Shown: in pieces, positions 1 through 64,000 of the stretch
Layout: the number at the start of each line of letters is the position of its first letter
Position numbering within the stretch: the stretch's first letter is position 1
NCBI GenBank assembly: GCA_958296135.2
Contig: CATQHZ020000001.1
Location: forward strand, 1,056,001-1,120,000
Length of the DNA stretch: 64,000 nt
Reading direction: 5' to 3'
From: an uncultured Poribacteria bacterium
GTDB lineage: Bacteria; Poribacteria; WGA-4E; WGA-3G
Program-made: the position numbers and the translations under genes
The notes under the pieces: generated by a model
Seen by the model: only the letters and a program-made list of their open reading frames with translations
Database searches by the model: none
What the model was told of the DNA's origin: nothing

Positions 1-1647
1 GAGCCTGTCGCTATCCGCTATTTTGAAATTAAAGGCATTTTTAGTTTTGAAGGGTTTGAAATTGTGCTGCCCGATGCTGGCGCGGCACTGCGCGCTATCT
101 TGTGGCTATTAGGCGGCTTCCTTGTCCTCTTCGCGCTCAAAGGCATTTTTGTTTATGGTAATGACTATCTGATGGCGCGCGTTGGGCACAAAGTCGCCTT
201 TCGCTTGCGGAACGCGCTCTATCAGCGGCTTGTCTCTGCGCCCTTAGAGACACTCCGAGATGAACGCAGCGGCGATCTGATGACGCGCGTTACCGACGAT
301 GTGCGGGTGTGGCAGAACGCCATCGCCTCCATGGCGAACATTCTCCGTGCCGTTACCCTGGTCATCGTTTTTATGTGCGTGATGCTCATCCAGAGTTTTC
401 GGATGACGGTTTTTGCGCTGCTTCTCCTTCCGCTGCTCGCTTATCTCATCACCTCCATCGGCGTGCGCATCCGCAAAACCAGCACCGACATTCAGCAGCG
501 CAGCGCGGACATTTACTCACAACTGAAAGAGGCGCTTTTCGGTATCAAGATTATCAAAAGTTTCACGGCTGAGCCTGCGGAGTTGGAACGCTTCCGCGCG
601 GTGAACTGGAGTCAATACTGCTCGGCGATGCGGCGTGCGCGCTTGGCAGCGTTTTTACCGCCAGCGATTGAGTGGCTCAGTGCTGTCGGCATGGCCGCCG
701 TCTTCGGAATTGGATGCTGGGAGGTTATTGCTGGTTCGCTTTCAACAGGCGATTTCATCGGCTATATCGCGATGGTAGCACTGATGCTGAAACCGGTGAA
801 GACTATCGGTGGCGTGAACACGGTGTTGCAACAGAGTCTCGCATCTGCGGAACGGATTTTTTATGTGTTGGAGCTACGCACGGAAGCGCGTGGGGAAGCC
901 GCGCCCGAATTGCGGAACGTGCGCGGGGATGTTGCCTTTCACAACGTCTCTTTTGCCTATCATCAAGAACCTACCTTGAAGAACATCACTTTTGCGGCGA
1001 AGCAAGGTGAGGTAATCGCGCTTGTCGGGCCGAGCGGCAGTGGGAAGACGACGCTGCTCAACCTCCTGTTACGTTTCTATGAGGTGAACACCGGCACGAT
1101 TGCGATTGACGGTATGCGCATTTGCGAAGTGACGCTAGAATCCCTGCGCCGAAACATCGCGCTTGTCCCCCAAGATACGTTCCTTTTTGACGGTACTGTC
1201 TTAGAGAATATCGGCTACGGTTGTCCCGGTGCGTCTCGCGAGGCGATTGTCTCGGCGGCGCGGCAGGCGAACGCGCACGAGTTTATTAGCAACATGCCGC
1301 AGGGATATGATACGCCGATTGGGGAGGCAGGCGCGCGTCTTTCCGGTGGCGAACAGCAGCGGCTTTCTATTGCCCGCGCGCTGCTCAAAGATGCACCCAT
1401 TCTCGTGTTAGACGAGGCCACATCTTCGTTGGATACGCATTCGGAGGCGCTCATCCAAAAGTCATTGACGCATCTGATGGCGGGGAGAACTTGTTTTATC
1501 ATCGCGCATCGGCTATCCACTGTGGTACGCGCTGACAAAATCCTCGTCCTCCACGGCGGCGAGATTTTGGAAACGGGGACGCATGAGACGCTCTTGGCTG
1601 CGGGTGGGTTGTATCAGAAACTGTGCGAGATGCAATTTGGCGTTTGA
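1..1647 (+). CDS. ABC exporter, fused permease/ATPase (MsbA-like); 5' end lies outside the window
   Basis: Frame is open from base 1. TM helices are followed by Walker A GPSGSGKT, signature LSGGEQQR, Walker B ILVLDEATS and the IAHRLST H-loop. Confidence 0.92.
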   Translation, partial: EPVAIRYFEIKGIFSFEGFEIVLPDAGAALRAILWLLGGFLVLFALKGIFVYGNDYLMARVGHKVAFRLRNALYQRLVSAPLETLRDERSGDLMTRVTDDVRVWQNAIASMANILRAVTLVIVFMCVMLIQSFRMTVFALLLLPLLAYLITSIGVRIRKTSTDIQQRSADIYSQLKEALFGIKIIKSFTAEPAELERFRAVNWSQYCSAMRRARLAAFLPPAIEWLSAVGMAAVFGIGCWEVIAGSLSTGDFIGYIAMVALMLKPVKTIGGVNTVLQQSLASAERIFYVLELRTEARGEAAPELRNVRGDVAFHNVSFAYHQEPTLKNITFAAKQGEVIALVGPSGSGKTTLLNLLLRFYEVNTGTIAIDGMRICEVTLESLRRNIALVPQDTFLFDGTVLENIGYGCPGASREAIVSAARQANAHEFISNMPQGYDTPIGEAGARLSGGEQQRLSIARALLKDAPILVLDEATSSLDTHSEALIQKSLTHLMAGRTCFIIAHRLSTVVRADKILVLHGGEILETGTHETLLAAGGLYQKLCEMQFGV

Positions 1648-1858
1648 TATGAAGTTTCGTTAAGGGCGGTATTTCTTATGTTTTGATACCTCTGTGTTTT
1701 GCGCGATGTCTCGGAGGTTTCATACGCGATTGAAAACCGCGCCAGCCGAAAAATTCGATTTTTGCGTCCCTTCCGAAAAAAACGCATCTTAAGTAAACCT
1801 CTTTCCCCTCGTTAACGTCATAATAGGTAACAAGAAGGTAGAATTCTGCGGAGAGAAG

Positions 1859-1888
1859 AAAAGCCCTAACCTGAGACAGATTAGGGCA
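1859..1888 (-). terminator. Probable intrinsic terminator of the pentapeptide gene
   Basis: GCCCTAA...TTAGGGC hairpin with a short T-run on the minus strand, just after the stop at 1899. Confidence 0.5.
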
Positions 1889-1898
1889 TTCTGTAGAC

Positions 1899-2474
1899 TT
1901 AATTCCGTCCCTTTTTGGTAATGGCACCTTCCAGGTCTGCCTCACGGTAGACGGCTTCGGAGAGATCGACTTCGTAGAGGTAGGCACCTCTGAAATTTGC
2001 ACCGAGGAGGATAACGCCTTTCAGTTTAATTTCCCCGAAAATTGCCTCTTCGAGATTTGCATTTTCAAAGGTGGTTAAGGTGCCGAAGGGGCCTGGGATT
2101 ATGCAGTTCGGACAGCCGACGGTTGCCTTGCGTAGATTCGCGCGCCGGAAGTTGGTGCCGCTGAGCAAGCTCCCGCTGAGGAATGCGCCGTGTAAATCTG
2201 CTTCCTCGAAAATTGCGTCCGTGAGGTTAGCCCCGACGAGGTAGGTGCGGTGTAAAATGGCCCCGGTGAGGTTCGCGCCGGTGAGATTGGCGTCGTTTAG
2301 ATTTGCGTCCGTTAAATCGGTTTTGCGCAGGTCTGCCCCGCTCAGGTTCGCGGCGGACAGTTCGAGCCCGGGGAGCGATTGTTGTGCCAGATCGAGGTTC
2401 GCTAGATGTTCACCGGAGAAGGATGCCCCGGCGAGGGCCCCTTTGATAATATCACTTTGCGTGAGTTGCTGCAT
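1899..2474 (-). CDS. Pentapeptide repeat protein
   Basis: Tandem A(N/D)LxG-type pentapeptides (ANLSGADLRKTDLTDANLNDANLTGANLTG). Likely start ATG at 2474 (MQQLTQ). Confidence 0.9.
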   Translation of the reverse strand: MQQLTQSDIIKGALAGASFSGEHLANLDLAQQSLPGLELSAANLSGADLRKTDLTDANLNDANLTGANLTGAILHRTYLVGANLTDAIFEEADLHGAFLSGSLLSGTNFRRANLRKATVGCPNCIIPGPFGTLTTFENANLEEAIFGEIKLKGVILLGANFRGAYLYEVDLSEAVYREADLEGAITKKGRN

Positions 2475-2669
2475 GAATTGCCTCCAATTTTTCAGAATCA
2501 GCCCGACGCGGGCGCGCGTTGTGAGCGCGTCTACGAGCTGCTGGGTATGATGGAATTTGCGTAAGTCCTGCGAGATTATAAAATAGAGTATACCATATAA
2601 ACAGAGAAAAGTTAAATTGTTTTTCGGTGGTGCGCCTGCCGGAAAATGCAAACGCTATGAGGTGATGAG

Positions 2670-4319
2670 ATGAGAGAGTTTTACGCCTTCTATCCAACCG
2701 AGGATGAGTTTCTCCCTGCTGAGGAGAAGCGCGAGGAGTATCCGAGTACGCCGAAGGATGAGAACTTCGCGTATCTGCAAAAAATCGCGAGGACTCCCTT
2801 GCTGGAGCCGGGTGAGGAGCGGGCCCTCTTCAAAAAATATCGGGAGGGTTTGCAGACATTCATGGGGCGGTTAAATCGGTTTCCCACGTGGATGCTTGCC
2901 TCGCTAGAATTCCCTCGGAACCGCGCCGCTAGCGGTGATTACACATTTGAGCCCGCGCAATCAGAACACGGAACTATTCTGGACCAGGTGCGCGCCCATG
3001 TCCACAACATCGGCGATTTATTGGAACGCCTGGAAGAAAAGGCGGAGAGCCTCGCGCGGGCAGAGGCTACGATTTTTGAGGGGAACGCGCATCTCCTGAA
3101 AAAGTATGTCGAGGCGACTTCGCCGGCGGCAGCGCGGGCGCGACTTACGCCTACCGAATTGTGGCGTGCTGCGCGCTTCGGGCTTCAGCGAGCTATTGAA
3201 GAGTGTGATACGCGCCGCGGTGAGGAATTTCGGGCGTACGCGTGCCGCTCTATCCGCCGCAGCATCAACGCCCTGGCGAAACGGCAGGCGGGCTTGAAAA
3301 AGCGGGCGGATGGTGCTCCCGATGTCGCGTCCCGCATGCAAACGCTTCTCCGCGCAGTGCCGTTGAGCCCGGTGGAAGAGGCGCTCGCTTTCGAGGAGTT
3401 TGGCCTCCTCCAATATGAGGTGACGCAGCTGCTGCGGAAGCTGCCGGCTGGCATTTTGCCGGAACAAGCGGCGGCTTGGAAGCCTCGCACGCTTCGTTTT
3501 ATCCTCAACGAGATTCGCGATGAATTCGCGTATATTGAGTGGCTGTGGAACAAGCTGGAGGCGGCGGATGAGGTGACGCACACCACGAAGCTGGAAATTG
3601 TGGAAGCGAACCTGCGTCTTGTCGCTAGTATTGCTAAGCAGCACCACTTCAGCAAAACCTCGCTCACCTTCCTCGATTTGATGCAGGAAGGGAGCCTTGG
3701 GTTGATGAAGGCTGTCGATAAATTTGACTACACGCTTAGTTATCGCTTCAGCACTTACGCGACCTGGTGGATCATGCAGGCTATCAAACGCGCGTTGGAC
3801 CAGCAGGGCCAGTTGATTCGTGTGCCGTGCTATATTGGTGAGGCACACCGCGCGATAAAGCTCGCGCAGTCCACCCTCACGGGGGAGCTCGGCCGTGAGC
3901 CGACGACGAAGGAGATAGCGGCCGAGGTGGGGCTTTCCGAGCAGAAGGTGATGGAGATTTTCCAAGCGACAAAAGAACCGGTGAGTCTAGATGCCCCGAT
4001 CGATGAGAGTTCGCCGGACAGCGCGTTCTCTGAGTTAATTCCGGATTCGTCCCAGATTACGCCGGAGAGTTACCTCGTCAGTTACTCGAAAATGGAGGCT
4101 ATCATCGAGGTGCTCAACAGGGCGCTGAATCCGCGGGAGACGCACGTTATCGCGTTGCGGTACGGGATAATTGATGGCACCGAGTACACCCTCGCCGACA
4201 TCAGTGGCAAGCTTCGCATCAGCCGCGAGCGTGTCCGTCAGATAGAGGGTGAGGCACTCGTAAAGCTGCAGTCGCACGATTCCAAGGCATTGCTGAAGGA
4301 GTTGCTGCTGAATGGGTAG
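2670..4319 (+). CDS. Sigma-70 family RNA polymerase sigma factor (RpoD/RpoS-like) with a duplicated N-terminal region 1.2-2
   Basis: [59 protein letters not shown]. Confidence 0.92.
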
Positions 4320-4326
4320 GTTTATG

Positions 4327-4398
4327 AGGCGCGGTTTGTAACCGCGCCTACCGGGAATTTGCCTCTCTGTAGGTAGGGCTCGCCAGGGCCCTACCTAT
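4327..4398. repeat. Pair of GTAG-type REP palindromes
   Basis: AGGCGCGGTTTGTAACCGCGCCTAC and GTAGGTAGGGCTCGCCAGGGCCCTACCTA. Confidence 0.75.
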
Positions 4399-4421
4399 TT
4401 TTAGATTTTGCGAATAGACAC

Positions 4422-7422
<3,001 letters not shown>

Positions 7423-7486
7423 ATTGTAGGCCTCCCGCGGCCGGGCCCGGTAGGTGCGGTTTTCAACCGCGCCTGCTCGTCCCAAC

Positions 7487-9379
7487 TTATGCACGTAGCT
7501 TTCCATTGTGTGTAGCACACAAATCACACGTCTTGCAACGGTAATCTTTCTCGATGTCTTCGTCGAAGTATTCGCGGATAACGCGAGTGCGGCAGGTTGC
7601 CTCTAACGCATAAAAAACCACCTTATCGATTTGTTGGCGTTTTCGGCGGACATAATCCCCCACCTCAATTTGTTCTTCTGTTAGCGGGTTGAAGAGTTCA
7701 CTGTCGAGGATCAACTCAATTAGCATCAGGTCTTCTTGTCCGCGATATTGGATATATCCGTCGCTTAGCAACTCGGCGAGGTGCTCCATCACCGCGTTTG
7801 GGTTCAATCCTGTGGCCTTGGATAAATCCAAAATTTTCTGCTGCCTTCCCTGCTGTAGATGGCTCAGCAGACGTTGCTGCGCGGTGTCTGCCAGTATCGG
7901 TGAGTTTTGCATGGAATGTCCGAAACGCACTGAGACTTGCGATGGCACATGATACCATCTTTTTAGAAAGCCGAGTTTCTCCAGATAGCTGAGGCAGCCC
8001 AGGATTTTTCCGCTTTTAAACCCGCTCATCCACTCCAATTCATCGTTGGCGATGGTTCGGTAGGGTCCTGCGCCCTCAAAATTCTCAATTACCTTGAGGA
8101 GTTTCAGTAATGAGGGTTTATCCGGTGCGTTTTCCTTGATGAACCATTCGTGCAGTTTCCTGTCTTCGGGACAGTAGAGCAAGACGCACTGCGAGTCTTC
8201 GCCGTCTCTGCCGGCCCTGCCGATTTCTTGACAATATTCTTCAAGCGTGCCGGTCATCGTCCAATGCACGATGTATCGGATGTCTGGTTTGTCGATGCCC
8301 ATGCCGAAGGCGTTTGTTGCGACGACGATGTTTAGCCCGTTTTCGCTGTTGTCAAAAAAGGCTTCTTGGACGCGCGTGCGTTGGTGGGGTTCAAGTCCTG
8401 CGTGGTAGTGCTCGGCACGAAACCCGCGTGCTTTTAGGCGATTGGCGATGTCCTCCGTGTTTTTTCGGGTACCGGCGTAGATAATCCCGTTGTCGTCTGC
8501 CGCATTTTCATACAAAAATGCGGCAAGTTGCTGATACTTTTCATCTTTATTACCGCTTTCTTGGACACTCAGTTTGAGATTCGGACGCTCGATTCCTTGC
8601 GTCATCACCTTGGGTGTGGGGATATGGAGCAGATTCAGCACATCTTCGCGGATCTCTGGCGGTGCGGTTGCGGTGAAGAGGGCGATGCCGTGCGGTTGGA
8701 GCGCGTCTAGCGTATCGCGGAGGGCTAGATACGCTGGCCGGAAATCGCGTCCCCATTGCGAAATACAGTGTGCCTCGTCGATGACGAATAGGGAGATGGT
8801 GCAGGTGTTCAGCAGGGCTAGAAAACGTCGGCTCCGCAGGCGTTCTGGTGAGATATAGAGGAGTTTGACTTCGCCTTGCTGGATGCGTGCTAATTCAGAG
8901 CGGTATTCGTCAAACGTCTGGGTGCTGTTGATGAGGGCGATGTCGGCGATTCCCTGCGCTTTCAACGCGTCAACCTGGTTCTTCATCAGTGAGATGAGGG
9001 GTGTGATGACGACTGTGATGCCGGGTAGCATCAGCGCGGGCAGTTGATAACATAACGATTTGCCGTGTCCTGTTGGGAAGATGGCGAATACATTTTCGCC
9101 GCCCAAGATGGCATCAATGATTTCGCGTTGCCCGGCGCGGAATTTGGTATAGCCGAAGTGCGTGTTGAGCGCGGTGAGGAGTGCATCCGGCTGTTGAGAT
9201 TGGGGGGTCTCTCCTACCTGTCGAGACCGGGAGGTCTCTCCTACTGGGGAGTCGAGACCAGGGGTTTCTCCTACTGGGAGTCGAGACCGGGAGGTTTCTC
9301 CTACCGGGGAGGGGGCTACCTTATCTTCTAGTACTAGAATGGAGTCGACTTCTTCTAGAAGTGCTTGCAAATTGCTCAT
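7487..9379 (-). CDS. recQ: RecQ family ATP-dependent DNA helicase
   Basis: PTGHGKSLCYQLP, DEAHCISQWGRDFRP, ATNAFGMGIDK, QEIGRAGRDG and a C-terminal Cys cluster. Confidence 0.93.
   Translation of the reverse strand: MSNLQALLEEVDSILVLEDKVAPSPVGETSRSRLPVGETPGLDSPVGETSRSRQVGETPQSQQPDALLTALNTHFGYTKFRAGQREIIDAILGGENVFAIFPTGHGKSLCYQLPALMLPGITVVITPLISLMKNQVDALKAQGIADIALINSTQTFDEYRSELARIQQGEVKLLYISPERLRSRRFLALLNTCTISLFVIDEAHCISQWGRDFRPAYLALRDTLDALQPHGIALFTATAPPEIREDVLNLLHIPTPKVMTQGIERPNLKLSVQESGNKDEKYQQLAAFLYENAADDNGIIYAGTRKNTEDIANRLKARGFRAEHYHAGLEPHQRTRVQEAFFDNSENGLNIVVATNAFGMGIDKPDIRYIVHWTMTGTLEEYCQEIGRAGRDGEDSQCVLLYCPEDRKLHEWFIKENAPDKPSLLKLLKVIENFEGAGPYRTIANDELEWMSGFKSGKILGCLSYLEKLGFLKRWYHVPSQVSVRFGHSMQNSPILADTAQQRLLSHLQQGRQQKILDLSKATGLNPNAVMEHLAELLSDGYIQYRGQEDLMLIELILDSELFNPLTEEQIEVGDYVRRKRQQIDKVVFYALEATCRTRVIREYFDEDIEKDYRCKTCDLCATHNGKLRA
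9195..9304 (-). repeat. Four tandem GTAGGAGAGACCTCCCGGTCTCGA-type REP units, in frame inside recQ
   Basis: Encodes PVGETSRSR-like repeats near the RecQ N-terminus. Confidence 0.85.
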
Positions 9380-9444
9380 GGTATGTCTCAGTTACGGGGG
9401 ACAGGCCCCCGCGCTATGTTCGTAAGGGGGTTATCGCAGCGCCG

Positions 9445-10152
9445 TTAATCTTGAAAAAACCGGAAACGGAGGATGTGAAAAATCGCGGCGATGCCATCCT
9501 TCCAGTTGACGGTTTTCCCTTCGTGGTAATCCCTGCCGCGATAGGTAATGGGGACATCGACGATTCTGCATTTGCGCTTGGCGAGTTTCGCCGTGATTTC
9601 GGGCTCGAATCCGAACCGATCGGACTGGAGGGTAGCCGCGATTTCCTTCAACATCGGCGTTTTCATCACCTTGTAGCAGGTCTCCATGTCGGTAAGGTTT
9701 GTGCCGTTGACGACATTGGAGAGGAACGTGAGGAACCGATTCGCGAGATAACTCCGCAGCAAGCCTTCTTGTCTTCCCTCCATGAAACGTGAGCCGTAGA
9801 CGACATCTGCTTCGTCTGCCAGGATGGGCTGCAGCAATTTGGGGTAATCACTCGGGTCATATTCCAGGTCTGCATCTTGGATGAGGGTAATGTCGCCAGT
9901 GATATGTTGGAACCCGGTGCGGAGCGTTGCGCCTTTGCCCTTGTTCACGTCGTGATAAAAGATTTTCGTAGATGTCTCGGCAGCTGTCTTGATGCGTTTT
10001 AAGATTTCGCGCGTACCGTCTGTGGAACAGTCGTCAACGAGAATCAGTTCTTTTTGCATGCCGACATCAACGGCGACGATTTGGCGTAGAATCTCTTCTA
10101 GGTTCTCTGCCTCGTTGTAAATGGGAATGACAATAGTCAGCCTCGGCTCCAT
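9445..10152 (-). CDS. Glycosyltransferase family 2 (DPM1-like)
   Basis: IVIPIYNE, VDDCSTDGT, NKGKG, QDADLEYDP, FGFEPE. Confidence 0.92.
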   Translation of the reverse strand: MEPRLTIVIPIYNEAENLEEILRQIVAVDVGMQKELILVDDCSTDGTREILKRIKTAAETSTKIFYHDVNKGKGATLRTGFQHITGDITLIQDADLEYDPSDYPKLLQPILADEADVVYGSRFMEGRQEGLLRSYLANRFLTFLSNVVNGTNLTDMETCYKVMKTPMLKEIAATLQSDRFGFEPEITAKLAKRKCRIVDVPITYRGRDYHEGKTVNWKDGIAAIFHILRFRFFQD

Positions 10153-10952
10153 CTGGGTGCCCCCAATGTTTTCGGAGTCTTCCGCAACGTTTTCTACATG
10201 ATACCCGATTTCGTTTTTTTGTGCAAGTCTTTTTCTCGTGCCTCAGGAAGATTTGGTTGTCGGTTTTGGACGTTCCGTGGTTGTCTGAATCAGGATTTTC
10301 GGGATTTTAGGAAACTCAACCTACAGATGTGGGAGAACTGAATCGTCCTGGGAAACAGAGAAAAATCGTGGATACTGCCGCTGTTTTTTAGGGTGCTGCA
10401 TAATCGGGCAGTTAAGAGACTGCGCACCGAACTCCTCAAAGCCCCGGATTTTGAGGAATACGCGAACGCAGCGACTTAAACCTGCGCGGCGTGTACGCAG
10501 TCTGCCTCCGTAGGCGCGGTTGCAAACCGCGCCTACGGTAGTCACAATGGTTTTGCGATGCAACGCAGTGTCTCTTTCTTGTAGGCGTAACGGTGGAAAA
10601 TAATGGCCTGTGCATCAGTTCTGGACTGCTAAAATAGCCCTTTGTGAAAAAACTTCATTTTTTCTGAAACGTTTTGACGGATGTGTTCAAGCATCGCCGC
10701 TTGGGTAGGTTCCGCTACGGTTTCTGGGACAAGCAGTGCTTTCTGGCATACCAATATAGCAATCAGAAGCATCGCAACCGTTTTGCTAAACATGGGTGGT
10801 TCCTCCTTGAAGGCACGGTAAGGACAGATTGCTATATCTGTCCGTGTGTTTGGCGTGGCGGGCGGATAGAGACCTCCGCCCTTACAAACAATTGGCGAAA
10901 TTTGTCATGCTATAGAGTCCTCCCAGGCGAAAAAGGATAGTAAAAAATATTC

Positions 10953-10981
10953 TTGACATTTTCACGTTTTTCTGTTAACAT
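10953..10981 (+). promoter_or_regulatory. Sigma-70 promoter for the TPR and selenoprotein genes
   Basis: TTGACA-N17-TAACAT. Confidence 0.65.
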
Positions 10982-11010
10982 CATCTGTAAACTTGAATAG
11001 GATGCAACAC

Positions 11011-11334
11011 ATGCCGACCCGAGAGGAACTTTACGATGCCGCGCTTGCGCATTTTGCTGAGAACGCATTGGCGGCGGCCGTCAACGCTTTCAAAAAACTG
11101 ACCGAAACGTATCCGGACTATACCGAGGGGTATATCGGATTAGGGCACGCTTATGAACGGCTTGGGAACTACGATGAGGCGCTCGAAGCCGTTCAGCAGG
11201 CGATTGAGCTTGACCCGAGGGACCCGCTCGCGTATACGAGTCTATCTATCTGTTACCAACGAAAGGGGATGATTCCAGAAGCAGAGGATGCGATGGCGAA
11301 ATCGCAACAGCTGCAGATGGAAGCGTCCCGGTAG
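11011..11334 (+). CDS. Small TPR protein
   Basis: TPR consensus (YIGLGHAYERLGNYDEALEAVQQAIELDP). Confidence 0.85.
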   Translation: MPTREELYDAALAHFAENALAAAVNAFKKLTETYPDYTEGYIGLGHAYERLGNYDEALEAVQQAIELDPRDPLAYTSLSICYQRKGMIPEAEDAMAKSQQLQMEASR

Positions 11335-11462
11335 TATTACCAATCTGTAGGGCGAGCTCGCCGTGTTTGAGCACCGGTAGGCGCGGTTTGAAACCGCGCC
11401 TACCGGTTCGTTACATTATCGGGCGGATAGAAACATCCGCCCTTACGATTAGGAGGCCTGTT

Positions 11463-11990
11463 ATGACAAACGTTACCTTACTCGATCCGACTTCTCAGGG
11501 GGATGTCTCGGCGAAATTTCTTGCGCCGCGGCTGGACAGCCTTGATGGAAAGGTGATGGGTTTGCTGAACATCACGAAGAACGGCAGCGATATTTTCCTT
11601 GAACGCGTTGAGGAATTAATGCGCGAACGGTTTGACTTGGCGGATGTTATCCATGTCAAAAAGCCGACGTTCTCGCGGCCTGCGCCGATGGATTTGCTTT
11701 CCGAGCTCGCCGAGCGCGCCGATTTCGTGGTTGAAGGGCTCGCCGACTGAGGCTCCTGTATCTCGTGCAGTATGCACGATGGGAGTGCTTTAGAAGAGCG
11801 CGGCGTGCCGAGTGTCGCTGTTTGCACGGAGGTATTTTTTGCTGCTGGGAAGGTGCAGGCGCGCGTTCTCGGGCACGGCGATTTGGAACCGTTGACTGTG
11901 GCGCACCCGATTCAGAGTCTCACGCCGGCTCAGATTCGTCAGCGCGCCGATGATGCGGTTGAAAATATCGCGGCCCGGTTGATGAAGTAG
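11463..11990 (+). CDS. UGSC-family thioredoxin-like selenoprotein (in-frame UGA at 11748-11750 read as Sec)
   Basis: ORFs 11367-11750 and 11772-11990 share a frame. Readthrough gives GLAD-U-GSCISCSMHD. RBS AGGAGG before ATG 11463, and a hairpin follows the UGA. Confidence 0.88.
11752..11786 (+). promoter_or_regulatory. Putative bacterial SECIS element
   Basis: TCGTGCA-GTA-TGCACGA stem-loop. The loop begins with G, 19 nt after the UGA. Lower stem CTCC/GGAG. Confidence 0.65.
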
Positions 11991-11998
11991 GGTCTTAG

Positions 11999-12490
11999 CG
12001 GGGCGGTTTTCGGTGCGCGCGGGGATTCGCGAGGGGCGGTTTTCGGTGCGATCGGGCATCGCGAGGGACAGGCCCTCGCGCTACGGTGAAAGGGGCGGTT
12101 TTCGGTGCGCGCGGGGATTCGCGAGGGGCAGTTTTCGGTGCGATCGGGCATCGCGAGGGGAACCCTCGGCGATTCGCGCTCGCCGGGCCCTCGCGCTACG
12201 GTGCCGGGGGGCGGTTTTCGGTGCGCGCGGGATTCGCGAGGGGCAGTTTTCGGTGCGATCGGGCATCGCGAGGGACAGTGGACATCTCTGCAGCGGGACT
12301 GCAGAGATGACAAAGTTTCGGCGTAACGGCCCTCGCGCTACGGTGCCGGGATGGGTTTTTTTCAACCGAACATTCGCGAGGGACAGGCCCTCGCGCTACG
12401 GCCCCGGGATGGGCTTTTGTCAATGCACGCTCGCGAGGGGAACCCTCGGCGGTTCGCGAGGGCCAGGTTTTGCCGCGCGCTATGGGGCCG
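11999..12490. repeat. Tandem array of composite REP units (core CGCGAGGGACAGGCCCTCGCGCTAC) between convergent genes
   Basis: Three near-identical ~90-115 bp units (GGCGGTTTTCGGTGCGCGCGGGGATTCGCGAGGGG...) plus degenerate copies. Related copies near 9395, 53232 and 60555. Confidence 0.88.
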
Positions 12491-15236
12491 GGATGGTTTT
12501 CTCCTTCCGGAAAATGAACTCTCCCTCTACAAAATCGGCGGCGATGGCATCACCGTCGGTGAAGGTGCCTTCCAGCATCTGAATCGCTAACGGATTGAGG
12601 ATATCTCGCTGGAGCACTCTCCGAAGCGGGCGCGCCCCGTAGGCTTCGTCGAATCCGCGTTCTACGAGTTGGGCTTGTGCCTCTTCGGATAGGGTGAGCG
12701 TCATATCCTTCTCCGCGAATCGGGTGCTGAGCTGCGCGAGCTCTAGCGTTACGATGCGTTTCAGTTCGTCCATGCCGAGCCGCTCGAAGATTACCAGGTC
12801 ATCGATGCGGTTCAGGAATTCTGGCGGGAAATGTGCCCGCAAGGCATCCATCACCTTCTGGCGGAGTTCTTCAGCGATCAACCTTGCGTCGGTAATCCAT
12901 TGACTGCCGATATTTGATGTCATGATGACAACCGTATTCTTGAAATCGACGGTGCGGCCCTGGCCGTCTGTCATTCTGCCATCATCTAGCATTTGGAGGA
13001 GGACATTGAACACCTCCGGGTGCGCTTTCTCTACCTCGTCGAGCAAGATAACGCGGTAGGGTTGCCGCCTGACAGTTTCTGTCAGTTGTCCGCCTTCGTC
13101 GTAGCCGACGTATCCGGGTGGTGCGCCGATGAGCCGGGAGACAGCGTGCTTCTCCATGTATTCGCTCATGTCGATGCGCGCCATAGCGTTGGCATCGTCA
13201 AACAAGAATTCGGCGAGGGATTTGGCGAGGTGCGTCTTCCCGACGCCGGTCGGTCCCATGAAAAGGAATGAGCCGAGCGGTTTGCCCGGGTCGCTGAGTC
13301 CGACGCGCGCGCGCCGGATTGCATTGGATACCGCGGCGACGGCCTCGTCTTGTCCGATGACCTGTTCGCGCAGCCGTTCCTCCATGTGGAGCAGTTTCTG
13401 TGTTTCGCCTTCCATGAGCCGAAAGATGGGAATGCCGGTCCACTTCGCTACGATTTCGGCGATGTCTTCCGCGCTGACGTGTTCTTTGAGGAGGCGGGCC
13501 CGGGGTGGTTCGCCGGCTGTTTTTCGAGACCGGGAGGTCTCTCCTACTGGGGAGTGTCGAGACTGGGATGTCTCTCCTACCGGGGAGTGTCGAGACCGGG
13601 AGGTCTCTCCTACTGGTTGTTGCGGCTGGGAGGTCTCTCCTACCGATTTTCGAGACCGGGAGGGCTCTCCTACGGCATCCTCGCGCAAGGTTTGCAGCTG
13701 CTTTTCAAGAGCCGGGATTTTGCCGTATTCAAGTTCGGAGGCTTTGCCCAGGTCTCCGCGCCGTTTCGCTTGTTCGGATTCGATGCGGAGTGCCTCGACC
13801 TGCTCCATCAGTTCGCGAATTTGCACTAAGTTCGCCTTTTCGTTTTGCCAGCCAGCCTTGAGTGCGTTCGCGCGCTCTTTCAATTCAGCGAGTTCCGCGT
13901 TGAGTTTTTCAAGGCGTTGCTTCGCTGCAGCGTCCTCTTCTTTCATCAACGCCTGCTGTTCAATCTGAAGTTGGATGATACGGCGTTCTACCTCGTCAAT
14001 CTCCTCTGGCACGCTATCGATTTCGATGCGGAGCCGAGAGGCGGCTTCGTCCACCAGATCTACGGCTTTGTCGGGCAGGAAGCGTTCGGAGAGATAACGT
14101 TTTGAAAGCGTGGTGGCGGCGACAATTGCGTTGTCCTGAATTTGCACGCCGTGGTGTGTTTCATAACGTTCCTTCAAACCGCGCAGGATTGCGATGGTGT
14201 CTTCGACGGAAGGTTCCTGCACTTGCACAGGTTGGAATCGGCGTTCAAGCGCGGCATCCTTCTCAATATGCTTGCGATATTCATCGAGTGTCGTTGCGCC
14301 GATGCATCGTAGTTCTCCGCGCGCTAACGCAGGCTTCAGCATGTTAGATGCGTCCACGGCTCCTTCCGCTGCGCCAGCGCCGACGATGGTGTGGAGTTCA
14401 TCAATGAAGAGGATGACCTGGCCTTCTGCCTGTTCTACATCGGTGAGTACTGCCTTGAGCCGGTCTTCAAATTCGCCGCGGTATTTACTCCCGGCGATGA
14501 GCGCGCCTAAATCAAGGGCGATGAGGCGTTTCTCACGTAGCGTCTCCGGCACATCGCCGTTTGCGATGCGTTGCGCTAGTCCTTCTACAATCGCCGTTTT
14601 GCCGACACCCGGTTCACCGATAAGGACCGGGTTATTTTTGCGTCTGCGGGACAGTGCCTGCATTACGCGGCGGATTTCCTCGTCGCGTCCGATAACCGGG
14701 TCTAGTTTGCCGGCGAGTGCCTCCTGCGTGAGTTCCCGGCCAAATCGGGTGAGTGCTTGGTATTTGTCTTCCGGGTGCGGATCGGTGACGCGCTGGTTGC
14801 CGCGGATGTCGACGAGTGCCTTGAGGATTTTGTCCTTTGTGACACCTGCATCGCGGAGGATTTGTCCGGTTTCCGCCTGTTTCGTTTCGGCGCAAGCGAT
14901 GAGGAGATGCTCGGTGCTGACGTATTCGTCTTTGAGCGTTGTCGCCTCCTTCATGGCGTTGTCCAAAACGGATTGGAGCGCGGCGGCGATGTACAATTCG
15001 GAGCCGGTGCGTTGCACTTTGGGTGTCTTCTGAACGATTGCCTCGGTTGCTGCCGTAATTCCGGCGGTATCCGCCCCCAGTTTCTGAAAAATGGGGGTGA
15101 CAATTCCATCGGTTTGCGCAATCAGTGCTAGCATGAGGTGCTCAACGCCGAGTTCTGGGCTTTGTGCTTCGCTGGCGAGACTTTGCGCGGTCTGCAGTGC
15201 TTCTTGTGCCTTGATAGTCCATCTGTCAAATCTCAT
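12480..15236 (-). CDS. clpB: ATP-dependent chaperone ClpB
   Basis: Two AAA+ modules (GEPGVGKT and GPTGVGKT), coiled-coil M domain, [40 protein letters not shown] before ATG 15236. Confidence 0.97.
13524..13673 (-). repeat. Five tandem REP units, in frame inside clpB
   Basis: GTAGGAGAG...TCTCGA units encoding [40 protein letters not shown]. Confidence 0.9.
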
Positions 15237-15304
15237 GGTGTGCCTCCGGTTGTGATTCGCAGTAGTATTTGCGTAAGTCCTGATTTGGTGATTCATTAAA
15301 GTAA

Positions 15305-15321
15305 TAGCAAGATTCATGCCA
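15305..15321 (-). promoter_or_regulatory. Sigma-54 (-24/-12) promoter of clpB
   Basis: Minus strand reads TGGCATGAATCTTGCTA (GG-N10-GC), about 70 bp upstream of the start codon. Confidence 0.7.
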
Positions 15322-15376
15322 GTTTTTGTCGTGCCATTTTGGCAGTGAGGCCTGAATGCATCGGGACGACAAGGAT

Positions 15377-15657
15377 GAGTCGAGACGCGGGATGTCTCTC
15401 CTACAAGGGGACATCGGGGCCGGGGGGTTTCTCCTACATCGGGACAGGGATGTCCCTCCTACCGGGGAGAGTCGAGACGCGGGATGTCTCTCTTACAAGG
15501 AGACATCGGGGCCGGGGGGTTTCTCCTACATCGGGACAGGGATGTCCCTCCTACCGGGGAGAGTCGAGACGCGGGATGTCCCTCCTACCGGGGAGAGTTG
15601 AGACGCGGGATGTCCCTCCTACCGGGGAGAGTTGAGACGCGGGAGGTCTCTCCTACC
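15377..15657. repeat. Intergenic tandem REP array (TCGAGACGCGGGATGTCYCTCCTAC family)
   Basis: About ten ~25-33 bp units, the same family as the clpB and recQ inserts. Confidence 0.88.
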
Positions 15658-17335
15658 TGTTGAGGCCGGGGGGTTGGGCAGGAGGCATGGGCTCTGTCAC
15701 GACGATTTCTCTATTTACCGGGAGGTGTTCTAGTTCCTGCACGATACCGCTTGGCCAGCGAATTTCAAGCTTATCTACGACAGTGCTCTCTCCAAGCCCA
15801 AAGAGCGGCCTCGGGTCATTGCTGCAGAGGTAGCTGGCATTTCGGCGTACTTCGCGCACCTGTGATGTGGTGCCGAGCGTCAACGTGACGCGCGCTCCGA
15901 TGCCGTCTCGGTTGCTGACGTTGCCAACGAGTTTGAGCCGAAGCCAATTGTGCTGGCTTTCATTTCGCAACAGTTTCACGTCTCCGTTTAGCTGCGTGAC
16001 GACGATGTCTGTATCGCCATCGTTGTCGTAATCGCCGAAGAGTGTGCCGCGGCTGACTCCAGGGTGTTGCGTTGTGGGAGCCGCTTCTACTGGGATGAAT
16101 GTGCCATCGCCGCGGTTCCAGAACACCTGGTCTGGTTGCGCGTAGGAGAGTACATCTGTCATCTGCGCGATGTTAGGAAAGATATGTCCGTTCCCGACGA
16201 AAATATCCAGCCAACCGTCGTTATCGGCATCAAAAAAGCCGGTGCCGAACCCCAGGTAGAGATAACTCTCTTCGCCAAGTTTGGCTTGATAACTGACATC
16301 GGAGAAGGTGCTGTCGCCGTTATTCCGGTAGAGCGTGTTAGTCTCGTAAGAGAAATTGGTAACGAAGATGTCAAGAGTTCCGTCGCCGTTGTAATCGCCA
16401 GCGTCTACGCCCATGCCTGCTTGCGCGATGCCGTCTGCGCTGTAGGCACACCCTGTGAGGATGGCAATCTCAGCGAACGTGCCATCGCCTTTGTTATAGA
16501 AAAGGTAGTTCGGCGTGTCGTCGTTGGCGACATAAATGTCGGGATGGCCGTCTATATTGAAATCCGCGGCGACGATGCCTAGCCCTTTTCCGTGGAACAT
16601 GCCGCCCGGGTCGCGGATGTTCGCTGCTTCGGTGATATCGGTAAACGTTCTGTCGCCGTTGTTTCGATAAAGCCGGTCTGGTGCGCCTTCAAAGTTTTTG
16701 GGGTGGCAGTAACCGCGCACCTTTTCAGCTCCTATTGAAGCGGGGTTCTCCAAGCAGGGAGGGTAGGGCGTGTCTAACGCGTAGTTGAGGTAGTTAACCA
16801 CGTAGAGCTCGAGGTGTCCATCGCTATCGTGATCAAAGAAGGTTGCGCTGGTGCTCCAACGTGCATCGGTAGGCGCGGTTTGCAAGCGCGCTTGTTCAGT
16901 GACATCGGTAAACGTTCCATCGCCGTTATTCCGATAGAGCCGATTTGCCCCGAAGTTTGTCACGTAAATATCGATGTTGCCATCGTTATCGTAATCGCCG
17001 CAGGCGACTCCGTGGGCATAACTATCTTCATTACCGACACCGGCTATCGTGGTGATGTCGGTGAAACTTCCATCGCCGTTATTTCGGTAGAGGACGTTGG
17101 GTGCTGCGCTATTTATCAGATAGAGCTCGAGGTGTCCATCGTTATCATAATCAAGGAATGCGCCGCCTGCGCCGAGGGTTTCGGGTAGGTGAAAGTTTCC
17201 TGTCGCGCCGTTGTCGTGCGTGAAACGGATGCCCGCGGCTTCGGTGACATCGGTGAAGTGGATGCGCGGTTCCGCTGCAAATACGCATAACGGAGTCAGG
17301 ATGAGGAGGAGTGTCTGGATGCGGATAATGTGCAT
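15653..17335 (-). CDS. CRTAC1/ASPIC-UnbV family FG-GAP repeat protein, secreted
   Basis: Signal peptide, repeated DYDNDG and LYRNNGDGTFTD motifs, C-terminal SNRDGIGARV...IRWPSG. Confidence 0.9.
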   Translation of the reverse strand: MHIIRIQTLLLILTPLCVFAAEPRIHFTDVTEAAGIRFTHDNGATGNFHLPETLGAGGAFLDYDNDGHLELYLINSAAPNVLYRNNGDGSFTDITTIAGVGNEDSYAHGVACGDYDNDGNIDIYVTNFGANRLYRNNGDGTFTDVTEQARLQTAPTDARWSTSATFFDHDSDGHLELYVVNYLNYALDTPYPPCLENPASIGAEKVRGYCHPKNFEGAPDRLYRNNGDRTFTDITEAANIRDPGGMFHGKGLGIVAADFNIDGHPDIYVANDDTPNYLFYNKGDGTFAEIAILTGCAYSADGIAQAGMGVDAGDYNGDGTLDIFVTNFSYETNTLYRNNGDSTFSDVSYQAKLGEESYLYLGFGTGFFDADNDGWLDIFVGNGHIFPNIAQMTDVLSYAQPDQVFWNRGDGTFIPVEAAPTTQHPGVSRGTLFGDYDNDGDTDIVVTQLNGDVKLLRNESQHNWLRLKLVGNVSNRDGIGARVTLTLGTTSQVREVRRNASYLCSNDPRPLFGLGESTVVDKLEIRWPSGIVQELEHLPVNREIVVTEPMPPAQPPGLNR

Positions 17336-17392
17336 AGTTCGGCGAGCGGAATTCAGGGGCCTTGCGTGGGATGGCCCCGGGGAACGGGGAAT

Positions 17393-18190
17393 TTATTTGT
17401 CGGCGGCCTGATACATTTCGCGCGTTATTCTAAGGATGTCCTGCGGTGCCCCGAGGGCATCGGTAAGATAGTGAGTTTCTGCTTCTTCTCTCAGTTCGTC
17501 AGGAATTCCGTGGAGTGCTTCGGCAATGGGGCCGGCGATGGCAGCGAGGGTATCCGAATCACCGCCCAGAGAGATGGCGTTCCGCACGGCATCTTCATAG
17601 CTGGTTGATTCTAGTGCGCACGTAATCGCTGGTGGCACTGTGCCTTGGCATGTCATATCAAATTCATAGTGGGGGCGCATCTCGTCTACCGTTTGGCCCA
17701 GGTCATATCCATATTCAGCGGCGATGGTTTTTCGGATGTTATCTGGGCTTTCGCCGTGGCATGCGAGCCAGATGGCGTGTGTTGTGGCCCGCGCGCCTTT
17801 CATCCCTTCGGGGTGGTTATGCGTAATTGCTGTTACTTTATCCGAGGCGGCGAGGGCGGCATCGAGTTCTCGCCGGTTGAGGCATGCCGCTGGGGATACG
17901 CGCATCGCCGCGCCGTTATAGAAGAGGTTGTAGGGTTCGGGCACGTCTGAATAAACCCACTGTGTAAAAATACCGCTGTAACCTCGCCGCGGGTGGGCGC
18001 GGCACCATTTCTGCATCGTTTCTGCCGGTGGGAGATTGTGGAGTAGCATATCGGCTACCGCTGCGGTGCAGACTGAATCGTCTGTGTAACGGCATGCTTT
18101 GCCGAAGAAAGGGAAATCTTTGGTTTTGATTCGTGCTTGTTGTGCTTCGTAAATTGAACCGATTGTGTCTCCAATAATTGCGCCTAGCAT
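17393..18190 (-). CDS. ADP-ribosylglycohydrolase family protein
   Basis: MLGAIIGDTIGS, YTDDS, NGAAMR, THNHP, GGDSDT. Confidence 0.92.
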   Translation of the reverse strand: MLGAIIGDTIGSIYEAQQARIKTKDFPFFGKACRYTDDSVCTAAVADMLLHNLPPAETMQKWCRAHPRRGYSGIFTQWVYSDVPEPYNLFYNGAAMRVSPAACLNRRELDAALAASDKVTAITHNHPEGMKGARATTHAIWLACHGESPDNIRKTIAAEYGYDLGQTVDEMRPHYEFDMTCQGTVPPAITCALESTSYEDAVRNAISLGGDSDTLAAIAGPIAEALHGIPDELREEAETHYLTDALGAPQDILRITREMYQAADK

Positions 18191-18318
18191 GTTGCCTCCT
18201 GAAGGTTCCGTATCGGGACAAGGATGTCCCTCCTACCGTGGCTTGCGCCTAGCGCGGTAGGCGCGGTTTGCAAGCGCGCCTACCGGCAATGATGGTATGT
18301 GCGTTAATTTTTCTGACG

Positions 18319-19145
18319 CTACCGTACTGTGCGCTGCGCCTTCAGATGCGCCCAGGTGGTGGTGAATTTGGCTTGCGCTTCCACACTCGTGACGACTGCG
18401 GCGTATTCGGCGAAGTCTGCTGCGTCAAAAGCGGAGCCGTAGACTTCGACTTCGTCAATCATGCCGCTGAAGTAGTGGATATCGGTGCCTTCGCCATCTT
18501 CATCGTGGAAGACAGCGTTGGCATTGACGTATCCAATGCCGGTGTCGTCGCCGTGCTGAAAGAGCTGCCCGCCCTCTTCGCTGGCAACCTTTTCTCCGTC
18601 AACCCACATCTCGAATTTGTCAGCTTCGACGGCTTCACCCGCTTCACGGATGACTAAGCCGACGTGATACCAGCGGTTTGACTCAACAGGGACAGAGGGC
18701 CAGGCTCCGTCCCAGTTATATTCGGCGCGGTTCCAGCCGCCGACGTAGAGCTGCCCTTCAAACACGTTGATGACGAGCCCGCGGGTGCGTCCGCCTTCCT
18801 CAAAAATCGTCTGTTTCTGCTCGGTGATACTGACATCTGCGCAGTTGAAATACGCGATGATTGTCCGGTCGGTGTAGGGACCGCCTGTGTTGATATCGGT
18901 GGAATCCGGGAGTTTCACCCCGTCTCCATCGCCGTCAAAAAGCAGTGCCTTTCCGACGATGCCGTCAACAACCCCCGGGTCTCCGACGAGTTCGCCGTTC
19001 ACGCCTTTTCCGGAGGAGTCTTCGCCATCACCGTTGTCAAAATCCAAATTGCTGCGACGGTTGCGTCATCTTTCGCTGCGAAGGTTGTCACGGCGGCGAA
19101 CATGAGCAACACACTTAAAACTGAAAAGAAACTCAATTTTGCCAT
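18319..19145 (-). pseudogene. Secreted LamG/concanavalin-like protein with a 1-bp frameshift after the signal peptide (pseudogene or sequence error)
   Basis: ATG 19145 gives MAKLSFF...AKDDATVAAIW. One G is missing at TGG(G)AT (~19044) relative to the neighbouring paralog (ATVAAHWDF). The rest is intact in ORF 18319-19047. Confidence 0.8.
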
Positions 19146-19262
19146 TTTGCATATCTCCTAGGGTGCTATACCAAATTCACCGCTATAGTTGGGAAGTGCC
19201 CAATTCTAAACAGAACCCGATTTGGTATTGGTTAATTGAAAAAAGGGACCTCATCGTTTTGC

Positions 19263-19398
19263 GAGTCGAGACCCCGGAGGATGTCAAGACGCGGGAGGGC
19301 TCTCCTACAAGGGGTCGAGACGCGGGAGAGCTCTCCTACGGGAGGATGTCGAGACGCGGGAGGGCTCTCCTACTGCAAGAGAGGGCTCTCCTACTGCA
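19263..19398. repeat. REP array (CGAGACGCGGGAGGGCTCTCCTAC)
   Basis: Four or five tandem copies. Confidence 0.8.
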
Positions 19399-19411
19399 AG
19401 ATAAGATACCT

Positions 19412-20230
19412 CTAATTTTCTGTGCGTTGGGCTTTTAAATGGGCCCACGTTGTTGTGAATTTCGCCTGTGGTTCGACGCTGAGCGGTTGCGCGAGTTTTG
19501 CGAAGTCCGCTGCGTCAAACGCGGAACCGTAGACGAGCACTTCGTCAATCAACCCGCCGAACCAGTCGATGTCACTGCCGCCGCCGGCATCATCATGGTA
19601 GACAGCATTCTGGTTGGTATGCCCGATGCCGATATCATCGGCGTGAGCGTGGAGTTGCCCGCCTTTTTCCTGAGCGATGCGTTTTCCATCCAGCCACATT
19701 TCAAACTTTTTGCTTTCTACCTTTCCGGCTGCGTCGCGTATGACCAGGCCGACGTGGTACCACTGCTTGGATTTGACATCGGCTGAGGGCCAGGCGCCGT
19801 TCCAGTTATATTCGGCGCGATTCCAGCCGCCGACGTAAACTTTTCCGCCATGCACATAGATGACGAGGCCGCGCGTCCGCCCGCCTTCTTCGTAGATGAC
19901 TTGCTTCCGGTCTTTCACGCCGACATCATCGCAGTAGAACAACGCTGCAACTGTCCGGTCGGTGTAAGGGCCGCCGGAATTAATATCCGCCGAATCCGGT
20001 AATTTGATTCCGTCACTTTTGCCGTTAAACTTCAACGCTTTCCCGGCGATACCGTCGACAGCCTGCGGTTTCCCTGCAAAGTTGCCATCGACTCCCTTTT
20101 TGGAACTATCTTTGGCACTGCCATCGTTGAAGTCCCAGTGGGCGGCGACGGTGGCATCATCGCGCTGTGCAGTCACTGTCACAATGGGCAACAGCGCGAG
20201 ACAGAGTATCACAATAAAAAAGCGAATCAC
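19412..20230 (-). CDS. Secreted LamG-like jellyroll protein, close paralog of 18319-19145
   Basis: GTG start with AGGAGG RBS, signal peptide, WDFND, WYHVGLV, FGGLIDEV, C-terminal VEPQAKFTTTWAHLK. Confidence 0.88.
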   Translation of the reverse strand: MIRFFIVILCLALLPIVTVTAQRDDATVAAHWDFNDGSAKDSSKKGVDGNFAGKPQAVDGIAGKALKFNGKSDGIKLPDSADINSGGPYTDRTVAALFYCDDVGVKDRKQVIYEEGGRTRGLVIYVHGGKVYVGGWNRAEYNWNGAWPSADVKSKQWYHVGLVIRDAAGKVESKKFEMWLDGKRIAQEKGGQLHAHADDIGIGHTNQNAVYHDDAGGGSDIDWFGGLIDEVLVYGSAFDAADFAKLAQPLSVEPQAKFTTTWAHLKAQRTEN

Positions 20231-20497
20231 TGTTATGCCTCCTTTTCTATCAGTTGGGGCGGTTAAAATTTTTGAGAGAAACGTCACAGGTTTCCTCAAG
20301 TTAGAATATGTGTTTCAATTATGGCACATTTGCCAAATTTTGTCAAATTAAAAAATGGAAAAAAATTGGTGCATGGACATTTTTCTTGCCAAAAACCTAC
20401 TTTTAGGGTATCATAACGGCATGTAGAAACCTATGCCGGTGTTGTTCTGAAACAGAGCTGCACTGTTGTTTCAACGCGAAAACGAATGAGGTGCAAT

Positions 20498-21259
20498 ATG
20501 AGACACAAATCGAGACTGATACTGGCCTTAGCCCTCGCCGTTAGCCTTTGGACTACTGGCGCGTTTGCGGCGGAGCTTACCGAAGGACTTGTCGGATACT
20601 GGCCGCTTGATGGGAACGGAAACGACGAATCCGGCAGTGGACACGATGCCGAGCTTGAGAAAGGCGCGAAATGGGTAGACGATGGATGGGTGAACGGGGC
20701 AGTTGAAGTCGATGGCGGGGGCGGACACATCGTTGTTGACAATAAGTTTGAGCTCACTACGGATACGCTTACCGTCATCGCTAGAATCAACGGATGGAAG
20801 ACGATCGACTGGTCTGGGATTGTCGTCGGGCGCAGCGGGACCCCCTTCTGGATGGGTGTCGCGGCCAATAACACTTTGACTTACGTCTGGAATAACAACG
20901 CCGCGGAGACATGGGGTTGGAAAGAGGCATCCGAAATCCCTGAGGATAAATGGGCACTCGTTGCCATCGCAATCGCGCCCGATAAAGCGACGAGTTACGT
21001 TTATCATAGGGCTACCGGCAAACTTGATGCTGCGGATAACGACATCACTCATATTGAGCAAACGGTAATCAACCTGAAATTCGGATGGGACGAATGCTGC
21101 GGAGCCAGATATTTCAAAGGGATTATTGACGAAGTGATGGTATACGACCGGGCGTTAAACGCCGCCGACATTGAGAGACTCGCCACTGTCGGGTTGGCTG
21201 TGGATAGCAACGGCAAACTGACGACGACTTGGGCGGCGATTAAGGGGAAAACAAGGTGA
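20498..21259 (+). CDS. Secreted LamG-like jellyroll protein
   Basis: Signal peptide, GLVGYWPLDG, FKGIIDEVMVYDRAL, C-terminal KLTTTWAAIK. Confidence 0.88.
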   Translation: MRHKSRLILALALAVSLWTTGAFAAELTEGLVGYWPLDGNGNDESGSGHDAELEKGAKWVDDGWVNGAVEVDGGGGHIVVDNKFELTTDTLTVIARINGWKTIDWSGIVVGRSGTPFWMGVAANNTLTYVWNNNAAETWGWKEASEIPEDKWALVAIAIAPDKATSYVYHRATGKLDAADNDITHIEQTVINLKFGWDECCGARYFKGIIDEVMVYDRALNAADIERLATVGLAVDSNGKLTTTWAAIKGKTR

Positions 21260-22779
21260 AGTTAAACGCAGAGCACACTGAACTCTTCATTGATGACGCG
21301 CGTCTCGCCGACAAGCACGGCGTGACGCGCACACTGCATCCGGGAGTCAAACATGATGTCCCTGTCCTAGAGCCTACCCCCGGCAACCTCTGGGAACACG
21401 GCGGGCCAGACCAGTCTAAGCGCGTTCATGTCTACGGAACCGTCATGTTTGATGAGGCATTCGGGAAGTATCGGATGTGGTATATGTGCCGCATGGGGCC
21501 GCATTGGCGGTTTCAGGCAAACCAGATTCCGGGGCTCTATGTGCCACGCCCAGCCCGGCATCCGTCGACGTTCAATGGACAGACGCACGATGCCTACGGC
21601 CGGAAGTTCGTTGAGAATGACCGCGGTGATCTCACTTGCTACGCGGAGAGTGACGATGGACTGACGTGGACGAAGCCGAACCTCGGCATTTTTGAATTCA
21701 ACGGCGATTCAAATAACAACATTGTCTGGGACCTGCACGGTGCGTCCGTTTTCCGTGATGATGATGAACCGAACCCAGAGAAACGGTATAAGGCAATTGG
21801 GTTTTGCAGGCGGTATCGCAACGTCTTCCTCATCACGTCTCCGGATGGCATTCGATGGGACGATGCAGACTCCCTTGAACCGGTTGCGCAGCGGGATAAC
21901 GAAGGGTGCTTCAACGTCGTCTATGACGAGAAAGCCTCTCTCTTTCGTGCTTATGCGCTGACGCGGGGCACAGACAAGGATGCGCGGCGGATGATTGCCT
22001 ACACCGAGAGCCCGCGGCTAGAGGGAGCATGGGCACCCCTCACGCCGATGTTCGGTGCGGCAGAGAAAGACGATGAAATCGGTGTGGAGAGATACGGCGC
22101 GAATCGCGCCGAAATCCATAACTTGTCAGGATTTCGTTACCACGACAACTACATCGGCATCGCGGGGGTGTTATATGTGACGGGACCGGGGGCACCGGAG
22201 CATGAGATTCCGGTGGATGGCCCCATTGATGCGCAACTGGTTTGCAGCCGAGATGGCGTGACGTGGGATTATCCCGATGGCGACAGAACTCCGATTCTTC
22301 CGCGCGGCGGAGAGGGAGAATTTGACATGGGGATGCTCATGGGGACTTCGACCGAACCGATTATTACCGATGATGCCATCCATTGGTATTACACCGGTGC
22401 GAAGCATACTCACGGAGCACCGATGAAAGAACGGTGCAAATCCATCGGGCGCGCCACGTGGCGATTAGATGGCTTCGTCTCTCTCGATGCCGATGAAAGC
22501 GGGGGTGTGGTGGAGACTCTCCCGTTGCGTTTGCGGGGCAATGCGTTGCAGATTAATGCGGATGCGAGCGCGGGACAAGTCGCCGTTGAAGTGCTGACGC
22601 ATGATGGCAAGGTGCAGCAAGGCTTTTCAAGGGATGCGTGTGTGCCGTTGACAGGCGATGAGATACGGCATCGCGTCCAATGGAAATCGCGAACGTTAGC
22701 GGATGCCCAGCAACCGCTGCGGCTTCGGTTTGTGCTGAACCGTGCGCGGTTGTATGCATTCCGTTCAGGAATACTCTAG
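21256..22779 (+). CDS. Hypothetical protein, probable five-bladed beta-propeller glycoside hydrolase-like
   Basis: ELFIDD, YRMWY, Asp-box-like ESDDGLTW/SPDGIRW/SRDGVTW motifs, RLDGFVSL. Confidence 0.7.
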   Translation: MKLNAEHTELFIDDARLADKHGVTRTLHPGVKHDVPVLEPTPGNLWEHGGPDQSKRVHVYGTVMFDEAFGKYRMWYMCRMGPHWRFQANQIPGLYVPRPARHPSTFNGQTHDAYGRKFVENDRGDLTCYAESDDGLTWTKPNLGIFEFNGDSNNNIVWDLHGASVFRDDDEPNPEKRYKAIGFCRRYRNVFLITSPDGIRWDDADSLEPVAQRDNEGCFNVVYDEKASLFRAYALTRGTDKDARRMIAYTESPRLEGAWAPLTPMFGAAEKDDEIGVERYGANRAEIHNLSGFRYHDNYIGIAGVLYVTGPGAPEHEIPVDGPIDAQLVCSRDGVTWDYPDGDRTPILPRGGEGEFDMGMLMGTSTEPIITDDAIHWYYTGAKHTHGAPMKERCKSIGRATWRLDGFVSLDADESGGVVETLPLRLRGNALQINADASAGQVAVEVLTHDGKVQQGFSRDACVPLTGDEIRHRVQWKSRTLADAQQPLRLRFVLNRARLYAFRSGIL

Positions 22780-24090
22780 TGACTCTGGGTAGGCGCGGTT
22801 TTCCACCGCGCCTTCGTAGTTTCTGTGTGGAATCTGATGGCGGGTTAACCTGCGATTAAAGGTTCGCAAATCTATGCCCAAAGCCGCCGCTGCATGGGTG
22901 CGATTGTCATGATACCGTGCTAACGTATTGAGAATGCACGCCTTCTCAAACGCAGCCAATGCTACCTCCAACTTTGTCTTGAGCGGGAATTTCACAACGA
23001 ACGTCTTGTCTGTTTTCGGGGCTTCTTCGGGCACTTCTTCCTGCGGCTCTCGTTGTCCCTGAAGTTCTGCCGGGAGATGCCTCGGTAAAATGGGGCCGCG
23101 TTCCGCGTTGACAATGGCGGTGATCATAGCGTTTTTCAATTGCCGTATATTCCGTGGCCACGCGTAGGTTTTGAGTAACGCAAGTGCAGCTGCACTGAGT
23201 TCGCCGAGCGGAAGTTGGTGGCTCCGGCTTTCTTTTTCCAAAAAGTGTTGCGCCAACGCCGGGATATCTCCTGGCCGCTCTCGCAAAGGCGGTACAGAGA
23301 TAGTCAGCGTTTTGAGGCGTTCATAAAGGTCTGCACGAAACTGCTTCTCTTGAACTTCTCTCGGCAGTTCTCGGTTGGTAGCGGCGATGACTCGGACGTT
23401 CACCGAGATATCTTCTGTCCCGCCGATTCGGTGGAAACAGCCTGTCTCAATGACGCGTAGGAAATTCGGCTGGGCCTGAAGAGGAATTTCCCCGATTTCA
23501 TCAAGGAAAAGGGTGCCGCCATCTGCCTGTTCAAAGTAGCCGATGTGCTGCTGATGCGCGTCGGTAAACGCGCCTTTCTCATGCCCGAAAAGGGCACTCC
23601 CTATCAAGTTTGGCTCGATGGCACCACAATCCATGACAACCAACTTTTCCTTCCGCCTATCGCTCTGGTTGTGCAACGCTTGTGCTGCCAGTTCCTTCCC
23701 CACCCCGGTCTCACCCAAGATCAGGACTGAGTAAGGGAGCGGAGCGAAATTCTCAATGTCCTTGAACATCGCTAAAACTTGCCGATTCTCGCCGACAATA
23801 CCGGGGTAAGTCCCCTTCAAATCGGCGCGGGTCCGAGGTGTGTCGGGCCGCGGGGTTGACAAAGTGCGGTTGTCCGGCTGCTCTACTGCTTGAACTGCTA
23901 CAACCGTCGTCTCTGGGACTGCCGCCGAGATTTGCTGAAACGCATCGCTGTCTTCGGGTTCCGATGCTGCCGGTGATAATTCGTAACCGTGCAGTTCAAG
24001 GATGTTGCGGACTTCGTTTGCGGTAGCCTCATCCGCCACGATAAAGACGTGGGAGGGAGTCTTGCCGATCGCTTTTCGTTGCTGTGTCAT
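22765..24090 (-). CDS. Sigma-54-dependent transcriptional activator (bEBP, AAA+ plus Fis HTH) with a degenerate N-terminal domain
   Basis: GETGVGKE, LFGHEKGAFTDA, GTLFLDEIGE, RVIAATNR, WPRNIRQL, AAAALGI HTH. Confidence 0.93.
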   Translation of the reverse strand: MTQQRKAIGKTPSHVFIVADEATANEVRNILELHGYELSPAASEPEDSDAFQQISAAVPETTVVAVQAVEQPDNRTLSTPRPDTPRTRADLKGTYPGIVGENRQVLAMFKDIENFAPLPYSVLILGETGVGKELAAQALHNQSDRRKEKLVVMDCGAIEPNLIGSALFGHEKGAFTDAHQQHIGYFEQADGGTLFLDEIGEIPLQAQPNFLRVIETGCFHRIGGTEDISVNVRVIAATNRELPREVQEKQFRADLYERLKTLTISVPPLRERPGDIPALAQHFLEKESRSHQLPLGELSAAALALLKTYAWPRNIRQLKNAMITAIVNAERGPILPRHLPAELQGQREPQEEVPEEAPKTDKTFVVKFPLKTKLEVALAAFEKACILNTLARYHDNRTHAAAALGIDLRTFNRRLTRHQIPHRNYEGAVENRAYPESLEYS

Positions 24091-24253
24091 CGATTTATCC
24101 CTCTGGTTGCATTGTAGGTATCCGCTGGTGTTTCGGCCAACGGGCGGATTGTTTGGGACATATTCGCTACGATACGCATAGCCTATCACATTTTTGAAAA
24201 GCTGTCAAGAAACATATACGCGCTAATGTGGCGACTTTGGCCTCCTCTCTATG

Positions 24254-24288
24254 AAAAAAGCCGCTATTGTCAAAATGCAACAGCGGCT
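24254..24288 (-). terminator. Intrinsic terminator after the 26786-24380 gene run
   Basis: Minus strand AGCCGCTGTTG...CAATAGCGGCT followed by a T-run. Confidence 0.7.
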
Positions 24289-24379
24289 AAATCGGTAGTC
24301 GGGTTGAGTCGGACGGTAGTTTGATCCAGAAAGGGGACGCAGTGCCACGTGTTTGACGCTACGATTTTTCTTCTATTCC

Positions 24380-24658
24380 CTATTGCGTTTCAGTGGGGAC
24401 ATCTTGTTTGTCCCGCTGCCGGCGTTCACGCGCCTCTTGGATGCGCTTTCGGATCCGTTCCTTCCGCTCTGCACAACACCCACAGGATTTCTCTTTTACA
24501 GCGGAGGGAGGTGTCTTAGTAGGCACAACTGTCTCCGCGGATGGGTGTTGCTTAGGCACACGCGGCGGGAGTCTATCTGTGGCGTAAGCGATAAACGCCG
24601 CGAGAATCGCTAGAAGAACGAGGACGGCAATGCCGTATGCAAAACCGGTATTTTTCAT
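24380..24658 (-). CDS. Small membrane-anchored protein with a CGCC motif and basic coiled coil
   Basis: N-terminal TM helix, KSCGCCAERKERIRKRIQEARERR. Its start directly abuts the upstream stop. Confidence 0.75.
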   Translation of the reverse strand: MKNTGFAYGIAVLVLLAILAAFIAYATDRLPPRVPKQHPSAETVVPTKTPPSAVKEKSCGCCAERKERIRKRIQEARERRQRDKQDVPTETQ

Positions 24659-25663
24659 TTACTTTTTCTCCTGTTGTTTCCGAAGGAACCGTGTGACATG
24701 TTCAGCGACCTCCGGATCTAACGCTTTCAGACGACGGAGCCCTTCTTCAGGGCCATAGCGATTCAAGGTTTGCATAGCACGGTTGAACCGCTCTGGTGAA
24801 AAACTTCCACGCAGGAACGTTTCAAGACTTTCTTCGGTAGATGACTCAGACGTGAGTGCTCCTTCAATGTCAACCTCACTTTCTGTGAAGGTGTCGTCTT
24901 CGCCTTCTATGGTGGAAGCAAAATCGTCAAAAGCGGGAGACGCTACACTTTGAACTGGTTCCCCATCAATTCGGGGTTCCGTGGGGTACTGATCGGTTTC
25001 CGTGTTAACGAATTCGTCTTCCGCGGGAATAGGAGGCTCTGGGGTATCCGAAAAATCTGGCTCTTCCGCGGCGGGAGGTATCGGATTTTGAAGCACATCC
25101 ATAGCCCACCGCCCAATTGCGAAATAGTCGCCTTCAAAATGTTCCATTGCCCATACGATATTTGGCTCTTCCACCAAAAACTCAACTATCACATCTCTAA
25201 CACTTTCAGAGGCAGCATCTGTGCCAAACTGAATGTTCCTTTCCCAAAAAAGCGTGGATAATTTCTCACGCATTTTTGGCTCAAGTGCATCGGCAGAATC
25301 TTGTGGGAAATGTTCCTGAAACATCTCATGAAATTCTGCGAGAAATTCATTGTAACGAAGTTTAACACCTTGTGAGGCGAAGAAATCCAAAATATCCTTT
25401 ACACTGTTCGGATCCGTTGTTAAAAAATCCTGATACGCCTGGCTTTTGAACACCTTCTCCAGTCTTTGGTTTTCTGCCTCGGTGAACGCGCGCTTGCTCA
25501 GAAAACCTCGTACCCACTGCCCTGAGCCCTGCTGTGCTTGTGTTTGCACTGTAGAACTACGAGATGTGACCGATTTTCGGCGTTGGAGTCCCCAAAAAAC
25601 ACCAACGCCAACAACCGCGAGTATCAGCGCGACACTCAGAATACGGTTTAACTTTTCAGTCAT
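24659..25663 (-). CDS. Hypothetical membrane-anchored protein
   Basis: AGGAGG RBS before ATG 25663, single N-terminal TM helix, acidic/Pro-rich linker, C-terminal YGPEEGLRRLKALDPEVA. Confidence 0.82.
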   Translation of the reverse strand: MTEKLNRILSVALILAVVGVGVFWGLQRRKSVTSRSSTVQTQAQQGSGQWVRGFLSKRAFTEAENQRLEKVFKSQAYQDFLTTDPNSVKDILDFFASQGVKLRYNEFLAEFHEMFQEHFPQDSADALEPKMREKLSTLFWERNIQFGTDAASESVRDVIVEFLVEEPNIVWAMEHFEGDYFAIGRWAMDVLQNPIPPAAEEPDFSDTPEPPIPAEDEFVNTETDQYPTEPRIDGEPVQSVASPAFDDFASTIEGEDDTFTESEVDIEGALTSESSTEESLETFLRGSFSPERFNRAMQTLNRYGPEEGLRRLKALDPEVAEHVTRFLRKQQEKK

Positions 25664-25689
25664 AATACCTCCTGAGCTTTCCATTCTTG

Positions 25690-26466
25690 TCAAGGTTTCC
25701 TTTTCTCGTCTACCCATCTCAAGAATAAGTCGGGATTGGACAAATTCTGCAGGAGTTCTCCGATAAGCGCGGGATTGCCGATGGCACTCCATAACAGCCC
25801 TTCATCTACACCATGTTCTTCAAACTGTTCATGGAGCCACTGCGCGTCCATCTTTTCCGTTTGAACAACGAAGGGTTCAAAAACACCGGCAAATTGTCCT
25901 GCTTTCAGTTGATGACGCTCGAGAAATCCTTTTACTAGCGGCCCAATGAAAATCTTGAATTTTTTGTCGAAAATCTCCCAGACATCTTCTGCGGCGATAT
26001 CCTCACGGTAAAGGATAAAATTCGCCTCCCGGGATGCAACCGTCATCTGATGAACGGTTGTTATATCTTCGTCCGTAGGGATACCGATCCAGTTTTTCAA
26101 AAAAGGGAGATATCTCTCCGCATCCGGTGGTGCCACCTCAAGATACTCGTCAAATGTCTGGAAGGGCTCTTCTAGTGGAGATTCCTGTGTCAGAAAATCC
26201 AAATAGGGCTGAGAACGCGTCACTTCTCGGAGAGTTTTAAGATCATCGTCTAAAATGGCGTTCGGAAACATACGCTGCAACTTCACGAAGATGTCTTCCA
26301 CCCCTGTGGGCTCGGTGGCTATCGGCTGCGGGCCGACTGCCTCAACCTGTGCCGTTGTCTCTTTACCAATCGCTTCAGTGATGTCGGGTGGCGTGTCTAC
26401 ACACCCAAGCAATTGGAAACCGAGTGCGAAAAGTATAAATACAATGAAACGTAGGAAGTTTTGCAA
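25690..26466 (-). CDS. Hypothetical lipoprotein
   Basis: TTG start with GAGGA RBS, hydrophobic signal ending in the lipobox LLGC. Confidence 0.8.
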   Translation of the reverse strand: MQNFLRFIVFILFALGFQLLGCVDTPPDITEAIGKETTAQVEAVGPQPIATEPTGVEDIFVKLQRMFPNAILDDDLKTLREVTRSQPYLDFLTQESPLEEPFQTFDEYLEVAPPDAERYLPFLKNWIGIPTDEDITTVHQMTVASREANFILYREDIAAEDVWEIFDKKFKIFIGPLVKGFLERHQLKAGQFAGVFEPFVVQTEKMDAQWLHEQFEEHGVDEGLLWSAIGNPALIGELLQNLSNPDLFLRWVDEKRKP

Positions 26467-26492
26467 TGTTTAATCCTCAATAGTCGTGGCGA

Positions 26493-26530
26493 GTGGTGGT
26501 GAAATTTAAAATCGATAAAATCACCACCAC
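26493..26530 (-). other. Intercistronic hairpin after the peptide gene
   Basis: GTGGTGGTGA...TCACCACCAC perfect 10-bp stem with an AT-rich loop. Confidence 0.55.
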
Positions 26531-26558
26531 ACCCGGTATACCCAAAAAAAGAGGTTGC

Positions 26559-26786
26559 TCAGTTACAGACACCATCCGCCCAATTGCAAATCGCTTCTGC
26601 AATATCCTCTGCGAAATCACACCAAGCAGGTCTGGATAGACAGACATAACTTGCGACAATGTTTGCCACATCACATGCAAGTTGTGCATCATTACATTCA
26701 TCGGCATCCGCCAGTTGCGGAACAAGCATGACTGCAAATGCGATGATAGTTACCAGTGCAAGGCTTTTTACCACTATTGCTTTCAT
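26559..26786 (-). CDS. Small secreted six-cysteine acidic peptide precursor
   Basis: Strong RBS AAGGAGG, 28-aa Sec signal ending A-D-A, 47-aa mature part with 6 Cys. Confidence 0.8.
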   Translation of the reverse strand: MKAIVVKSLALVTIIAFAVMLVPQLADADECNDAQLACDVANIVASYVCLSRPAWCDFAEDIAEAICNWADGVCN

Positions 26787-26799
26787 CGGTTTTTCCTCC

Positions 26800-27293
26800 T
26801 TCTGTCGCCCACTCCGTTAAGAGAAAGTCGGAATTATAAAACGAGAATCACCACCAGCGACATTGAGCAAAATTCCCGGCAGCGTTCAAGCTGCTCAGCG
26901 GAACGGGAGTCGCTGGTGCGTTCCAATTGTTGCGCGCCACATCATGCATGTCTCACGTGCCATCGGCGCAGGAGTAGCAAATTTTGCGAATGTCTCTCAA
27001 TATTCGCAAAGGCGAAACCGGTAAAGGAAAAATCAATGACATGCCGGCAGCTGACGTTCCCGTTAGCACACCCGGAAACGGTGCCCGGTTTCCTCCGAAC
27101 GGTGTGTCTTGCTCGTCTTCGTTGTGGTGCTGACGTGATTCATCGGTGAATCGACTCCGCCCGTTGGCGAATCCTCGGTGTCAGCCGCAAGAACACTTCG
27201 GCAGGAGCGGCACAGCTCCCAACATCGCTTCTTGACTGTTCCCTACCCGATACGCCGGAAAACGTTCCGACTCGGTTGAGAACGCCTCAACCT
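26800..27293 (-). ncRNA. Candidate structured 5' leader or ncRNA
   Basis: No credible minus-strand ORF between the sigma-54 promoter and the peptide gene. At least seven clear stems found by eye. Confidence 0.45.
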
Positions 27294-27303
27294 ATAAACA
27301 TAG

Positions 27304-27320
27304 TTGCAAGAACCGTGCCA
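27304..27320 (-). promoter_or_regulatory. Consensus sigma-54 (-24/-12) promoter
   Basis: Minus strand reads TGGCACGGTTCTTGCAA, matching TGGCAC-N5-TTGC. Confidence 0.85.
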
Positions 27321-27448
27321 ACTCGAACATCGGCACTTTAAACGTCCCTTTCGGGTATTTTTCACGGGATTTTCTAAAAACGCCGCGTTTTTCGGCGATG
27401 TTGCTGGCATTGTGCATTTTTCGGCGATGTTATCCCGCCATTCAACAA

Positions 27449-27505
27449 TGTCAAATATGTCATACACTGCCAAAGTTGTCATACCTCTCTGTGCCAAAGT
27501 TGTCA
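27449..27505. promoter_or_regulatory. Putative upstream activator (enhancer) boxes
   Basis: TGTCAAATATGTCA (27449), TGCCAAAGTTGTCA (27468) and TGCCAAAGTTGTCA (27492), about 155-210 bp upstream of the predicted start site. Confidence 0.6.
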
Positions 27506-27874
27506 CACTTGCGGAGATGTCTTAAAGTTGCGTGGCGAATTCGTCAAGCATTTGGCGGATGTGCTCTTCGTTTCCATCAATGAAGGGGGAGCTAAGAACG
27601 TTGTCTCGCTTTCCGCCGCTTCTTGACTTCTCGCAGTGTCTGCACTGGAAGTCTCTGCGGTAGTATCTTCGCTTATGAGCGTTCCTGCCGAGGTTTCCGA
27701 TACATCGTCCCGCTCAGCCTGAGAGGAATTGGTATCCTTTTGCGGCTGTGGAGCCACGGTCTGAGGAACCTGAGGGAGGCTTCTCTCGAAGCGTTCTTTC
27801 TCATGCTCTAAGAATAGCACCCAAATCGTGCCTAGAACAACGAGAAGGGCTCCGATAAAAACGAGTTGTTTCAT
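27503..27874 (-). CDS. Membrane-anchored hypothetical protein, probably 3'-truncated
   Basis: AAGGAG RBS, TM helix plus LEHEKERFERSLPQVP motif. The ORF runs out of frame through the duplicated segment 27522-27595. Confidence 0.65.
   Translation of the reverse strand: MKQLVFIGALLVVLGTIWVLFLEHEKERFERSLPQVPQTVAPQPQKDTNSSQAERDDVSETSAGTLISEDTTAETSSADTARSQEAAESETTFLAPPSLMETKSTSAKCLTNSPRNFKTSPQV
27522..27595 (-). repeat. Diverged direct repeat of the 3' end (28966-29040) of the zinc-ribbon gene
   Basis: 34-bp identical core TTGCGTGGCGAATTCGTCAAGCATTTGGCGGATG at 27528-27561 and 28972-29005. Confidence 0.88.
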
Positions 27875-28127
27875 GATGAAATTCTCCTTTGTGTCGAGAC
27901 CGGGAGGTCTCTCTTACCGGTGTCGAGATGCGCGTTTCAATAGAGGTGCAATGCAGATGCTTCGCGATGCTTTGCACTTCATGCATGCCGCGTGAGGGCA
28001 GATATAGACGGCATCTGCCCTTACTGGGAAATTACGAATCTATAGGGCAAGAGCTCCCGATTTTAACCTGTTTGGCCGCCCACCTCGGCGGGCCCGAACC
28101 ACAGAGGTAATTTGGTATAACAGCGTT

Positions 28128-28781
28128 CTACTCTTCTTCGTCAGCGAACTCTGATACACTAAACCCAACCTCGTAGTCCAAGTGAGTGATACCAGAGGCC
28201 TTCATCGTCCTGAGCATTTCCAACATTTGCCGCCTTCGCTGAGGATAGAGGTAAAAGAGTGCCTCTTCGCCAGCAATATGTTCGTCAATCGTCATTCGCT
28301 CGTTTTTGAAAAGTTTTCGCTGGTACTCGGATGCAACATAAACTTGCGGCATATCACCAAACATTTCGAGATACGCATTTTGCATCGCATCGGCTCGCTC
28401 GTCTGGAGATAATTCTAAATTTGGCGTTCTGTCCACCGCACTCTCCCGTTGTTGCCACGGATCTGCCGGCCTGGCGCGCGGGAGTGAATCATCACCCCTC
28501 GTGATGTCCTCGTTCTCTTGGAGAGGGTTGTCACTGTTCGCTTGAACCGAATCCTGCTCCACGGCAGATGAGACTTCGCCAGTGTCGGTTCCAGTTTCGC
28601 CGGCGTTGGTTCCGGTCTGAAGCGGCGGCGAATCCGCTGTGGTGGCATTGTTCACACGCGGATTCACCGGCTCGGGTGGTTGCGGCAGACTTTGAATAAA
28701 AGCCTTTTTATCATGCTCTAGGTAAAGTATCCAGCCCGCTATGCCAACTATTATTAATATGAAAATCGCGATTTTTCGCAT
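28128..28781 (-). CDS. Membrane-anchored hypothetical protein (paralog family of 27874 and 57214)
   Basis: AAGGAGG RBS, TM helix plus LEHDKKAFIQSLPQPP. Confidence 0.8.
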   Translation of the reverse strand: MRKIAIFILIIVGIAGWILYLEHDKKAFIQSLPQPPEPVNPRVNNATTADSPPLQTGTNAGETGTDTGEVSSAVEQDSVQANSDNPLQENEDITRGDDSLPRARPADPWQQRESAVDRTPNLELSPDERADAMQNAYLEMFGDMPQVYVASEYQRKLFKNERMTIDEHIAGEEALFYLYPQRRRQMLEMLRTMKASGITHLDYEVGFSVSEFADEEE

Positions 28782-28965
28782 TGGACGATGCCTCCTTTTG
28801 CAAAAAAGACTCTGCAGAACAAATTCTGATTGCGGGAAGCGACTGGGTATAGGGATTCCGTTTGCAGGGACCCTATATCCAATCTGTTTAATGGTAAATG
28901 TAGTAGCCTCATCCTTCGCTAAAGATGTGATACGGAGCCTTGCTAATTCCCTCTTACACCTGGTC

Positions 28966-29919
28966 TCATGTTTGCGTGGCGAATTCGTCAAGCATTTGGC
29001 GGATGCTTGCCTCATTTCCGTCAAGGAAGAGGGGAGCTAACGCGCCGCGGCCGTGCAATGCTTGCAGGAGAGAGTCGATCTGCATCATGCGTTCCTGCGG
29101 CGTGCGGCATTTGGGCCATTTGTCAGCGAATTCGCGCGCCGGTTGGGGGTTGCCGGTTCTCAAGGAGCGTGCGCTTTTGCGCCACGCCTGCCAGGTGAAA
29201 GTATGTCTGCACGCCGTGCACTGCAGTTTTTCGTCGCGTTTTTTGAGGCTTTTGCGGTAGGCTCGCCAGCGGCGTTTGTAGCCGCACGCGGTGCAGTGGA
29301 TATGTCCCTTCGTGTGCAGTGCGACTTCGTTGCATTTTGGGCAGTATAGTTCATCTATTTCTCCGGTACGCGCGCTTTTCAAGAGTGCTTCTTTTGCCCT
29401 ATGAGTCACGGCGGCCTCCGGTCTGCGGATGACGTGAAGGCAGTGTGGGCACGGTAATCGCACGCGGGCCCGAATGGAACGGCGGTATGTGTCCCACGTC
29501 CATCTCTTTCCGCAAGTGCAGTGGAGTTCAGCGTGTACGCGAGATGCGCGATGAGAAAGCGCGCCTCCCTCAGCGAGGTTCGTACCGCAATCAAAGCACC
29601 GTGGCGTTTTGCGCAGCGCGTCCCGGCAGTCCTGCCAGAGCAGCCGCTTGGCACAATGCGGGCAGTGAAACCAATTGACGTGCAGGCTGCCGGTGCTTTT
29701 CCGAAAGCGCGCGTTGATGCGTCGTTGGACTTTGGTACGGCACTGCGGGCACGGCACGCGTCCTTCTGGGAACACATCGGCTACCGTCGCAATGTCGGCA
29801 CAGCGCGCGTGGAGTTCCCATCCCACAACCTGCAGCGCGTCGTCATCGTAGATGCCTAACCGTGCGGCGCGGTAGAGCCGGCGGATTTTGATAGGTTTTA
29901 CACGAGGTGCCCATGTCAT
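28966..29919 (-). CDS. Basic multi-zinc-ribbon hypothetical protein
   Basis: CPQC, CPHC, CFDC, CTC, CPHC, CPKC, CTAC, CTAC. Start overlaps the stop of the upstream gene. Confidence 0.8.
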   Translation of the reverse strand: MTWAPRVKPIKIRRLYRAARLGIYDDDALQVVGWELHARCADIATVADVFPEGRVPCPQCRTKVQRRINARFRKSTGSLHVNWFHCPHCAKRLLWQDCRDALRKTPRCFDCGTNLAEGGALSHRASRVHAELHCTCGKRWTWDTYRRSIRARVRLPCPHCLHVIRRPEAAVTHRAKEALLKSARTGEIDELYCPKCNEVALHTKGHIHCTACGYKRRWRAYRKSLKKRDEKLQCTACRHTFTWQAWRKSARSLRTGNPQPAREFADKWPKCRTPQERMMQIDSLLQALHGRGALAPLFLDGNEASIRQMLDEFATQT

Positions 29920-30929
29920 AATTGCACGACTTGTCCTGTCTCCACGCTATCGCTAATCGCCTTCAGAACGCGCATGTTCTGATACGCGTCTTCGAGGCTG
30001 GCGTGCGGTTGTGTCCCCTCTTGCAACGATTTCGCCCAATGCTGCATCTCTTCCAGGTACCCGGGCCTACCGATGCTGTGGAGAGCGGTGTTGAGTTCCC
30101 ATTCTTCGGTAGGCGTATCGGCGTATCCTCCGCCGGTGCCGAGCCATGTGGGCATGCGATAGCGGCGCAGCTTCCGCGTCTCTAACACCTGAATCGCCTG
30201 TTCTCCCGTGCCTTTCACGAAGACCATGGTTTCTAAAGCGGGCCCGGTGCCGAGTGTCATCGTGCCGATGCCGCTGTTTTGGTAGCGCAGATTGACAGAG
30301 AGTGATACGGTGCCGGTGGCTTCGTTAATCTCTCCCATCGCGAACACTTCGCTGACTTGTCCCATAAAGAACCGCATGCAGTCGGTGGGGTGAATACCCT
30401 GGTCGAGCATGAAGGGCCATGCGAAAGGCGATGTCGTTTCGCGTAAGCGCGGGCTGGGCGCGAGGTATCGGGTATGATATTGGCACGGCGTTCCGAATTC
30501 CGCTTCTGTCATCAGCTGCTTGGCAATCTGATGTGCGGGTGCGTGTCGCCACATTGTGCCCACCATCCCCGTTTTGCCGGTTTCAGCGGCGGCATCTACC
30601 AGCATTTTCGCGCCTTCAGGGGTAGTAGCTGGTGGCTTCTCCGTATAAATATGATAGCCGCGTTGCAAGCATTCAATGCCGATGTCGCGATGTAGTTTAT
30701 CCTCTGGGCGGCCGACCACGGCGATGGCGTACAGTTCTTCGTTTTTGAGCATTTCATCGTAGTCGGTGTAATGGCGGAGTGCGCCGAATTTTCGGGCGTT
30801 CGCTTGTGCTTTTTCTGCGACGATATCGCAGGTGGCGACAAATTCAAATTCGGGCACCATCGGGATGCACTGTTGTAGTTGCGATGACATTCCGCCGCAG
30901 CCGATGAATGCGATTCGGATGTTGTCCAT
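29916..30929 (-). CDS. Gfo/Idh/MocA family oxidoreductase
   Basis: IAFIGCGG, EKP motif, LDQGIH. Confidence 0.9.
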   Translation of the reverse strand: MDNIRIAFIGCGGMSSQLQQCIPMVPEFEFVATCDIVAEKAQANARKFGALRHYTDYDEMLKNEELYAIAVVGRPEDKLHRDIGIECLQRGYHIYTEKPPATTPEGAKMLVDAAAETGKTGMVGTMWRHAPAHQIAKQLMTEAEFGTPCQYHTRYLAPSPRLRETTSPFAWPFMLDQGIHPTDCMRFFMGQVSEVFAMGEINEATGTVSLSVNLRYQNSGIGTMTLGTGPALETMVFVKGTGEQAIQVLETRKLRRYRMPTWLGTGGGYADTPTEEWELNTALHSIGRPGYLEEMQHWAKSLQEGTQPHASLEDAYQNMRVLKAISDSVETGQVVQL

Positions 30930-31137
30930 GATGTCTTCTCCAGGTCAGATTGAGGATAGCGAGAGCCGTTTCGTTTTCAGTTTTCGTGCGCTGTCTGGAC
31001 AGCCGCGTCTTCCTGTAGGGCGAAGTTCTGTCCTCTGCCATGTTTCTAACAACTGCTGCAGCGCGATGCAAATAGGGATCACTACTGGGATGCCTAAATC
31101 TTCCTACATCCTATCAGGTTTGCAGGAAATAGTCAAT

Positions 31138-31173
31138 AAAAAAAGGCACCTCGGCGCGTTTCGCCGAGGTGCC
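31138..31173 (-). terminator. Intrinsic terminator after the ECF sigma gene
   Basis: GGCACCTCGGCG...CGCCGAGGTGCC stem followed by T7 on the minus strand. Confidence 0.8.
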
Positions 31174-31202
31174 AGTTTGTTCAGCGGTGTTCGTCACGCA
31201 GA

Positions 31203-31799
31203 CTAGACTTCGTTTGCGCGATAAGGCGCTAACATCTTACGGAGCTGCCGGATTGCGGCGTTTTTGCGGGATGCCACCGTGCCAATCGGGCATTGGACGA
31301 TGTCCGCGACTTCTTGGTACGACAACCCTTCCAGTTCTGTTAGTTGAAACACCACTTTTTGTTCTTGCGACAGTTTGTTGATTGCAGCGTGGATTTTCTC
31401 GCGCGTTTCCCGGGCAATGATGATTGTTTCCGGGGAGTAGTGCGTATCTGCAATTGCTGTCGCGATTGGGCGGGAGTCGCCCTCATCGTCTTCATCGAAG
31501 GATGCGTCCAACGATTCAAAATGCGGGGTCCGCTGTTCTTTCGCCAGTTGCTTCAAGCAGACGTTCTTGGCGATGTGATAGAGAAACGTGCGGAATTTGG
31601 CGAGTGGCCGGTAGTTTGGCACGCTGCGCCAGAGTCGGAGAAACGTTTCTTGACAGAGGTCTTCCGCGAGCTGCCGGTTTTTGACAAACCGATAGATAAA
31701 GTTTAGGGTGTTTGAATAGTGCCGTTCCGTTAGAATTTCAAATGCGTCTCTGTCGCCTTCTTTGACAGATAGCATCAACTGTTCGTCAGTTTGCTGCAT
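31203..31799 (-). CDS. ECF-type sigma-70 factor
   Basis: GDRDAFEIL, AEDLCQETFLRLW, EGLSYQEVADIVQCPIGTVASR. Confidence 0.92.
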   Translation of the reverse strand: MQQTDEQLMLSVKEGDRDAFEILTERHYSNTLNFIYRFVKNRQLAEDLCQETFLRLWRSVPNYRPLAKFRTFLYHIAKNVCLKQLAKEQRTPHFESLDASFDEDDEGDSRPIATAIADTHYSPETIIIARETREKIHAAINKLSQEQKVVFQLTELEGLSYQEVADIVQCPIGTVASRKNAAIRQLRKMLAPYRANEV

Positions 31800-31823
31800 G
31801 CTTGTCTCCTCGGTGAGGAGCGT

Positions 31824-32060
31824 TCAAGCGAAGGCGGGCCAACCTCCCTTCTTTCTGTAGTTGTGGTGGGTGCCTGCTCGTTCGCTCCCGGTTCGGTACC
31901 GTCTCCGTTGTTTCAGAGCGGGCTGCGCTTTGAAGCGTTGCCCTAAGCAAGTTCCGGTCCCAATAAGGCGCGCCTGTTCGTCTTCTGACGCGGCGCGGTA
32001 TTCCTGCACGCCTGCCTTCGGCGGTAGTGCCTCCGTGAAAAACTCAATGTACTGACGCAT
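31824..32060 (-). CDS. Small hypothetical protein upstream of the ECF sigma gene
   Basis: Strong RBS AAGGAGGT, 78 codons, co-oriented. No recognised motif. Confidence 0.5.
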   Translation of the reverse strand: MRQYIEFFTEALPPKAGVQEYRAASEDEQARLIGTGTCLGQRFKAQPALKQRRRYRTGSERAGTHHNYRKKGGWPAFA

Positions 32061-32368
32061 TTTTGACCTCCTTCGTCTTTAGGTTTAGCTTACGTGAAGT
32101 TAAAAAAAATAATCGGTTTATTCCGAACAGATGGGCGGATATGAACGACATCCGCGCTTACCGTCAGGCGCAATGGCTGCAGTGACGCTGCAGGCAGCCC
32201 GGGAACATTGTCCGAGTGATTACTAAAACTTCATCCGGGCCCAATTCATTCAAAGTCGCGATGTTTTCGTGTATCGCGCCTATAGGTTTTCGATCTGACT
32301 AAAAAACACTAGAACCTTTAACCCACTTGTTTTGAAAAAATTCATTTAAAATGAAAAAAGTTGTTTTT

Positions 32369-33496
32369 TTAAGCTGCGCCGTTTGCATCGTGCTGCATTT
32401 GCGGCTGAAATGGTGTCAGCGGCAGCGATGTCTCCTCTGTCGTCAACAATTCCGCGATGAGCTGCCCTGTAATCGGCGCGAGGAGGATGCCGTTTTTGAA
32501 GTGGCCGGATGCCAATACGACGTTCTCATGTCCCGGCAAATAGCCAAGGAGGGGCCCCTTTTTCGCGTAGGGCCGTAGTCCTACCCACGTTTGCACAAAG
32601 GTGCTTTGCGCGAGAGCCGGTGCGATGCCAATCCCCGCATCGATAAGCTGCTTAACCGCGTCCACCGTTGTGCTTTTATCGTAGCCGGCGAATTCAACCG
32701 TTGCGCCGATGAGGAGTTTTCCGTCTGCGCGCGGCACGAGGTAAACGCCGAGCCCGTCGATTGGCCGGTGGAAGAGCGGTGGCATCGCCTCGACGAGGAC
32801 GATTTGCCCTTTCGCCGGCACGATGGGTATCGGACAGCCGAGCATCCCGATGACGGCCCCTGCCCAACACCCGGCGGCAATGACAAAGGTGTCTGCATAA
32901 ATGCGTTCGCCGTTGACGACGGTGGCGACGACGCGCCCGTGTTCTCGGATGAACTCGGCGGCAGGATTGCCTAATTTGAACCGCGTTCCGAGTTGCGCAG
33001 CCCCCTTCGCGAACGCCGTAACTAGTTTTGGGTTGCGCACTTGTGCATCTTCTGGGAATAGCACTGCGCTCTGAATAGAGGTTGAGAGTGCTGGTTCTAA
33101 GCGCAGTGCCTCTTCGGCTGTCAAGACCTGGGCTGAAAAGCCGCGGTTCACCCGCCGTTCGGCTAACCCGATTAATCCTGCTGCCTCATCAGGATGAAAG
33201 ATGGCAGACAGCGTGCCGGCTTGAATGAACTCAATATCTATCTGCGTTTCCGCTTTGAGTTCTGCTGCGAGTGCGGGGTAGAGCGCGAGGCTTGCGCGGC
33301 ACAGCGTGGGGTACGGTTCATGCGTTGAGGCGTGCGAGGTGAGAATTCCTGCGCCTGCCCAGGATGCTTCCGTGCCAACGCGCGGTGCTTTATCAATGAC
33401 GAGCGTGTTTACGTCCCGCTTGGCGAGATTGTAGGCGATGGCACATCCGATAATGCCACCCCCGATGATGACTACGTCTGCTTGATTCCGGGCCAA
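32369..33496 (-). CDS. thiO: Glycine oxidase ThiO-like FAD-dependent oxidoreductase
   Basis: IIGGGIIG, ASWAGAGIL, PAKGQ, GLRP, GHFKNGILLAP. TTG start at 33496 with GGAGG RBS. Confidence 0.85.
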   Translation of the reverse strand: MARNQADVVIIGGGIIGCAIAYNLAKRDVNTLVIDKAPRVGTEASWAGAGILTSHASTHEPYPTLCRASLALYPALAAELKAETQIDIEFIQAGTLSAIFHPDEAAGLIGLAERRVNRGFSAQVLTAEEALRLEPALSTSIQSAVLFPEDAQVRNPKLVTAFAKGAAQLGTRFKLGNPAAEFIREHGRVVATVVNGERIYADTFVIAAGCWAGAVIGMLGCPIPIVPAKGQIVLVEAMPPLFHRPIDGLGVYLVPRADGKLLIGATVEFAGYDKSTTVDAVKQLIDAGIGIAPALAQSTFVQTWVGLRPYAKKGPLLGYLPGHENVVLASGHFKNGILLAPITGQLIAELLTTEETSLPLTPFQPQMQHDANGAA

Positions 33497-33540
33497 AGCG
33501 TCCTCCGAATGATAAAAGCATTGATTTTCGCGGTAAGAAT

Positions 33541-33616
33541 AGTTTAACATAAAAGAAGGGATTTGTCAAACTTTTGAAAAACTTTGCTTGAAATTTAAGA
33601 GGGTTTCGGGTATAAT
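33541..33616. promoter_or_regulatory. Divergent sigma-70 promoters (thiO and eutN)
   Basis: Minus: TTGACA-N17-TAAACT (33569-33541). Plus: TTGAAA-N17-TATAAT (33588-33616). Confidence 0.6.
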
Positions 33617-33766
33617 TTTGACGCGCGGGAAGGATATCGGGACAAGGATGTCCCGCCTACCGGCATCGGTTCGGGTATAATAGGGTATCGGGACAAGGAT
33701 GCCCCGCCTACCGGATAGGGAGTTTGGAATTTGCGAAGTCCTGAACGAAAAAAAGGAATTTTTTTT

Positions 33767-34054
33767 ATGATACTTGGAAAAGTTACGGGGACAGTTGTCG
33801 CGACGCAAAAAGACGAAAAACTCGTCGGCAGCAAGTTGATGATTGTCCAAGATGTGGATTTAGATGGCGAATTAGACCGGAAGTATACCGTTGCAGTGGA
33901 CGCGGTGGGCGCGGGTATCGGGGAGATAGTCCTCGTGGCAACGGGCAGTTCGGCACGGCAGACACGGGTGACAGCCAATAAGCCGGTAGACGCGGTTATC
34001 ATGGCAATTGTGGATACCGTGGAAGTCTGCGGGAAAGTTCGGTACCAGAAGTAG
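33767..34054 (+). CDS. eutN: EutN/CcmL family bacterial microcompartment vertex protein (BMC-P)
   Basis: MILGKVTGTVVATQKDEKLVGSKLMIV, VAVDAVGAGIGEIVL, GSSAR, PVDAVIMAIVD. Confidence 0.93.
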   Translation: MILGKVTGTVVATQKDEKLVGSKLMIVQDVDLDGELDRKYTVAVDAVGAGIGEIVLVATGSSARQTRVTANKPVDAVIMAIVDTVEVCGKVRYQK

Positions 34055-34063
34055 CGAGAAGCA

Positions 34064-34173
34064 TCGAGACGCGGGAGCATCGAGACGCGGGAGGGCTCGC
34101 CTACAAGGGGGCATCGAGATGCGGGAGGGCTCGCCTACGGTATTGCATCGAGACGCGGGAGGGCTCGCCTACA
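34064..34173. repeat. REP array (TCGAGACGCGGGAGGGCTCGCCTAC)
   Basis: Three full copies plus a partial copy. Two related copies at 33637-33711. Confidence 0.82.
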
Positions 34174-34199
34174 AGAAGGAGGCATTAGGGAGGTACCAA

Positions 34200-34862
34200 A
34201 TGATGTCAAAGATGACGACAACAGAGAAATACTTCACAACCGTAAAACAGGTGCCTGTCTCTCGCCATGCGTCAACACCAAGACGGGAGATGCTTCGTGC
34301 TGAGACGCTTCGCCGCCGCGAGCAACTTCCTTCCGGGCTGCGCGCAACACTGAGCCAGCGGATTGCCTTTCACGTTGACGAGTGGATGCAAACTGGTTCG
34401 GCGGCATCGTGCGCCTACACGCGAGTGATGGTGTATCTGAGCATGGGAAGCGAAGTTGAGACTATCGGTTTGCTTGAGCAACTGCTTCGTGGCGGAGCCC
34501 AGGTCTGCGCGCCGGTAGTCAATATGCAGCGTCGGCAACTTATCCCCCGGCAGATTTGTGATGTGAGAACCGACTTGGTTCGTCACTCTTACGGCATGTT
34601 GGAGCCGAAAGAAGCCTGTCCGATCGTTTCACCGGCGCAACTGCAGCTTGTCTTCGTCCCTGGCATCGCCTTTGATAGCCGAGGCTATCGGCTCGGTTAT
34701 GCCAAAGGGTTCTACGACAGGTTTCTCCCGCGGTGCCCGAATGCCGTTGCGGTGGGGCTCGCTTATCAGGTGCAGTTGGTTGCGGATATTTTCCCGCAAT
34801 CGTGGGATGTGCCGGTGCGTCGCATTTTCACAGAGAACGGGCAGCTTATTCCACGCCGATAA
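34200..34862 (+). CDS. 5-formyltetrahydrofolate cyclo-ligase
   Basis: SEV, YGMLEP, VPGIAFDSRGYRLGYAKGFYDRFL, WDVPV. Confidence 0.9.
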   Translation: MMSKMTTTEKYFTTVKQVPVSRHASTPRREMLRAETLRRREQLPSGLRATLSQRIAFHVDEWMQTGSAASCAYTRVMVYLSMGSEVETIGLLEQLLRGGAQVCAPVVNMQRRQLIPRQICDVRTDLVRHSYGMLEPKEACPIVSPAQLQLVFVPGIAFDSRGYRLGYAKGFYDRFLPRCPNAVAVGLAYQVQLVADIFPQSWDVPVRRIFTENGQLIPRR

Positions 34863-35280
34863 AAGGCCGCAATTTCTCCAACGTCTTCTTGCTGATTCCC
34901 CTGACATTTTGGAGGGAGTTTACGGTGGCGAAGTTCCCGTGCTGTTCGCGGTATTGGACAATCCTCTGTGCTATCCGTGGTCCGATTTTTGGGAGTGTCT
35001 CAAGTTCTGCGGCAGTGGCGGTGTTAATATTGAGGTGCTGTGACTGAGAGCGTTTTTCTGTAGCCTTCGGTGCGGGCTCCCGAGCGCGATGCTCCTGGGT
35101 AGGAGCCGTTTTCTGAGTGCGATGCCTCTCTGCCTCTGGCGGCGTGGCGATGAGCTCTGGTTTGCCAAGGAACAGCCCCGGATTGAACCGCCGCAAACCC
35201 CAGAACCCGCTCCCGGCTAAAATGAGGAGCACCAGAAACGTCACCGCTCTCCAGTAATGACGTTCAACAAGGTTATCCAC
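34846..35280 (-). CDS. comEA: ComEA-like helix-hairpin-helix DNA-binding membrane protein
   Basis: TM helix plus LNINTATAAELETLPKIGPRIAQRIVQYREQHGNF...VRGIS. Confidence 0.85.
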   Translation of the reverse strand: MDNLVERHYWRAVTFLVLLILAGSGFWGLRRFNPGLFLGKPELIATPPEAERHRTQKTAPTQEHRAREPAPKATEKRSQSQHLNINTATAAELETLPKIGPRIAQRIVQYREQHGNFATVNSLQNVRGISKKTLEKLRPFIGVE

Positions 35281-35354
35281 GTTCGTTTTCCTCCCTTAGC
35301 ATCAATAGCGTCGATGAGGGCTCTGGTAGGTTGGTGTTGAAGTTTCGGAGCCCT

Positions 35355-37061
35355 TCAACGAACGCCTTGCGAAATACGAAAAACTTGATTTGATGGGACA
35401 TTTTGGAAGTTCTGTTTTGCGCCGTTTTGCCACGAGACTTCAACGTTGTCCACACGCTCGTGCGCGCCAATGCCGAAATGAAGTTTGAGTTCCCGCTGTG
35501 AGAGGTAGCCGTCCCCACTCCGCACTTCTTGCGTTTGGGTGATATTTCCGGATGTGACTTTGACGCGCGTCCCGATTGCCTTCGCTGGTAATCGGATTTG
35601 CAGCCAATTGTTTCGATTTCCGCCCTCGTTTCGCAGCAGGCGAGGCGGCGTATTAGCATTGGTGACGAAGATATCAATGTCGCCATCCAAGTCGTAGTCG
35701 GCGAATGTGGCACCGCGGCTGACATCCTCGAATTGCAGTCCCTCGCCTAGCAATTCAGAGACTTCCGTAAACGTGCCATCGTGCTGGTTTTGGAAAATCA
35801 GGTTGCGCTGCCCGTAGGTGCCTTCCTGCCCGAGTGCCGCTAGATTCTCGTGTAGGTGCCCGTTAGCGACAAAAATGTCGTGATACCCATCGTTATCGTA
35901 ATCAATAAACGCCGTTGCCCAGCCGAGATACGGATAGGTAATCTGCGCTGTTTTTGTGGTGGCAGTCGCATCCGTGAAGAAGCCGTCGCCGTCGTTGTGG
36001 TAGAGCGTATTCGTCTGCTCGGCATAGTTGGTGACGGTGAGATCCAACCATCCATCGTTATCCCAATCGCCGAACGTGGTGCCCATTCCGTTTTCGGCGG
36101 CACCATTTTCGCTGAGTGCGACACCGAGCATAAACCCCACTTCCTCAAAAGTGCCATCGCCGTTATTGCGGTAAAAGAGATTTTCGGTTGAATCGTTGGC
36201 GACGTAGATATCCGGCGCGCCATCGTTGTTATAGTCACCCCACACAACGCCGAGCCCTTTGCCGGTAGTGTTGTAAATGCCAGCGGATTTCGTCACGTCT
36301 GTGAACGTGCCGTCGCCGTTGTTGCGGAAGAGCGTATCCGATTGCGCCGGGAAGTTATCGGGTTCACAATAAGCCCGGATGCCTTTCTCCTTAAGTCCGC
36401 ACCATGGGTTCTCCTCAATGCTGAAGACAATATAGTTGACGACGTAAAGATCGAGGTGGCCATCGCTGTCGTAGTCGGCGAAGGCGCAGCTGGTGCTCCA
36501 GCGCGGTTCGGCGACACCCGCCTTTTCGGTGACATCGGTGAACGTTCCATCGCCATTGTTCCGATAAAGCCGATTTTTCCCGTAGTTTGTGACGTAGAGG
36601 TCTGGGTATCCATCGTTATCGTAATCCCCCACTGCGCAGCCATGTCCATAACCGGTATCGGCGACACCCGCGCTTTCGGTGACATCGGTGAACGTGCCAT
36701 CGCCGTTGTTTTGGAAGAGGGAATTCGTTGGGCGGAAACTATAGAAATCCGCCCTTACAGTGGGTGGCAGCATCTGTCCGGATAGTTGACTGGCATGCTG
36801 CCTGACAGATGCCTCGTAACCGGGGAGCGGCGCGCCGTTGACGAGATACAAATCCGGGTCTGCATCTAAATCGTAGTCAAAAAACGCGGCACCTGAGCCG
36901 AGTGTCTCCATGAAGTATTTTTGTCCGCTGCGGCCGTCTATGTGCGTCCAGTGGATGCCAGCTTCGTGCGTTACATCGGTAAATTGGAGTGCTGTGTTTG
37001 CAAGGACGAGGGATGTCAACAGTAGGTGCAAGAGCAGGAGGGTTGTAAGGAAACGGAGCAT
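35355..37061 (-). CDS. CRTAC1/ASPIC-UnbV family FG-GAP repeat protein
   Basis: Signal peptide, repeated DYDNDG/RNNGDGTF, LHFGIG. Paralog of 15653-17335. Confidence 0.9.
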   Translation of the reverse strand: MLRFLTTLLLLHLLLTSLVLANTALQFTDVTHEAGIHWTHIDGRSGQKYFMETLGSGAAFFDYDLDADPDLYLVNGAPLPGYEASVRQHASQLSGQMLPPTVRADFYSFRPTNSLFQNNGDGTFTDVTESAGVADTGYGHGCAVGDYDNDGYPDLYVTNYGKNRLYRNNGDGTFTDVTEKAGVAEPRWSTSCAFADYDSDGHLDLYVVNYIVFSIEENPWCGLKEKGIRAYCEPDNFPAQSDTLFRNNGDGTFTDVTKSAGIYNTTGKGLGVVWGDYNNDGAPDIYVANDSTENLFYRNNGDGTFEEVGFMLGVALSENGAAENGMGTTFGDWDNDGWLDLTVTNYAEQTNTLYHNDGDGFFTDATATTKTAQITYPYLGWATAFIDYDNDGYHDIFVANGHLHENLAALGQEGTYGQRNLIFQNQHDGTFTEVSELLGEGLQFEDVSRGATFADYDLDGDIDIFVTNANTPPRLLRNEGGNRNNWLQIRLPAKAIGTRVKVTSGNITQTQEVRSGDGYLSQRELKLHFGIGAHERVDNVEVSWQNGAKQNFQNVPSNQVFRISQGVR

Positions 37062-37066
37062 AATAT

Positions 37067-37275
37067 CTATCGTTTGAAAAAACTTATCAACAAACTTCCG
37101 ATGAGAACGACGGGGCTAATGGCGATTGCAATGTTCGCGACAATTCAGAGCGTCCCTCTAATTTGCCTTGGATCCAACTCACGTCTTGCTCAAGCGCGCC
37201 GAGCTGCCTGTTGACACGTTCTTCCATGCGTTCCATCCATTTTGGGGCGTGTTGCTGGAATTCTTGGTTTTCCAT
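37067..37275 (-). pseudogene. Small coiled-coil protein with a C-terminal TM helix, apparently frameshifted
   Basis: MENQEF...WIQGKLEGRSE in one frame, hydrophobic tail IVANIAIAISPVVLIGSLLISFFKR-stop in another. Confidence 0.5.
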
Positions 37276-37357
37276 TATGATTTCTCCGTCGCGATGCGCG
37301 CTGGGTATGTCCCACAAAAAGAGTATACGATATTCCGAGCAAAAAATCAACTCTTTT

Positions 37358-39025
37358 TTACTTTTTTGGCCGATTCGCTTTCTGATCTTCCACAATTTCT
37401 GCTAAAGTTTGGCGGAAAGCCTCATGTTGCGGCGACATTTTAATCGCCGCATGAATTGCCTTGAATGCTTGTTGATGTTCACCGGCTTGAGCATATGCCA
37501 ACGCGAGCGTCTGTAAATATTGCGGTGCTGGTGCCAAACGGAACGCTTTTTGGGCAAAGGCGATGGCCTCTTGTATCTGGACTTTCTCCTGAATATAGAG
37601 CCTTGCCAGTCCGTTGAGCGCGTAGTGCGCTGCTGCATCTAGCGTTAACGCCGCCTGATACGCCGAGATTGCTGCGTCACTCTCGCCGCGGCGGTGGTGG
37701 ATAGCGGCAATGCCGGCCTGCGCTGTCGCTAACGAAGCGTCAAGCGCGAGAGCCGTCTGGTATTCAGCGAACGCCTTATCCAACTGTGCTTGTAGATAGT
37801 AGACTGCGGCTAAACCGGCGTGCGGCGCGGCGTGAGTTGGCGCGAGCGCGATTGCCTCAAGATAGGCGGTTTCGGCTTCTTGAAATCTGCGTTCGCGAAA
37901 GAACAGTTTTCCGAGTTTGTAGAACGCGGCGGCGCGGTAATCTTTAGCGGGGGCCGATGTCCCGCCTCCTGCGGCATGGAGCCTTATCGTTTCCCGATAC
38001 GCCGCAATCGCCTTATCGAATTTCCCATATTTTTCGTAGGTTATCGCTAGTTGATACTGCTTTTGCGGATTGCTGGGTTCATTGAGGGTTGCGCGCTCAC
38101 GCGTGTCGATTTCTTGCGCGATGGCGTTTAATCGGCGGTAGGTTTCCATTGCGCGTTTTCCCTGTTCCACCTGCTTCAGTCGGAATAGGGCTTGCGCGAG
38201 GTTGTAGTAGGCACCGACATGTTCTGCTTGTTGCGCGATGACGATGCGGTATGCCTCGGCGGCGCGCTGAAATTCGCGCTTCTTTGTGAGGATTAAGCCG
38301 AGTCTGTAACGGGCGGCAGTGAAATCGGGATTGAGCCGGATTGCGTTCTCCAACAGCGGTTGTGCCTTGTCCAATTCCCCTTGTTGCTGATAGATGGCAC
38401 CCAAGTTGCCGTTCGCCATCGGGAGTTCGGGCTGCAAAGTTAACGCCGCTTTGTAATAGCGAATTGCTTCCTCTTGCCTGTCTACCGCTTCATAACATGA
38501 GGCGAGGTTCGTCAGCGCCGCCGCTAACTTCGGGGAACGGCGGAGGCACTCGTGATACGCCTCGAGCGCATCTGAAAACCGGTCTGCCTGCTGATAGGCA
38601 GCTGCCAGGCCAAGCCGTACCTGCAGTGCATCCGGGTGCTGTCGGATGAGTTTCTGGTAGAGCCGGATAGCGTTATCCACACGTTCGGTTTTTGTATAGA
38701 GGCGCGCGAGATTCGCCGCCGCTTGTAGGTGCTGGCTCTCTATCTTCAGTGCCTGTTTCAGTGCCGCTTCTGCCTTAACAAACTCGCCGATTTGTAAGTG
38801 AACTGTGCCGAGGGCGGCGTGCGCCTTGGCGGAGCCTGCGTCTAGTGCTATTGCCTGCTGAAAATGGTGAAGTGCCTGCGCGTATTGGCCTCGGCGGGCT
38901 GCTTGCGTGCCGCGCGTGTAAAAATCTTCTGGAGATTGCGCGGTTGCGTTCCCCAAAATGAGCCAGAGAAAAATGGCGATTTTTGTCTTTCGCAAAGCGT
39001 TTGATAACATTTTCTGTGCAATCAT
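37358..39025 (-). CDS. Secreted multi-TPR protein
   Basis: Signal-like N-terminus and more than ten TPR motifs. Confidence 0.9.
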   Translation of the reverse strand: MIAQKMLSNALRKTKIAIFLWLILGNATAQSPEDFYTRGTQAARRGQYAQALHHFQQAIALDAGSAKAHAALGTVHLQIGEFVKAEAALKQALKIESQHLQAAANLARLYTKTERVDNAIRLYQKLIRQHPDALQVRLGLAAAYQQADRFSDALEAYHECLRRSPKLAAALTNLASCYEAVDRQEEAIRYYKAALTLQPELPMANGNLGAIYQQQGELDKAQPLLENAIRLNPDFTAARYRLGLILTKKREFQRAAEAYRIVIAQQAEHVGAYYNLAQALFRLKQVEQGKRAMETYRRLNAIAQEIDTRERATLNEPSNPQKQYQLAITYEKYGKFDKAIAAYRETIRLHAAGGGTSAPAKDYRAAAFYKLGKLFFRERRFQEAETAYLEAIALAPTHAAPHAGLAAVYYLQAQLDKAFAEYQTALALDASLATAQAGIAAIHHRRGESDAAISAYQAALTLDAAAHYALNGLARLYIQEKVQIQEAIAFAQKAFRLAPAPQYLQTLALAYAQAGEHQQAFKAIHAAIKMSPQHEAFRQTLAEIVEDQKANRPKK

Positions 39026-39302
39026 GTCTCTCTCCGTATATCTGTGACTAGGTTTTCGGTACGAACCTAGGTATGATGATAACCGTTTCGCGTCTGTTTG
39101 TCAAGTGGGCAAGACCATTTCGTTTTCCCAGTAGGCGAGCCCTCCCGGTCTTGACTCATTCTGACCGGCGGGCGGGTATAGAAAACCGCTTTTGCAGAAA
39201 ATCCAAAACTAGATGACGCTGTCAAGTGGGGAAAATGATTTGATTTTTCCCCGATTCCGTGTATAATAATGAGAGCAACATCCTCAAAAAATGGAAGAAA
39301 AC

Positions 39303-41189
39303 ATGGAACAAACAGACACAAAAGAGGTTAGCGGGCTTGAAGCCCAACGCGCTGAAATGAAAGGCATCGCAAAATGGATTTTTGAAATAGGCGCGGTCTG
39401 CCTCGTCCTTTTTTATATCTATAGCGCAGGCTTCGGGACAGCGGCGGAGCAATATCATCTCGGTTTCTATCTGATTGTCACTTACGCGCTGATCGGACTG
39501 TTCTATAAGTTTGGTCCGAAGTCGCCTGATGCGCGGCCATCCGTGGTGGATATATTGCTAGTCGCGCTGAGTGTCTTGTCGGTGGGTTATTGGATAGTAG
39601 AATACCCCGATTTAGCAAACCGAGCGGGTGCGTATACGCGTTTGGATATTGCGATGGGCGCGGTGGCTATCATTGTCAGCATTGAAGTGAGCCGCCGCAC
39701 GGTAGGATGGGGGCTGCCTATCATCGCTGCTGTGGGCATTTTATATGCGCTGTTCGGCCGCGCCATGCCAGAAGCAATTGCGCACAAAGGTTTTACGCTG
39801 CGGCGGGTTATTGAGTATTGCTTTTTCAGCCAGGCCGGTATCTTCGGTATCATGGCGAACGTGATGGCAACCTACGTTATCCTCTTCATTTTCTTCGGTG
39901 CGTTTTTAGAGAGATCTGGTGTTGGGCAATTTTTCATCAATCTTCCGATGTCACTTGCTGGCCGCTCCATCGGGGGCGCGGCGAAAGTTTCTGTCGTTAC
40001 CTCCGGATTCTTCGGTTCTGTCGCGGGGAGTGCTATCGCGAACACCGTGACAACCGGTACGTTTACGATTCCGTTGATGAAGCGGACCGGCTTCCGCCCG
40101 CATGTTGCAGGCGCGGTAGAGGCATCTGCATCCGTCGGTGGGCAGTTCTTACCGCCTGTCATGGGCGCGGGCGCGTTTCTGATGGCGGAACGGACAGGTT
40201 TGCCGTACAGCCACATCGCGCTCATCTCTATTGTGCCCGCAATCCTCTATTTCTTATCTGTCTGGGTGATGGTGCATTTTGAGGCGAAAAAAGAGGGATT
40301 GGCGCGTATTCCTGCTTCAGAGATACCCAAACTCTCCGTGCTGCTCAAAACGAACTGGTATTACCTTTTGCCGCTGCTCACCCTTATCGGTATGCTGCTT
40401 GCCAAGCATACCGCCTACAACTCGGCGTTCTACGCGATTCTCGTCACGATAGGCGTGAGTTACTTCCGTCCCGAAACGCGCTTAACACCGAGGCGTATCT
40501 GGGGTGCTATGGTTACCGGTGCGAAGAATTCACTGGCTATCGGCGGGGCTGTCGGCACTATCGGCATTATTGTCGCAGTCATCGATTTGACAGGTTTGGG
40601 ACGGATTTTTCCAGATCTGGTGCTATCTGTCGCCGGGGATAGCCGCTTTATCGCTGTATTGCTCCTCGCCGCGGCATCGCTAGTTTTGGGGATGGGCATT
40701 CCTGTCACCGCCGCCTATCTGATTACGTCTGAGCTTGCTGTGCCGATTCTGACGAACCCCGAGCTCGGCGTGTCCGTTATTGCGGCGCACCTGATCATCT
40801 TCTGGCTGAGCCAAGATTCTAATATCACGCCGCCGGTTGCCCTAGGTGCGTATGCAGGAGCCGCCATCGCCCGGGCAGACCCGTGGCAAACCGGCTGGTC
40901 CTGTTTCAAGTTCGCTAAGCTCTTATACGTGATGCCGCTGCTATTTGCGTATACGCACATTTTGCTTGGCGGGACGCTTGCCCAAAATGTATTATCTATC
41001 GTCACGGCTGTCGTGGGGACACTCATTTTTTCCATGGTGACGATGGGCTATTTTGTGCGGAAGACGCATTGGTATGAGTGGATATTGCTCGCGCTGGCGG
41101 CGTTCCTCGCGTATGTCTACAACATTTGGGCGTTCATGATTTCGCTGGCGATAGTTGGCATTATCTATTTTCTGCAAAAACGTGTGTAA
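39303..41189 (+). CDS. TRAP transporter fused 4TM/12TM permease (TAXI type)
   Basis: GSAIANTVTTGTFTIPLMK, EASASVGGQFLPPVMGAGAFLM, LGMGIP, ITPPV. Confidence 0.93.
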   Translation: MEQTDTKEVSGLEAQRAEMKGIAKWIFEIGAVCLVLFYIYSAGFGTAAEQYHLGFYLIVTYALIGLFYKFGPKSPDARPSVVDILLVALSVLSVGYWIVEYPDLANRAGAYTRLDIAMGAVAIIVSIEVSRRTVGWGLPIIAAVGILYALFGRAMPEAIAHKGFTLRRVIEYCFFSQAGIFGIMANVMATYVILFIFFGAFLERSGVGQFFINLPMSLAGRSIGGAAKVSVVTSGFFGSVAGSAIANTVTTGTFTIPLMKRTGFRPHVAGAVEASASVGGQFLPPVMGAGAFLMAERTGLPYSHIALISIVPAILYFLSVWVMVHFEAKKEGLARIPASEIPKLSVLLKTNWYYLLPLLTLIGMLLAKHTAYNSAFYAILVTIGVSYFRPETRLTPRRIWGAMVTGAKNSLAIGGAVGTIGIIVAVIDLTGLGRIFPDLVLSVAGDSRFIAVLLLAAASLVLGMGIPVTAAYLITSELAVPILTNPELGVSVIAAHLIIFWLSQDSNITPPVALGAYAGAAIARADPWQTGWSCFKFAKLLYVMPLLFAYTHILLGGTLAQNVLSIVTAVVGTLIFSMVTMGYFVRKTHWYEWILLALAAFLAYVYNIWAFMISLAIVGIIYFLQKRV

Positions 41190-42030
41190 GGTAAGAAAGA
41201 ATTTCTTCAGCGGCTCGGCGCGAGGCCTGCGCGTTGAACGCCGCCGCCGCCTTTTCTGCGCGGTAGTAATTTCCCTGATAATACCGCAGGAAAAGCGCGG
41301 TTGCCCACAAAGCTGCGTCCACGTAATGTGCATCTAACGCAGCGTCAACAGTGGCAAAGCCGAGCGCGCCGTTTAGCACAAAGGCATTGAGGCCGTCTGC
41401 CCAATTGCCAGTATAGACTTGTCCTGCGCCGGGTAAGATTACCGACAAGAGTTTCGCAAGTTTCATAGATTTCCGCGGCGCATTTATGGCTGCATCAAAG
41501 CGCGCGTCAAGTTCCGCAGCGTCTGAATCGGTAGCCGTGGCTTGTAACCTCGCGTAATGTTTCAGGGCGGCGCGCGCTTTTTCCCATCGGAGTTGGTAGA
41601 GATAGGCGATGCCTTGCAAAAATAGGGCGCGCCGATAGTGCGATTCCGTTGGGTTTCGCATCGTGATTTTTATCAACTCCAATAAACCGATGTCATAATT
41701 TTTGCTGGCAATGAGCGTTACGGCGAGTTCAAGTTGTCGCTCGGTTTTCGCCGTTTTATTGGTGGCGCGTTGGACAGCGAGGCGCATCGCCGCGGCTGCC
41801 TCTTCCCACAGCTGTTGTTCGCGATAGGCGAGTCCGATGTTGCGGTAGGCTTCTCCCGCGCGCGCGTCATCTGGGTGAAAGAAGAGGAAGCGTTTATACT
41901 CGGTGATGGCGGCATCGTAATTGCCGAGGGCGAAGAAATGAGCACCCAGGGAGAGGGGTGTCTCATCCGCTGACACCGTGAAACCGATGAGCATTAGCAG
42001 AAGGGAGAAGGTGATTTGCTTGATAAGCAT
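41161..42030 (-). CDS. TPR protein with a C-terminal TM2-like membrane segment
   Basis: AITEYKRFLFFHP TPR, KSMKLAKLLSVILPGAGQVYTG. Confidence 0.85.
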   Translation of the reverse strand: MLIKQITFSLLLMLIGFTVSADETPLSLGAHFFALGNYDAAITEYKRFLFFHPDDARAGEAYRNIGLAYREQQLWEEAAAAMRLAVQRATNKTAKTERQLELAVTLIASKNYDIGLLELIKITMRNPTESHYRRALFLQGIAYLYQLRWEKARAALKHYARLQATATDSDAAELDARFDAAINAPRKSMKLAKLLSVILPGAGQVYTGNWADGLNAFVLNGALGFATVDAALDAHYVDAALWATALFLRYYQGNYYRAEKAAAAFNAQASRRAAEEILSYLTHVFAENR

Positions 42031-42145
42031 TGTATTTTTGCGTTTTCTGTTGTTGATGAAATAGGAATTTGTTTGCATTTCACGCGAAGTTAATGATACC
42101 CTAATTCTATTGAGATGTCAAACGAAAAGAAATGGAGAACGACTG

Positions 42146-42784
42146 ATGAAAACAGAGCCTGTTTTGGATACGGAGGCTATAGTCAGCAAGCGCCTTGAAA
42201 GCCTTTTTACGTGCCAAGAGGCCAGACCTGAGGCGTTAACCGACATTGAACTCGCCCGATTAACGCCTTTTCAGCGCGCGCTGCTTGCTACTGATGGCAC
42301 CGTCACGCGCTTTATTGAGACTTACACGCTCTCACCGGTGGAGATTACCCTTCTGCATCAAGAAGAACAGACGTTACCGGATGGGCATATTTGGCTGGAA
42401 CTTTCGTGTAGCGGGGAGGTTGTCTTCCGAGAAGTGCTGCTCCAAACGCCGGCCGCGGCGGGCCAATCGCAGCGCATCCATGCCTATGCGGTATCCGAAA
42501 TTGTTCCCCACCGTTTGCCAAAATACCTTTGGGATGGGGTGACCTCGGGTAAACAAGGGCTCGGCAGGCTTTTGTTAACCAGTCGGTTGGAGACCCGCCG
42601 CGAACTGTTATGGTGGGGTGTTGAACAGGGAGTCAATTTGCCGGATGTTATCAAGCCTCTTGAGTCCGAATCGTTCCTCAGCCGCACCTATCGGATAGTC
42701 GCCGATGGCATTCCGCTCATGTTGATTACCGAGAAGTTTCCACTGAAGGTAGACTTGAATTGGCGGCGACATTGTTCCGAATGA
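42146..42784 (+). CDS. Chorismate pyruvate-lyase-like (DUF98) protein
   Basis: QRALLATDGTVT, REVLL, GLGRLL, RTYRI, LITEKFP. Confidence 0.8.
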   Translation: MKTEPVLDTEAIVSKRLESLFTCQEARPEALTDIELARLTPFQRALLATDGTVTRFIETYTLSPVEITLLHQEEQTLPDGHIWLELSCSGEVVFREVLLQTPAAAGQSQRIHAYAVSEIVPHRLPKYLWDGVTSGKQGLGRLLLTSRLETRRELLWWGVEQGVNLPDVIKPLESESFLSRTYRIVADGIPLMLITEKFPLKVDLNWRRHCSE

Positions 42785-42941
42785 CGATGTGCTGTGGCTC
42801 GGCTGCATGGCCGAGGTGCGGATTTCCAACATCGCGCGCACGCAAATGGACAAAGGCATTGAAGGCGTGCTGGCTGTGAATCCGATGGATACATTGGCGA
42901 CGACGTGGGGCACCCTGCAGTCAAAACGGAAATTCGATTGA
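42759..42941 (+). pseudogene. Remnant of a LamG-protein C-terminus
   Basis: Frame reads IGGDIVPNDDVLWLGCMAEVRISNIARTQMDKGIEGVLAVNPMDTLATTWGTLQ, with no upstream gene body. Confidence 0.65.
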
Positions 42942-43853
42942 CAGCGTTGATAGGAACTCGTTCGCTACTGTGCGATTGTAAACGCGCGCTGCAATGACGG
43001 AACCGTAGATATTGCCGAGATAGAAAGCACCGCTGATGGTGCCGAAAGTCCAGCCTTTCACTGATGTGATGCCATCTCTGCTGAAGCCGTCGTAAGCCTG
43101 CCAGCCAGTTAACCCGACAACGATAAGGCTGGCGATGGCATCGCTGGTGCGTCCGGTGTAAAGCCGCCCGGCTCCCGGCAGTGCTGTGGAGAGGAGCCCG
43201 GCTAGGAACGGGCTTCGGCTGGGGAGGCGCGCGCCTTGCTCGGCATAATGGTGATATTCCGCCGCTTTGTGCCTGACAGATTCTACCGCTGCTCCTTGCA
43301 ACGCCTTGAAAACTTCGCCTGCCGCGCGCCACTGCTTTTGCATCAGATAAGCGAGCCCGATGAGTTGTTGGGATTCGGCGTGTTGCCGCGCGGCCGTGAT
43401 GCGCGGCAACGTCTCTTGCAGAAACCGAGCGGTGTCCGCAAACTGCTCCATGATGAAATAGGAGACACCAATCTGGTAGTAGGCACGGCTCGCGAAAGTG
43501 CTTTGCGGATGCCGCTGTAAAAGCGTTTCAAAAGTATCAATTGCCTGCTTCGGTTTCCCGCCAAAACGATAACAGAGGGCGATTTGATAGTGGATGCCAA
43601 CGTTATCGCCCGTGGCGCGGCGGTTTGTCCCCTGCGCTTGCTCAGGCGCGCTTCGCAAACGCGCGTAATAGAGGTACCGTTGATACTCCCCGGCGGCGCG
43701 CAGATAATCGCCTTCCTCAAATAAGAAATCGGCGAATTGCAGGACATTTTCGGGGCTGTAATAGTCCACCTGCGCCTCGGCTACACTCGCGAGGCTGATG
43801 AGAATCATGAACGCAAGCTTAAAACGTCGCATAAGCTGAAACCGGGTCTGCAT
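42921..43853 (-). CDS. TPR protein with a C-terminal TM2-like segment (paralog of 41161-42030)
   Basis: Signal peptide, AAGEYQRYLY, RSPFLAGLLSTALPGAGRLYTG. Confidence 0.85.
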   Translation of the reverse strand: MQTRFQLMRRFKLAFMILISLASVAEAQVDYYSPENVLQFADFLFEEGDYLRAAGEYQRYLYYARLRSAPEQAQGTNRRATGDNVGIHYQIALCYRFGGKPKQAIDTFETLLQRHPQSTFASRAYYQIGVSYFIMEQFADTARFLQETLPRITAARQHAESQQLIGLAYLMQKQWRAAGEVFKALQGAAVESVRHKAAEYHHYAEQGARLPSRSPFLAGLLSTALPGAGRLYTGRTSDAIASLIVVGLTGWQAYDGFSRDGITSVKGWTFGTISGAFYLGNIYGSVIAARVYNRTVANEFLSTLSIEFPF

Positions 43854-44301
43854 ATTTTCCTGTCACGGTATCTTTATGATAATGCGCCGCTTGCGAACCG
43901 TTGCATCGGAGGAGCCGGTCTGCCGTGAGCAAAATGCCGCGCAACACACCGTATTTTTGGATACATGCCATCCCAAAGCGCGAACAGGACGGCTGGAAAT
44001 TGCATGTCGGCCTGTCTTGGCTGGAGATGAATTTCTGATAGAGCCGAATGAGCCCTGTGGCGGCCCACTTGAGCTCCGACGTTTCTTGCGGGTTAAAGCG
44101 GCTTGGCGCGGCCCAGGCCCTCGCCCTCGCCCTCGCCCTATGGGTGGCATGGGAGAGGCTGCCTGCCTTCTGCGGTTTAGGCGTTTGGTTGAGAGCGATG
44201 ATAGGGTTCACTTTGCGGATAAAACCCAGGTCATCGGCTTCTCCTGCGAGTGCAGGCGAAACGAGAATGACAGCCATCAGCAGAGAAAGATAGTTTACCA
44301 T
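43819..44301 (-). CDS. yidD: YidD-like membrane protein insertion efficiency factor with an N-terminal signal peptide
   Basis: LIRLYQKFISSQDRPTCNFQPSCSRFG...DRLLRC. Confidence 0.8.
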   Translation of the reverse strand: MVNYLSLLMAVILVSPALAGEADDLGFIRKVNPIIALNQTPKPQKAGSLSHATHRARARARAWAAPSRFNPQETSELKWAATGLIRLYQKFISSQDRPTCNFQPSCSRFGMACIQKYGVLRGILLTADRLLRCNGSQAAHYHKDTVTGKYADPVSAYATF

Positions 44302-45029
44302 TTGACCTCGGTTACCTTCACGGATGCCGGTAGGGTGAAGGTTAATATCGGATGTGGCGGCGCCGCGTTCACCTGCGGATGGCTATAGAGGATACGTTCA
44401 CGCTGGACCGGCTCAGACTTCCCTGCATAAAGCGTAGCACTTACTTCCATTGGGATATAGGTGTCGCCGAGTTTGCTGTGGTGCTGATAATGCGATGTTG
44501 CGGCAAGACGGCCATCAGGATTTTTGACTTCCGCGGAGATGAGCCTATCCTCGCGCATTCCCAGGAGAACCTCGCCGAGTTTATCCTTCGCCTTCTCTGG
44601 CGGCTTCCAATAGGTATAGAGCACCGCATCCTTCACATCGTGTCTGTCCAGAGAATATCCCATCGCGGTTAACCCATATTCCGCCTGCGTTGACTGGATG
44701 ATGGCTTCCACAAACGGGAGCGGTATTCGCCCCTCGGAGATGAACCGAAACGCCTGCTTCTCCACGGGATAGTAAATTTCCAGCACCTTGCCTTTTACGA
44801 GCATAATTTGCGAGAGTGGCTCTGTCACCTCCACGACAACCCGCTTCGCCTTCGCGTCATAGTGGAGGGTGCCAGATGTTGTTTCGGTTGTGCCTTTCTC
44901 GGTTAATTCGCGCGTGAAATCGAGGGAAAGCGTTTTTATCGGCGCGGCGGAAAGCGCGGGCGCGAGAAGCAACGTGATGAAGAATTGAAGGGTTGTAGAC
45001 ATCTGTTTTAATGATATTTTCTTCATCAT
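44295..45029 (-). CDS. Secreted protein, probable LolA-like fold
   Basis: Signal peptide, LSLDFTRE...SGTLHY...EVTEPLSQIMLVKG, F-T-L-P near the C-terminus. Confidence 0.65.
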   Translation of the reverse strand: MMKKISLKQMSTTLQFFITLLLAPALSAAPIKTLSLDFTRELTEKGTTETTSGTLHYDAKAKRVVVEVTEPLSQIMLVKGKVLEIYYPVEKQAFRFISEGRIPLPFVEAIIQSTQAEYGLTAMGYSLDRHDVKDAVLYTYWKPPEKAKDKLGEVLLGMREDRLISAEVKNPDGRLAATSHYQHHSKLGDTYIPMEVSATLYAGKSEPVQRERILYSHPQVNAAPPHPILTFTLPASVKVTEVKW

Positions 45030-45166
45030 AAAACCTCTTGTAGGGGAGTTAGTTGCGCTTCGCTGATTTTACTTCATTATTTTATCACATGCCACACATT
45101 CTCGCAATACTTTTTTTTGCAAAATATGCTATAATGATTTCACATCACCTAAAAAAGGAGTTTGGT

Positions 45167-46678
45167 ATGAGCCAAGAAGAGAAAAAAGACACGGAAGAGA
45201 AGGCATCTGACGAGAAGTCGCTGCCGCCTGCCGAAGATAACCTCTCTGTCACGCACCATAGCGTTACAATAAACGGGGAGGAGATTCGCTATACCGCTAC
45301 CACCGGCACCCTCGTTCTCAGCGAGGAGAGCGAGAAAGAGGGCGAAAAGGCGAAGGCATCTGTTTTCTTCGTCGCCTATACCCGCGATGATGTGGAGGAC
45401 GTTGCGCACCGGCCGATAACGTTCTCTTTCAATGGCGGCCCCGGTTCCTCCTCTGTCTGGTTGCATTTGGGCGTCCTCGGTCCGCGCCGTATCAAGCCTG
45501 ATGTGACAGAGGCCCCGCCGAAACCGCCCTATCAACTTATCGATAACGATTTCTCCATTTTGGATAAGACTGACTTGGTTTTCATCGATCCGGTTAGCAC
45601 CGGTTTCAGCCGGGCGGTGCCAGGCGAAGAGGCAAAACAGTTCCACGGGTTCAAGAAGGATATTGAGTCTGTCGGCGATTTTATTTTGCTGTACCTGGGG
45701 CGTTACAAACGTTGGAGTTCGCCGAAGTTTCTCATCGGAGAAAGTTACGGGACAACTCGCGCCGGCGGACTTTCCGGCTATTTGCAGGAGCAGCACGGCA
45801 CCTACCTCAACGGCATCATGCTTGTCTCGGTGGTGTTGAATTTCCAGACGATTCTGTTTGGCCCCGGCAACGATTTGCCCTATATCCTCTTTCTGCCGAC
45901 TTACGCGGCAGCCGGGCTTTATCATAAGAAGTCGAAAGCCAGCGAGGAAATGCCCCTTGCCCCGGGTCAGGTTGAGAACCATTTTTACGCTACCTTGGAC
46001 GAAGTGAAGGAATTCGCGATGGGCGAGTACACGCTCGCGTTGATGCAGGGTTCCGAGATTCCGCCCGGCAAGCGTGCCGATATTATTAAACGGCTGGCGG
46101 AGTATACCGGCCTGTCACCAGAATACATCGACAGGACAGACCTGCGGATTGGGATTTCCCGATTTTGCAAGGAGCTGCTCCGCGACGAGGAACGCACCGT
46201 CGGAAGGTTTGATAGCCGCTACACGGGCATCGACCGGGATTCAGCGGGTGAGTCCGTTGAATACGACCCGAGTTTTGCGATAATTCAGGGTGCCTACACC
46301 GCCACACTCAACGACTACGTCCGGCGGGAATTGGCATTTGAGTCCAACCTGCCGTATGAAATCCTTAGCCGCCGCGTCCATCCGTGGAACTTTGATGAAC
46401 ATCAGAACCAGTATGTCAACGTTGCCGATACGCTCCGCAAGGCGATGACGATGAATCCGGCGTTGAAAGTCTTTGTCGCCAGCGGCTATTACGATTTAGC
46501 GACGCCGTATTTGGCGACGGAATACACCTTCACGCATCTTGGGCTGGACAAGTCCTTGCAGGCCAACATCACGATGGCGTACTACAAGGCGGGGCACATG
46601 ATGTATATTGACATGGCCGAGTTGGCGCGGATGAAGGTAGATTTGGATGCGTTCCTTGACAGCGCGCTGCCCGGTTAA
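45167..46678 (+). CDS. Serine carboxypeptidase S10 family
   Basis: FNGGPGSSS, FIDPVSTGFS, GESYG, GYYDLATP, AGHMMY. Confidence 0.93.
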   Translation: MSQEEKKDTEEKASDEKSLPPAEDNLSVTHHSVTINGEEIRYTATTGTLVLSEESEKEGEKAKASVFFVAYTRDDVEDVAHRPITFSFNGGPGSSSVWLHLGVLGPRRIKPDVTEAPPKPPYQLIDNDFSILDKTDLVFIDPVSTGFSRAVPGEEAKQFHGFKKDIESVGDFILLYLGRYKRWSSPKFLIGESYGTTRAGGLSGYLQEQHGTYLNGIMLVSVVLNFQTILFGPGNDLPYILFLPTYAAAGLYHKKSKASEEMPLAPGQVENHFYATLDEVKEFAMGEYTLALMQGSEIPPGKRADIIKRLAEYTGLSPEYIDRTDLRIGISRFCKELLRDEERTVGRFDSRYTGIDRDSAGESVEYDPSFAIIQGAYTATLNDYVRRELAFESNLPYEILSRRVHPWNFDEHQNQYVNVADTLRKAMTMNPALKVFVASGYYDLATPYLATEYTFTHLGLDKSLQANITMAYYKAGHMMYIDMAELARMKVDLDAFLDSALPG

Positions 46679-46716
46679 ATGGTGAGGGTGGATTTTTATG
46701 TCCATTGTAGAAACCA

Positions 46717-47763
46717 ATGAGTTACCAAAGAGAATTTGAGAACCGATTGAACGTTGCTGTCGTCGGGGTTGGTTTGCACGGCTATCGGAACGTTTTGCCG
46801 ACGCTGACTTTCCTGCCGATTCGGCTGCAGGCGTTTTGTGATGTCGATATCGCCCGTGCCCGAATCACTGCGGAACAATACGGCGTGAAGGCGTGTTATG
46901 AGAACATGGCAGACATGTTCCGGAACGAGGAATTGGATGCCATCTTCCTCTGTGTGCCACCGCGGTTGCACCCGGTGCTGGCCTGCGAGGCGTTGGATGC
47001 CGGTGTGCATGTGTGGCTAGAAAAACCACCGGGGATGTTCGCCGCCGAGGTAGAGGAAATCATTCGCCACCGGAACGATAAGGTGGTGGTTGTCGGCTTC
47101 AAAAAGGCGTTCATGCCTGCGACGGAGAAAATCATTGAAATTTTCGGCACGGCGGGATATGGGCCTTTACGCACTATCTTGGGCGTTTATCCGATGACAA
47201 TCCCCAAAGATGGCAAGCGTGTTCTCCGCGAGGGTGAACATACCAATTGGCTCCAAAACGGGTGCCATCCGTTGTCACTGCTCGTGGCAGTCGGCGGGAA
47301 AGTCTCGGCTGTCACCGTGCATGTAGGCCGGCGCGGCGGTGGCGCGTGCATCTTAGAATACGCCAGCGGCGCACTCGGAAATTTCCACTTGGCAGATGGT
47401 GCCCGCCACGGACAACCCTCGGAGCGTTACCAGTTTTTCGGTGATGGATGCCATGCGGAGATTACCAACGGCGACAGGGTTTTGCTACAACGCGGGATGC
47501 GTTTTGATTACCGCGGCAGCACCAGTTTCGTGCCGGAAGGTTTTGACAGCGGTGCTATCGTCTGGGAACCGCAAAACAGCCTTGGCACGTTGGAAAACAA
47601 GGGGCTTTTCATCCAAGGGTTTTACCAAGAGATGCGCTATTTCTGCGACTGCATTCTGGAAGGCAAGCCTGCAGAACGGGGCTCGCTAGAATTCGCCTTG
47701 GAAGTGATGAAGGTTTACGAGGCAGGGCTCCGCTCAGAAGGGGCGAGAGTTCTGGTTCAGTAG
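46717..47763 (+). CDS. Gfo/Idh/MocA family oxidoreductase
   Basis: [15 protein letters not shown]. Confidence 0.88.
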
Positions 47764-47852
47764 AAGTCTTGATGGACTCGGCGGGCGCGTCCTCTGAGTC
47801 CCGCGAGAATTGGTAGGCGCGGTTTGCAATCGCGCGCTTCAGGAACAAAAGT

Positions 47853-48866
47853 ATGGAATATAGACGACTCGGCAAAAGCGGCCTCAAGGTTTCTGAAATC
47901 TGCCTTGGCACGATGACGTTCGGGCACGGCGCAGACGAGGCGGAAACCAACCGGATGATGCACTTCGCCTGGGATGCTGGCGTAAACTTTTTTGATACGG
48001 CGAATTCGTATGCCGATGGAGAGTCTGAGATGCTGCTCGGCAAGGCGCTGAAAGGCCGGCGGCGCGATGCTGTCGTCGCGACGAAGTTTTTCAATCCGAT
48101 GGGCCCCGGGCCGAACGATTCAGGGATGTCGCGCGTCCACATTATGCAGGCACTTGACGACAGTCTCAAACGGCTGCAGATGGATTACGTGGATATCTAC
48201 TACATTCACCATGTTGATACGCAAACGCCGTTAGAGGAGATGCTGCGCGCGTTGGATGATTTGGTGCGTCAGGGCAAGGTTCGTTATACGGCGTGTAGCA
48301 ACTATCAGGCGTGGCGGTTGTCCGAGGCGTTATGGCTTAGCGAGTCGCTGAACTTGGAACGGTTCGCCTGCTATCAGCCGCAATATAGCCTTGTCGTGCG
48401 GGATATTGAGCAAGAGTTGGTGCCGCTCTGCGAATACAAGGGGCTGGGCATCGTTGTCTGGAGTCCGTTGGCTGGCGGGTTTTTATCTGGCAAATACCGG
48501 CTGGGAGAGCGCACGCAGGGCGGCACGCGTTCCGCCGAGGGATGGGCGTATCCGCAACGCTATTTCGCCGCGAACGCTGACGAGACGCTGCAGACGCTCT
48601 ACGACGTTTCCGATGAGTTGGGCTATAGTCCCGCGCAAGTCGCGCTTCGATGGGTGCTGGAGCGGCGCGCTATAACTTCGGTGATTGTCGGCGCAAGACA
48701 CGCCGAGCATCTCCGCGATAACTTGGGTGCTGCAGGGTGGCGGCTAGCGGGAGAAGCACTTCAGCAACTGAACGCTGTCTCGCATCTGCCAGCCCGGTAC
48801 CCGGAAGCGATGGAGAAGGACATGCACGAACGCCGCGATAGTGCCGTGAAGATGCCCCTGCGATAA
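47853..48866 (+). CDS. Aldo/keto reductase
   Basis: LGKSGLKVSEICLGTMTFG, FDTANSY, WSPLAGGFLSGKY. Confidence 0.95.
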   Translation: MEYRRLGKSGLKVSEICLGTMTFGHGADEAETNRMMHFAWDAGVNFFDTANSYADGESEMLLGKALKGRRRDAVVATKFFNPMGPGPNDSGMSRVHIMQALDDSLKRLQMDYVDIYYIHHVDTQTPLEEMLRALDDLVRQGKVRYTACSNYQAWRLSEALWLSESLNLERFACYQPQYSLVVRDIEQELVPLCEYKGLGIVVWSPLAGGFLSGKYRLGERTQGGTRSAEGWAYPQRYFAANADETLQTLYDVSDELGYSPAQVALRWVLERRAITSVIVGARHAEHLRDNLGAAGWRLAGEALQQLNAVSHLPARYPEAMEKDMHERRDSAVKMPLR

Positions 48867-48936
48867 AAAGGTGAACCTTTCTGCATCTTATTTGTCTAAA
48901 AATAGCAAAGATGCATCTAGAAAGGAGGGATTTGCG

Positions 48937-51003
48937 ATGGGAAAATGGAAAGTTATCACAATTCTCGGCGTGATTGTGGTTGTCGTGGGAGCCGCAGTCG
49001 CTGTCGGACGCATCGTCTTTGCAACAAAAGCAGGCAACAACGGTGCCGATACGCCGGCAATTCAGACTGCAACAGTGGCACGGGGCGACATCGCTGTAAC
49101 TATTGACGCGACCGGCACCATCAAACCGCTGAATATCGTTGAAGTTAGTTCCAAAGCGAGTGGGAAGATTTTGGAATTGAAAGTGGATGCCGGCGATTAC
49201 GTTGAAAAGGACGACATTGTTGCTGTGATTGAGACTACCTACGTTCAGATTAGTTTAGAGCAGGCGAAGGCAGACTTACGCGCTTCCGAGGCACGCTTGC
49301 AACAGGCGGAGATTGACATCCAGCTCCAGCGCGAGCAGTCGAAAATCCAAATTCGGCAAGCCCGCGAGGCACTCGCCGAGGCGGAGAAACGGCTGGAACA
49401 ACTCACCGAGCAGATTCGGCTGGAGAAGGTAGCCAACAAACGTGGTATCATGGATGCTGAGAATAGCTTGAATATGGCGGGAATCCGTTACAAACTGCTC
49501 ACGTCTGGAGAGGTGCGGGAGGAGAGCAAGCGGCGCGCGGAAGCTACCGTGGAGCAAGATTTGGCGAGTTTCGATCTGGCGAAGGCGGAGGATGCGCGGA
49601 ATCAGCAGCTCTTTGAGAAAAAACTGATTTCACAAGCCGCCTTGGATGCCTCGCGTGCTCAGTTACGCGCCGCAGAGGCACGCTATAAATCCTCGGCCGA
49701 ACAACTCAAGTTAGTGGAGCAGCCGGCGAGTGAGGCGGAGTTGGAATTGGCGAGCGCGGATATTAAAAAGGCGGAGTTCGCCCTTGAGCTCGCCAATGAA
49801 CGCGTGGCCGCTGAAGAATCGCGAGATATGGATATTCCGCTTCAGAAAAACCGCATCGCGCAAGCACAAGACGCGCTGAACCTCGCACTCACTAACCAGA
49901 AACAGATCGCCCGGAAGGAACGCGACCTGGAGACAGCGGGTGCATCGCTTAAACGCAGCCAAGGCCAACTCGATCTTCGTCAAATTGAGTATGAGGATAC
50001 CGTCATCAAAGCCCCCATCTCCGGCACCATTTTGGAGAAGAAGGTTGAGGAGGGACAGGTTATCACCTCACGTCTCTCATCCCTCGCCTCTTCAGAGGGA
50101 CAGACGATTGTGACAATGGCAGACTTGGACACCGTTTACGTCGTCACCGAAGTTGACGAGACGGATATCGGCAAGGTGCAGATAGGGCAACCGGTAACGA
50201 TTACGGTGGAGGCATATCCGGACATGCCTTTTGCAGGCGAAGTCCTGAAAATCGCGCCACAAGGACAGGTAATCCAGAATGTCACAACCTTTGAAGTCAC
50301 TTCCGAATTGAAAAACGTTGGCGCGCGCGAAACGGCGCGTGGCCCAGGGCGACGCCAAGGTGGATGGCCCGGCGGTGATAGTGCCAATCTGACAGCGGAG
50401 CAACGCGAACGTTTCCGCGCGATGCGGCAGCAGGCTCAAGCCCAAGGGGGAGCTGGTGGTGAAGGCATGCGTCGGCCGCCCGCGACTGAAGAGACTCCGG
50501 CGCAGCCAGAGGCACCCACCCTTGCGAAATCGGACGAAGACGAAACAGAGGGAGCCGATGATTGGGGCAGTCTCTTTGGCGGATTTTTTGAGGAACAACC
50601 CCCGGATGCAGCACCAAGTCTAGCGCAAGAAACAAAGCCTGAGGCAGAAAAAATGCCGTTCCTCAAACCCGGCATGAACGCTTCTGTCCAAATATCTGCT
50701 GTCAACAAGGTAGGCATTCTGACGCTGCCTAATGAGGCAATCCTTGATATGCGCGGGAGAAAAATGGTGAGAGTCGTTGGAGTTGATGGGCAACCTGGCC
50801 GCCCGCAGCCCATCGCCGCTGGCGTGAGCAGTTTTGACAAAACTGAGATTATCTCTGGGCTCGCCGAGGGAGATGTCGTTGCCATCGGCGGCGGTTTCGC
50901 GCGCGGCGGTGGCGGGAATCGTGAAGAGTGGCGACGTAGGATGCAGAATCCTGCCTCCACAATGCGCCGGATGGGCGGGGGTGGCGGCCCGAGGGGCAGA
51001 TAG
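48937..51003 (+). CDS. Efflux periplasmic adaptor subunit (MacA/HlyD-like) with a long coiled coil
   Basis: TM anchor, ATGTIKP...ASGKI...VDAGD, IKAPISGTI, VDETDIGKVQIGQ, LKPGMNA. Confidence 0.9.
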   Translation: MGKWKVITILGVIVVVVGAAVAVGRIVFATKAGNNGADTPAIQTATVARGDIAVTIDATGTIKPLNIVEVSSKASGKILELKVDAGDYVEKDDIVAVIETTYVQISLEQAKADLRASEARLQQAEIDIQLQREQSKIQIRQAREALAEAEKRLEQLTEQIRLEKVANKRGIMDAENSLNMAGIRYKLLTSGEVREESKRRAEATVEQDLASFDLAKAEDARNQQLFEKKLISQAALDASRAQLRAAEARYKSSAEQLKLVEQPASEAELELASADIKKAEFALELANERVAAEESRDMDIPLQKNRIAQAQDALNLALTNQKQIARKERDLETAGASLKRSQGQLDLRQIEYEDTVIKAPISGTILEKKVEEGQVITSRLSSLASSEGQTIVTMADLDTVYVVTEVDETDIGKVQIGQPVTITVEAYPDMPFAGEVLKIAPQGQVIQNVTTFEVTSELKNVGARETARGPGRRQGGWPGGDSANLTAEQRERFRAMRQQAQAQGGAGGEGMRRPPATEETPAQPEAPTLAKSDEDETEGADDWGSLFGGFFEEQPPDAAPSLAQETKPEAEKMPFLKPGMNASVQISAVNKVGILTLPNEAILDMRGRKMVRVVGVDGQPGRPQPIAAGVSSFDKTEIISGLAEGDVVAIGGGFARGGGGNREEWRRRMQNPASTMRRMGGGGGPRGR

Positions 51004-51069
51004 GCGTTCCTCTGGTAGGAGCGATGTCCACATCGCGACTCCCCGGCAGGAGCGACAAGGAGGAAAACT

Positions 51070-52281
<1,212 letters not shown>

Positions 52282-52459
52282 AATGCTGAGATTCTGTTTC
52301 CGGTAGGCGCGGTTTCCGCCTGGGCCTCGAGTAGGTTGCGCGCTTTCAAAGCGCGCCTGCCGGCACTTATACCAAATGAATAAGGACAGGCCGGACGCAA
52401 ATGCCATTACTTTTCCATGCACGGGTGTTGAGTCTGCGTAAGTCCTCTAAGGAATTAAT

Positions 52460-53176
52460 ATGTCAAAAATAGCAGTCATTTCAGGCGTGGGTCCTGGCTT
52501 AGGCGCGGCACTCGCCCGTAAATTTGCACACGAAGGATGCAGCGTTGCGTTGCTCGCGCGCTCAGCGGCCTACATTCATCACTTGGAAAGAAAATTGGCG
52601 GAGACAGGTGCGACAGCCTTACCTATTCCGACAGATATTGCGGATGCGGCGCAGGTAGCGCGGAGTTTTGCGCGCATTCGTGAGGAATTAGGTGCGCCCG
52701 ATATTTTGATTAATCACGCGGGCAACGCGGCCTGGGGGACTTTCGCGAACCTCACACCGGAGGCGTTTGAAGGTTCATGGCGGGTTTGCACACTCGGTGG
52801 GTTTCTGTGTTCCAAACAGGTGGTGCCGGGGATGCTTGAGAAAGGCGGGGGTTGCATTCTGTTCACGGGGGCAACTTCTTCCGTGCGCGGCAGAGCGGGC
52901 GCGTTAGCGTTCAGCAGTGCGAAGTTTGCGACGCGCGGCTTGGCATCGGCACTTGCACGTGAGGTGGGGCCGCACGGCATCCATGTCGCACATGTAATTA
53001 TTGATGGGGTTATTGATACGCCGGGTGTCCGGGAGCGGTATCAGCTGAAACCGAATGAACCGCTGCTTGCGCCGGATGCGATAGCGGAGACGTATTGGGC
53101 TTTGGTGCAGCAGGAGCGGAGCGCGTGGAGTTTTGAGGTGGATGTCCGTCCGCATAATGAGGAATTTTTCACCTAG
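52460..53176 (+). CDS. Short-chain dehydrogenase/reductase
   Basis: SGVGPGLG, NHAG, FSSAK, HVIIDG. Confidence 0.9.
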   Translation: MSKIAVISGVGPGLGAALARKFAHEGCSVALLARSAAYIHHLERKLAETGATALPIPTDIADAAQVARSFARIREELGAPDILINHAGNAAWGTFANLTPEAFEGSWRVCTLGGFLCSKQVVPGMLEKGGGCILFTGATSSVRGRAGALAFSSAKFATRGLASALAREVGPHGIHVAHVIIDGVIDTPGVRERYQLKPNEPLLAPDAIAETYWALVQQERSAWSFEVDVRPHNEEFFT

Positions 53177-53342
53177 TGGGGCAGGAGCTCGTGCTGCGGT
53201 GGCAGTGACGTTTTTCGTGTCGGGCGCGGGTTCGCGAGGGGCACCCTCGGCGATTCGCGCTCGCCGGGTTTTCCCTCGCGCTACGGTGGGGAGAAGCAAA
53301 TCGGCGCTGCGGTGGGATGCGGCCTCCTTCTCACGGATTCAC

Positions 53343-53834
53343 CTATTGCTGTTTTGAAAGCAAGTCGACTATCTTGTTCAACATCGGGAAGAGTCTCTCG
53401 GTGAACGCTTTTATTTCGACGTAACGTCCGAATACGTCCGCTACCTCCTCCCTCAATTTTGCTATCGCCTCGCCTTTTTTAAGCAAGTCTTGGCGGAGCA
53501 TCTCGTTTTCCCGGCGGAGTTCGTCGTTTTCCGCTTGCATGGCGTTAAGTCGCCGGTCGGTGGCACTCTGAAACTCCCGGTATTGCAGGCGGAGTCCCTC
53601 GTTTTCCTCTCGGAGTTTTTCGTTTTCCGCTTGCATGGCCTTGAGTTGCCGGTCGGCAGCACTCTGGAATTCACGTTGTTGCAGGCGAAGTTCTTCGTTT
53701 TCCTTTCGGAGTTCTTCGTTTTCCTTCTGAAGGGTATTGCACCGCCGATACAACAGAAACAATCCCAGGAAACTAAAACTAAACACGCCTATGTCAACAA
53801 TAGTCACATTGAACCAAACCAGATCCATTTCCAA
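53343..53834 (-). CDS. TM-anchored coiled-coil protein with a 32-aa tandem repeat
   Basis: AGGAGG RBS, TM helix, two copies of ExLRxENExLRLQxREFQSAxDRxLxAMQAEN. Confidence 0.75.
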   Translation of the reverse strand: MEMDLVWFNVTIVDIGVFSFSFLGLFLLYRRCNTLQKENEELRKENEELRLQQREFQSAADRQLKAMQAENEKLREENEGLRLQYREFQSATDRRLNAMQAENDELRRENEMLRQDLLKKGEAIAKLREEVADVFGRYVEIKAFTERLFPMLNKIVDLLSKQQ

Positions 53835-54030
53835 TCCTCCTTGTTTTGGAACTCCCAGAGATTGCGAGAAGGCGTTCCATGTAGATAGGATACCACAGTT
53901 TAATTTGGCGTGTCAAGTTTTTTTTTGCGAGAAATCAGGACGATTTCAATTAAGGGCGGATATGGACATCCGTCCTTACCGTTTATATGAGAATTGAATC
54001 GTCTTGGCGAGAAACCTGCGCGAGAAAAAT

Positions 54031-54059
54031 TTGACTTTTTAATGCCGCTGTGGTATAAT
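54031..54059 (+). promoter_or_regulatory. Sigma-70 promoter of the cysteine cluster
   Basis: TTGACT-N17-TATAAT with an extended -10 TG. Confidence 0.7.
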
Positions 54060-54100
54060 TAACGTAATCAATAGGGAGGAGTGACGCGCGCCGCAACAAA

Positions 54101-55048
54101 ATGAAAGCCAAAAACCTGACGCAGCTCATCGGGAATACCCCCACGATTCGCCTCAATGCCTTGACAGGAACGGAAGATGCTAGCATCTTCGCAAAGTTGG
54201 AGGCTTACAACCCCGGTGGCAGTATCAAAGATCGGATTAGTTATGCGATGATAATTGATGCTGAGGCGCGCGGTGTCCTGCGAAAAGGCGATACTATCGT
54301 TGAACCGACGGCTGGCAACACCGGTTTAGGGCTCTCACTTGTCGGTATTGCGCGCGGCTATCCGGTGATTTTGACGATGCCGGAGAACGTCAGTAGCGAG
54401 AAGTACGCGCTTCTCTCCGCATTCGGTGCGAGCATTAGGCTAACGCCGGAGCACGGGGGCATGGCTAGTGCTATCTGGAAGGCAGAGGAGATTGTCCGAG
54501 AGCATCCGCGGCACTATATGCCGAACCAGTTTACGAACCCTGCGAATCCGGAGGTTCACCGTCGCACTACCGCCGTGGAGATTCTCAGGGATATCGGGAC
54601 AGACATTGATTTTTTCGTTGCGGGCGTAGGCACAGGTGGTACACTGACGGGTGTCGGCGAGGTGCTAAAGGCACATTGCCCCGATGTCAAAATTATCGCG
54701 GTGGAGCCCCGCGTTTCAGCGGTGCTCTCCGGGGGTAGCCCGGGTCCCACGCGAATTGATGGGCTTGGCGCGGGCATGATTCCAGAAGTCTTAAACGTGG
54801 ACATCATCGACGATGTCATCGCAGTCCCCGAAGAGGTGGCTTATGAGATGATGAAGACGCTGTCACGCTGCGAAGGATTGCTGGTGGGGATGTCCTCCGG
54901 TGCGAACGCTCACGCCGCCTTGCAGATTGCGCAAGGACGGGGAGCCGATAAAACTGTCGTCACTATTCTGCCAGACACGGGTGAACGCTACTTCAGCCTG
55001 AGTCGCTATTTTGAGGTTGAATCGGACGTTATGGGGGCACTGCCCTAG
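54101..55048 (+). CDS. cysK: Cysteine synthase (PLP-dependent, CysK/CysM family)
   Basis: IGNTP, NPGGSIKDR, EPTAGNTG, GVGTGGT, PDTGERY. Confidence 0.92.
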   Translation: MKAKNLTQLIGNTPTIRLNALTGTEDASIFAKLEAYNPGGSIKDRISYAMIIDAEARGVLRKGDTIVEPTAGNTGLGLSLVGIARGYPVILTMPENVSSEKYALLSAFGASIRLTPEHGGMASAIWKAEEIVREHPRHYMPNQFTNPANPEVHRRTTAVEILRDIGTDIDFFVAGVGTGGTLTGVGEVLKAHCPDVKIIAVEPRVSAVLSGGSPGPTRIDGLGAGMIPEVLNVDIIDDVIAVPEEVAYEMMKTLSRCEGLLVGMSSGANAHAALQIAQGRGADKTVVTILPDTGERYFSLSRYFEVESDVMGALP

Positions 55049-55079
55049 AGTGGCATAGCCTTTTTTGGAGCAGGTTAAC

Positions 55080-55862
55080 ATGTCCACGCAAGAAATCAGA
55101 ACTGCTTCGACTATAGCGAACTCTGCTGTAGATGAAGCACTTCGCCAGGAAGTTCTCTTGACAGCTGAGCCGCAAGCTGTCCTTTTCTCGCTGTTTAAGC
55201 GTTTCAAGGAGCGGGCGGCGATTGTCACGAGTGGGCAGCTTTCTGGCATGGTGTTGATTCACTTGGCCGCGGAAAACCACTTGCCGTTTCGGGTTTGCAC
55301 ATTGGATACGCTGCGCCTCTTTCCGGAAACGTACGCCTTCCTTGAGCAGGTTGAAGCGCGCTACGGTATCCAAATTGAGCGGATTCAACCCGATGCACAG
55401 GAAGTCCAGCGGATGATTTCGCAACACGGGGAATACCTATTTTTTGACAGCCATGCGAAGCAGGAGCACTGCTGTAACGTTCGGAAAGTCCGGCCGATGC
55501 AACGGCTGCTGAAAACGCTGGATGTCTGGATTACGGGGCTACGGCGAGATCAGTCGGCGGAAAGAGGGAAGCTCCCGAAGGCGGAGCTCCTCTCAGCTAT
55601 GACGCACCCTATCCTGAAGGTGAGTCCGCTCATCCAATGGACGACTGAAGAGGTGTGGCAGTTTATTCGTGACAATGACATCCCGGTGAATCCGTTGCTT
55701 GAGGCAGATGCGCATGGGCATGTTTATGAATCGCTTGGGTGCATGACATGCACCACGCCTATTCGGCCGGGCGAGCCGAAACGGGCCGGACGCTGGCGTT
55801 GGCAGAACGCCGCTCCTTCCGAAGAGAACGCCAAAGAGTGTGGTTTACACTATTCTATTTAA
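55080..55862 (+). CDS. cysH: Adenylylsulfate (APS)/PAPS reductase, Fe-S type
   Basis: CCNVRKV, WITGLRRDQS, SLGCMTCT, RAGRW, ECGLH. Confidence 0.92.
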   Translation: MSTQEIRTASTIANSAVDEALRQEVLLTAEPQAVLFSLFKRFKERAAIVTSGQLSGMVLIHLAAENHLPFRVCTLDTLRLFPETYAFLEQVEARYGIQIERIQPDAQEVQRMISQHGEYLFFDSHAKQEHCCNVRKVRPMQRLLKTLDVWITGLRRDQSAERGKLPKAELLSAMTHPILKVSPLIQWTTEEVWQFIRDNDIPVNPLLEADAHGHVYESLGCMTCTTPIRPGEPKRAGRWRWQNAAPSEENAKECGLHYSI

Positions 55863-55956
55863 CCTTTTTTATTGTTTCTAGCGGTGGTGCAGCTGTGGCT
55901 GTGAAGCCAGCATCCGCTAGGAAATACGAACATGTCTATAGGAGAAATCTATTGCT

Positions 55957-56232
55957 ATGGCTGTAACAGTCCGTATTCCAACGCCGTTGCGTCGGTTGAC
56001 GCAAAATTTGGGAGAGGTTGCCGCCGAAGGTGCTGATATTGAAGGCATCATTGAAAACCTTGAGGCAAACTATCCGGGGATGAAGGAACGTCTCTGCGAT
56101 GAAGGCGGAAATATCCGCAGGTTTGTGAACGTCTATCTCAACGATGAGGACATCCGTTTCCTTGATGGGAAAGCCACGCCGGTCGCCGATGGCGCGGAAA
56201 TTTCGATTATTCCGGCTATTGCCGGTGGCTAG
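55957..56232 (+). CDS. MoaD/ThiS/CysO-family ubiquitin-like sulfur carrier
   Basis: VRIPTPLR...FVNVYLNDEDIR...IIPAIAGG with C-terminal Gly-Gly. Confidence 0.93.
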   Translation: MAVTVRIPTPLRRLTQNLGEVAAEGADIEGIIENLEANYPGMKERLCDEGGNIRRFVNVYLNDEDIRFLDGKATPVADGAEISIIPAIAGG

Positions 56233-56399
56233 GGCTTACGGTTGGGGAGGGCGGATGTAGCCGTAGCATGCTGAATGCAGATTGCCGCCTCCGTCCGCCG
56301 CACCACCGCGTCCTTCTTTTTTAAAAGATACTTAATTATCAGCAACTGGTTCAGCTGCATTGAAGCAGGGCGCGAACGCCGGCGACCGGATTGCAGAAT

Positions 56400-56867
56400 A
56401 TGCTAGTTTTACAACCCGAAACCCTAGAACAGATATATGCCCATGCGCGCTCGGAGTTTCCTGAAGAATGCTGTGGGGTTATTTTGCGCGCCGAAGATGG
56501 ACAAGAATTCGTCAGGCAGTGCCGAAATATCCAAAACGCGCGGCACCAGCAAGACCCGGGTAATTACCCGCGCGACGCGCGCACGGCATATTTAATGCAC
56601 CCCGATGACCTCATTGCTGTGCATAAAGAGGCGGAGACGCAGCACCGGCCGATTCAGGCGTTCTACCATTCACATCCAAACCACGACGCCTATTTCTCTG
56701 AAAAGGATAAGGCAGATGCGTTTCTGAAGGAATGGGACATGCCTGCTTATCCGGGTGCAGCATACATCGTTATATCTGTCTACGGCGGCGAGATTCGCGC
56801 CATGAAAGCCTTCGCATGGAATGAAACAGCCGCGGATTTCATCGAAGTGCCAGTTCAAAACCGGTAG
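56400..56867 (+). CDS. mec: JAB/MPN+ (M67) metallopeptidase, Mec-like
   Basis: PEECCG and YHSHPNHDAYFSEKD JAMM motif. Confidence 0.9.
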   Translation: MLVLQPETLEQIYAHARSEFPEECCGVILRAEDGQEFVRQCRNIQNARHQQDPGNYPRDARTAYLMHPDDLIAVHKEAETQHRPIQAFYHSHPNHDAYFSEKDKADAFLKEWDMPAYPGAAYIVISVYGGEIRAMKAFAWNETAADFIEVPVQNR

Positions 56868-56931
56868 GTGCTGTTTCCAACCGCGTCCCCTTGTAGGCGC
56901 GCCCTCCCGGTCGCGAGAAGGAGCAACACCG

Positions 56932-57171
56932 ATGTCCTCTTTAAGGGTTCGCTTAACATTTCCACCCGAAAAAGTGACTGAGCCTATCATCTATACTATC
57001 GGGCAACAGTATCAGGTAGTCACCAACATCCGCCGCGCCAACGTCACAGAGGAAGCGGGTTGGGTGATGCTAGAATTGCTGGGGCCGACGGACGAAATCG
57101 AGCGCGCCGTGAATTACCTGAAAAACATCAACGTGCAGGTTGAACTCGTCGCGGGCGATGTCGTGCAATAA
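56932..57171 (+). CDS. NIL domain protein
   Basis: RLTFP...EPIIY...VVTNIRRANV...GWVMLEL. RBS AAGGAG. Confidence 0.85.
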   Translation: MSSLRVRLTFPPEKVTEPIIYTIGQQYQVVTNIRRANVTEEAGWVMLELLGPTDEIERAVNYLKNINVQVELVAGDVVQ

Positions 57172-57213
57172 AATGTAGAACGGAAGGCGAAAAAAACGCC
57201 GTAGGAGAATAAA

Positions 57214-57909
57214 ATGAACCGGAAGACCTTGGGCATCGCGATAGCTATCCTCATCGCCTTCTGCGCCGGCATCTATTTCTGGGCCGAATGGCAGAAGCAG
57301 AAGTTCGATGCATCGCTACCGAAACCACCCGCTGTTGAACAACAGCAGGACACCGCTACCGACGATGTCACCGAGGATACCGCCGCCGGCCACTGGAAAC
57401 CCGACGGAGATGGAAAACCCGCCGGTCCGCATGAGGACCAAGCCGTCATACCAGACGAAAACACCTCAAACGGTGACGAATGGCTCACCATTGGCGATCC
57501 CTCCACAGGGGTAACAATTACCACCGATGTGGATATCTCCGAGCTCCTCACCGCCAGCGAAATTCAGACACTTAACGAGAAGATTCGCCGGGGAGACGTT
57601 CACCGTCACCCCGAGAAACTCTCGCAACGCGAAATAGAGTACCTGAGCCACGTCGGGATCGACCTCGCCATGGTACCACCCGACATACGGCGGCAAAGAC
57701 TGCAGGAAATAGAGAGAGAATTCTACGGGCAATACGGGCTCAAGCCACCGCCCGAAGGATACGGCTACAATTTCCATGACATGGACAAAGGCATCCTGTA
57801 CTTGGACGAAAACGGGATGCCCATCCTATCTGACGATAGAACCGGACGCGATGTCCCTTGGGCAGAAGTATCCGCGCACTTTGAAGGAGATCCCTATGTT
57901 CAGAAATAA
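57214..57909 (+). CDS. Membrane-anchored hypothetical protein (SLP-motif family)
   Basis: AGGAG RBS, TM helix plus AEWQKQKFDASLPKPP. Confidence 0.8.
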   Translation: MNRKTLGIAIAILIAFCAGIYFWAEWQKQKFDASLPKPPAVEQQQDTATDDVTEDTAAGHWKPDGDGKPAGPHEDQAVIPDENTSNGDEWLTIGDPSTGVTITTDVDISELLTASEIQTLNEKIRRGDVHRHPEKLSQREIEYLSHVGIDLAMVPPDIRRQRLQEIEREFYGQYGLKPPPEGYGYNFHDMDKGILYLDENGMPILSDDRTGRDVPWAEVSAHFEGDPYVQK

Positions 57910-58034
57910 ACGAACTTGAAACATTCTCCTTGCCTCCCTCCTTCGCATGGAACCAGAGCTCCGAAAACTACCAGACAGGAAACATCTCGCTTGAAGAATC
58001 CATTCGCCGTGCCAGAAACTGAAAAGGGAACCCC

Positions 58035-60296
58035 ATGCAACGCTTACAAACCCGTTTATCGCAGTTTCTACCCGATTTAGGCGTTGTCCGCTCTTCTCCC
58101 CTTCAACCTTACGTCGGACTCATCACCTTCTCAGCACTTTCCCTCGCAATAGGCTGCGGGATAGTCCTCCGAAACTATCTCACTTTTGCATGGCACGATA
58201 CTTCAGGCGTAATCGGCTGGGTCCGCATTCACCAGTATCCGAAACAACAAGAATTCTTCTATTACCTACTGGCACTTATTGGCATCCCCGCGGTGATATG
58301 TCTCTACTGGCTCGGCTGGCAGCTCTATTCTCATTGGGCAGCCAAACTGACAGCGCAACCGGTCTGCCATGTGCTTAAGGCGAACGCCTTGGCATCACTG
58401 CCGTTGTGGTTCTGTTGGCTACAACTTGTCAACGTGGACGCGGCTGGGGTGGCAGGTTTATTTCTCCCCATCGGTTTATCTGTCTTGACCAAGGTTGGGT
58501 TGCTCTATAACCGCTTTCTACCCGCCTTACAACATTCGGCAGATTTGCAAATTGAGGCACCATCTGCGGGAGTAAGCGCGCCCTCCCGGTCCCGGCTTCT
58601 AGACTTCAGTCAACGTTGCGCTGAATACGTCCTCCTCCCGATTTTCGTGTACCTCCTGATGTATTCGGGGAATATTGATGGGGCGCTCGATCTGTTTCAC
58701 GAAGGCGAACGCCTCGCGCCGCTGAATGAGATGTTACGCGGCGGCATTCCGTTCCGCGATATTTACGTCCAGCACGGGCTCTTCCAGAATACCTATTTGG
58801 CAGGCGTTGGGAGTCTGCTCTTTGAACCCACCCTGATGGGTGTGCGTTTGATGGAGCACGTCTTAGCCCCACTCGGCTACGTCGCGCTCTATCTACTCGG
58901 TTTGCAAGTCTTCCGCGCGCGATGGTTAATCGCCTTTATTTGCGTCCTCATCGCCTCTGGCACCGAATTCTCCGTTTCCGCGCGGCACAGTTTGGGTTTG
59001 CTCAGTTTCGCGATGGTGGCGAATTTTCTAACGCACTTCCGTAAGAGAACCCTCCCTGTCTCCGGGATTCGTCAGCATCTCACTTTCGGATGGAAGCTCA
59101 TCGTCGCCGGTATTTTGACAAGTTTGGCATTCTGGTATAGCACCGAGATTGGGCTCTATTCCCTCGGCGGTATCGGTTTATTCCTACTGCTATTTAGTCT
59201 GCAAAACGGGATGTCACTCTCAACGCGTCCGTTACCGTTGAGCCATTACATTTGCGGGATTCTGCTCGGTTTCCTCCCGGTGAGCCTTTACTTTCTGTGG
59301 CACGGTGCATTGGATGACCTGGGCTGGAATACCTATATCCAATGCCGCTACCAAATCGCGACGTGGGGATTAGCGTTTCCTTCACTCTCAGAGACACTGG
59401 GGATTCTCACTAAGGAAGGCTGGCGGGCTTTTGTCTTAAGCGAGGGGTTTCGGTGGTATCTGCCGATTGGCGTTTTTCTCACCGTGGCAGCCCATCTCAC
59501 CTATCGGTGTCTCCGCGGCGAATTGTGGACTTCAGAAGGCGCGACGAAACTGCTCCTCTTGTTGCTCGGCGGGATAGCCTTTTTCCGGACGGCCCTCGGC
59601 AGAGCTGATGGCGGACATTTGCATTACGGTTCGACTTTCCTGTGGCTTCTCTGTTTACTGCCGCTTGAACGCGGATTTTTCGGCATGGCGCATCATCTAT
59701 TTGCGAGTGCCCTGCGTTTTGTAAGGCGGCCGCCCACTCCTATCCCGCGCCGAGGCTTAACCTCTCTGAACGCCGCATGGATACTGATACCGATAGCGAT
59801 ATTCGGCTGGTATGTCGGCGAAGTGCATCAACCGCTGGCCGGTTTTGGGGAAAAATGGCAGCGATTGCGTCAAAATCCTTTCAGTCGGCGCGTTGCATCG
59901 GCAGAATTGGCGCGCGCCGGGCGCGTTGACATCCCCGATAAGCAGGTAGAACAGCTCCAGAAAGTGGTGGCCTACATCCACGAACACACCGCGCCCGACG
60001 AAAAGATTTTTGATTTTACGAGTCAAGGTGCCTATTACTTTTTCGCGAACCGGCCGAGCGTCACCCGATTTCATCAGGTTTCGTATGCCTCAACGCCTGC
60101 GATGCAGCGAGAGGTTGTCGCAGCATTGGCACGCGATGGGACGCGGTTGGTGCTCTTCAAAACCGGCGGTTGGTTTGATGCCGTTGATGGAATTCCTGTT
60201 GAGGCGCGGCATCCTATCATCGCGGCATATCTGCGAGCCAACTACACACGGGCCGTTGACATTAACGGCACACAAATTTTATGGCGGAACCCTTAG
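58035..60296 (+). CDS. Polytopic membrane protein, possibly GT-C glycosyltransferase-like
   Basis: Many TM helices, DLFHEG...PFRDIYVQHG loop, C-terminal IHEHTAPDEKIF...YYFFANRP. Confidence 0.7.
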   Translation: MQRLQTRLSQFLPDLGVVRSSPLQPYVGLITFSALSLAIGCGIVLRNYLTFAWHDTSGVIGWVRIHQYPKQQEFFYYLLALIGIPAVICLYWLGWQLYSHWAAKLTAQPVCHVLKANALASLPLWFCWLQLVNVDAAGVAGLFLPIGLSVLTKVGLLYNRFLPALQHSADLQIEAPSAGVSAPSRSRLLDFSQRCAEYVLLPIFVYLLMYSGNIDGALDLFHEGERLAPLNEMLRGGIPFRDIYVQHGLFQNTYLAGVGSLLFEPTLMGVRLMEHVLAPLGYVALYLLGLQVFRARWLIAFICVLIASGTEFSVSARHSLGLLSFAMVANFLTHFRKRTLPVSGIRQHLTFGWKLIVAGILTSLAFWYSTEIGLYSLGGIGLFLLLFSLQNGMSLSTRPLPLSHYICGILLGFLPVSLYFLWHGALDDLGWNTYIQCRYQIATWGLAFPSLSETLGILTKEGWRAFVLSEGFRWYLPIGVFLTVAAHLTYRCLRGELWTSEGATKLLLLLLGGIAFFRTALGRADGGHLHYGSTFLWLLCLLPLERGFFGMAHHLFASALRFVRRPPTPIPRRGLTSLNAAWILIPIAIFGWYVGEVHQPLAGFGEKWQRLRQNPFSRRVASAELARAGRVDIPDKQVEQLQKVVAYIHEHTAPDEKIFDFTSQGAYYFFANRPSVTRFHQVSYASTPAMQREVVAALARDGTRLVLFKTGGWFDAVDGIPVEARHPIIAAYLRANYTRAVDINGTQILWRNP

Positions 60297-60363
60297 CCAA
60301 GGCTTCTTTGGCACATCTGAATTTTCTTGCAATGCAATGCCAAAATATGCTATACTACAAACT

Positions 60364-63300
60364 ATGCCACTGCTCAACCTCAAACCAACGCATAAGGCAA
60401 TAACTGCCTACTACGCCGCCCTTGAAAGGTATCAACAACTCGGTGTCTCCCACGAGACCGCGGTGCGCGCCGCCTTTCAAGCCCTGCTTGAAGCATGCGC
60501 ACGACGACGGAATTGGACGCTGGTTTGTGAATACTCGCTGCGACTTCCTGAGGGTTCGCGGGGGAAACCCTCGGCAGTTAGTGACTGCCGGGCCCCCGCG
60601 CTACGGGAGCCGCGACACGCGGTGATTCGCCTTGATGGCGCGCTGCTTGATGAACATAACTTGCCGCGCGGCACTTGGGAGGCAAAAGGGGTTCACGGAG
60701 ACCTCCGCGCTGACATGAGAAAGAAATTCGAGGCAGGGTATCCACAGGACAACATCCTCTTCCAAACCCCCGAGCGTGCCATTCTCTATCAGAACGGCCG
60801 CGAGGTGCTAGACGCAGACATCACTGAGCGGGAGACGCTCGTCTCGGTGCTGGAGACGTTCTTCGCCTACGAGCGTGAGAACGCCGCCGAGTGGCACGCT
60901 GCTGTCGCCGAGTTCAAAACCAAAGTGCCCGAACTGAAACGCGAGGTGGAGGCACTCATCACGGAGCAGCACGAAACGAACGCGCGCTTCCGAACGGCCT
61001 TCGCCGATTTCTATCAACTCTGTCAAGCCGCCATCCATCCGGCGCTCTCCCGGGCTGCCGTGGAGGAAATGCTTATCCAGCACTTATTGACAGAACGCAC
61101 CTTCCGCACGGTGTTCGCCAATCCGGATTTCACGCGCCGCAATATCATCGCACGCGACATTGAGAACGTCATTGACGCGCTCACCTCTAAGGCGTTTAGT
61201 CGAGACGCATTCCTCCAAAACTTGGACAGGTTCTATCGCGCCATCGAACGCGAGGCAGCCACCCTCGTCGATTTCTCACAAAAACAGCATTTTCTGAATA
61301 CCGTCTATGAACAGTTTTTTCAGGGCGATTCTGCCGATGTTGCCGATACGCACGGCATCGTCTATACGCCGCAACCGATTGTGGATTTCATGGTGAAGAG
61401 CGTTGACGCGCTCCTCCGAACCGAGTTCGAGCGTTCCCTCTCCGACGCGGGCGTTCACCTCATCGATGCGTTTGTCGGCACCGGCAACTTTATCGTCCGG
61501 CTGATGCGCGAGCTCGACCCGCTCAAACTGACTGCAAAATACCGTTCCGAACTCTGGTGCAACGAGGTGCTCCTCTTGCCCTACTATATCGCCAGTCTCA
61601 ATATTGAACGCGAGTTTTACGACATCACGCAGCAATATCTGCCGTTTGAAGGCATTTCCCTTGTCGATACGTTCGATCTGGCGGAAGACCGGCAGTTGTC
61701 ACTCTTAACACAAGAGAACACGGCGCGCGTGGAGAAGCAGAAGGCATCGCCGATGTTTGTCGTCATCGGCAATCCGCCCTATAACGTCGGGCAGGCGGAT
61801 GAACATGACCGGAACACGAACCGCAAGTACGCGGCGCTAGACAGGTTCATCCAAGAGACGTATGCGAAGGACTCAGTAGAGACGAACAAAAAATCGCTCT
61901 ATGACCTTTACGTCAAAGCGATAAAATGGGCATCGGAACGCATCGGCGAGGAGGGCATCGTCGCTCTCGTGACAAATAACAGTTTTCTGGACGCGAAGGC
62001 GTTTGACGGCATGCGCAAACATCTCGCCCAAGATTTTGACGCGCTCTATCTCCTCGACCTGGGTGGCAATGCCCGCAAAGACACCTTAGTCTCCAATGCG
62101 AGTGTGTTCGGCATCCGCGTCGGCGTAAGCATCAACTTCTTCGTCAAAAATCCCCGTAGGCGAGCCCTCCCGGTCTCAACAGGACGCATTTTTTACTATC
62201 GCACCGACGACGCGTGGGACAAAAACCAGAAATTCGACTTCCTCGCGCAAGCCGAGCACGTCGGCAACATCCCATGGCAAACGCTTTATCCCGACGCGCG
62301 GCACACGTGGCTCACCGAAGGACTCAACAGCGAGTTCACGACGTTTATCCCGCTAGGCAGCAAAACCGCTAAACGCGCCAAAGGCGAGGTTGAAGGTGTC
62401 ATTTTCCACCTCTATAGCAACGGCGTGAAAACCAATCGCGACCCGTGGGTTTGCAACTTTAACCGAAACACACTCGCCGAAAAGGTGCAGCTGATGAGCG
62501 ATTTCTACAATTCGCAACTGCGCGAGTGGAACGGCACCGAGGACACATCCGGGCTCACGGTTGATGATTTTGTCACCTATGCGCATACAAAAATCAAGTG
62601 GACCGGAGATTTGAGGGCGAAGTTGAAGCGCGGCCGCGCCGCCGAATACGATGAAAGCAACATTCGGCACTCGCTTTACCGCCCCTTCACAAAAACGCAT
62701 CTCTACTTTGAGCGGCACTTCAATGATAGAGTGTATCGGTTTCCCGCTATCTTTCCGACGCGAGAGACAGAAGCGGAAAATCGGGTGATTTGCGTCAATG
62801 TGACGCAGGAAAGACCTTTTACTTGTCTGATGGTTAATTGTCTCCCGAACATATCCGTGGCAGGAGGTTTTGGTTCGCCGGCGCAGTGCTTCCCCTTCTA
62901 CGTTTACGATGAAGACGGCACAAACCGCCGAGAAAACATTACCGATTGGGCGTTGCAAAACTTCCGCGTGCATTACGGCGACGAGAGTATCACCAAGGAG
63001 CACATCTTCAACTATATCTATGGGCTCCTGCATCATCCCGAGTATAGCGAACGGTATGCCGCCGATCTCAAGCGTGATCTGCCGCATATCCCTTTCGTTG
63101 AAGACTTCTGGGCATTTGCGGATGCAGGCGCGCGACTTGCTGAACTCCACGTCAACTATGAGGCGCAGCCGCAATATGAACTGACATCTATCAGAACGGG
63201 CCGCGCGTTCAATTTGCGCGTGGAACGGATGAAGTTGTCCAAAGACCGGACGCAGCTCATCTATAACGCGTCGCTCACGTTAGATGGGATCCCGGCGCGG

Positions 63301-63522
63301 GCGTTGGCGTATCGGTTGGGTGGGCGTTCGGCGTTAGAGTGGGTGGTGGATCAGTATCGCGTCAAAACCTATGAGCCGAGTGAGATTGTGAACGATCCGA
63401 ACGATGCGGAGGTGCCGGAGGCTATCGTGGCACTTATCGGTTCGGTAATTACGGTGAGTTTGAAGACGGTGGAGGTTGTGGAGGGGTTGCCGGCGTTGCA
63501 GTTGGATTTGGATTTGATATGA
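60364..63522 (+). CDS. Single-chain restriction-modification enzyme (PD-(D/E)xK nuclease, N6 methyltransferase, Type ISP-like C-terminal specificity domain; no helicase)
   Basis: RLDG...WEAK, GIVYTPQPIVDFMV, DAFVGTGNF, GNPPY, GVKTNRDPW, YRPFTK, SALEWVVDQY. Likely start ATG 60364. Confidence 0.88.
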   Translation: MPLLNLKPTHKAITAYYAALERYQQLGVSHETAVRAAFQALLEACARRRNWTLVCEYSLRLPEGSRGKPSAVSDCRAPALREPRHAVIRLDGALLDEHNLPRGTWEAKGVHGDLRADMRKKFEAGYPQDNILFQTPERAILYQNGREVLDADITERETLVSVLETFFAYERENAAEWHAAVAEFKTKVPELKREVEALITEQHETNARFRTAFADFYQLCQAAIHPALSRAAVEEMLIQHLLTERTFRTVFANPDFTRRNIIARDIENVIDALTSKAFSRDAFLQNLDRFYRAIEREAATLVDFSQKQHFLNTVYEQFFQGDSADVADTHGIVYTPQPIVDFMVKSVDALLRTEFERSLSDAGVHLIDAFVGTGNFIVRLMRELDPLKLTAKYRSELWCNEVLLLPYYIASLNIEREFYDITQQYLPFEGISLVDTFDLAEDRQLSLLTQENTARVEKQKASPMFVVIGNPPYNVGQADEHDRNTNRKYAALDRFIQETYAKDSVETNKKSLYDLYVKAIKWASERIGEEGIVALVTNNSFLDAKAFDGMRKHLAQDFDALYLLDLGGNARKDTLVSNASVFGIRVGVSINFFVKNPRRRALPVSTGRIFYYRTDDAWDKNQKFDFLAQAEHVGNIPWQTLYPDARHTWLTEGLNSEFTTFIPLGSKTAKRAKGEVEGVIFHLYSNGVKTNRDPWVCNFNRNTLAEKVQLMSDFYNSQLREWNGTEDTSGLTVDDFVTYAHTKIKWTGDLRAKLKRGRAAEYDESNIRHSLYRPFTKTHLYFERHFNDRVYRFPAIFPTRETEAENRVICVNVTQERPFTCLMVNCLPNISVAGGFGSPAQCFPFYVYDEDGTNRRENITDWALQNFRVHYGDESITKEHIFNYIYGLLHHPEYSERYAADLKRDLPHIPFVEDFWAFADAGARLAELHVNYEAQPQYELTSIRTGRAFNLRVERMKLSKDRTQLIYNASLTLDGIPARALAYRLGGRSALEWVVDQYRVKTYEPSEIVNDPNDAEVPEAIVALIGSVITVSLKTVEVVEGLPALQLDLDLI

Positions 63523-63525
63523 AGC

Positions 63526-63614
63526 ATCGAGCCCCGAGGTCTCTCCTACAAGGAGAAAGCGAGACGCGGGAGGGGGTGCCTAGCGAACATTGAGACGCGG
63601 GAGGGGGCACCTAC
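63526..63614. repeat. REP array
   Basis: Three degenerate GAGACGCGGGAGGG...CCTAC copies. Confidence 0.7.
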
Positions 63615-63700
63615 AAGTCATTTCAGTTTCCCTACAGCCGCGGGCGCGGGACAAATCAACGTGATTTGGTATAACTCACAAAATTAAAAGGAGTTTTCTC

Positions 63701-64000
63701 ATGAATAGGCACTTTTTTTACAGGGGGCTGCTGGGCTGTGTGCTGAGCGTTTTCGTGCTTATGCCCATCGCCAGTGCGCAAGAATCTCCCACTACAAAGA
63801 TATACTGGGCGAGACCCGGGCGCATCGGGTGTGCGAATCTTGATGGCTCAAACCCTCAGGACCTGCTTCGTGCAGGACAGGGATGGGTGATGTCTCTCGC
63901 GCTAGACGCTGCTCGCGGCAAAATGTATTGGCGTGAATATGGAGCGGGGACAAATATGATTCGTTGTGCGAATCTTGATGGCTCAAACCCTCAGGACCTG
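63701..64000 (+). CDS. Secreted LDL-receptor class B (YWTD-like) repeat protein, 3' partial; absent from the ORF track
   Basis: AAGGAG RBS. Reads MNRHFFYRGLLGCVLSVFVLMPIASAQ...KIYW...CANLDGSNPQDL...LALDAARGKMYW...CANLDGSNPQDL. Confidence 0.85.
   Translation, partial: MNRHFFYRGLLGCVLSVFVLMPIASAQESPTTKIYWARPGRIGCANLDGSNPQDLLRAGQGWVMSLALDAARGKMYWREYGAGTNMIRCANLDGSNPQDL

Follow-up and report, generated by a model that had tools for sequence, protein, structure and literature searches.

The open reading frame at positions 26559..26786 on the minus strand of the window (the whole 64,000-nucleotide stretch of DNA that was analysed) encodes a divergent member of a family of six-cysteine hairpin peptides that is previously undescribed and confined to one phylum, apparently the Poribacteria. 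Full-text searches of the literature found nothing on such a family. We favour a function as an outward-acting competition or surface peptide. The frame starts with an ATG, 8 nt downstream of a Shine–Dalgarno AGGAGG read from the sequence (26795..26800, minus strand), and the whole of it gives a 75-residue precursor made up of a signal and a mature part. The 28-residue signal peptide, MKAIVVKSLALVTIIAFAVMLVPQLADA (26703..26786, minus strand), has Lys2 and Lys7 in its n-region, a hydrophobic core of 15 residues and then P-Q-L-A-D-A, which provides an A-x-A cleavage motif; an alignment of 103 sequences shows at least 90% conservation of the A-x-A that precedes the mature part. The signal is of the Sec type and would be cut after A-D-A. 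The mature peptide (26562..26702, minus strand) has 47 residues, with Cys at positions 3, 10, 21, 28, 39 and 46, nine Asp or Glu residues and a single Lys or Arg; the reading frame, the A-D-A signal and the mature sequence are exactly as quoted in a preliminary description of this DNA.

Two homologues share 83% identity with the peptide, seven small relatives were found among 1.84 billion representatives and a profile search returned 105 protein clusters. The preliminary description had pointed to conserved cysteines in homologues as a check on the peptide, and the framework C-x6-C-x10-C-x(6-10)-C-x10-C-x6-C is kept in 104 of the 109 short sequences examined; it is also present in peptide genes read from 49 genomic loci. 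The spacing in the window peptide (6-10-6-10-6) recurs identically in four other sequences. The family is defined by a Sec-type signal ending in A-x-A, followed by the six-Cys framework in a mature part of 45–60 residues, and by a gene placed directly upstream of two genes, c2 and c5, on the same strand; all of these are found for the window peptide. Matches occur in 46 of 176 genomes, in four of the 31 genera of the one phylum, and two family members carry the label Candidatus Poribacteria. A search of the peptide's own genome with the protein as query gave no paralogues. Only Cys and Ala are conserved in the mature part, with no conserved His, Met or Asp ligands. The net charge ranges from −10 to +2 across the family (median −2), so the acidity stressed in the preliminary description is real for the window peptide but is not a family trait.

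The shared framework and the genomic loci show that the reading frame is a genuine gene rather than a product of chance. A chance frame or a non-functional remnant, which might be argued from the shortness of the frame and the lack of a known family, has next to no probability and was rejected: it is contradicted by the strong ribosome-binding site, by over 100 homologues in which the Cys framework is invariant, by purifying selection and by a conserved place as the first gene of an operon. Membership of DUF6520 (PF20130) was rejected as well. Some relatives from genus g5 match this family weakly (E values of 1.9e-5 to 0.03) and one relative (P0021) scores exactly at its gathering cut-off of 25.4 bits; the window peptide falls below the cut-off, with no match at all at E values of up to 1, or of up to 10 within its own genome. 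No match exceeded the cut-off in the 176 genomes, and several matches span the signal peptide only. A 16-residue match in an Actinomadura contig, obtained with a single-protein query, was discarded as spurious, and the ESM Atlas was uninformative (best score of 0.76 for the peptide and no family).

The mature peptide is predicted to be an antiparallel two-helix hairpin. An AlphaFold2 model calculated from the family alignment has helices at residues 30–51 and 53–74 of the precursor (2–23 and 25–46 of the mature part) with a pLDDT of 87–92, and the break between them falls at Arg24 of S-R-P, where the preliminary description had placed the turn. It had also placed all of the Cys on one helix face, with which the geometry agrees: taking 100° per residue, all three Cys within either helix face one way, with a resultant of 0.99. 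The modelled interface between the helices consists of the six Cys and Ala; the face opposite carries a hydrophobic stripe, and the flanks are acidic. Three nested disulfides, 3–46, 10–39 and 21–28, would most likely lock the hairpin. This pairing fits the symmetric spacing, the confinement of nearly all length variation in the family to the central loop (x6, 7, 8, 9 or 10), the loss of Cys1 and Cys6 together in one member (P0010) and the gain of a pair in members with additional Cys (8 Cys). Foldseek with the peptide model returned only generic helical hairpins or bundles at E > 2 (ROP variants and ATP synthase c), the VIA fold search with the signal helix included likewise gave generic helical hairpins or bundles (best Z of 7.2), and a PDB sequence search with the family profile gave nothing relevant. 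The fold searches listed no glycocin or CHCH entry, which excludes nothing.

The Cys might instead be kept reduced. In that case, which we consider quite improbable, the peptide would handle thiols or metals in the periplasm, binding a soft metal (Cu(I), Zn, Cd, Hg or As) or buffering redox stress, and a sigma-54 activator would induce it under envelope or metal stress; ZraP/ZraR is a broadly comparable circuit. In the peptide's own genome (94.7% complete), searches for DsbA, Thioredoxin_4, DsbB and VKOR gave no match, and none of the three genomes of genus g1 has a DSBA match. This lack of canonical disulfide-forming enzymes is consistent with reduced Cys, as are the pairwise facing of the Cys across the two helices of the model, a CxCC in the co-conserved c5, the sigma-54/EBP control of the operon and the fact that Sec export alone puts the peptide in the periplasm. 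The even number of Cys and the loop-only length changes, however, fit disulfides at least equally, the conservation of Cys and Ala alone provides no further ligands, Pfam gave no match to CpxP/Spy/ZraP-like or copper-storage families, and the locally raised synonymous and non-synonymous divergence described below would be left unexplained. CpxP/Spy/ZraP proteins carry LTXXQ-type motifs; membership of this group was rejected on the lack of any Pfam or NCBIfam match for the peptide. Copper storage proteins (Csp) are four-helix bundles of about 120 residues with a Cys-lined core; the peptide itself has two predicted helices and 47 residues and matches no Csp profile, and might form such a bundle by oligomerisation. 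A genome without detectable DsbA, DsbB or VKOR that makes, or avoids, three disulfides is a puzzle in its own right.

The peptide gene heads an operon in which the order is peptide, c7, c2, c5, c4, all on the minus strand. c7 (25690..26466), from the ORF and domain scans, is a 258-residue lipoprotein-like protein with an LLGC lipobox and no known family, and has in common with c2 a domain of about 77 columns (hhalign probability of 89%, E = 2e-6). Of the 50 peptide genes counted, 18 have a c7 homologue downstream, and so does that of this window, which gene picking left out of the count. c2 (24659..25792) is an all-helical protein, anchored at its N-terminus and with a disordered, acidic linker; its true start is likely to be M44 at 25663, giving 334 residues. 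Its modelled domains at 100–240 and 310–377 have pLDDT values above 90, and it has no PDB sequence match, no clear fold match (best Z of 6.7) and no known family; its 225 relatives are all unnamed. It follows 45 of the 50 peptide genes. c5 (24380..24658) is a 92-residue single-pass membrane protein in which an alignment of 32 homologues shows a conserved GYATD..LP, a C-x-C-C (or C-x-x-C) and a basic helix; it matches no family (the best ESM Atlas score, 0.80, is uninformative) and is found downstream of 32 of the 50 peptide genes. c4 (22765..24189) is a sigma-54 enhancer-binding protein with an AAA+ domain and HTH_8 (Pfam Sigma54_activat, E = 6.6e-63), the N-terminal ∼130 residues of which match no recognised sensor domain; 30 of 50 loci have a c4 homologue downstream of the peptide. 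The earlier statement that no modifying enzyme is adjacent is true of the window (Pfam and NCBIfam scans); many relatives have an STT3-like GT-C membrane enzyme in the same operon, and the copy in the peptide's own genome lies ∼1 Mb from the peptide gene. N-glycosylation of the peptide by this enzyme was rejected: a single clade conserves N-x-S/T (as E-N-E-S), and on visual inspection neither the window peptide nor most of another clade has it.

Upstream of the operon, the sequence TGGCACGGTTCTTGC (27306..27320, minus strand) matches the sigma-54 −24/−12 consensus TGGCAC-N5-TTGC without mismatch. This promoter lies 534 nt upstream of the peptide ATG, which is an unusually large distance. For 32 of 50 peptide genes, an element scoring at least 9/10 was found no more than 1 kb upstream on the same strand, compared with a background of 49 in 2000 random 400-nt windows; the closest genomic relative (G007) has none within 1 kb upstream. 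c4 is presumed to be the activator of this promoter, a regulatory link that we draw from the sequence. A set of three 17-nt direct repeats (27449..27508; family D1, copies 82–100% identical; GTATGACAACTTTGGCA-like on the minus strand) sits 130–190 nt upstream of the promoter and offers candidate sites (UAS) to which the operon's own sigma-54 activator could bind. In the same place, relatives carry analogous arrays of three or four repeats with a different motif, and shared 8-mers occur in 15–17 of 32 loci. Two 18-nt direct repeats (family D2; 27381..27431, minus strand) overlap a terminator-like hairpin with a T-run at 27397–27381, a site that is likely to be the end of the upstream gene's transcript. 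The leader of ∼0.5 kb (26787..27305, minus strand) has no convincing ORF, and Rfam gave nothing for it or for the intergenic regions. It contains a TATAAT-like box about 50 nt ahead of the ATG, and a scan for sigma-70 promoters found no minus-strand site near the peptide gene.

Just past the peptide stop codon is an intercistronic stem-loop (26493..26530, minus strand) with a 10-bp GC-rich stem and no U-tract. Its MFE is −27.3 kcal/mol (z of −3.06) and none of 200 shuffles folds equally well. Of 50 peptide genes, 43 are followed by a similar hairpin (z below −2), and the stems are unrelated in sequence. The stem-loop is probably a partial terminator or an mRNA stabiliser that would raise the output of the peptide over that of the downstream genes.

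Our proposed explanation, which we regard as a serious possibility still somewhat short of probable, is that the peptide is a Sec-exported stapled hairpin, the product of a sigma-54 operon, and acts outwards as an abundant competition peptide. The pre-peptide would be exported via Sec and cleaved at A-D-A, and the 47-residue product would fold as an antiparallel two-helix hairpin with the six invariant Cys and Ala along its seam, most likely locked by the three nested disulfides. The sigma-54 promoter, with its upstream repeat sites, would drive an operon whose promoter-proximal 'product' gene is that of the peptide; the stem-loop would separate this gene from c7, c2, c5 and c4, and the peptide would be made in high amount. 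By analogy with disulfide-stapled hairpin bacteriocins it would be a very stable competition agent, and c7, c2 and c5 may serve in handling, anchoring or self-protection. Both the high expression and the biological role are what we infer from these features. Sec export in a diderm cell reaches the periplasm only and no outer-membrane route is evident, so the peptide may stay periplasmic. Most bacteriocins are cationic, and the acidity of the window peptide speaks against a bacteriocin role. A competition role is also at odds with the absence of glycocin accessory genes and with putative immunity or handling genes that do not co-diverge with the peptide, unlike typical toxin–immunity pairs. The missing DsbA, Thioredoxin_4, DsbB and VKOR matches, the large distance of the sigma-54 promoter from the ATG, the lack of such an element within 1 kb in G007 and the low dN/dS of the mature part given below likewise count against the proposed explanation.

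Judged by architecture, the closest known analogues are the hairpin bacteriocins, namely the glycocins and gallocin A; the preliminary description had missed this much closer analogy together with the conserved operon and the sigma-54 control. According to PMC12457901, glycocins (sublancin 168, glycocin F and thermoglycocin) are built of two helices that are joined by a loop and held by two nested disulfides and, like the window peptide, are small (∼37–50 residues) and antiparallel two-helix, with a structural gene beside accessory genes. Two antiparallel helices and a loop are likewise predicted by the AlphaFold2 model of the window peptide. The paired Cys of glycocins are spaced C-x6-C, and the window peptide has C-x6-C at both ends, in mirror positions. 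Glycocins belong to the Firmicutes and have a leader that is cut by a peptidase-transporter, and in three-disulfide glycocins the third disulfide forms a C-terminal loop, whereas the window peptide comes from a diderm phylum and from an operon with sigma-54 control, has a Sec signal with A-x-A and would have three nested rungs (x6 and x10). Glycocins carry a sugar on a residue of the loop or tail, and their cluster encodes an S/O-glycosyltransferase. A SunS/GccA-type enzyme of this kind was not found, with no glycosyltransferase domain in the window genes scanned; the operon contains neither an ABC transporter nor a peptidase of the kind combined in a C39 peptidase-ABC transporter (SunT type), and no thiol-disulfide oxidoreductase pair of the BdbAB/GccCD type. 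With the leader, transporter, glycosyltransferase and oxidoreductases absent, the peptide is not a member of the glycocin or gallocin type. Gallocin A (GllA1/GllA2), according to PMC10100652, is a class IIb system of long peptides with few positive charges, modelled as α-helical hairpins, with an experimentally confirmed intramolecular disulfide that is needed for activity and a small immunity peptide in the same operon. Gallocin A differs from the window peptide in having one disulfide rather than three, two peptides, a GG leader with ABC export, a thioredoxin-like helper encoded at the locus and a Gram-positive origin.

A more specific proposal, which we think distinctly unlikely, is that the family is a Sec/periplasm counterpart, in a diderm symbiont phylum, of the glycocin-type hairpins, sigma-54-driven and GT-C-associated in most relatives, with surface 'types' for strain competition or recognition. 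The peptide, a three-disulfide hairpin made in excess, would then mature beside the periplasm-facing STT3-like GT-C enzyme of the same operon in most relatives, many long-lived surface 'types' would act within the sponge microbiome, and c2, c5 and c7 would together be a novel apparatus for handling the peptide and protecting the producer.

Twin CX9C (CHCH) and twin CX3C proteins, plant α-hairpinins and scorpion CS-α/α toxins are also helix-turn-helix structures with disulfide rungs, and share with the peptide the placement of Cys on one face per helix. They differ in having two rungs with x9 or x3 spacing, and are eukaryotic and unrelated in sequence and biology; the fold and sequence searches with the peptide brought up none of them. 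Twin CX9C/CHCH membership was rejected on the x6 and x10 spacings and the lack of a Pfam CHCH match. Disulfide-stapled helical hairpins are compact and very stable, and are known mainly from Gram-positive bacteriocins, eukaryotic toxins and mitochondrial proteins. The present family would bring this scaffold to a candidate phylum of uncultivated animal symbionts and would add to it a new three-rung Cys framework, Sec export, sigma-54 control and a dedicated, wholly uncharacterised set of envelope proteins. Its ∼100 natural surface variants on one rigid frame could be of use in peptide engineering, and the family helps to ask which products the symbionts of early animals secrete.

The surface of the peptide varies more than its surroundings. 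In 16 of 18 close genome pairs the mature codons are less identical than both the signal and c2 (in the other two it is not the mature part that diverges more), and in 11 of the 18 they are the lowest of four segments; the median DNA identities are 83.8% for the mature part, 92.4% for the signal and 91.2% for c2. Where the peptide falls to 72–82%, c2 and c5 are still 86–96% identical at the DNA level, and these co-conserved neighbours do not diverge together with the peptide. Pooled dN is 0.18 for the mature part compared with 0.05 for the signal. The pooled dN/dS of the signal, 0.11, indicates purifying selection and slow evolution, and that of the mature part is 0.27; with pooled dN/dS below 1 throughout, positive selection is not demonstrated. 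The variable positions are on the helix surfaces and the loop is invariant within clades. A diversity-generating retroelement was rejected, since the genome has no second copy of the mature region that could serve as template and the scanned neighbours include no reverse transcriptase. A fixed scaffold (Cys, Ala and signal) with surfaces that diverge faster than the neighbouring coding DNA probably points to a changing partner outside the peptide's own operon.

We give some weight to a reading that is nonetheless unlikely, in which the peptide is a host- or phage-facing surface or coat peptide, displayed or shed and perhaps held by c7 or c2, with selection against its common variants exerted by host recognition molecules or by phage receptor-binding proteins. 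Raised divergence confined to the mature codons, with dN and dS both above those of the neighbours in the closest pairs, is in line with this reading, which also agrees with neighbours that do not co-vary, with the hairpin after the gene, which suggests high abundance, and with a distribution limited to one symbiont phylum, Poribacteria being associated with sponges. It sits less well with a dN/dS below 1, with the lack of a known anchoring motif on the peptide and with the single copy in most genomes, which leaves no scope for phase or antigenic switching.

The loose analogy to small acidic disulfide-rich pheromones drawn in the preliminary description found no support: there is no receptor kinase, and the divergence of the peptide is not mirrored in its co-conserved neighbours. 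We consider it highly improbable that the peptide is a pheromone sensed by c2/c5 with feedback through the sigma-54 activator, its variable surface defining 'pherotypes'. c2 and c5 stay conserved while the peptide drops, so that the specificity of a pheromone would not be matched, there is neither a sensor kinase nor a known receptor domain, and the invariant part is the loop and not the surface. What such signalling would account for is an operon that holds its own activator and an activator-dependent promoter ahead of the peptide gene, a variable mature part behind a conserved leader, and a module that duplicates as a unit: in one genome (L064) the peptide, c2 and c5 are tandemly triplicated.

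The peptide gene is an ORF of 75 codons with an ATG start at 26559..26786 (-), and reading of the sequence places a Shine–Dalgarno AGGAGG at 26800-26795 (-), 8 nt before the ATG. The N-terminus of the precursor (P0001) carries Lys2 and Lys7, a hydrophobic core of 15 residues and then P-Q-L-A-D-A, a typical Sec signal; cleavage is expected because the A-x-A motif is conserved at a level of at least 90% in the family alignment (103 sequences). The 47-residue mature sequence quoted in the preliminary description matches the ORF translation exactly, including Cys residues at positions 3, 10, 21, 28, 39 and 46 and nine acidic residues to one basic.

A word-indexed search of 5.8 billion proteins returned two homologues (83% identical, 75 aa, six Cys intact), and exhaustive phmmer against 1.84 billion representatives gave eight matches at E ≤ 0.001. 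Seven of these are small signal-peptide proteins, six with the six-Cys pattern and one with four Cys; the remaining match, a repeat protein of 807 aa, is unrelated. Six-frame searches of related genomes found additional divergent copies, and a 16-sequence profile retrieved 105 clusters. The framework C-x6-C-x10-C-x(6, 7, 8 or 10)-C-x10-C-x6-C is kept in 104 of 109 short sequences, which marks a family rather than a chance ORF. Three of the five exceptions are truncated or frame-shifted, another, P0010, lacks both the first and the last Cys, and the fifth, P0109, has only the signal peptide in common with the others. Genomic copies also show x9 loops, one 6-10-9-10-5 variant, two eight-Cys members (each with one additional Cys pair) and a five-Cys oddity in which Cys2 is gone and Cys5 has moved. 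The 103-sequence profile matches 46 of 176 genomes and four of 31 genera of the phylum: 38/65 genomes of genus g5, 5/20 of g15, 1/2 of g4 and 1/2 of g1 plus the window's genome, and 0/40 of g2. The phylum is apparently Poribacteria, a name taken from the source label 'Candidatus Poribacteria bacterium' of two family members. No paralogue was found in the window's own genome, and no paper on the family came up in full-text literature searches. The Pfam family DUF6520 does not match the window peptide; it matches some g5 relatives weakly, one precisely at the cut-off, and exceeds the cut-off in none of the 176 genomes. The window peptide is very likely genuine and exported, and part of a six-Cys family restricted to one lineage. 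One protein retrieved, P0109 (136 aa, on a 5.68-Mb contig), has the signal peptide of one peptide clade (MKTIIVKSIALLLILTFGLILLPQQAEA) and a Cys-free mature part unrelated to the six-Cys peptides; the signal segment seems to be common to different exported proteins and can drive profile matches alone.

AlphaFold2 with the 103-sequence alignment predicts helices at precursor residues 30-51 and 53-74 (mean pLDDT 76.5, rising to 87-92 in the mature part; pTM 0.54). The predicted break falls at Arg24 of S-R-P, where the turn had been proposed, and the three Cys of each half align on one helix face as suggested (resultant 0.99 at 100° per residue). This face also bears Ala or small residues (Ala17; Ala35 and Ala42), and the opposite face is hydrophobic (Leu8, Val12, Ile15, Val16 and Tyr19; Phe30, Ile34 and Trp41). 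A helical hairpin is likely. Searches of the PDB by fold and sequence returned generic helical hairpins only. A fixed register with nested pairing is argued for by the mirrored arms (6, 10 / 10, 6), by the central loop holding almost all of the length variation, by the loss of both outer Cys in P0010 and by additional Cys coming as a pair; three nested disulfides are accordingly fairly likely. There is real counter-evidence to disulfides: DSBA, Thioredoxin_4, DsbB and VKOR have no match in the window's genome (94.7% complete), and control genomes were matched. Across the phylum 94 of 176 genomes have a DSBA match, but the window's genus, with three genomes, has none. A rival reading, a periplasmic protein that handles thiols or metals, is improbable. 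Family f3 holds most of the full-length DsbA-like genes. In the family of the window's genome the DSBA profile is mostly matched in part only (positions ~105-180), within ORFs of some 620 aa (600-700 aa), with several copies per genome and some a few kilobases from the peptide locus (for example G062:C1:1846496-1846672).

The conserved operon context was overlooked in the preliminary description and emerges from the synteny of 50 peptide genes at 49 loci. Gene calls were longest-ORF picks, by which the window's own c7 was dropped and some short c5 genes may have been missed. On the same strand and 3' of the peptide lie c2, an anchored, all-helical protein with an acidic linker (45/50; 24659-25792 in the window), the lipoprotein c7 (18/50, plus the window; 25690-26466) and c4, a sigma-54 enhancer-binding protein (30/50; 22765-24189). 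The single-pass protein c5, with GYATD..LP and C-x-C-C or C-x-x-C before a basic helix, is 3' of the peptide in 32/50 (24380-24658). c2 and c7 have one domain in common (hhalign 89%, E 2e-6); c2 lacks a Pfam domain and a clear structural neighbour, and its 225 relatives are unnamed. A 666-aa polytopic protein, c3, follows on the same strand in 33/50 loci, including most g5 genomes, and lies outside the window; the example at L027:6843-8843 (-) is an STT3-like GT-C membrane protein. c3 matches the archaeal-type STT3 oligosaccharyltransferase model TIGR04154 with E 2.2e-14, far below the model's cut-off. Its orthologue in the window's genome (56% identity; G000:C1:69284-71626) is roughly 1 Mb distant, in a neighbourhood of ABC-transporter and envelope genes. 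At one locus (L064, G150:C2:2672600-2686900) three peptide-c2-c5 modules stand in tandem, which suggests that the three proteins work together. Two peptides of this locus have eight Cys, with one additional Cys beside Cys2 and the other in the C-terminal tail.

Right after the terminator-like hairpin of the preceding gene, at 27320-27306 (-), comes a sigma-54 element without a mismatch, TGGCACGGTTCTTGC, which precedes the peptide ATG by 534 nt; three direct repeats of 17 nt are found 130-190 nt further upstream. In relatives the corresponding position has arrays of three or four repeats whose motif differs. An element with at least 9/10 consensus bases, GG and GC being fixed, occurs within 1 kb upstream of 32/50 peptide genes, the background being 49 of 2000 random 400-nt windows drawn from the same loci; the closest genomic relative (G007) has no such promoter within 1 kb. 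The long leader of the window gene has no Rfam match. With the element, the repeats and an activator gene ending it, the operon can be read as a unit that depends on its activator and possibly reinforces itself. A pheromone role for its peptide is very unlikely. A second perfect TGGCAC-N5-TTGC element is present at 38395-38409 (+).

The peptide stop is directly followed by a strong stem-loop (26493-26530; -27.3 kcal/mol, z -3.06) that has no U-tract. Comparable hairpins (z below -2 against mononucleotide shuffles) follow 43 of 50 peptide genes, with a median MFE of -27.7 and unrelated stem sequences. When a hairpin follows an operon's first gene, it usually raises the yield of that gene's product over the rest, as for pilin and bacteriocin structural genes; the peptide would therefore be the product and the downstream proteins accessories. 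We think it probable that this is a sigma-54-controlled operon with the peptide as its over-produced first product.

Divergence was measured by Nei–Gojobori dN/dS, pooled over 109 genome pairs with moderate c2 divergence (dS 0.03-1); the pairs are related rather than independent samples, and dS per pair rests on ~44 codons. The signal peptide has a value of 0.11, the non-Cys mature positions 0.27 and c2 0.23, so positive selection is not shown. In the closest pairs the mature part far exceeds the flanking genes in dN as well as in dS. Over 18 close pairs the signal codons have a median nucleotide identity of 92.4%, c2 91.2%, the upstream non-coding DNA 87.5% and the mature codons 83.8%; the mature codons are less identical than both signal and c2 in 16 pairs and the lowest of the four segments in 11. 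Within each of two large clades the loop (…S-x-N-A-E-R-C) does not vary, and helix-surface positions are highly variable. Neighbouring genes do not show the dip, so the driver is probably not a co-evolving operon protein. A surface peptide facing a host or phage is a rather unlikely reading.

Glycocins are the closest known family. They have two helices with two nested disulfides and an inter-helix loop, and their clusters encode, besides the precursor, a glycosyltransferase, a pair of thiol-disulfide oxidoreductases and a peptidase-transporter (PMC12457901). Gallocin A peptides are modelled as helical hairpins with an experimentally confirmed disulfide needed for activity (PMC10100652). The window peptide is like both in architecture and is not a member: sequence similarity is undetectable, it has a Sec signal rather than a processed leader, three predicted nested rungs differ from the two of glycocins, and its operon lacks the glycosyltransferase, oxidoreductase and ABC transporter of glycocin clusters. 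By this analogy we tentatively favour a peptide that acts outwards in competition, a reading that is itself still doubtful, given the scaffold of hairpin bacteriocins, the layout of structural gene, hairpin and small membrane proteins, the patchy distribution, the variable surface and the hydrophobic stripe exposed by the window variant. The composite best explanation, competition role included, is quite possible. Every outward reading has a serious gap in that Sec export alone does not cross the outer membrane.

Other genes were seen near peptide loci. In 28/50 cases, in g5 loci (for example L027:10066-12939 (-)), a ~960-aa protein directly 5' of the peptide is an ECF sigma factor (regions 2 and 4) fused to a BNR/sortilin-type propeller; this protein and the peptide are often separated by a small SNase-like ORF (c8). 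In g5 loci the sigma-54 activator is followed by a tandem pair of paralogous secreted proteins, each of ~275 aa (for example L027:4772-5596 (-) and 3688-4536 (-)), with a Cys-rich motif …GCCPSGQCLDQC.CENGG… and no Pfam family. In the window, two anchored proteins 5' of the peptide (27503-27874 (-) and 28128-29024 (-)) have a common post-TM motif (LEHEKERFERSLPQ / LEHDKKAFIQSLPQ); their homologues (c26) are 5' of the peptide in 3/50 loci, of the nearest clades only. A row of three paralogous Laminin_G_3 (concanavalin-like) proteins, two of them 67% identical, occupies 18319-21259.
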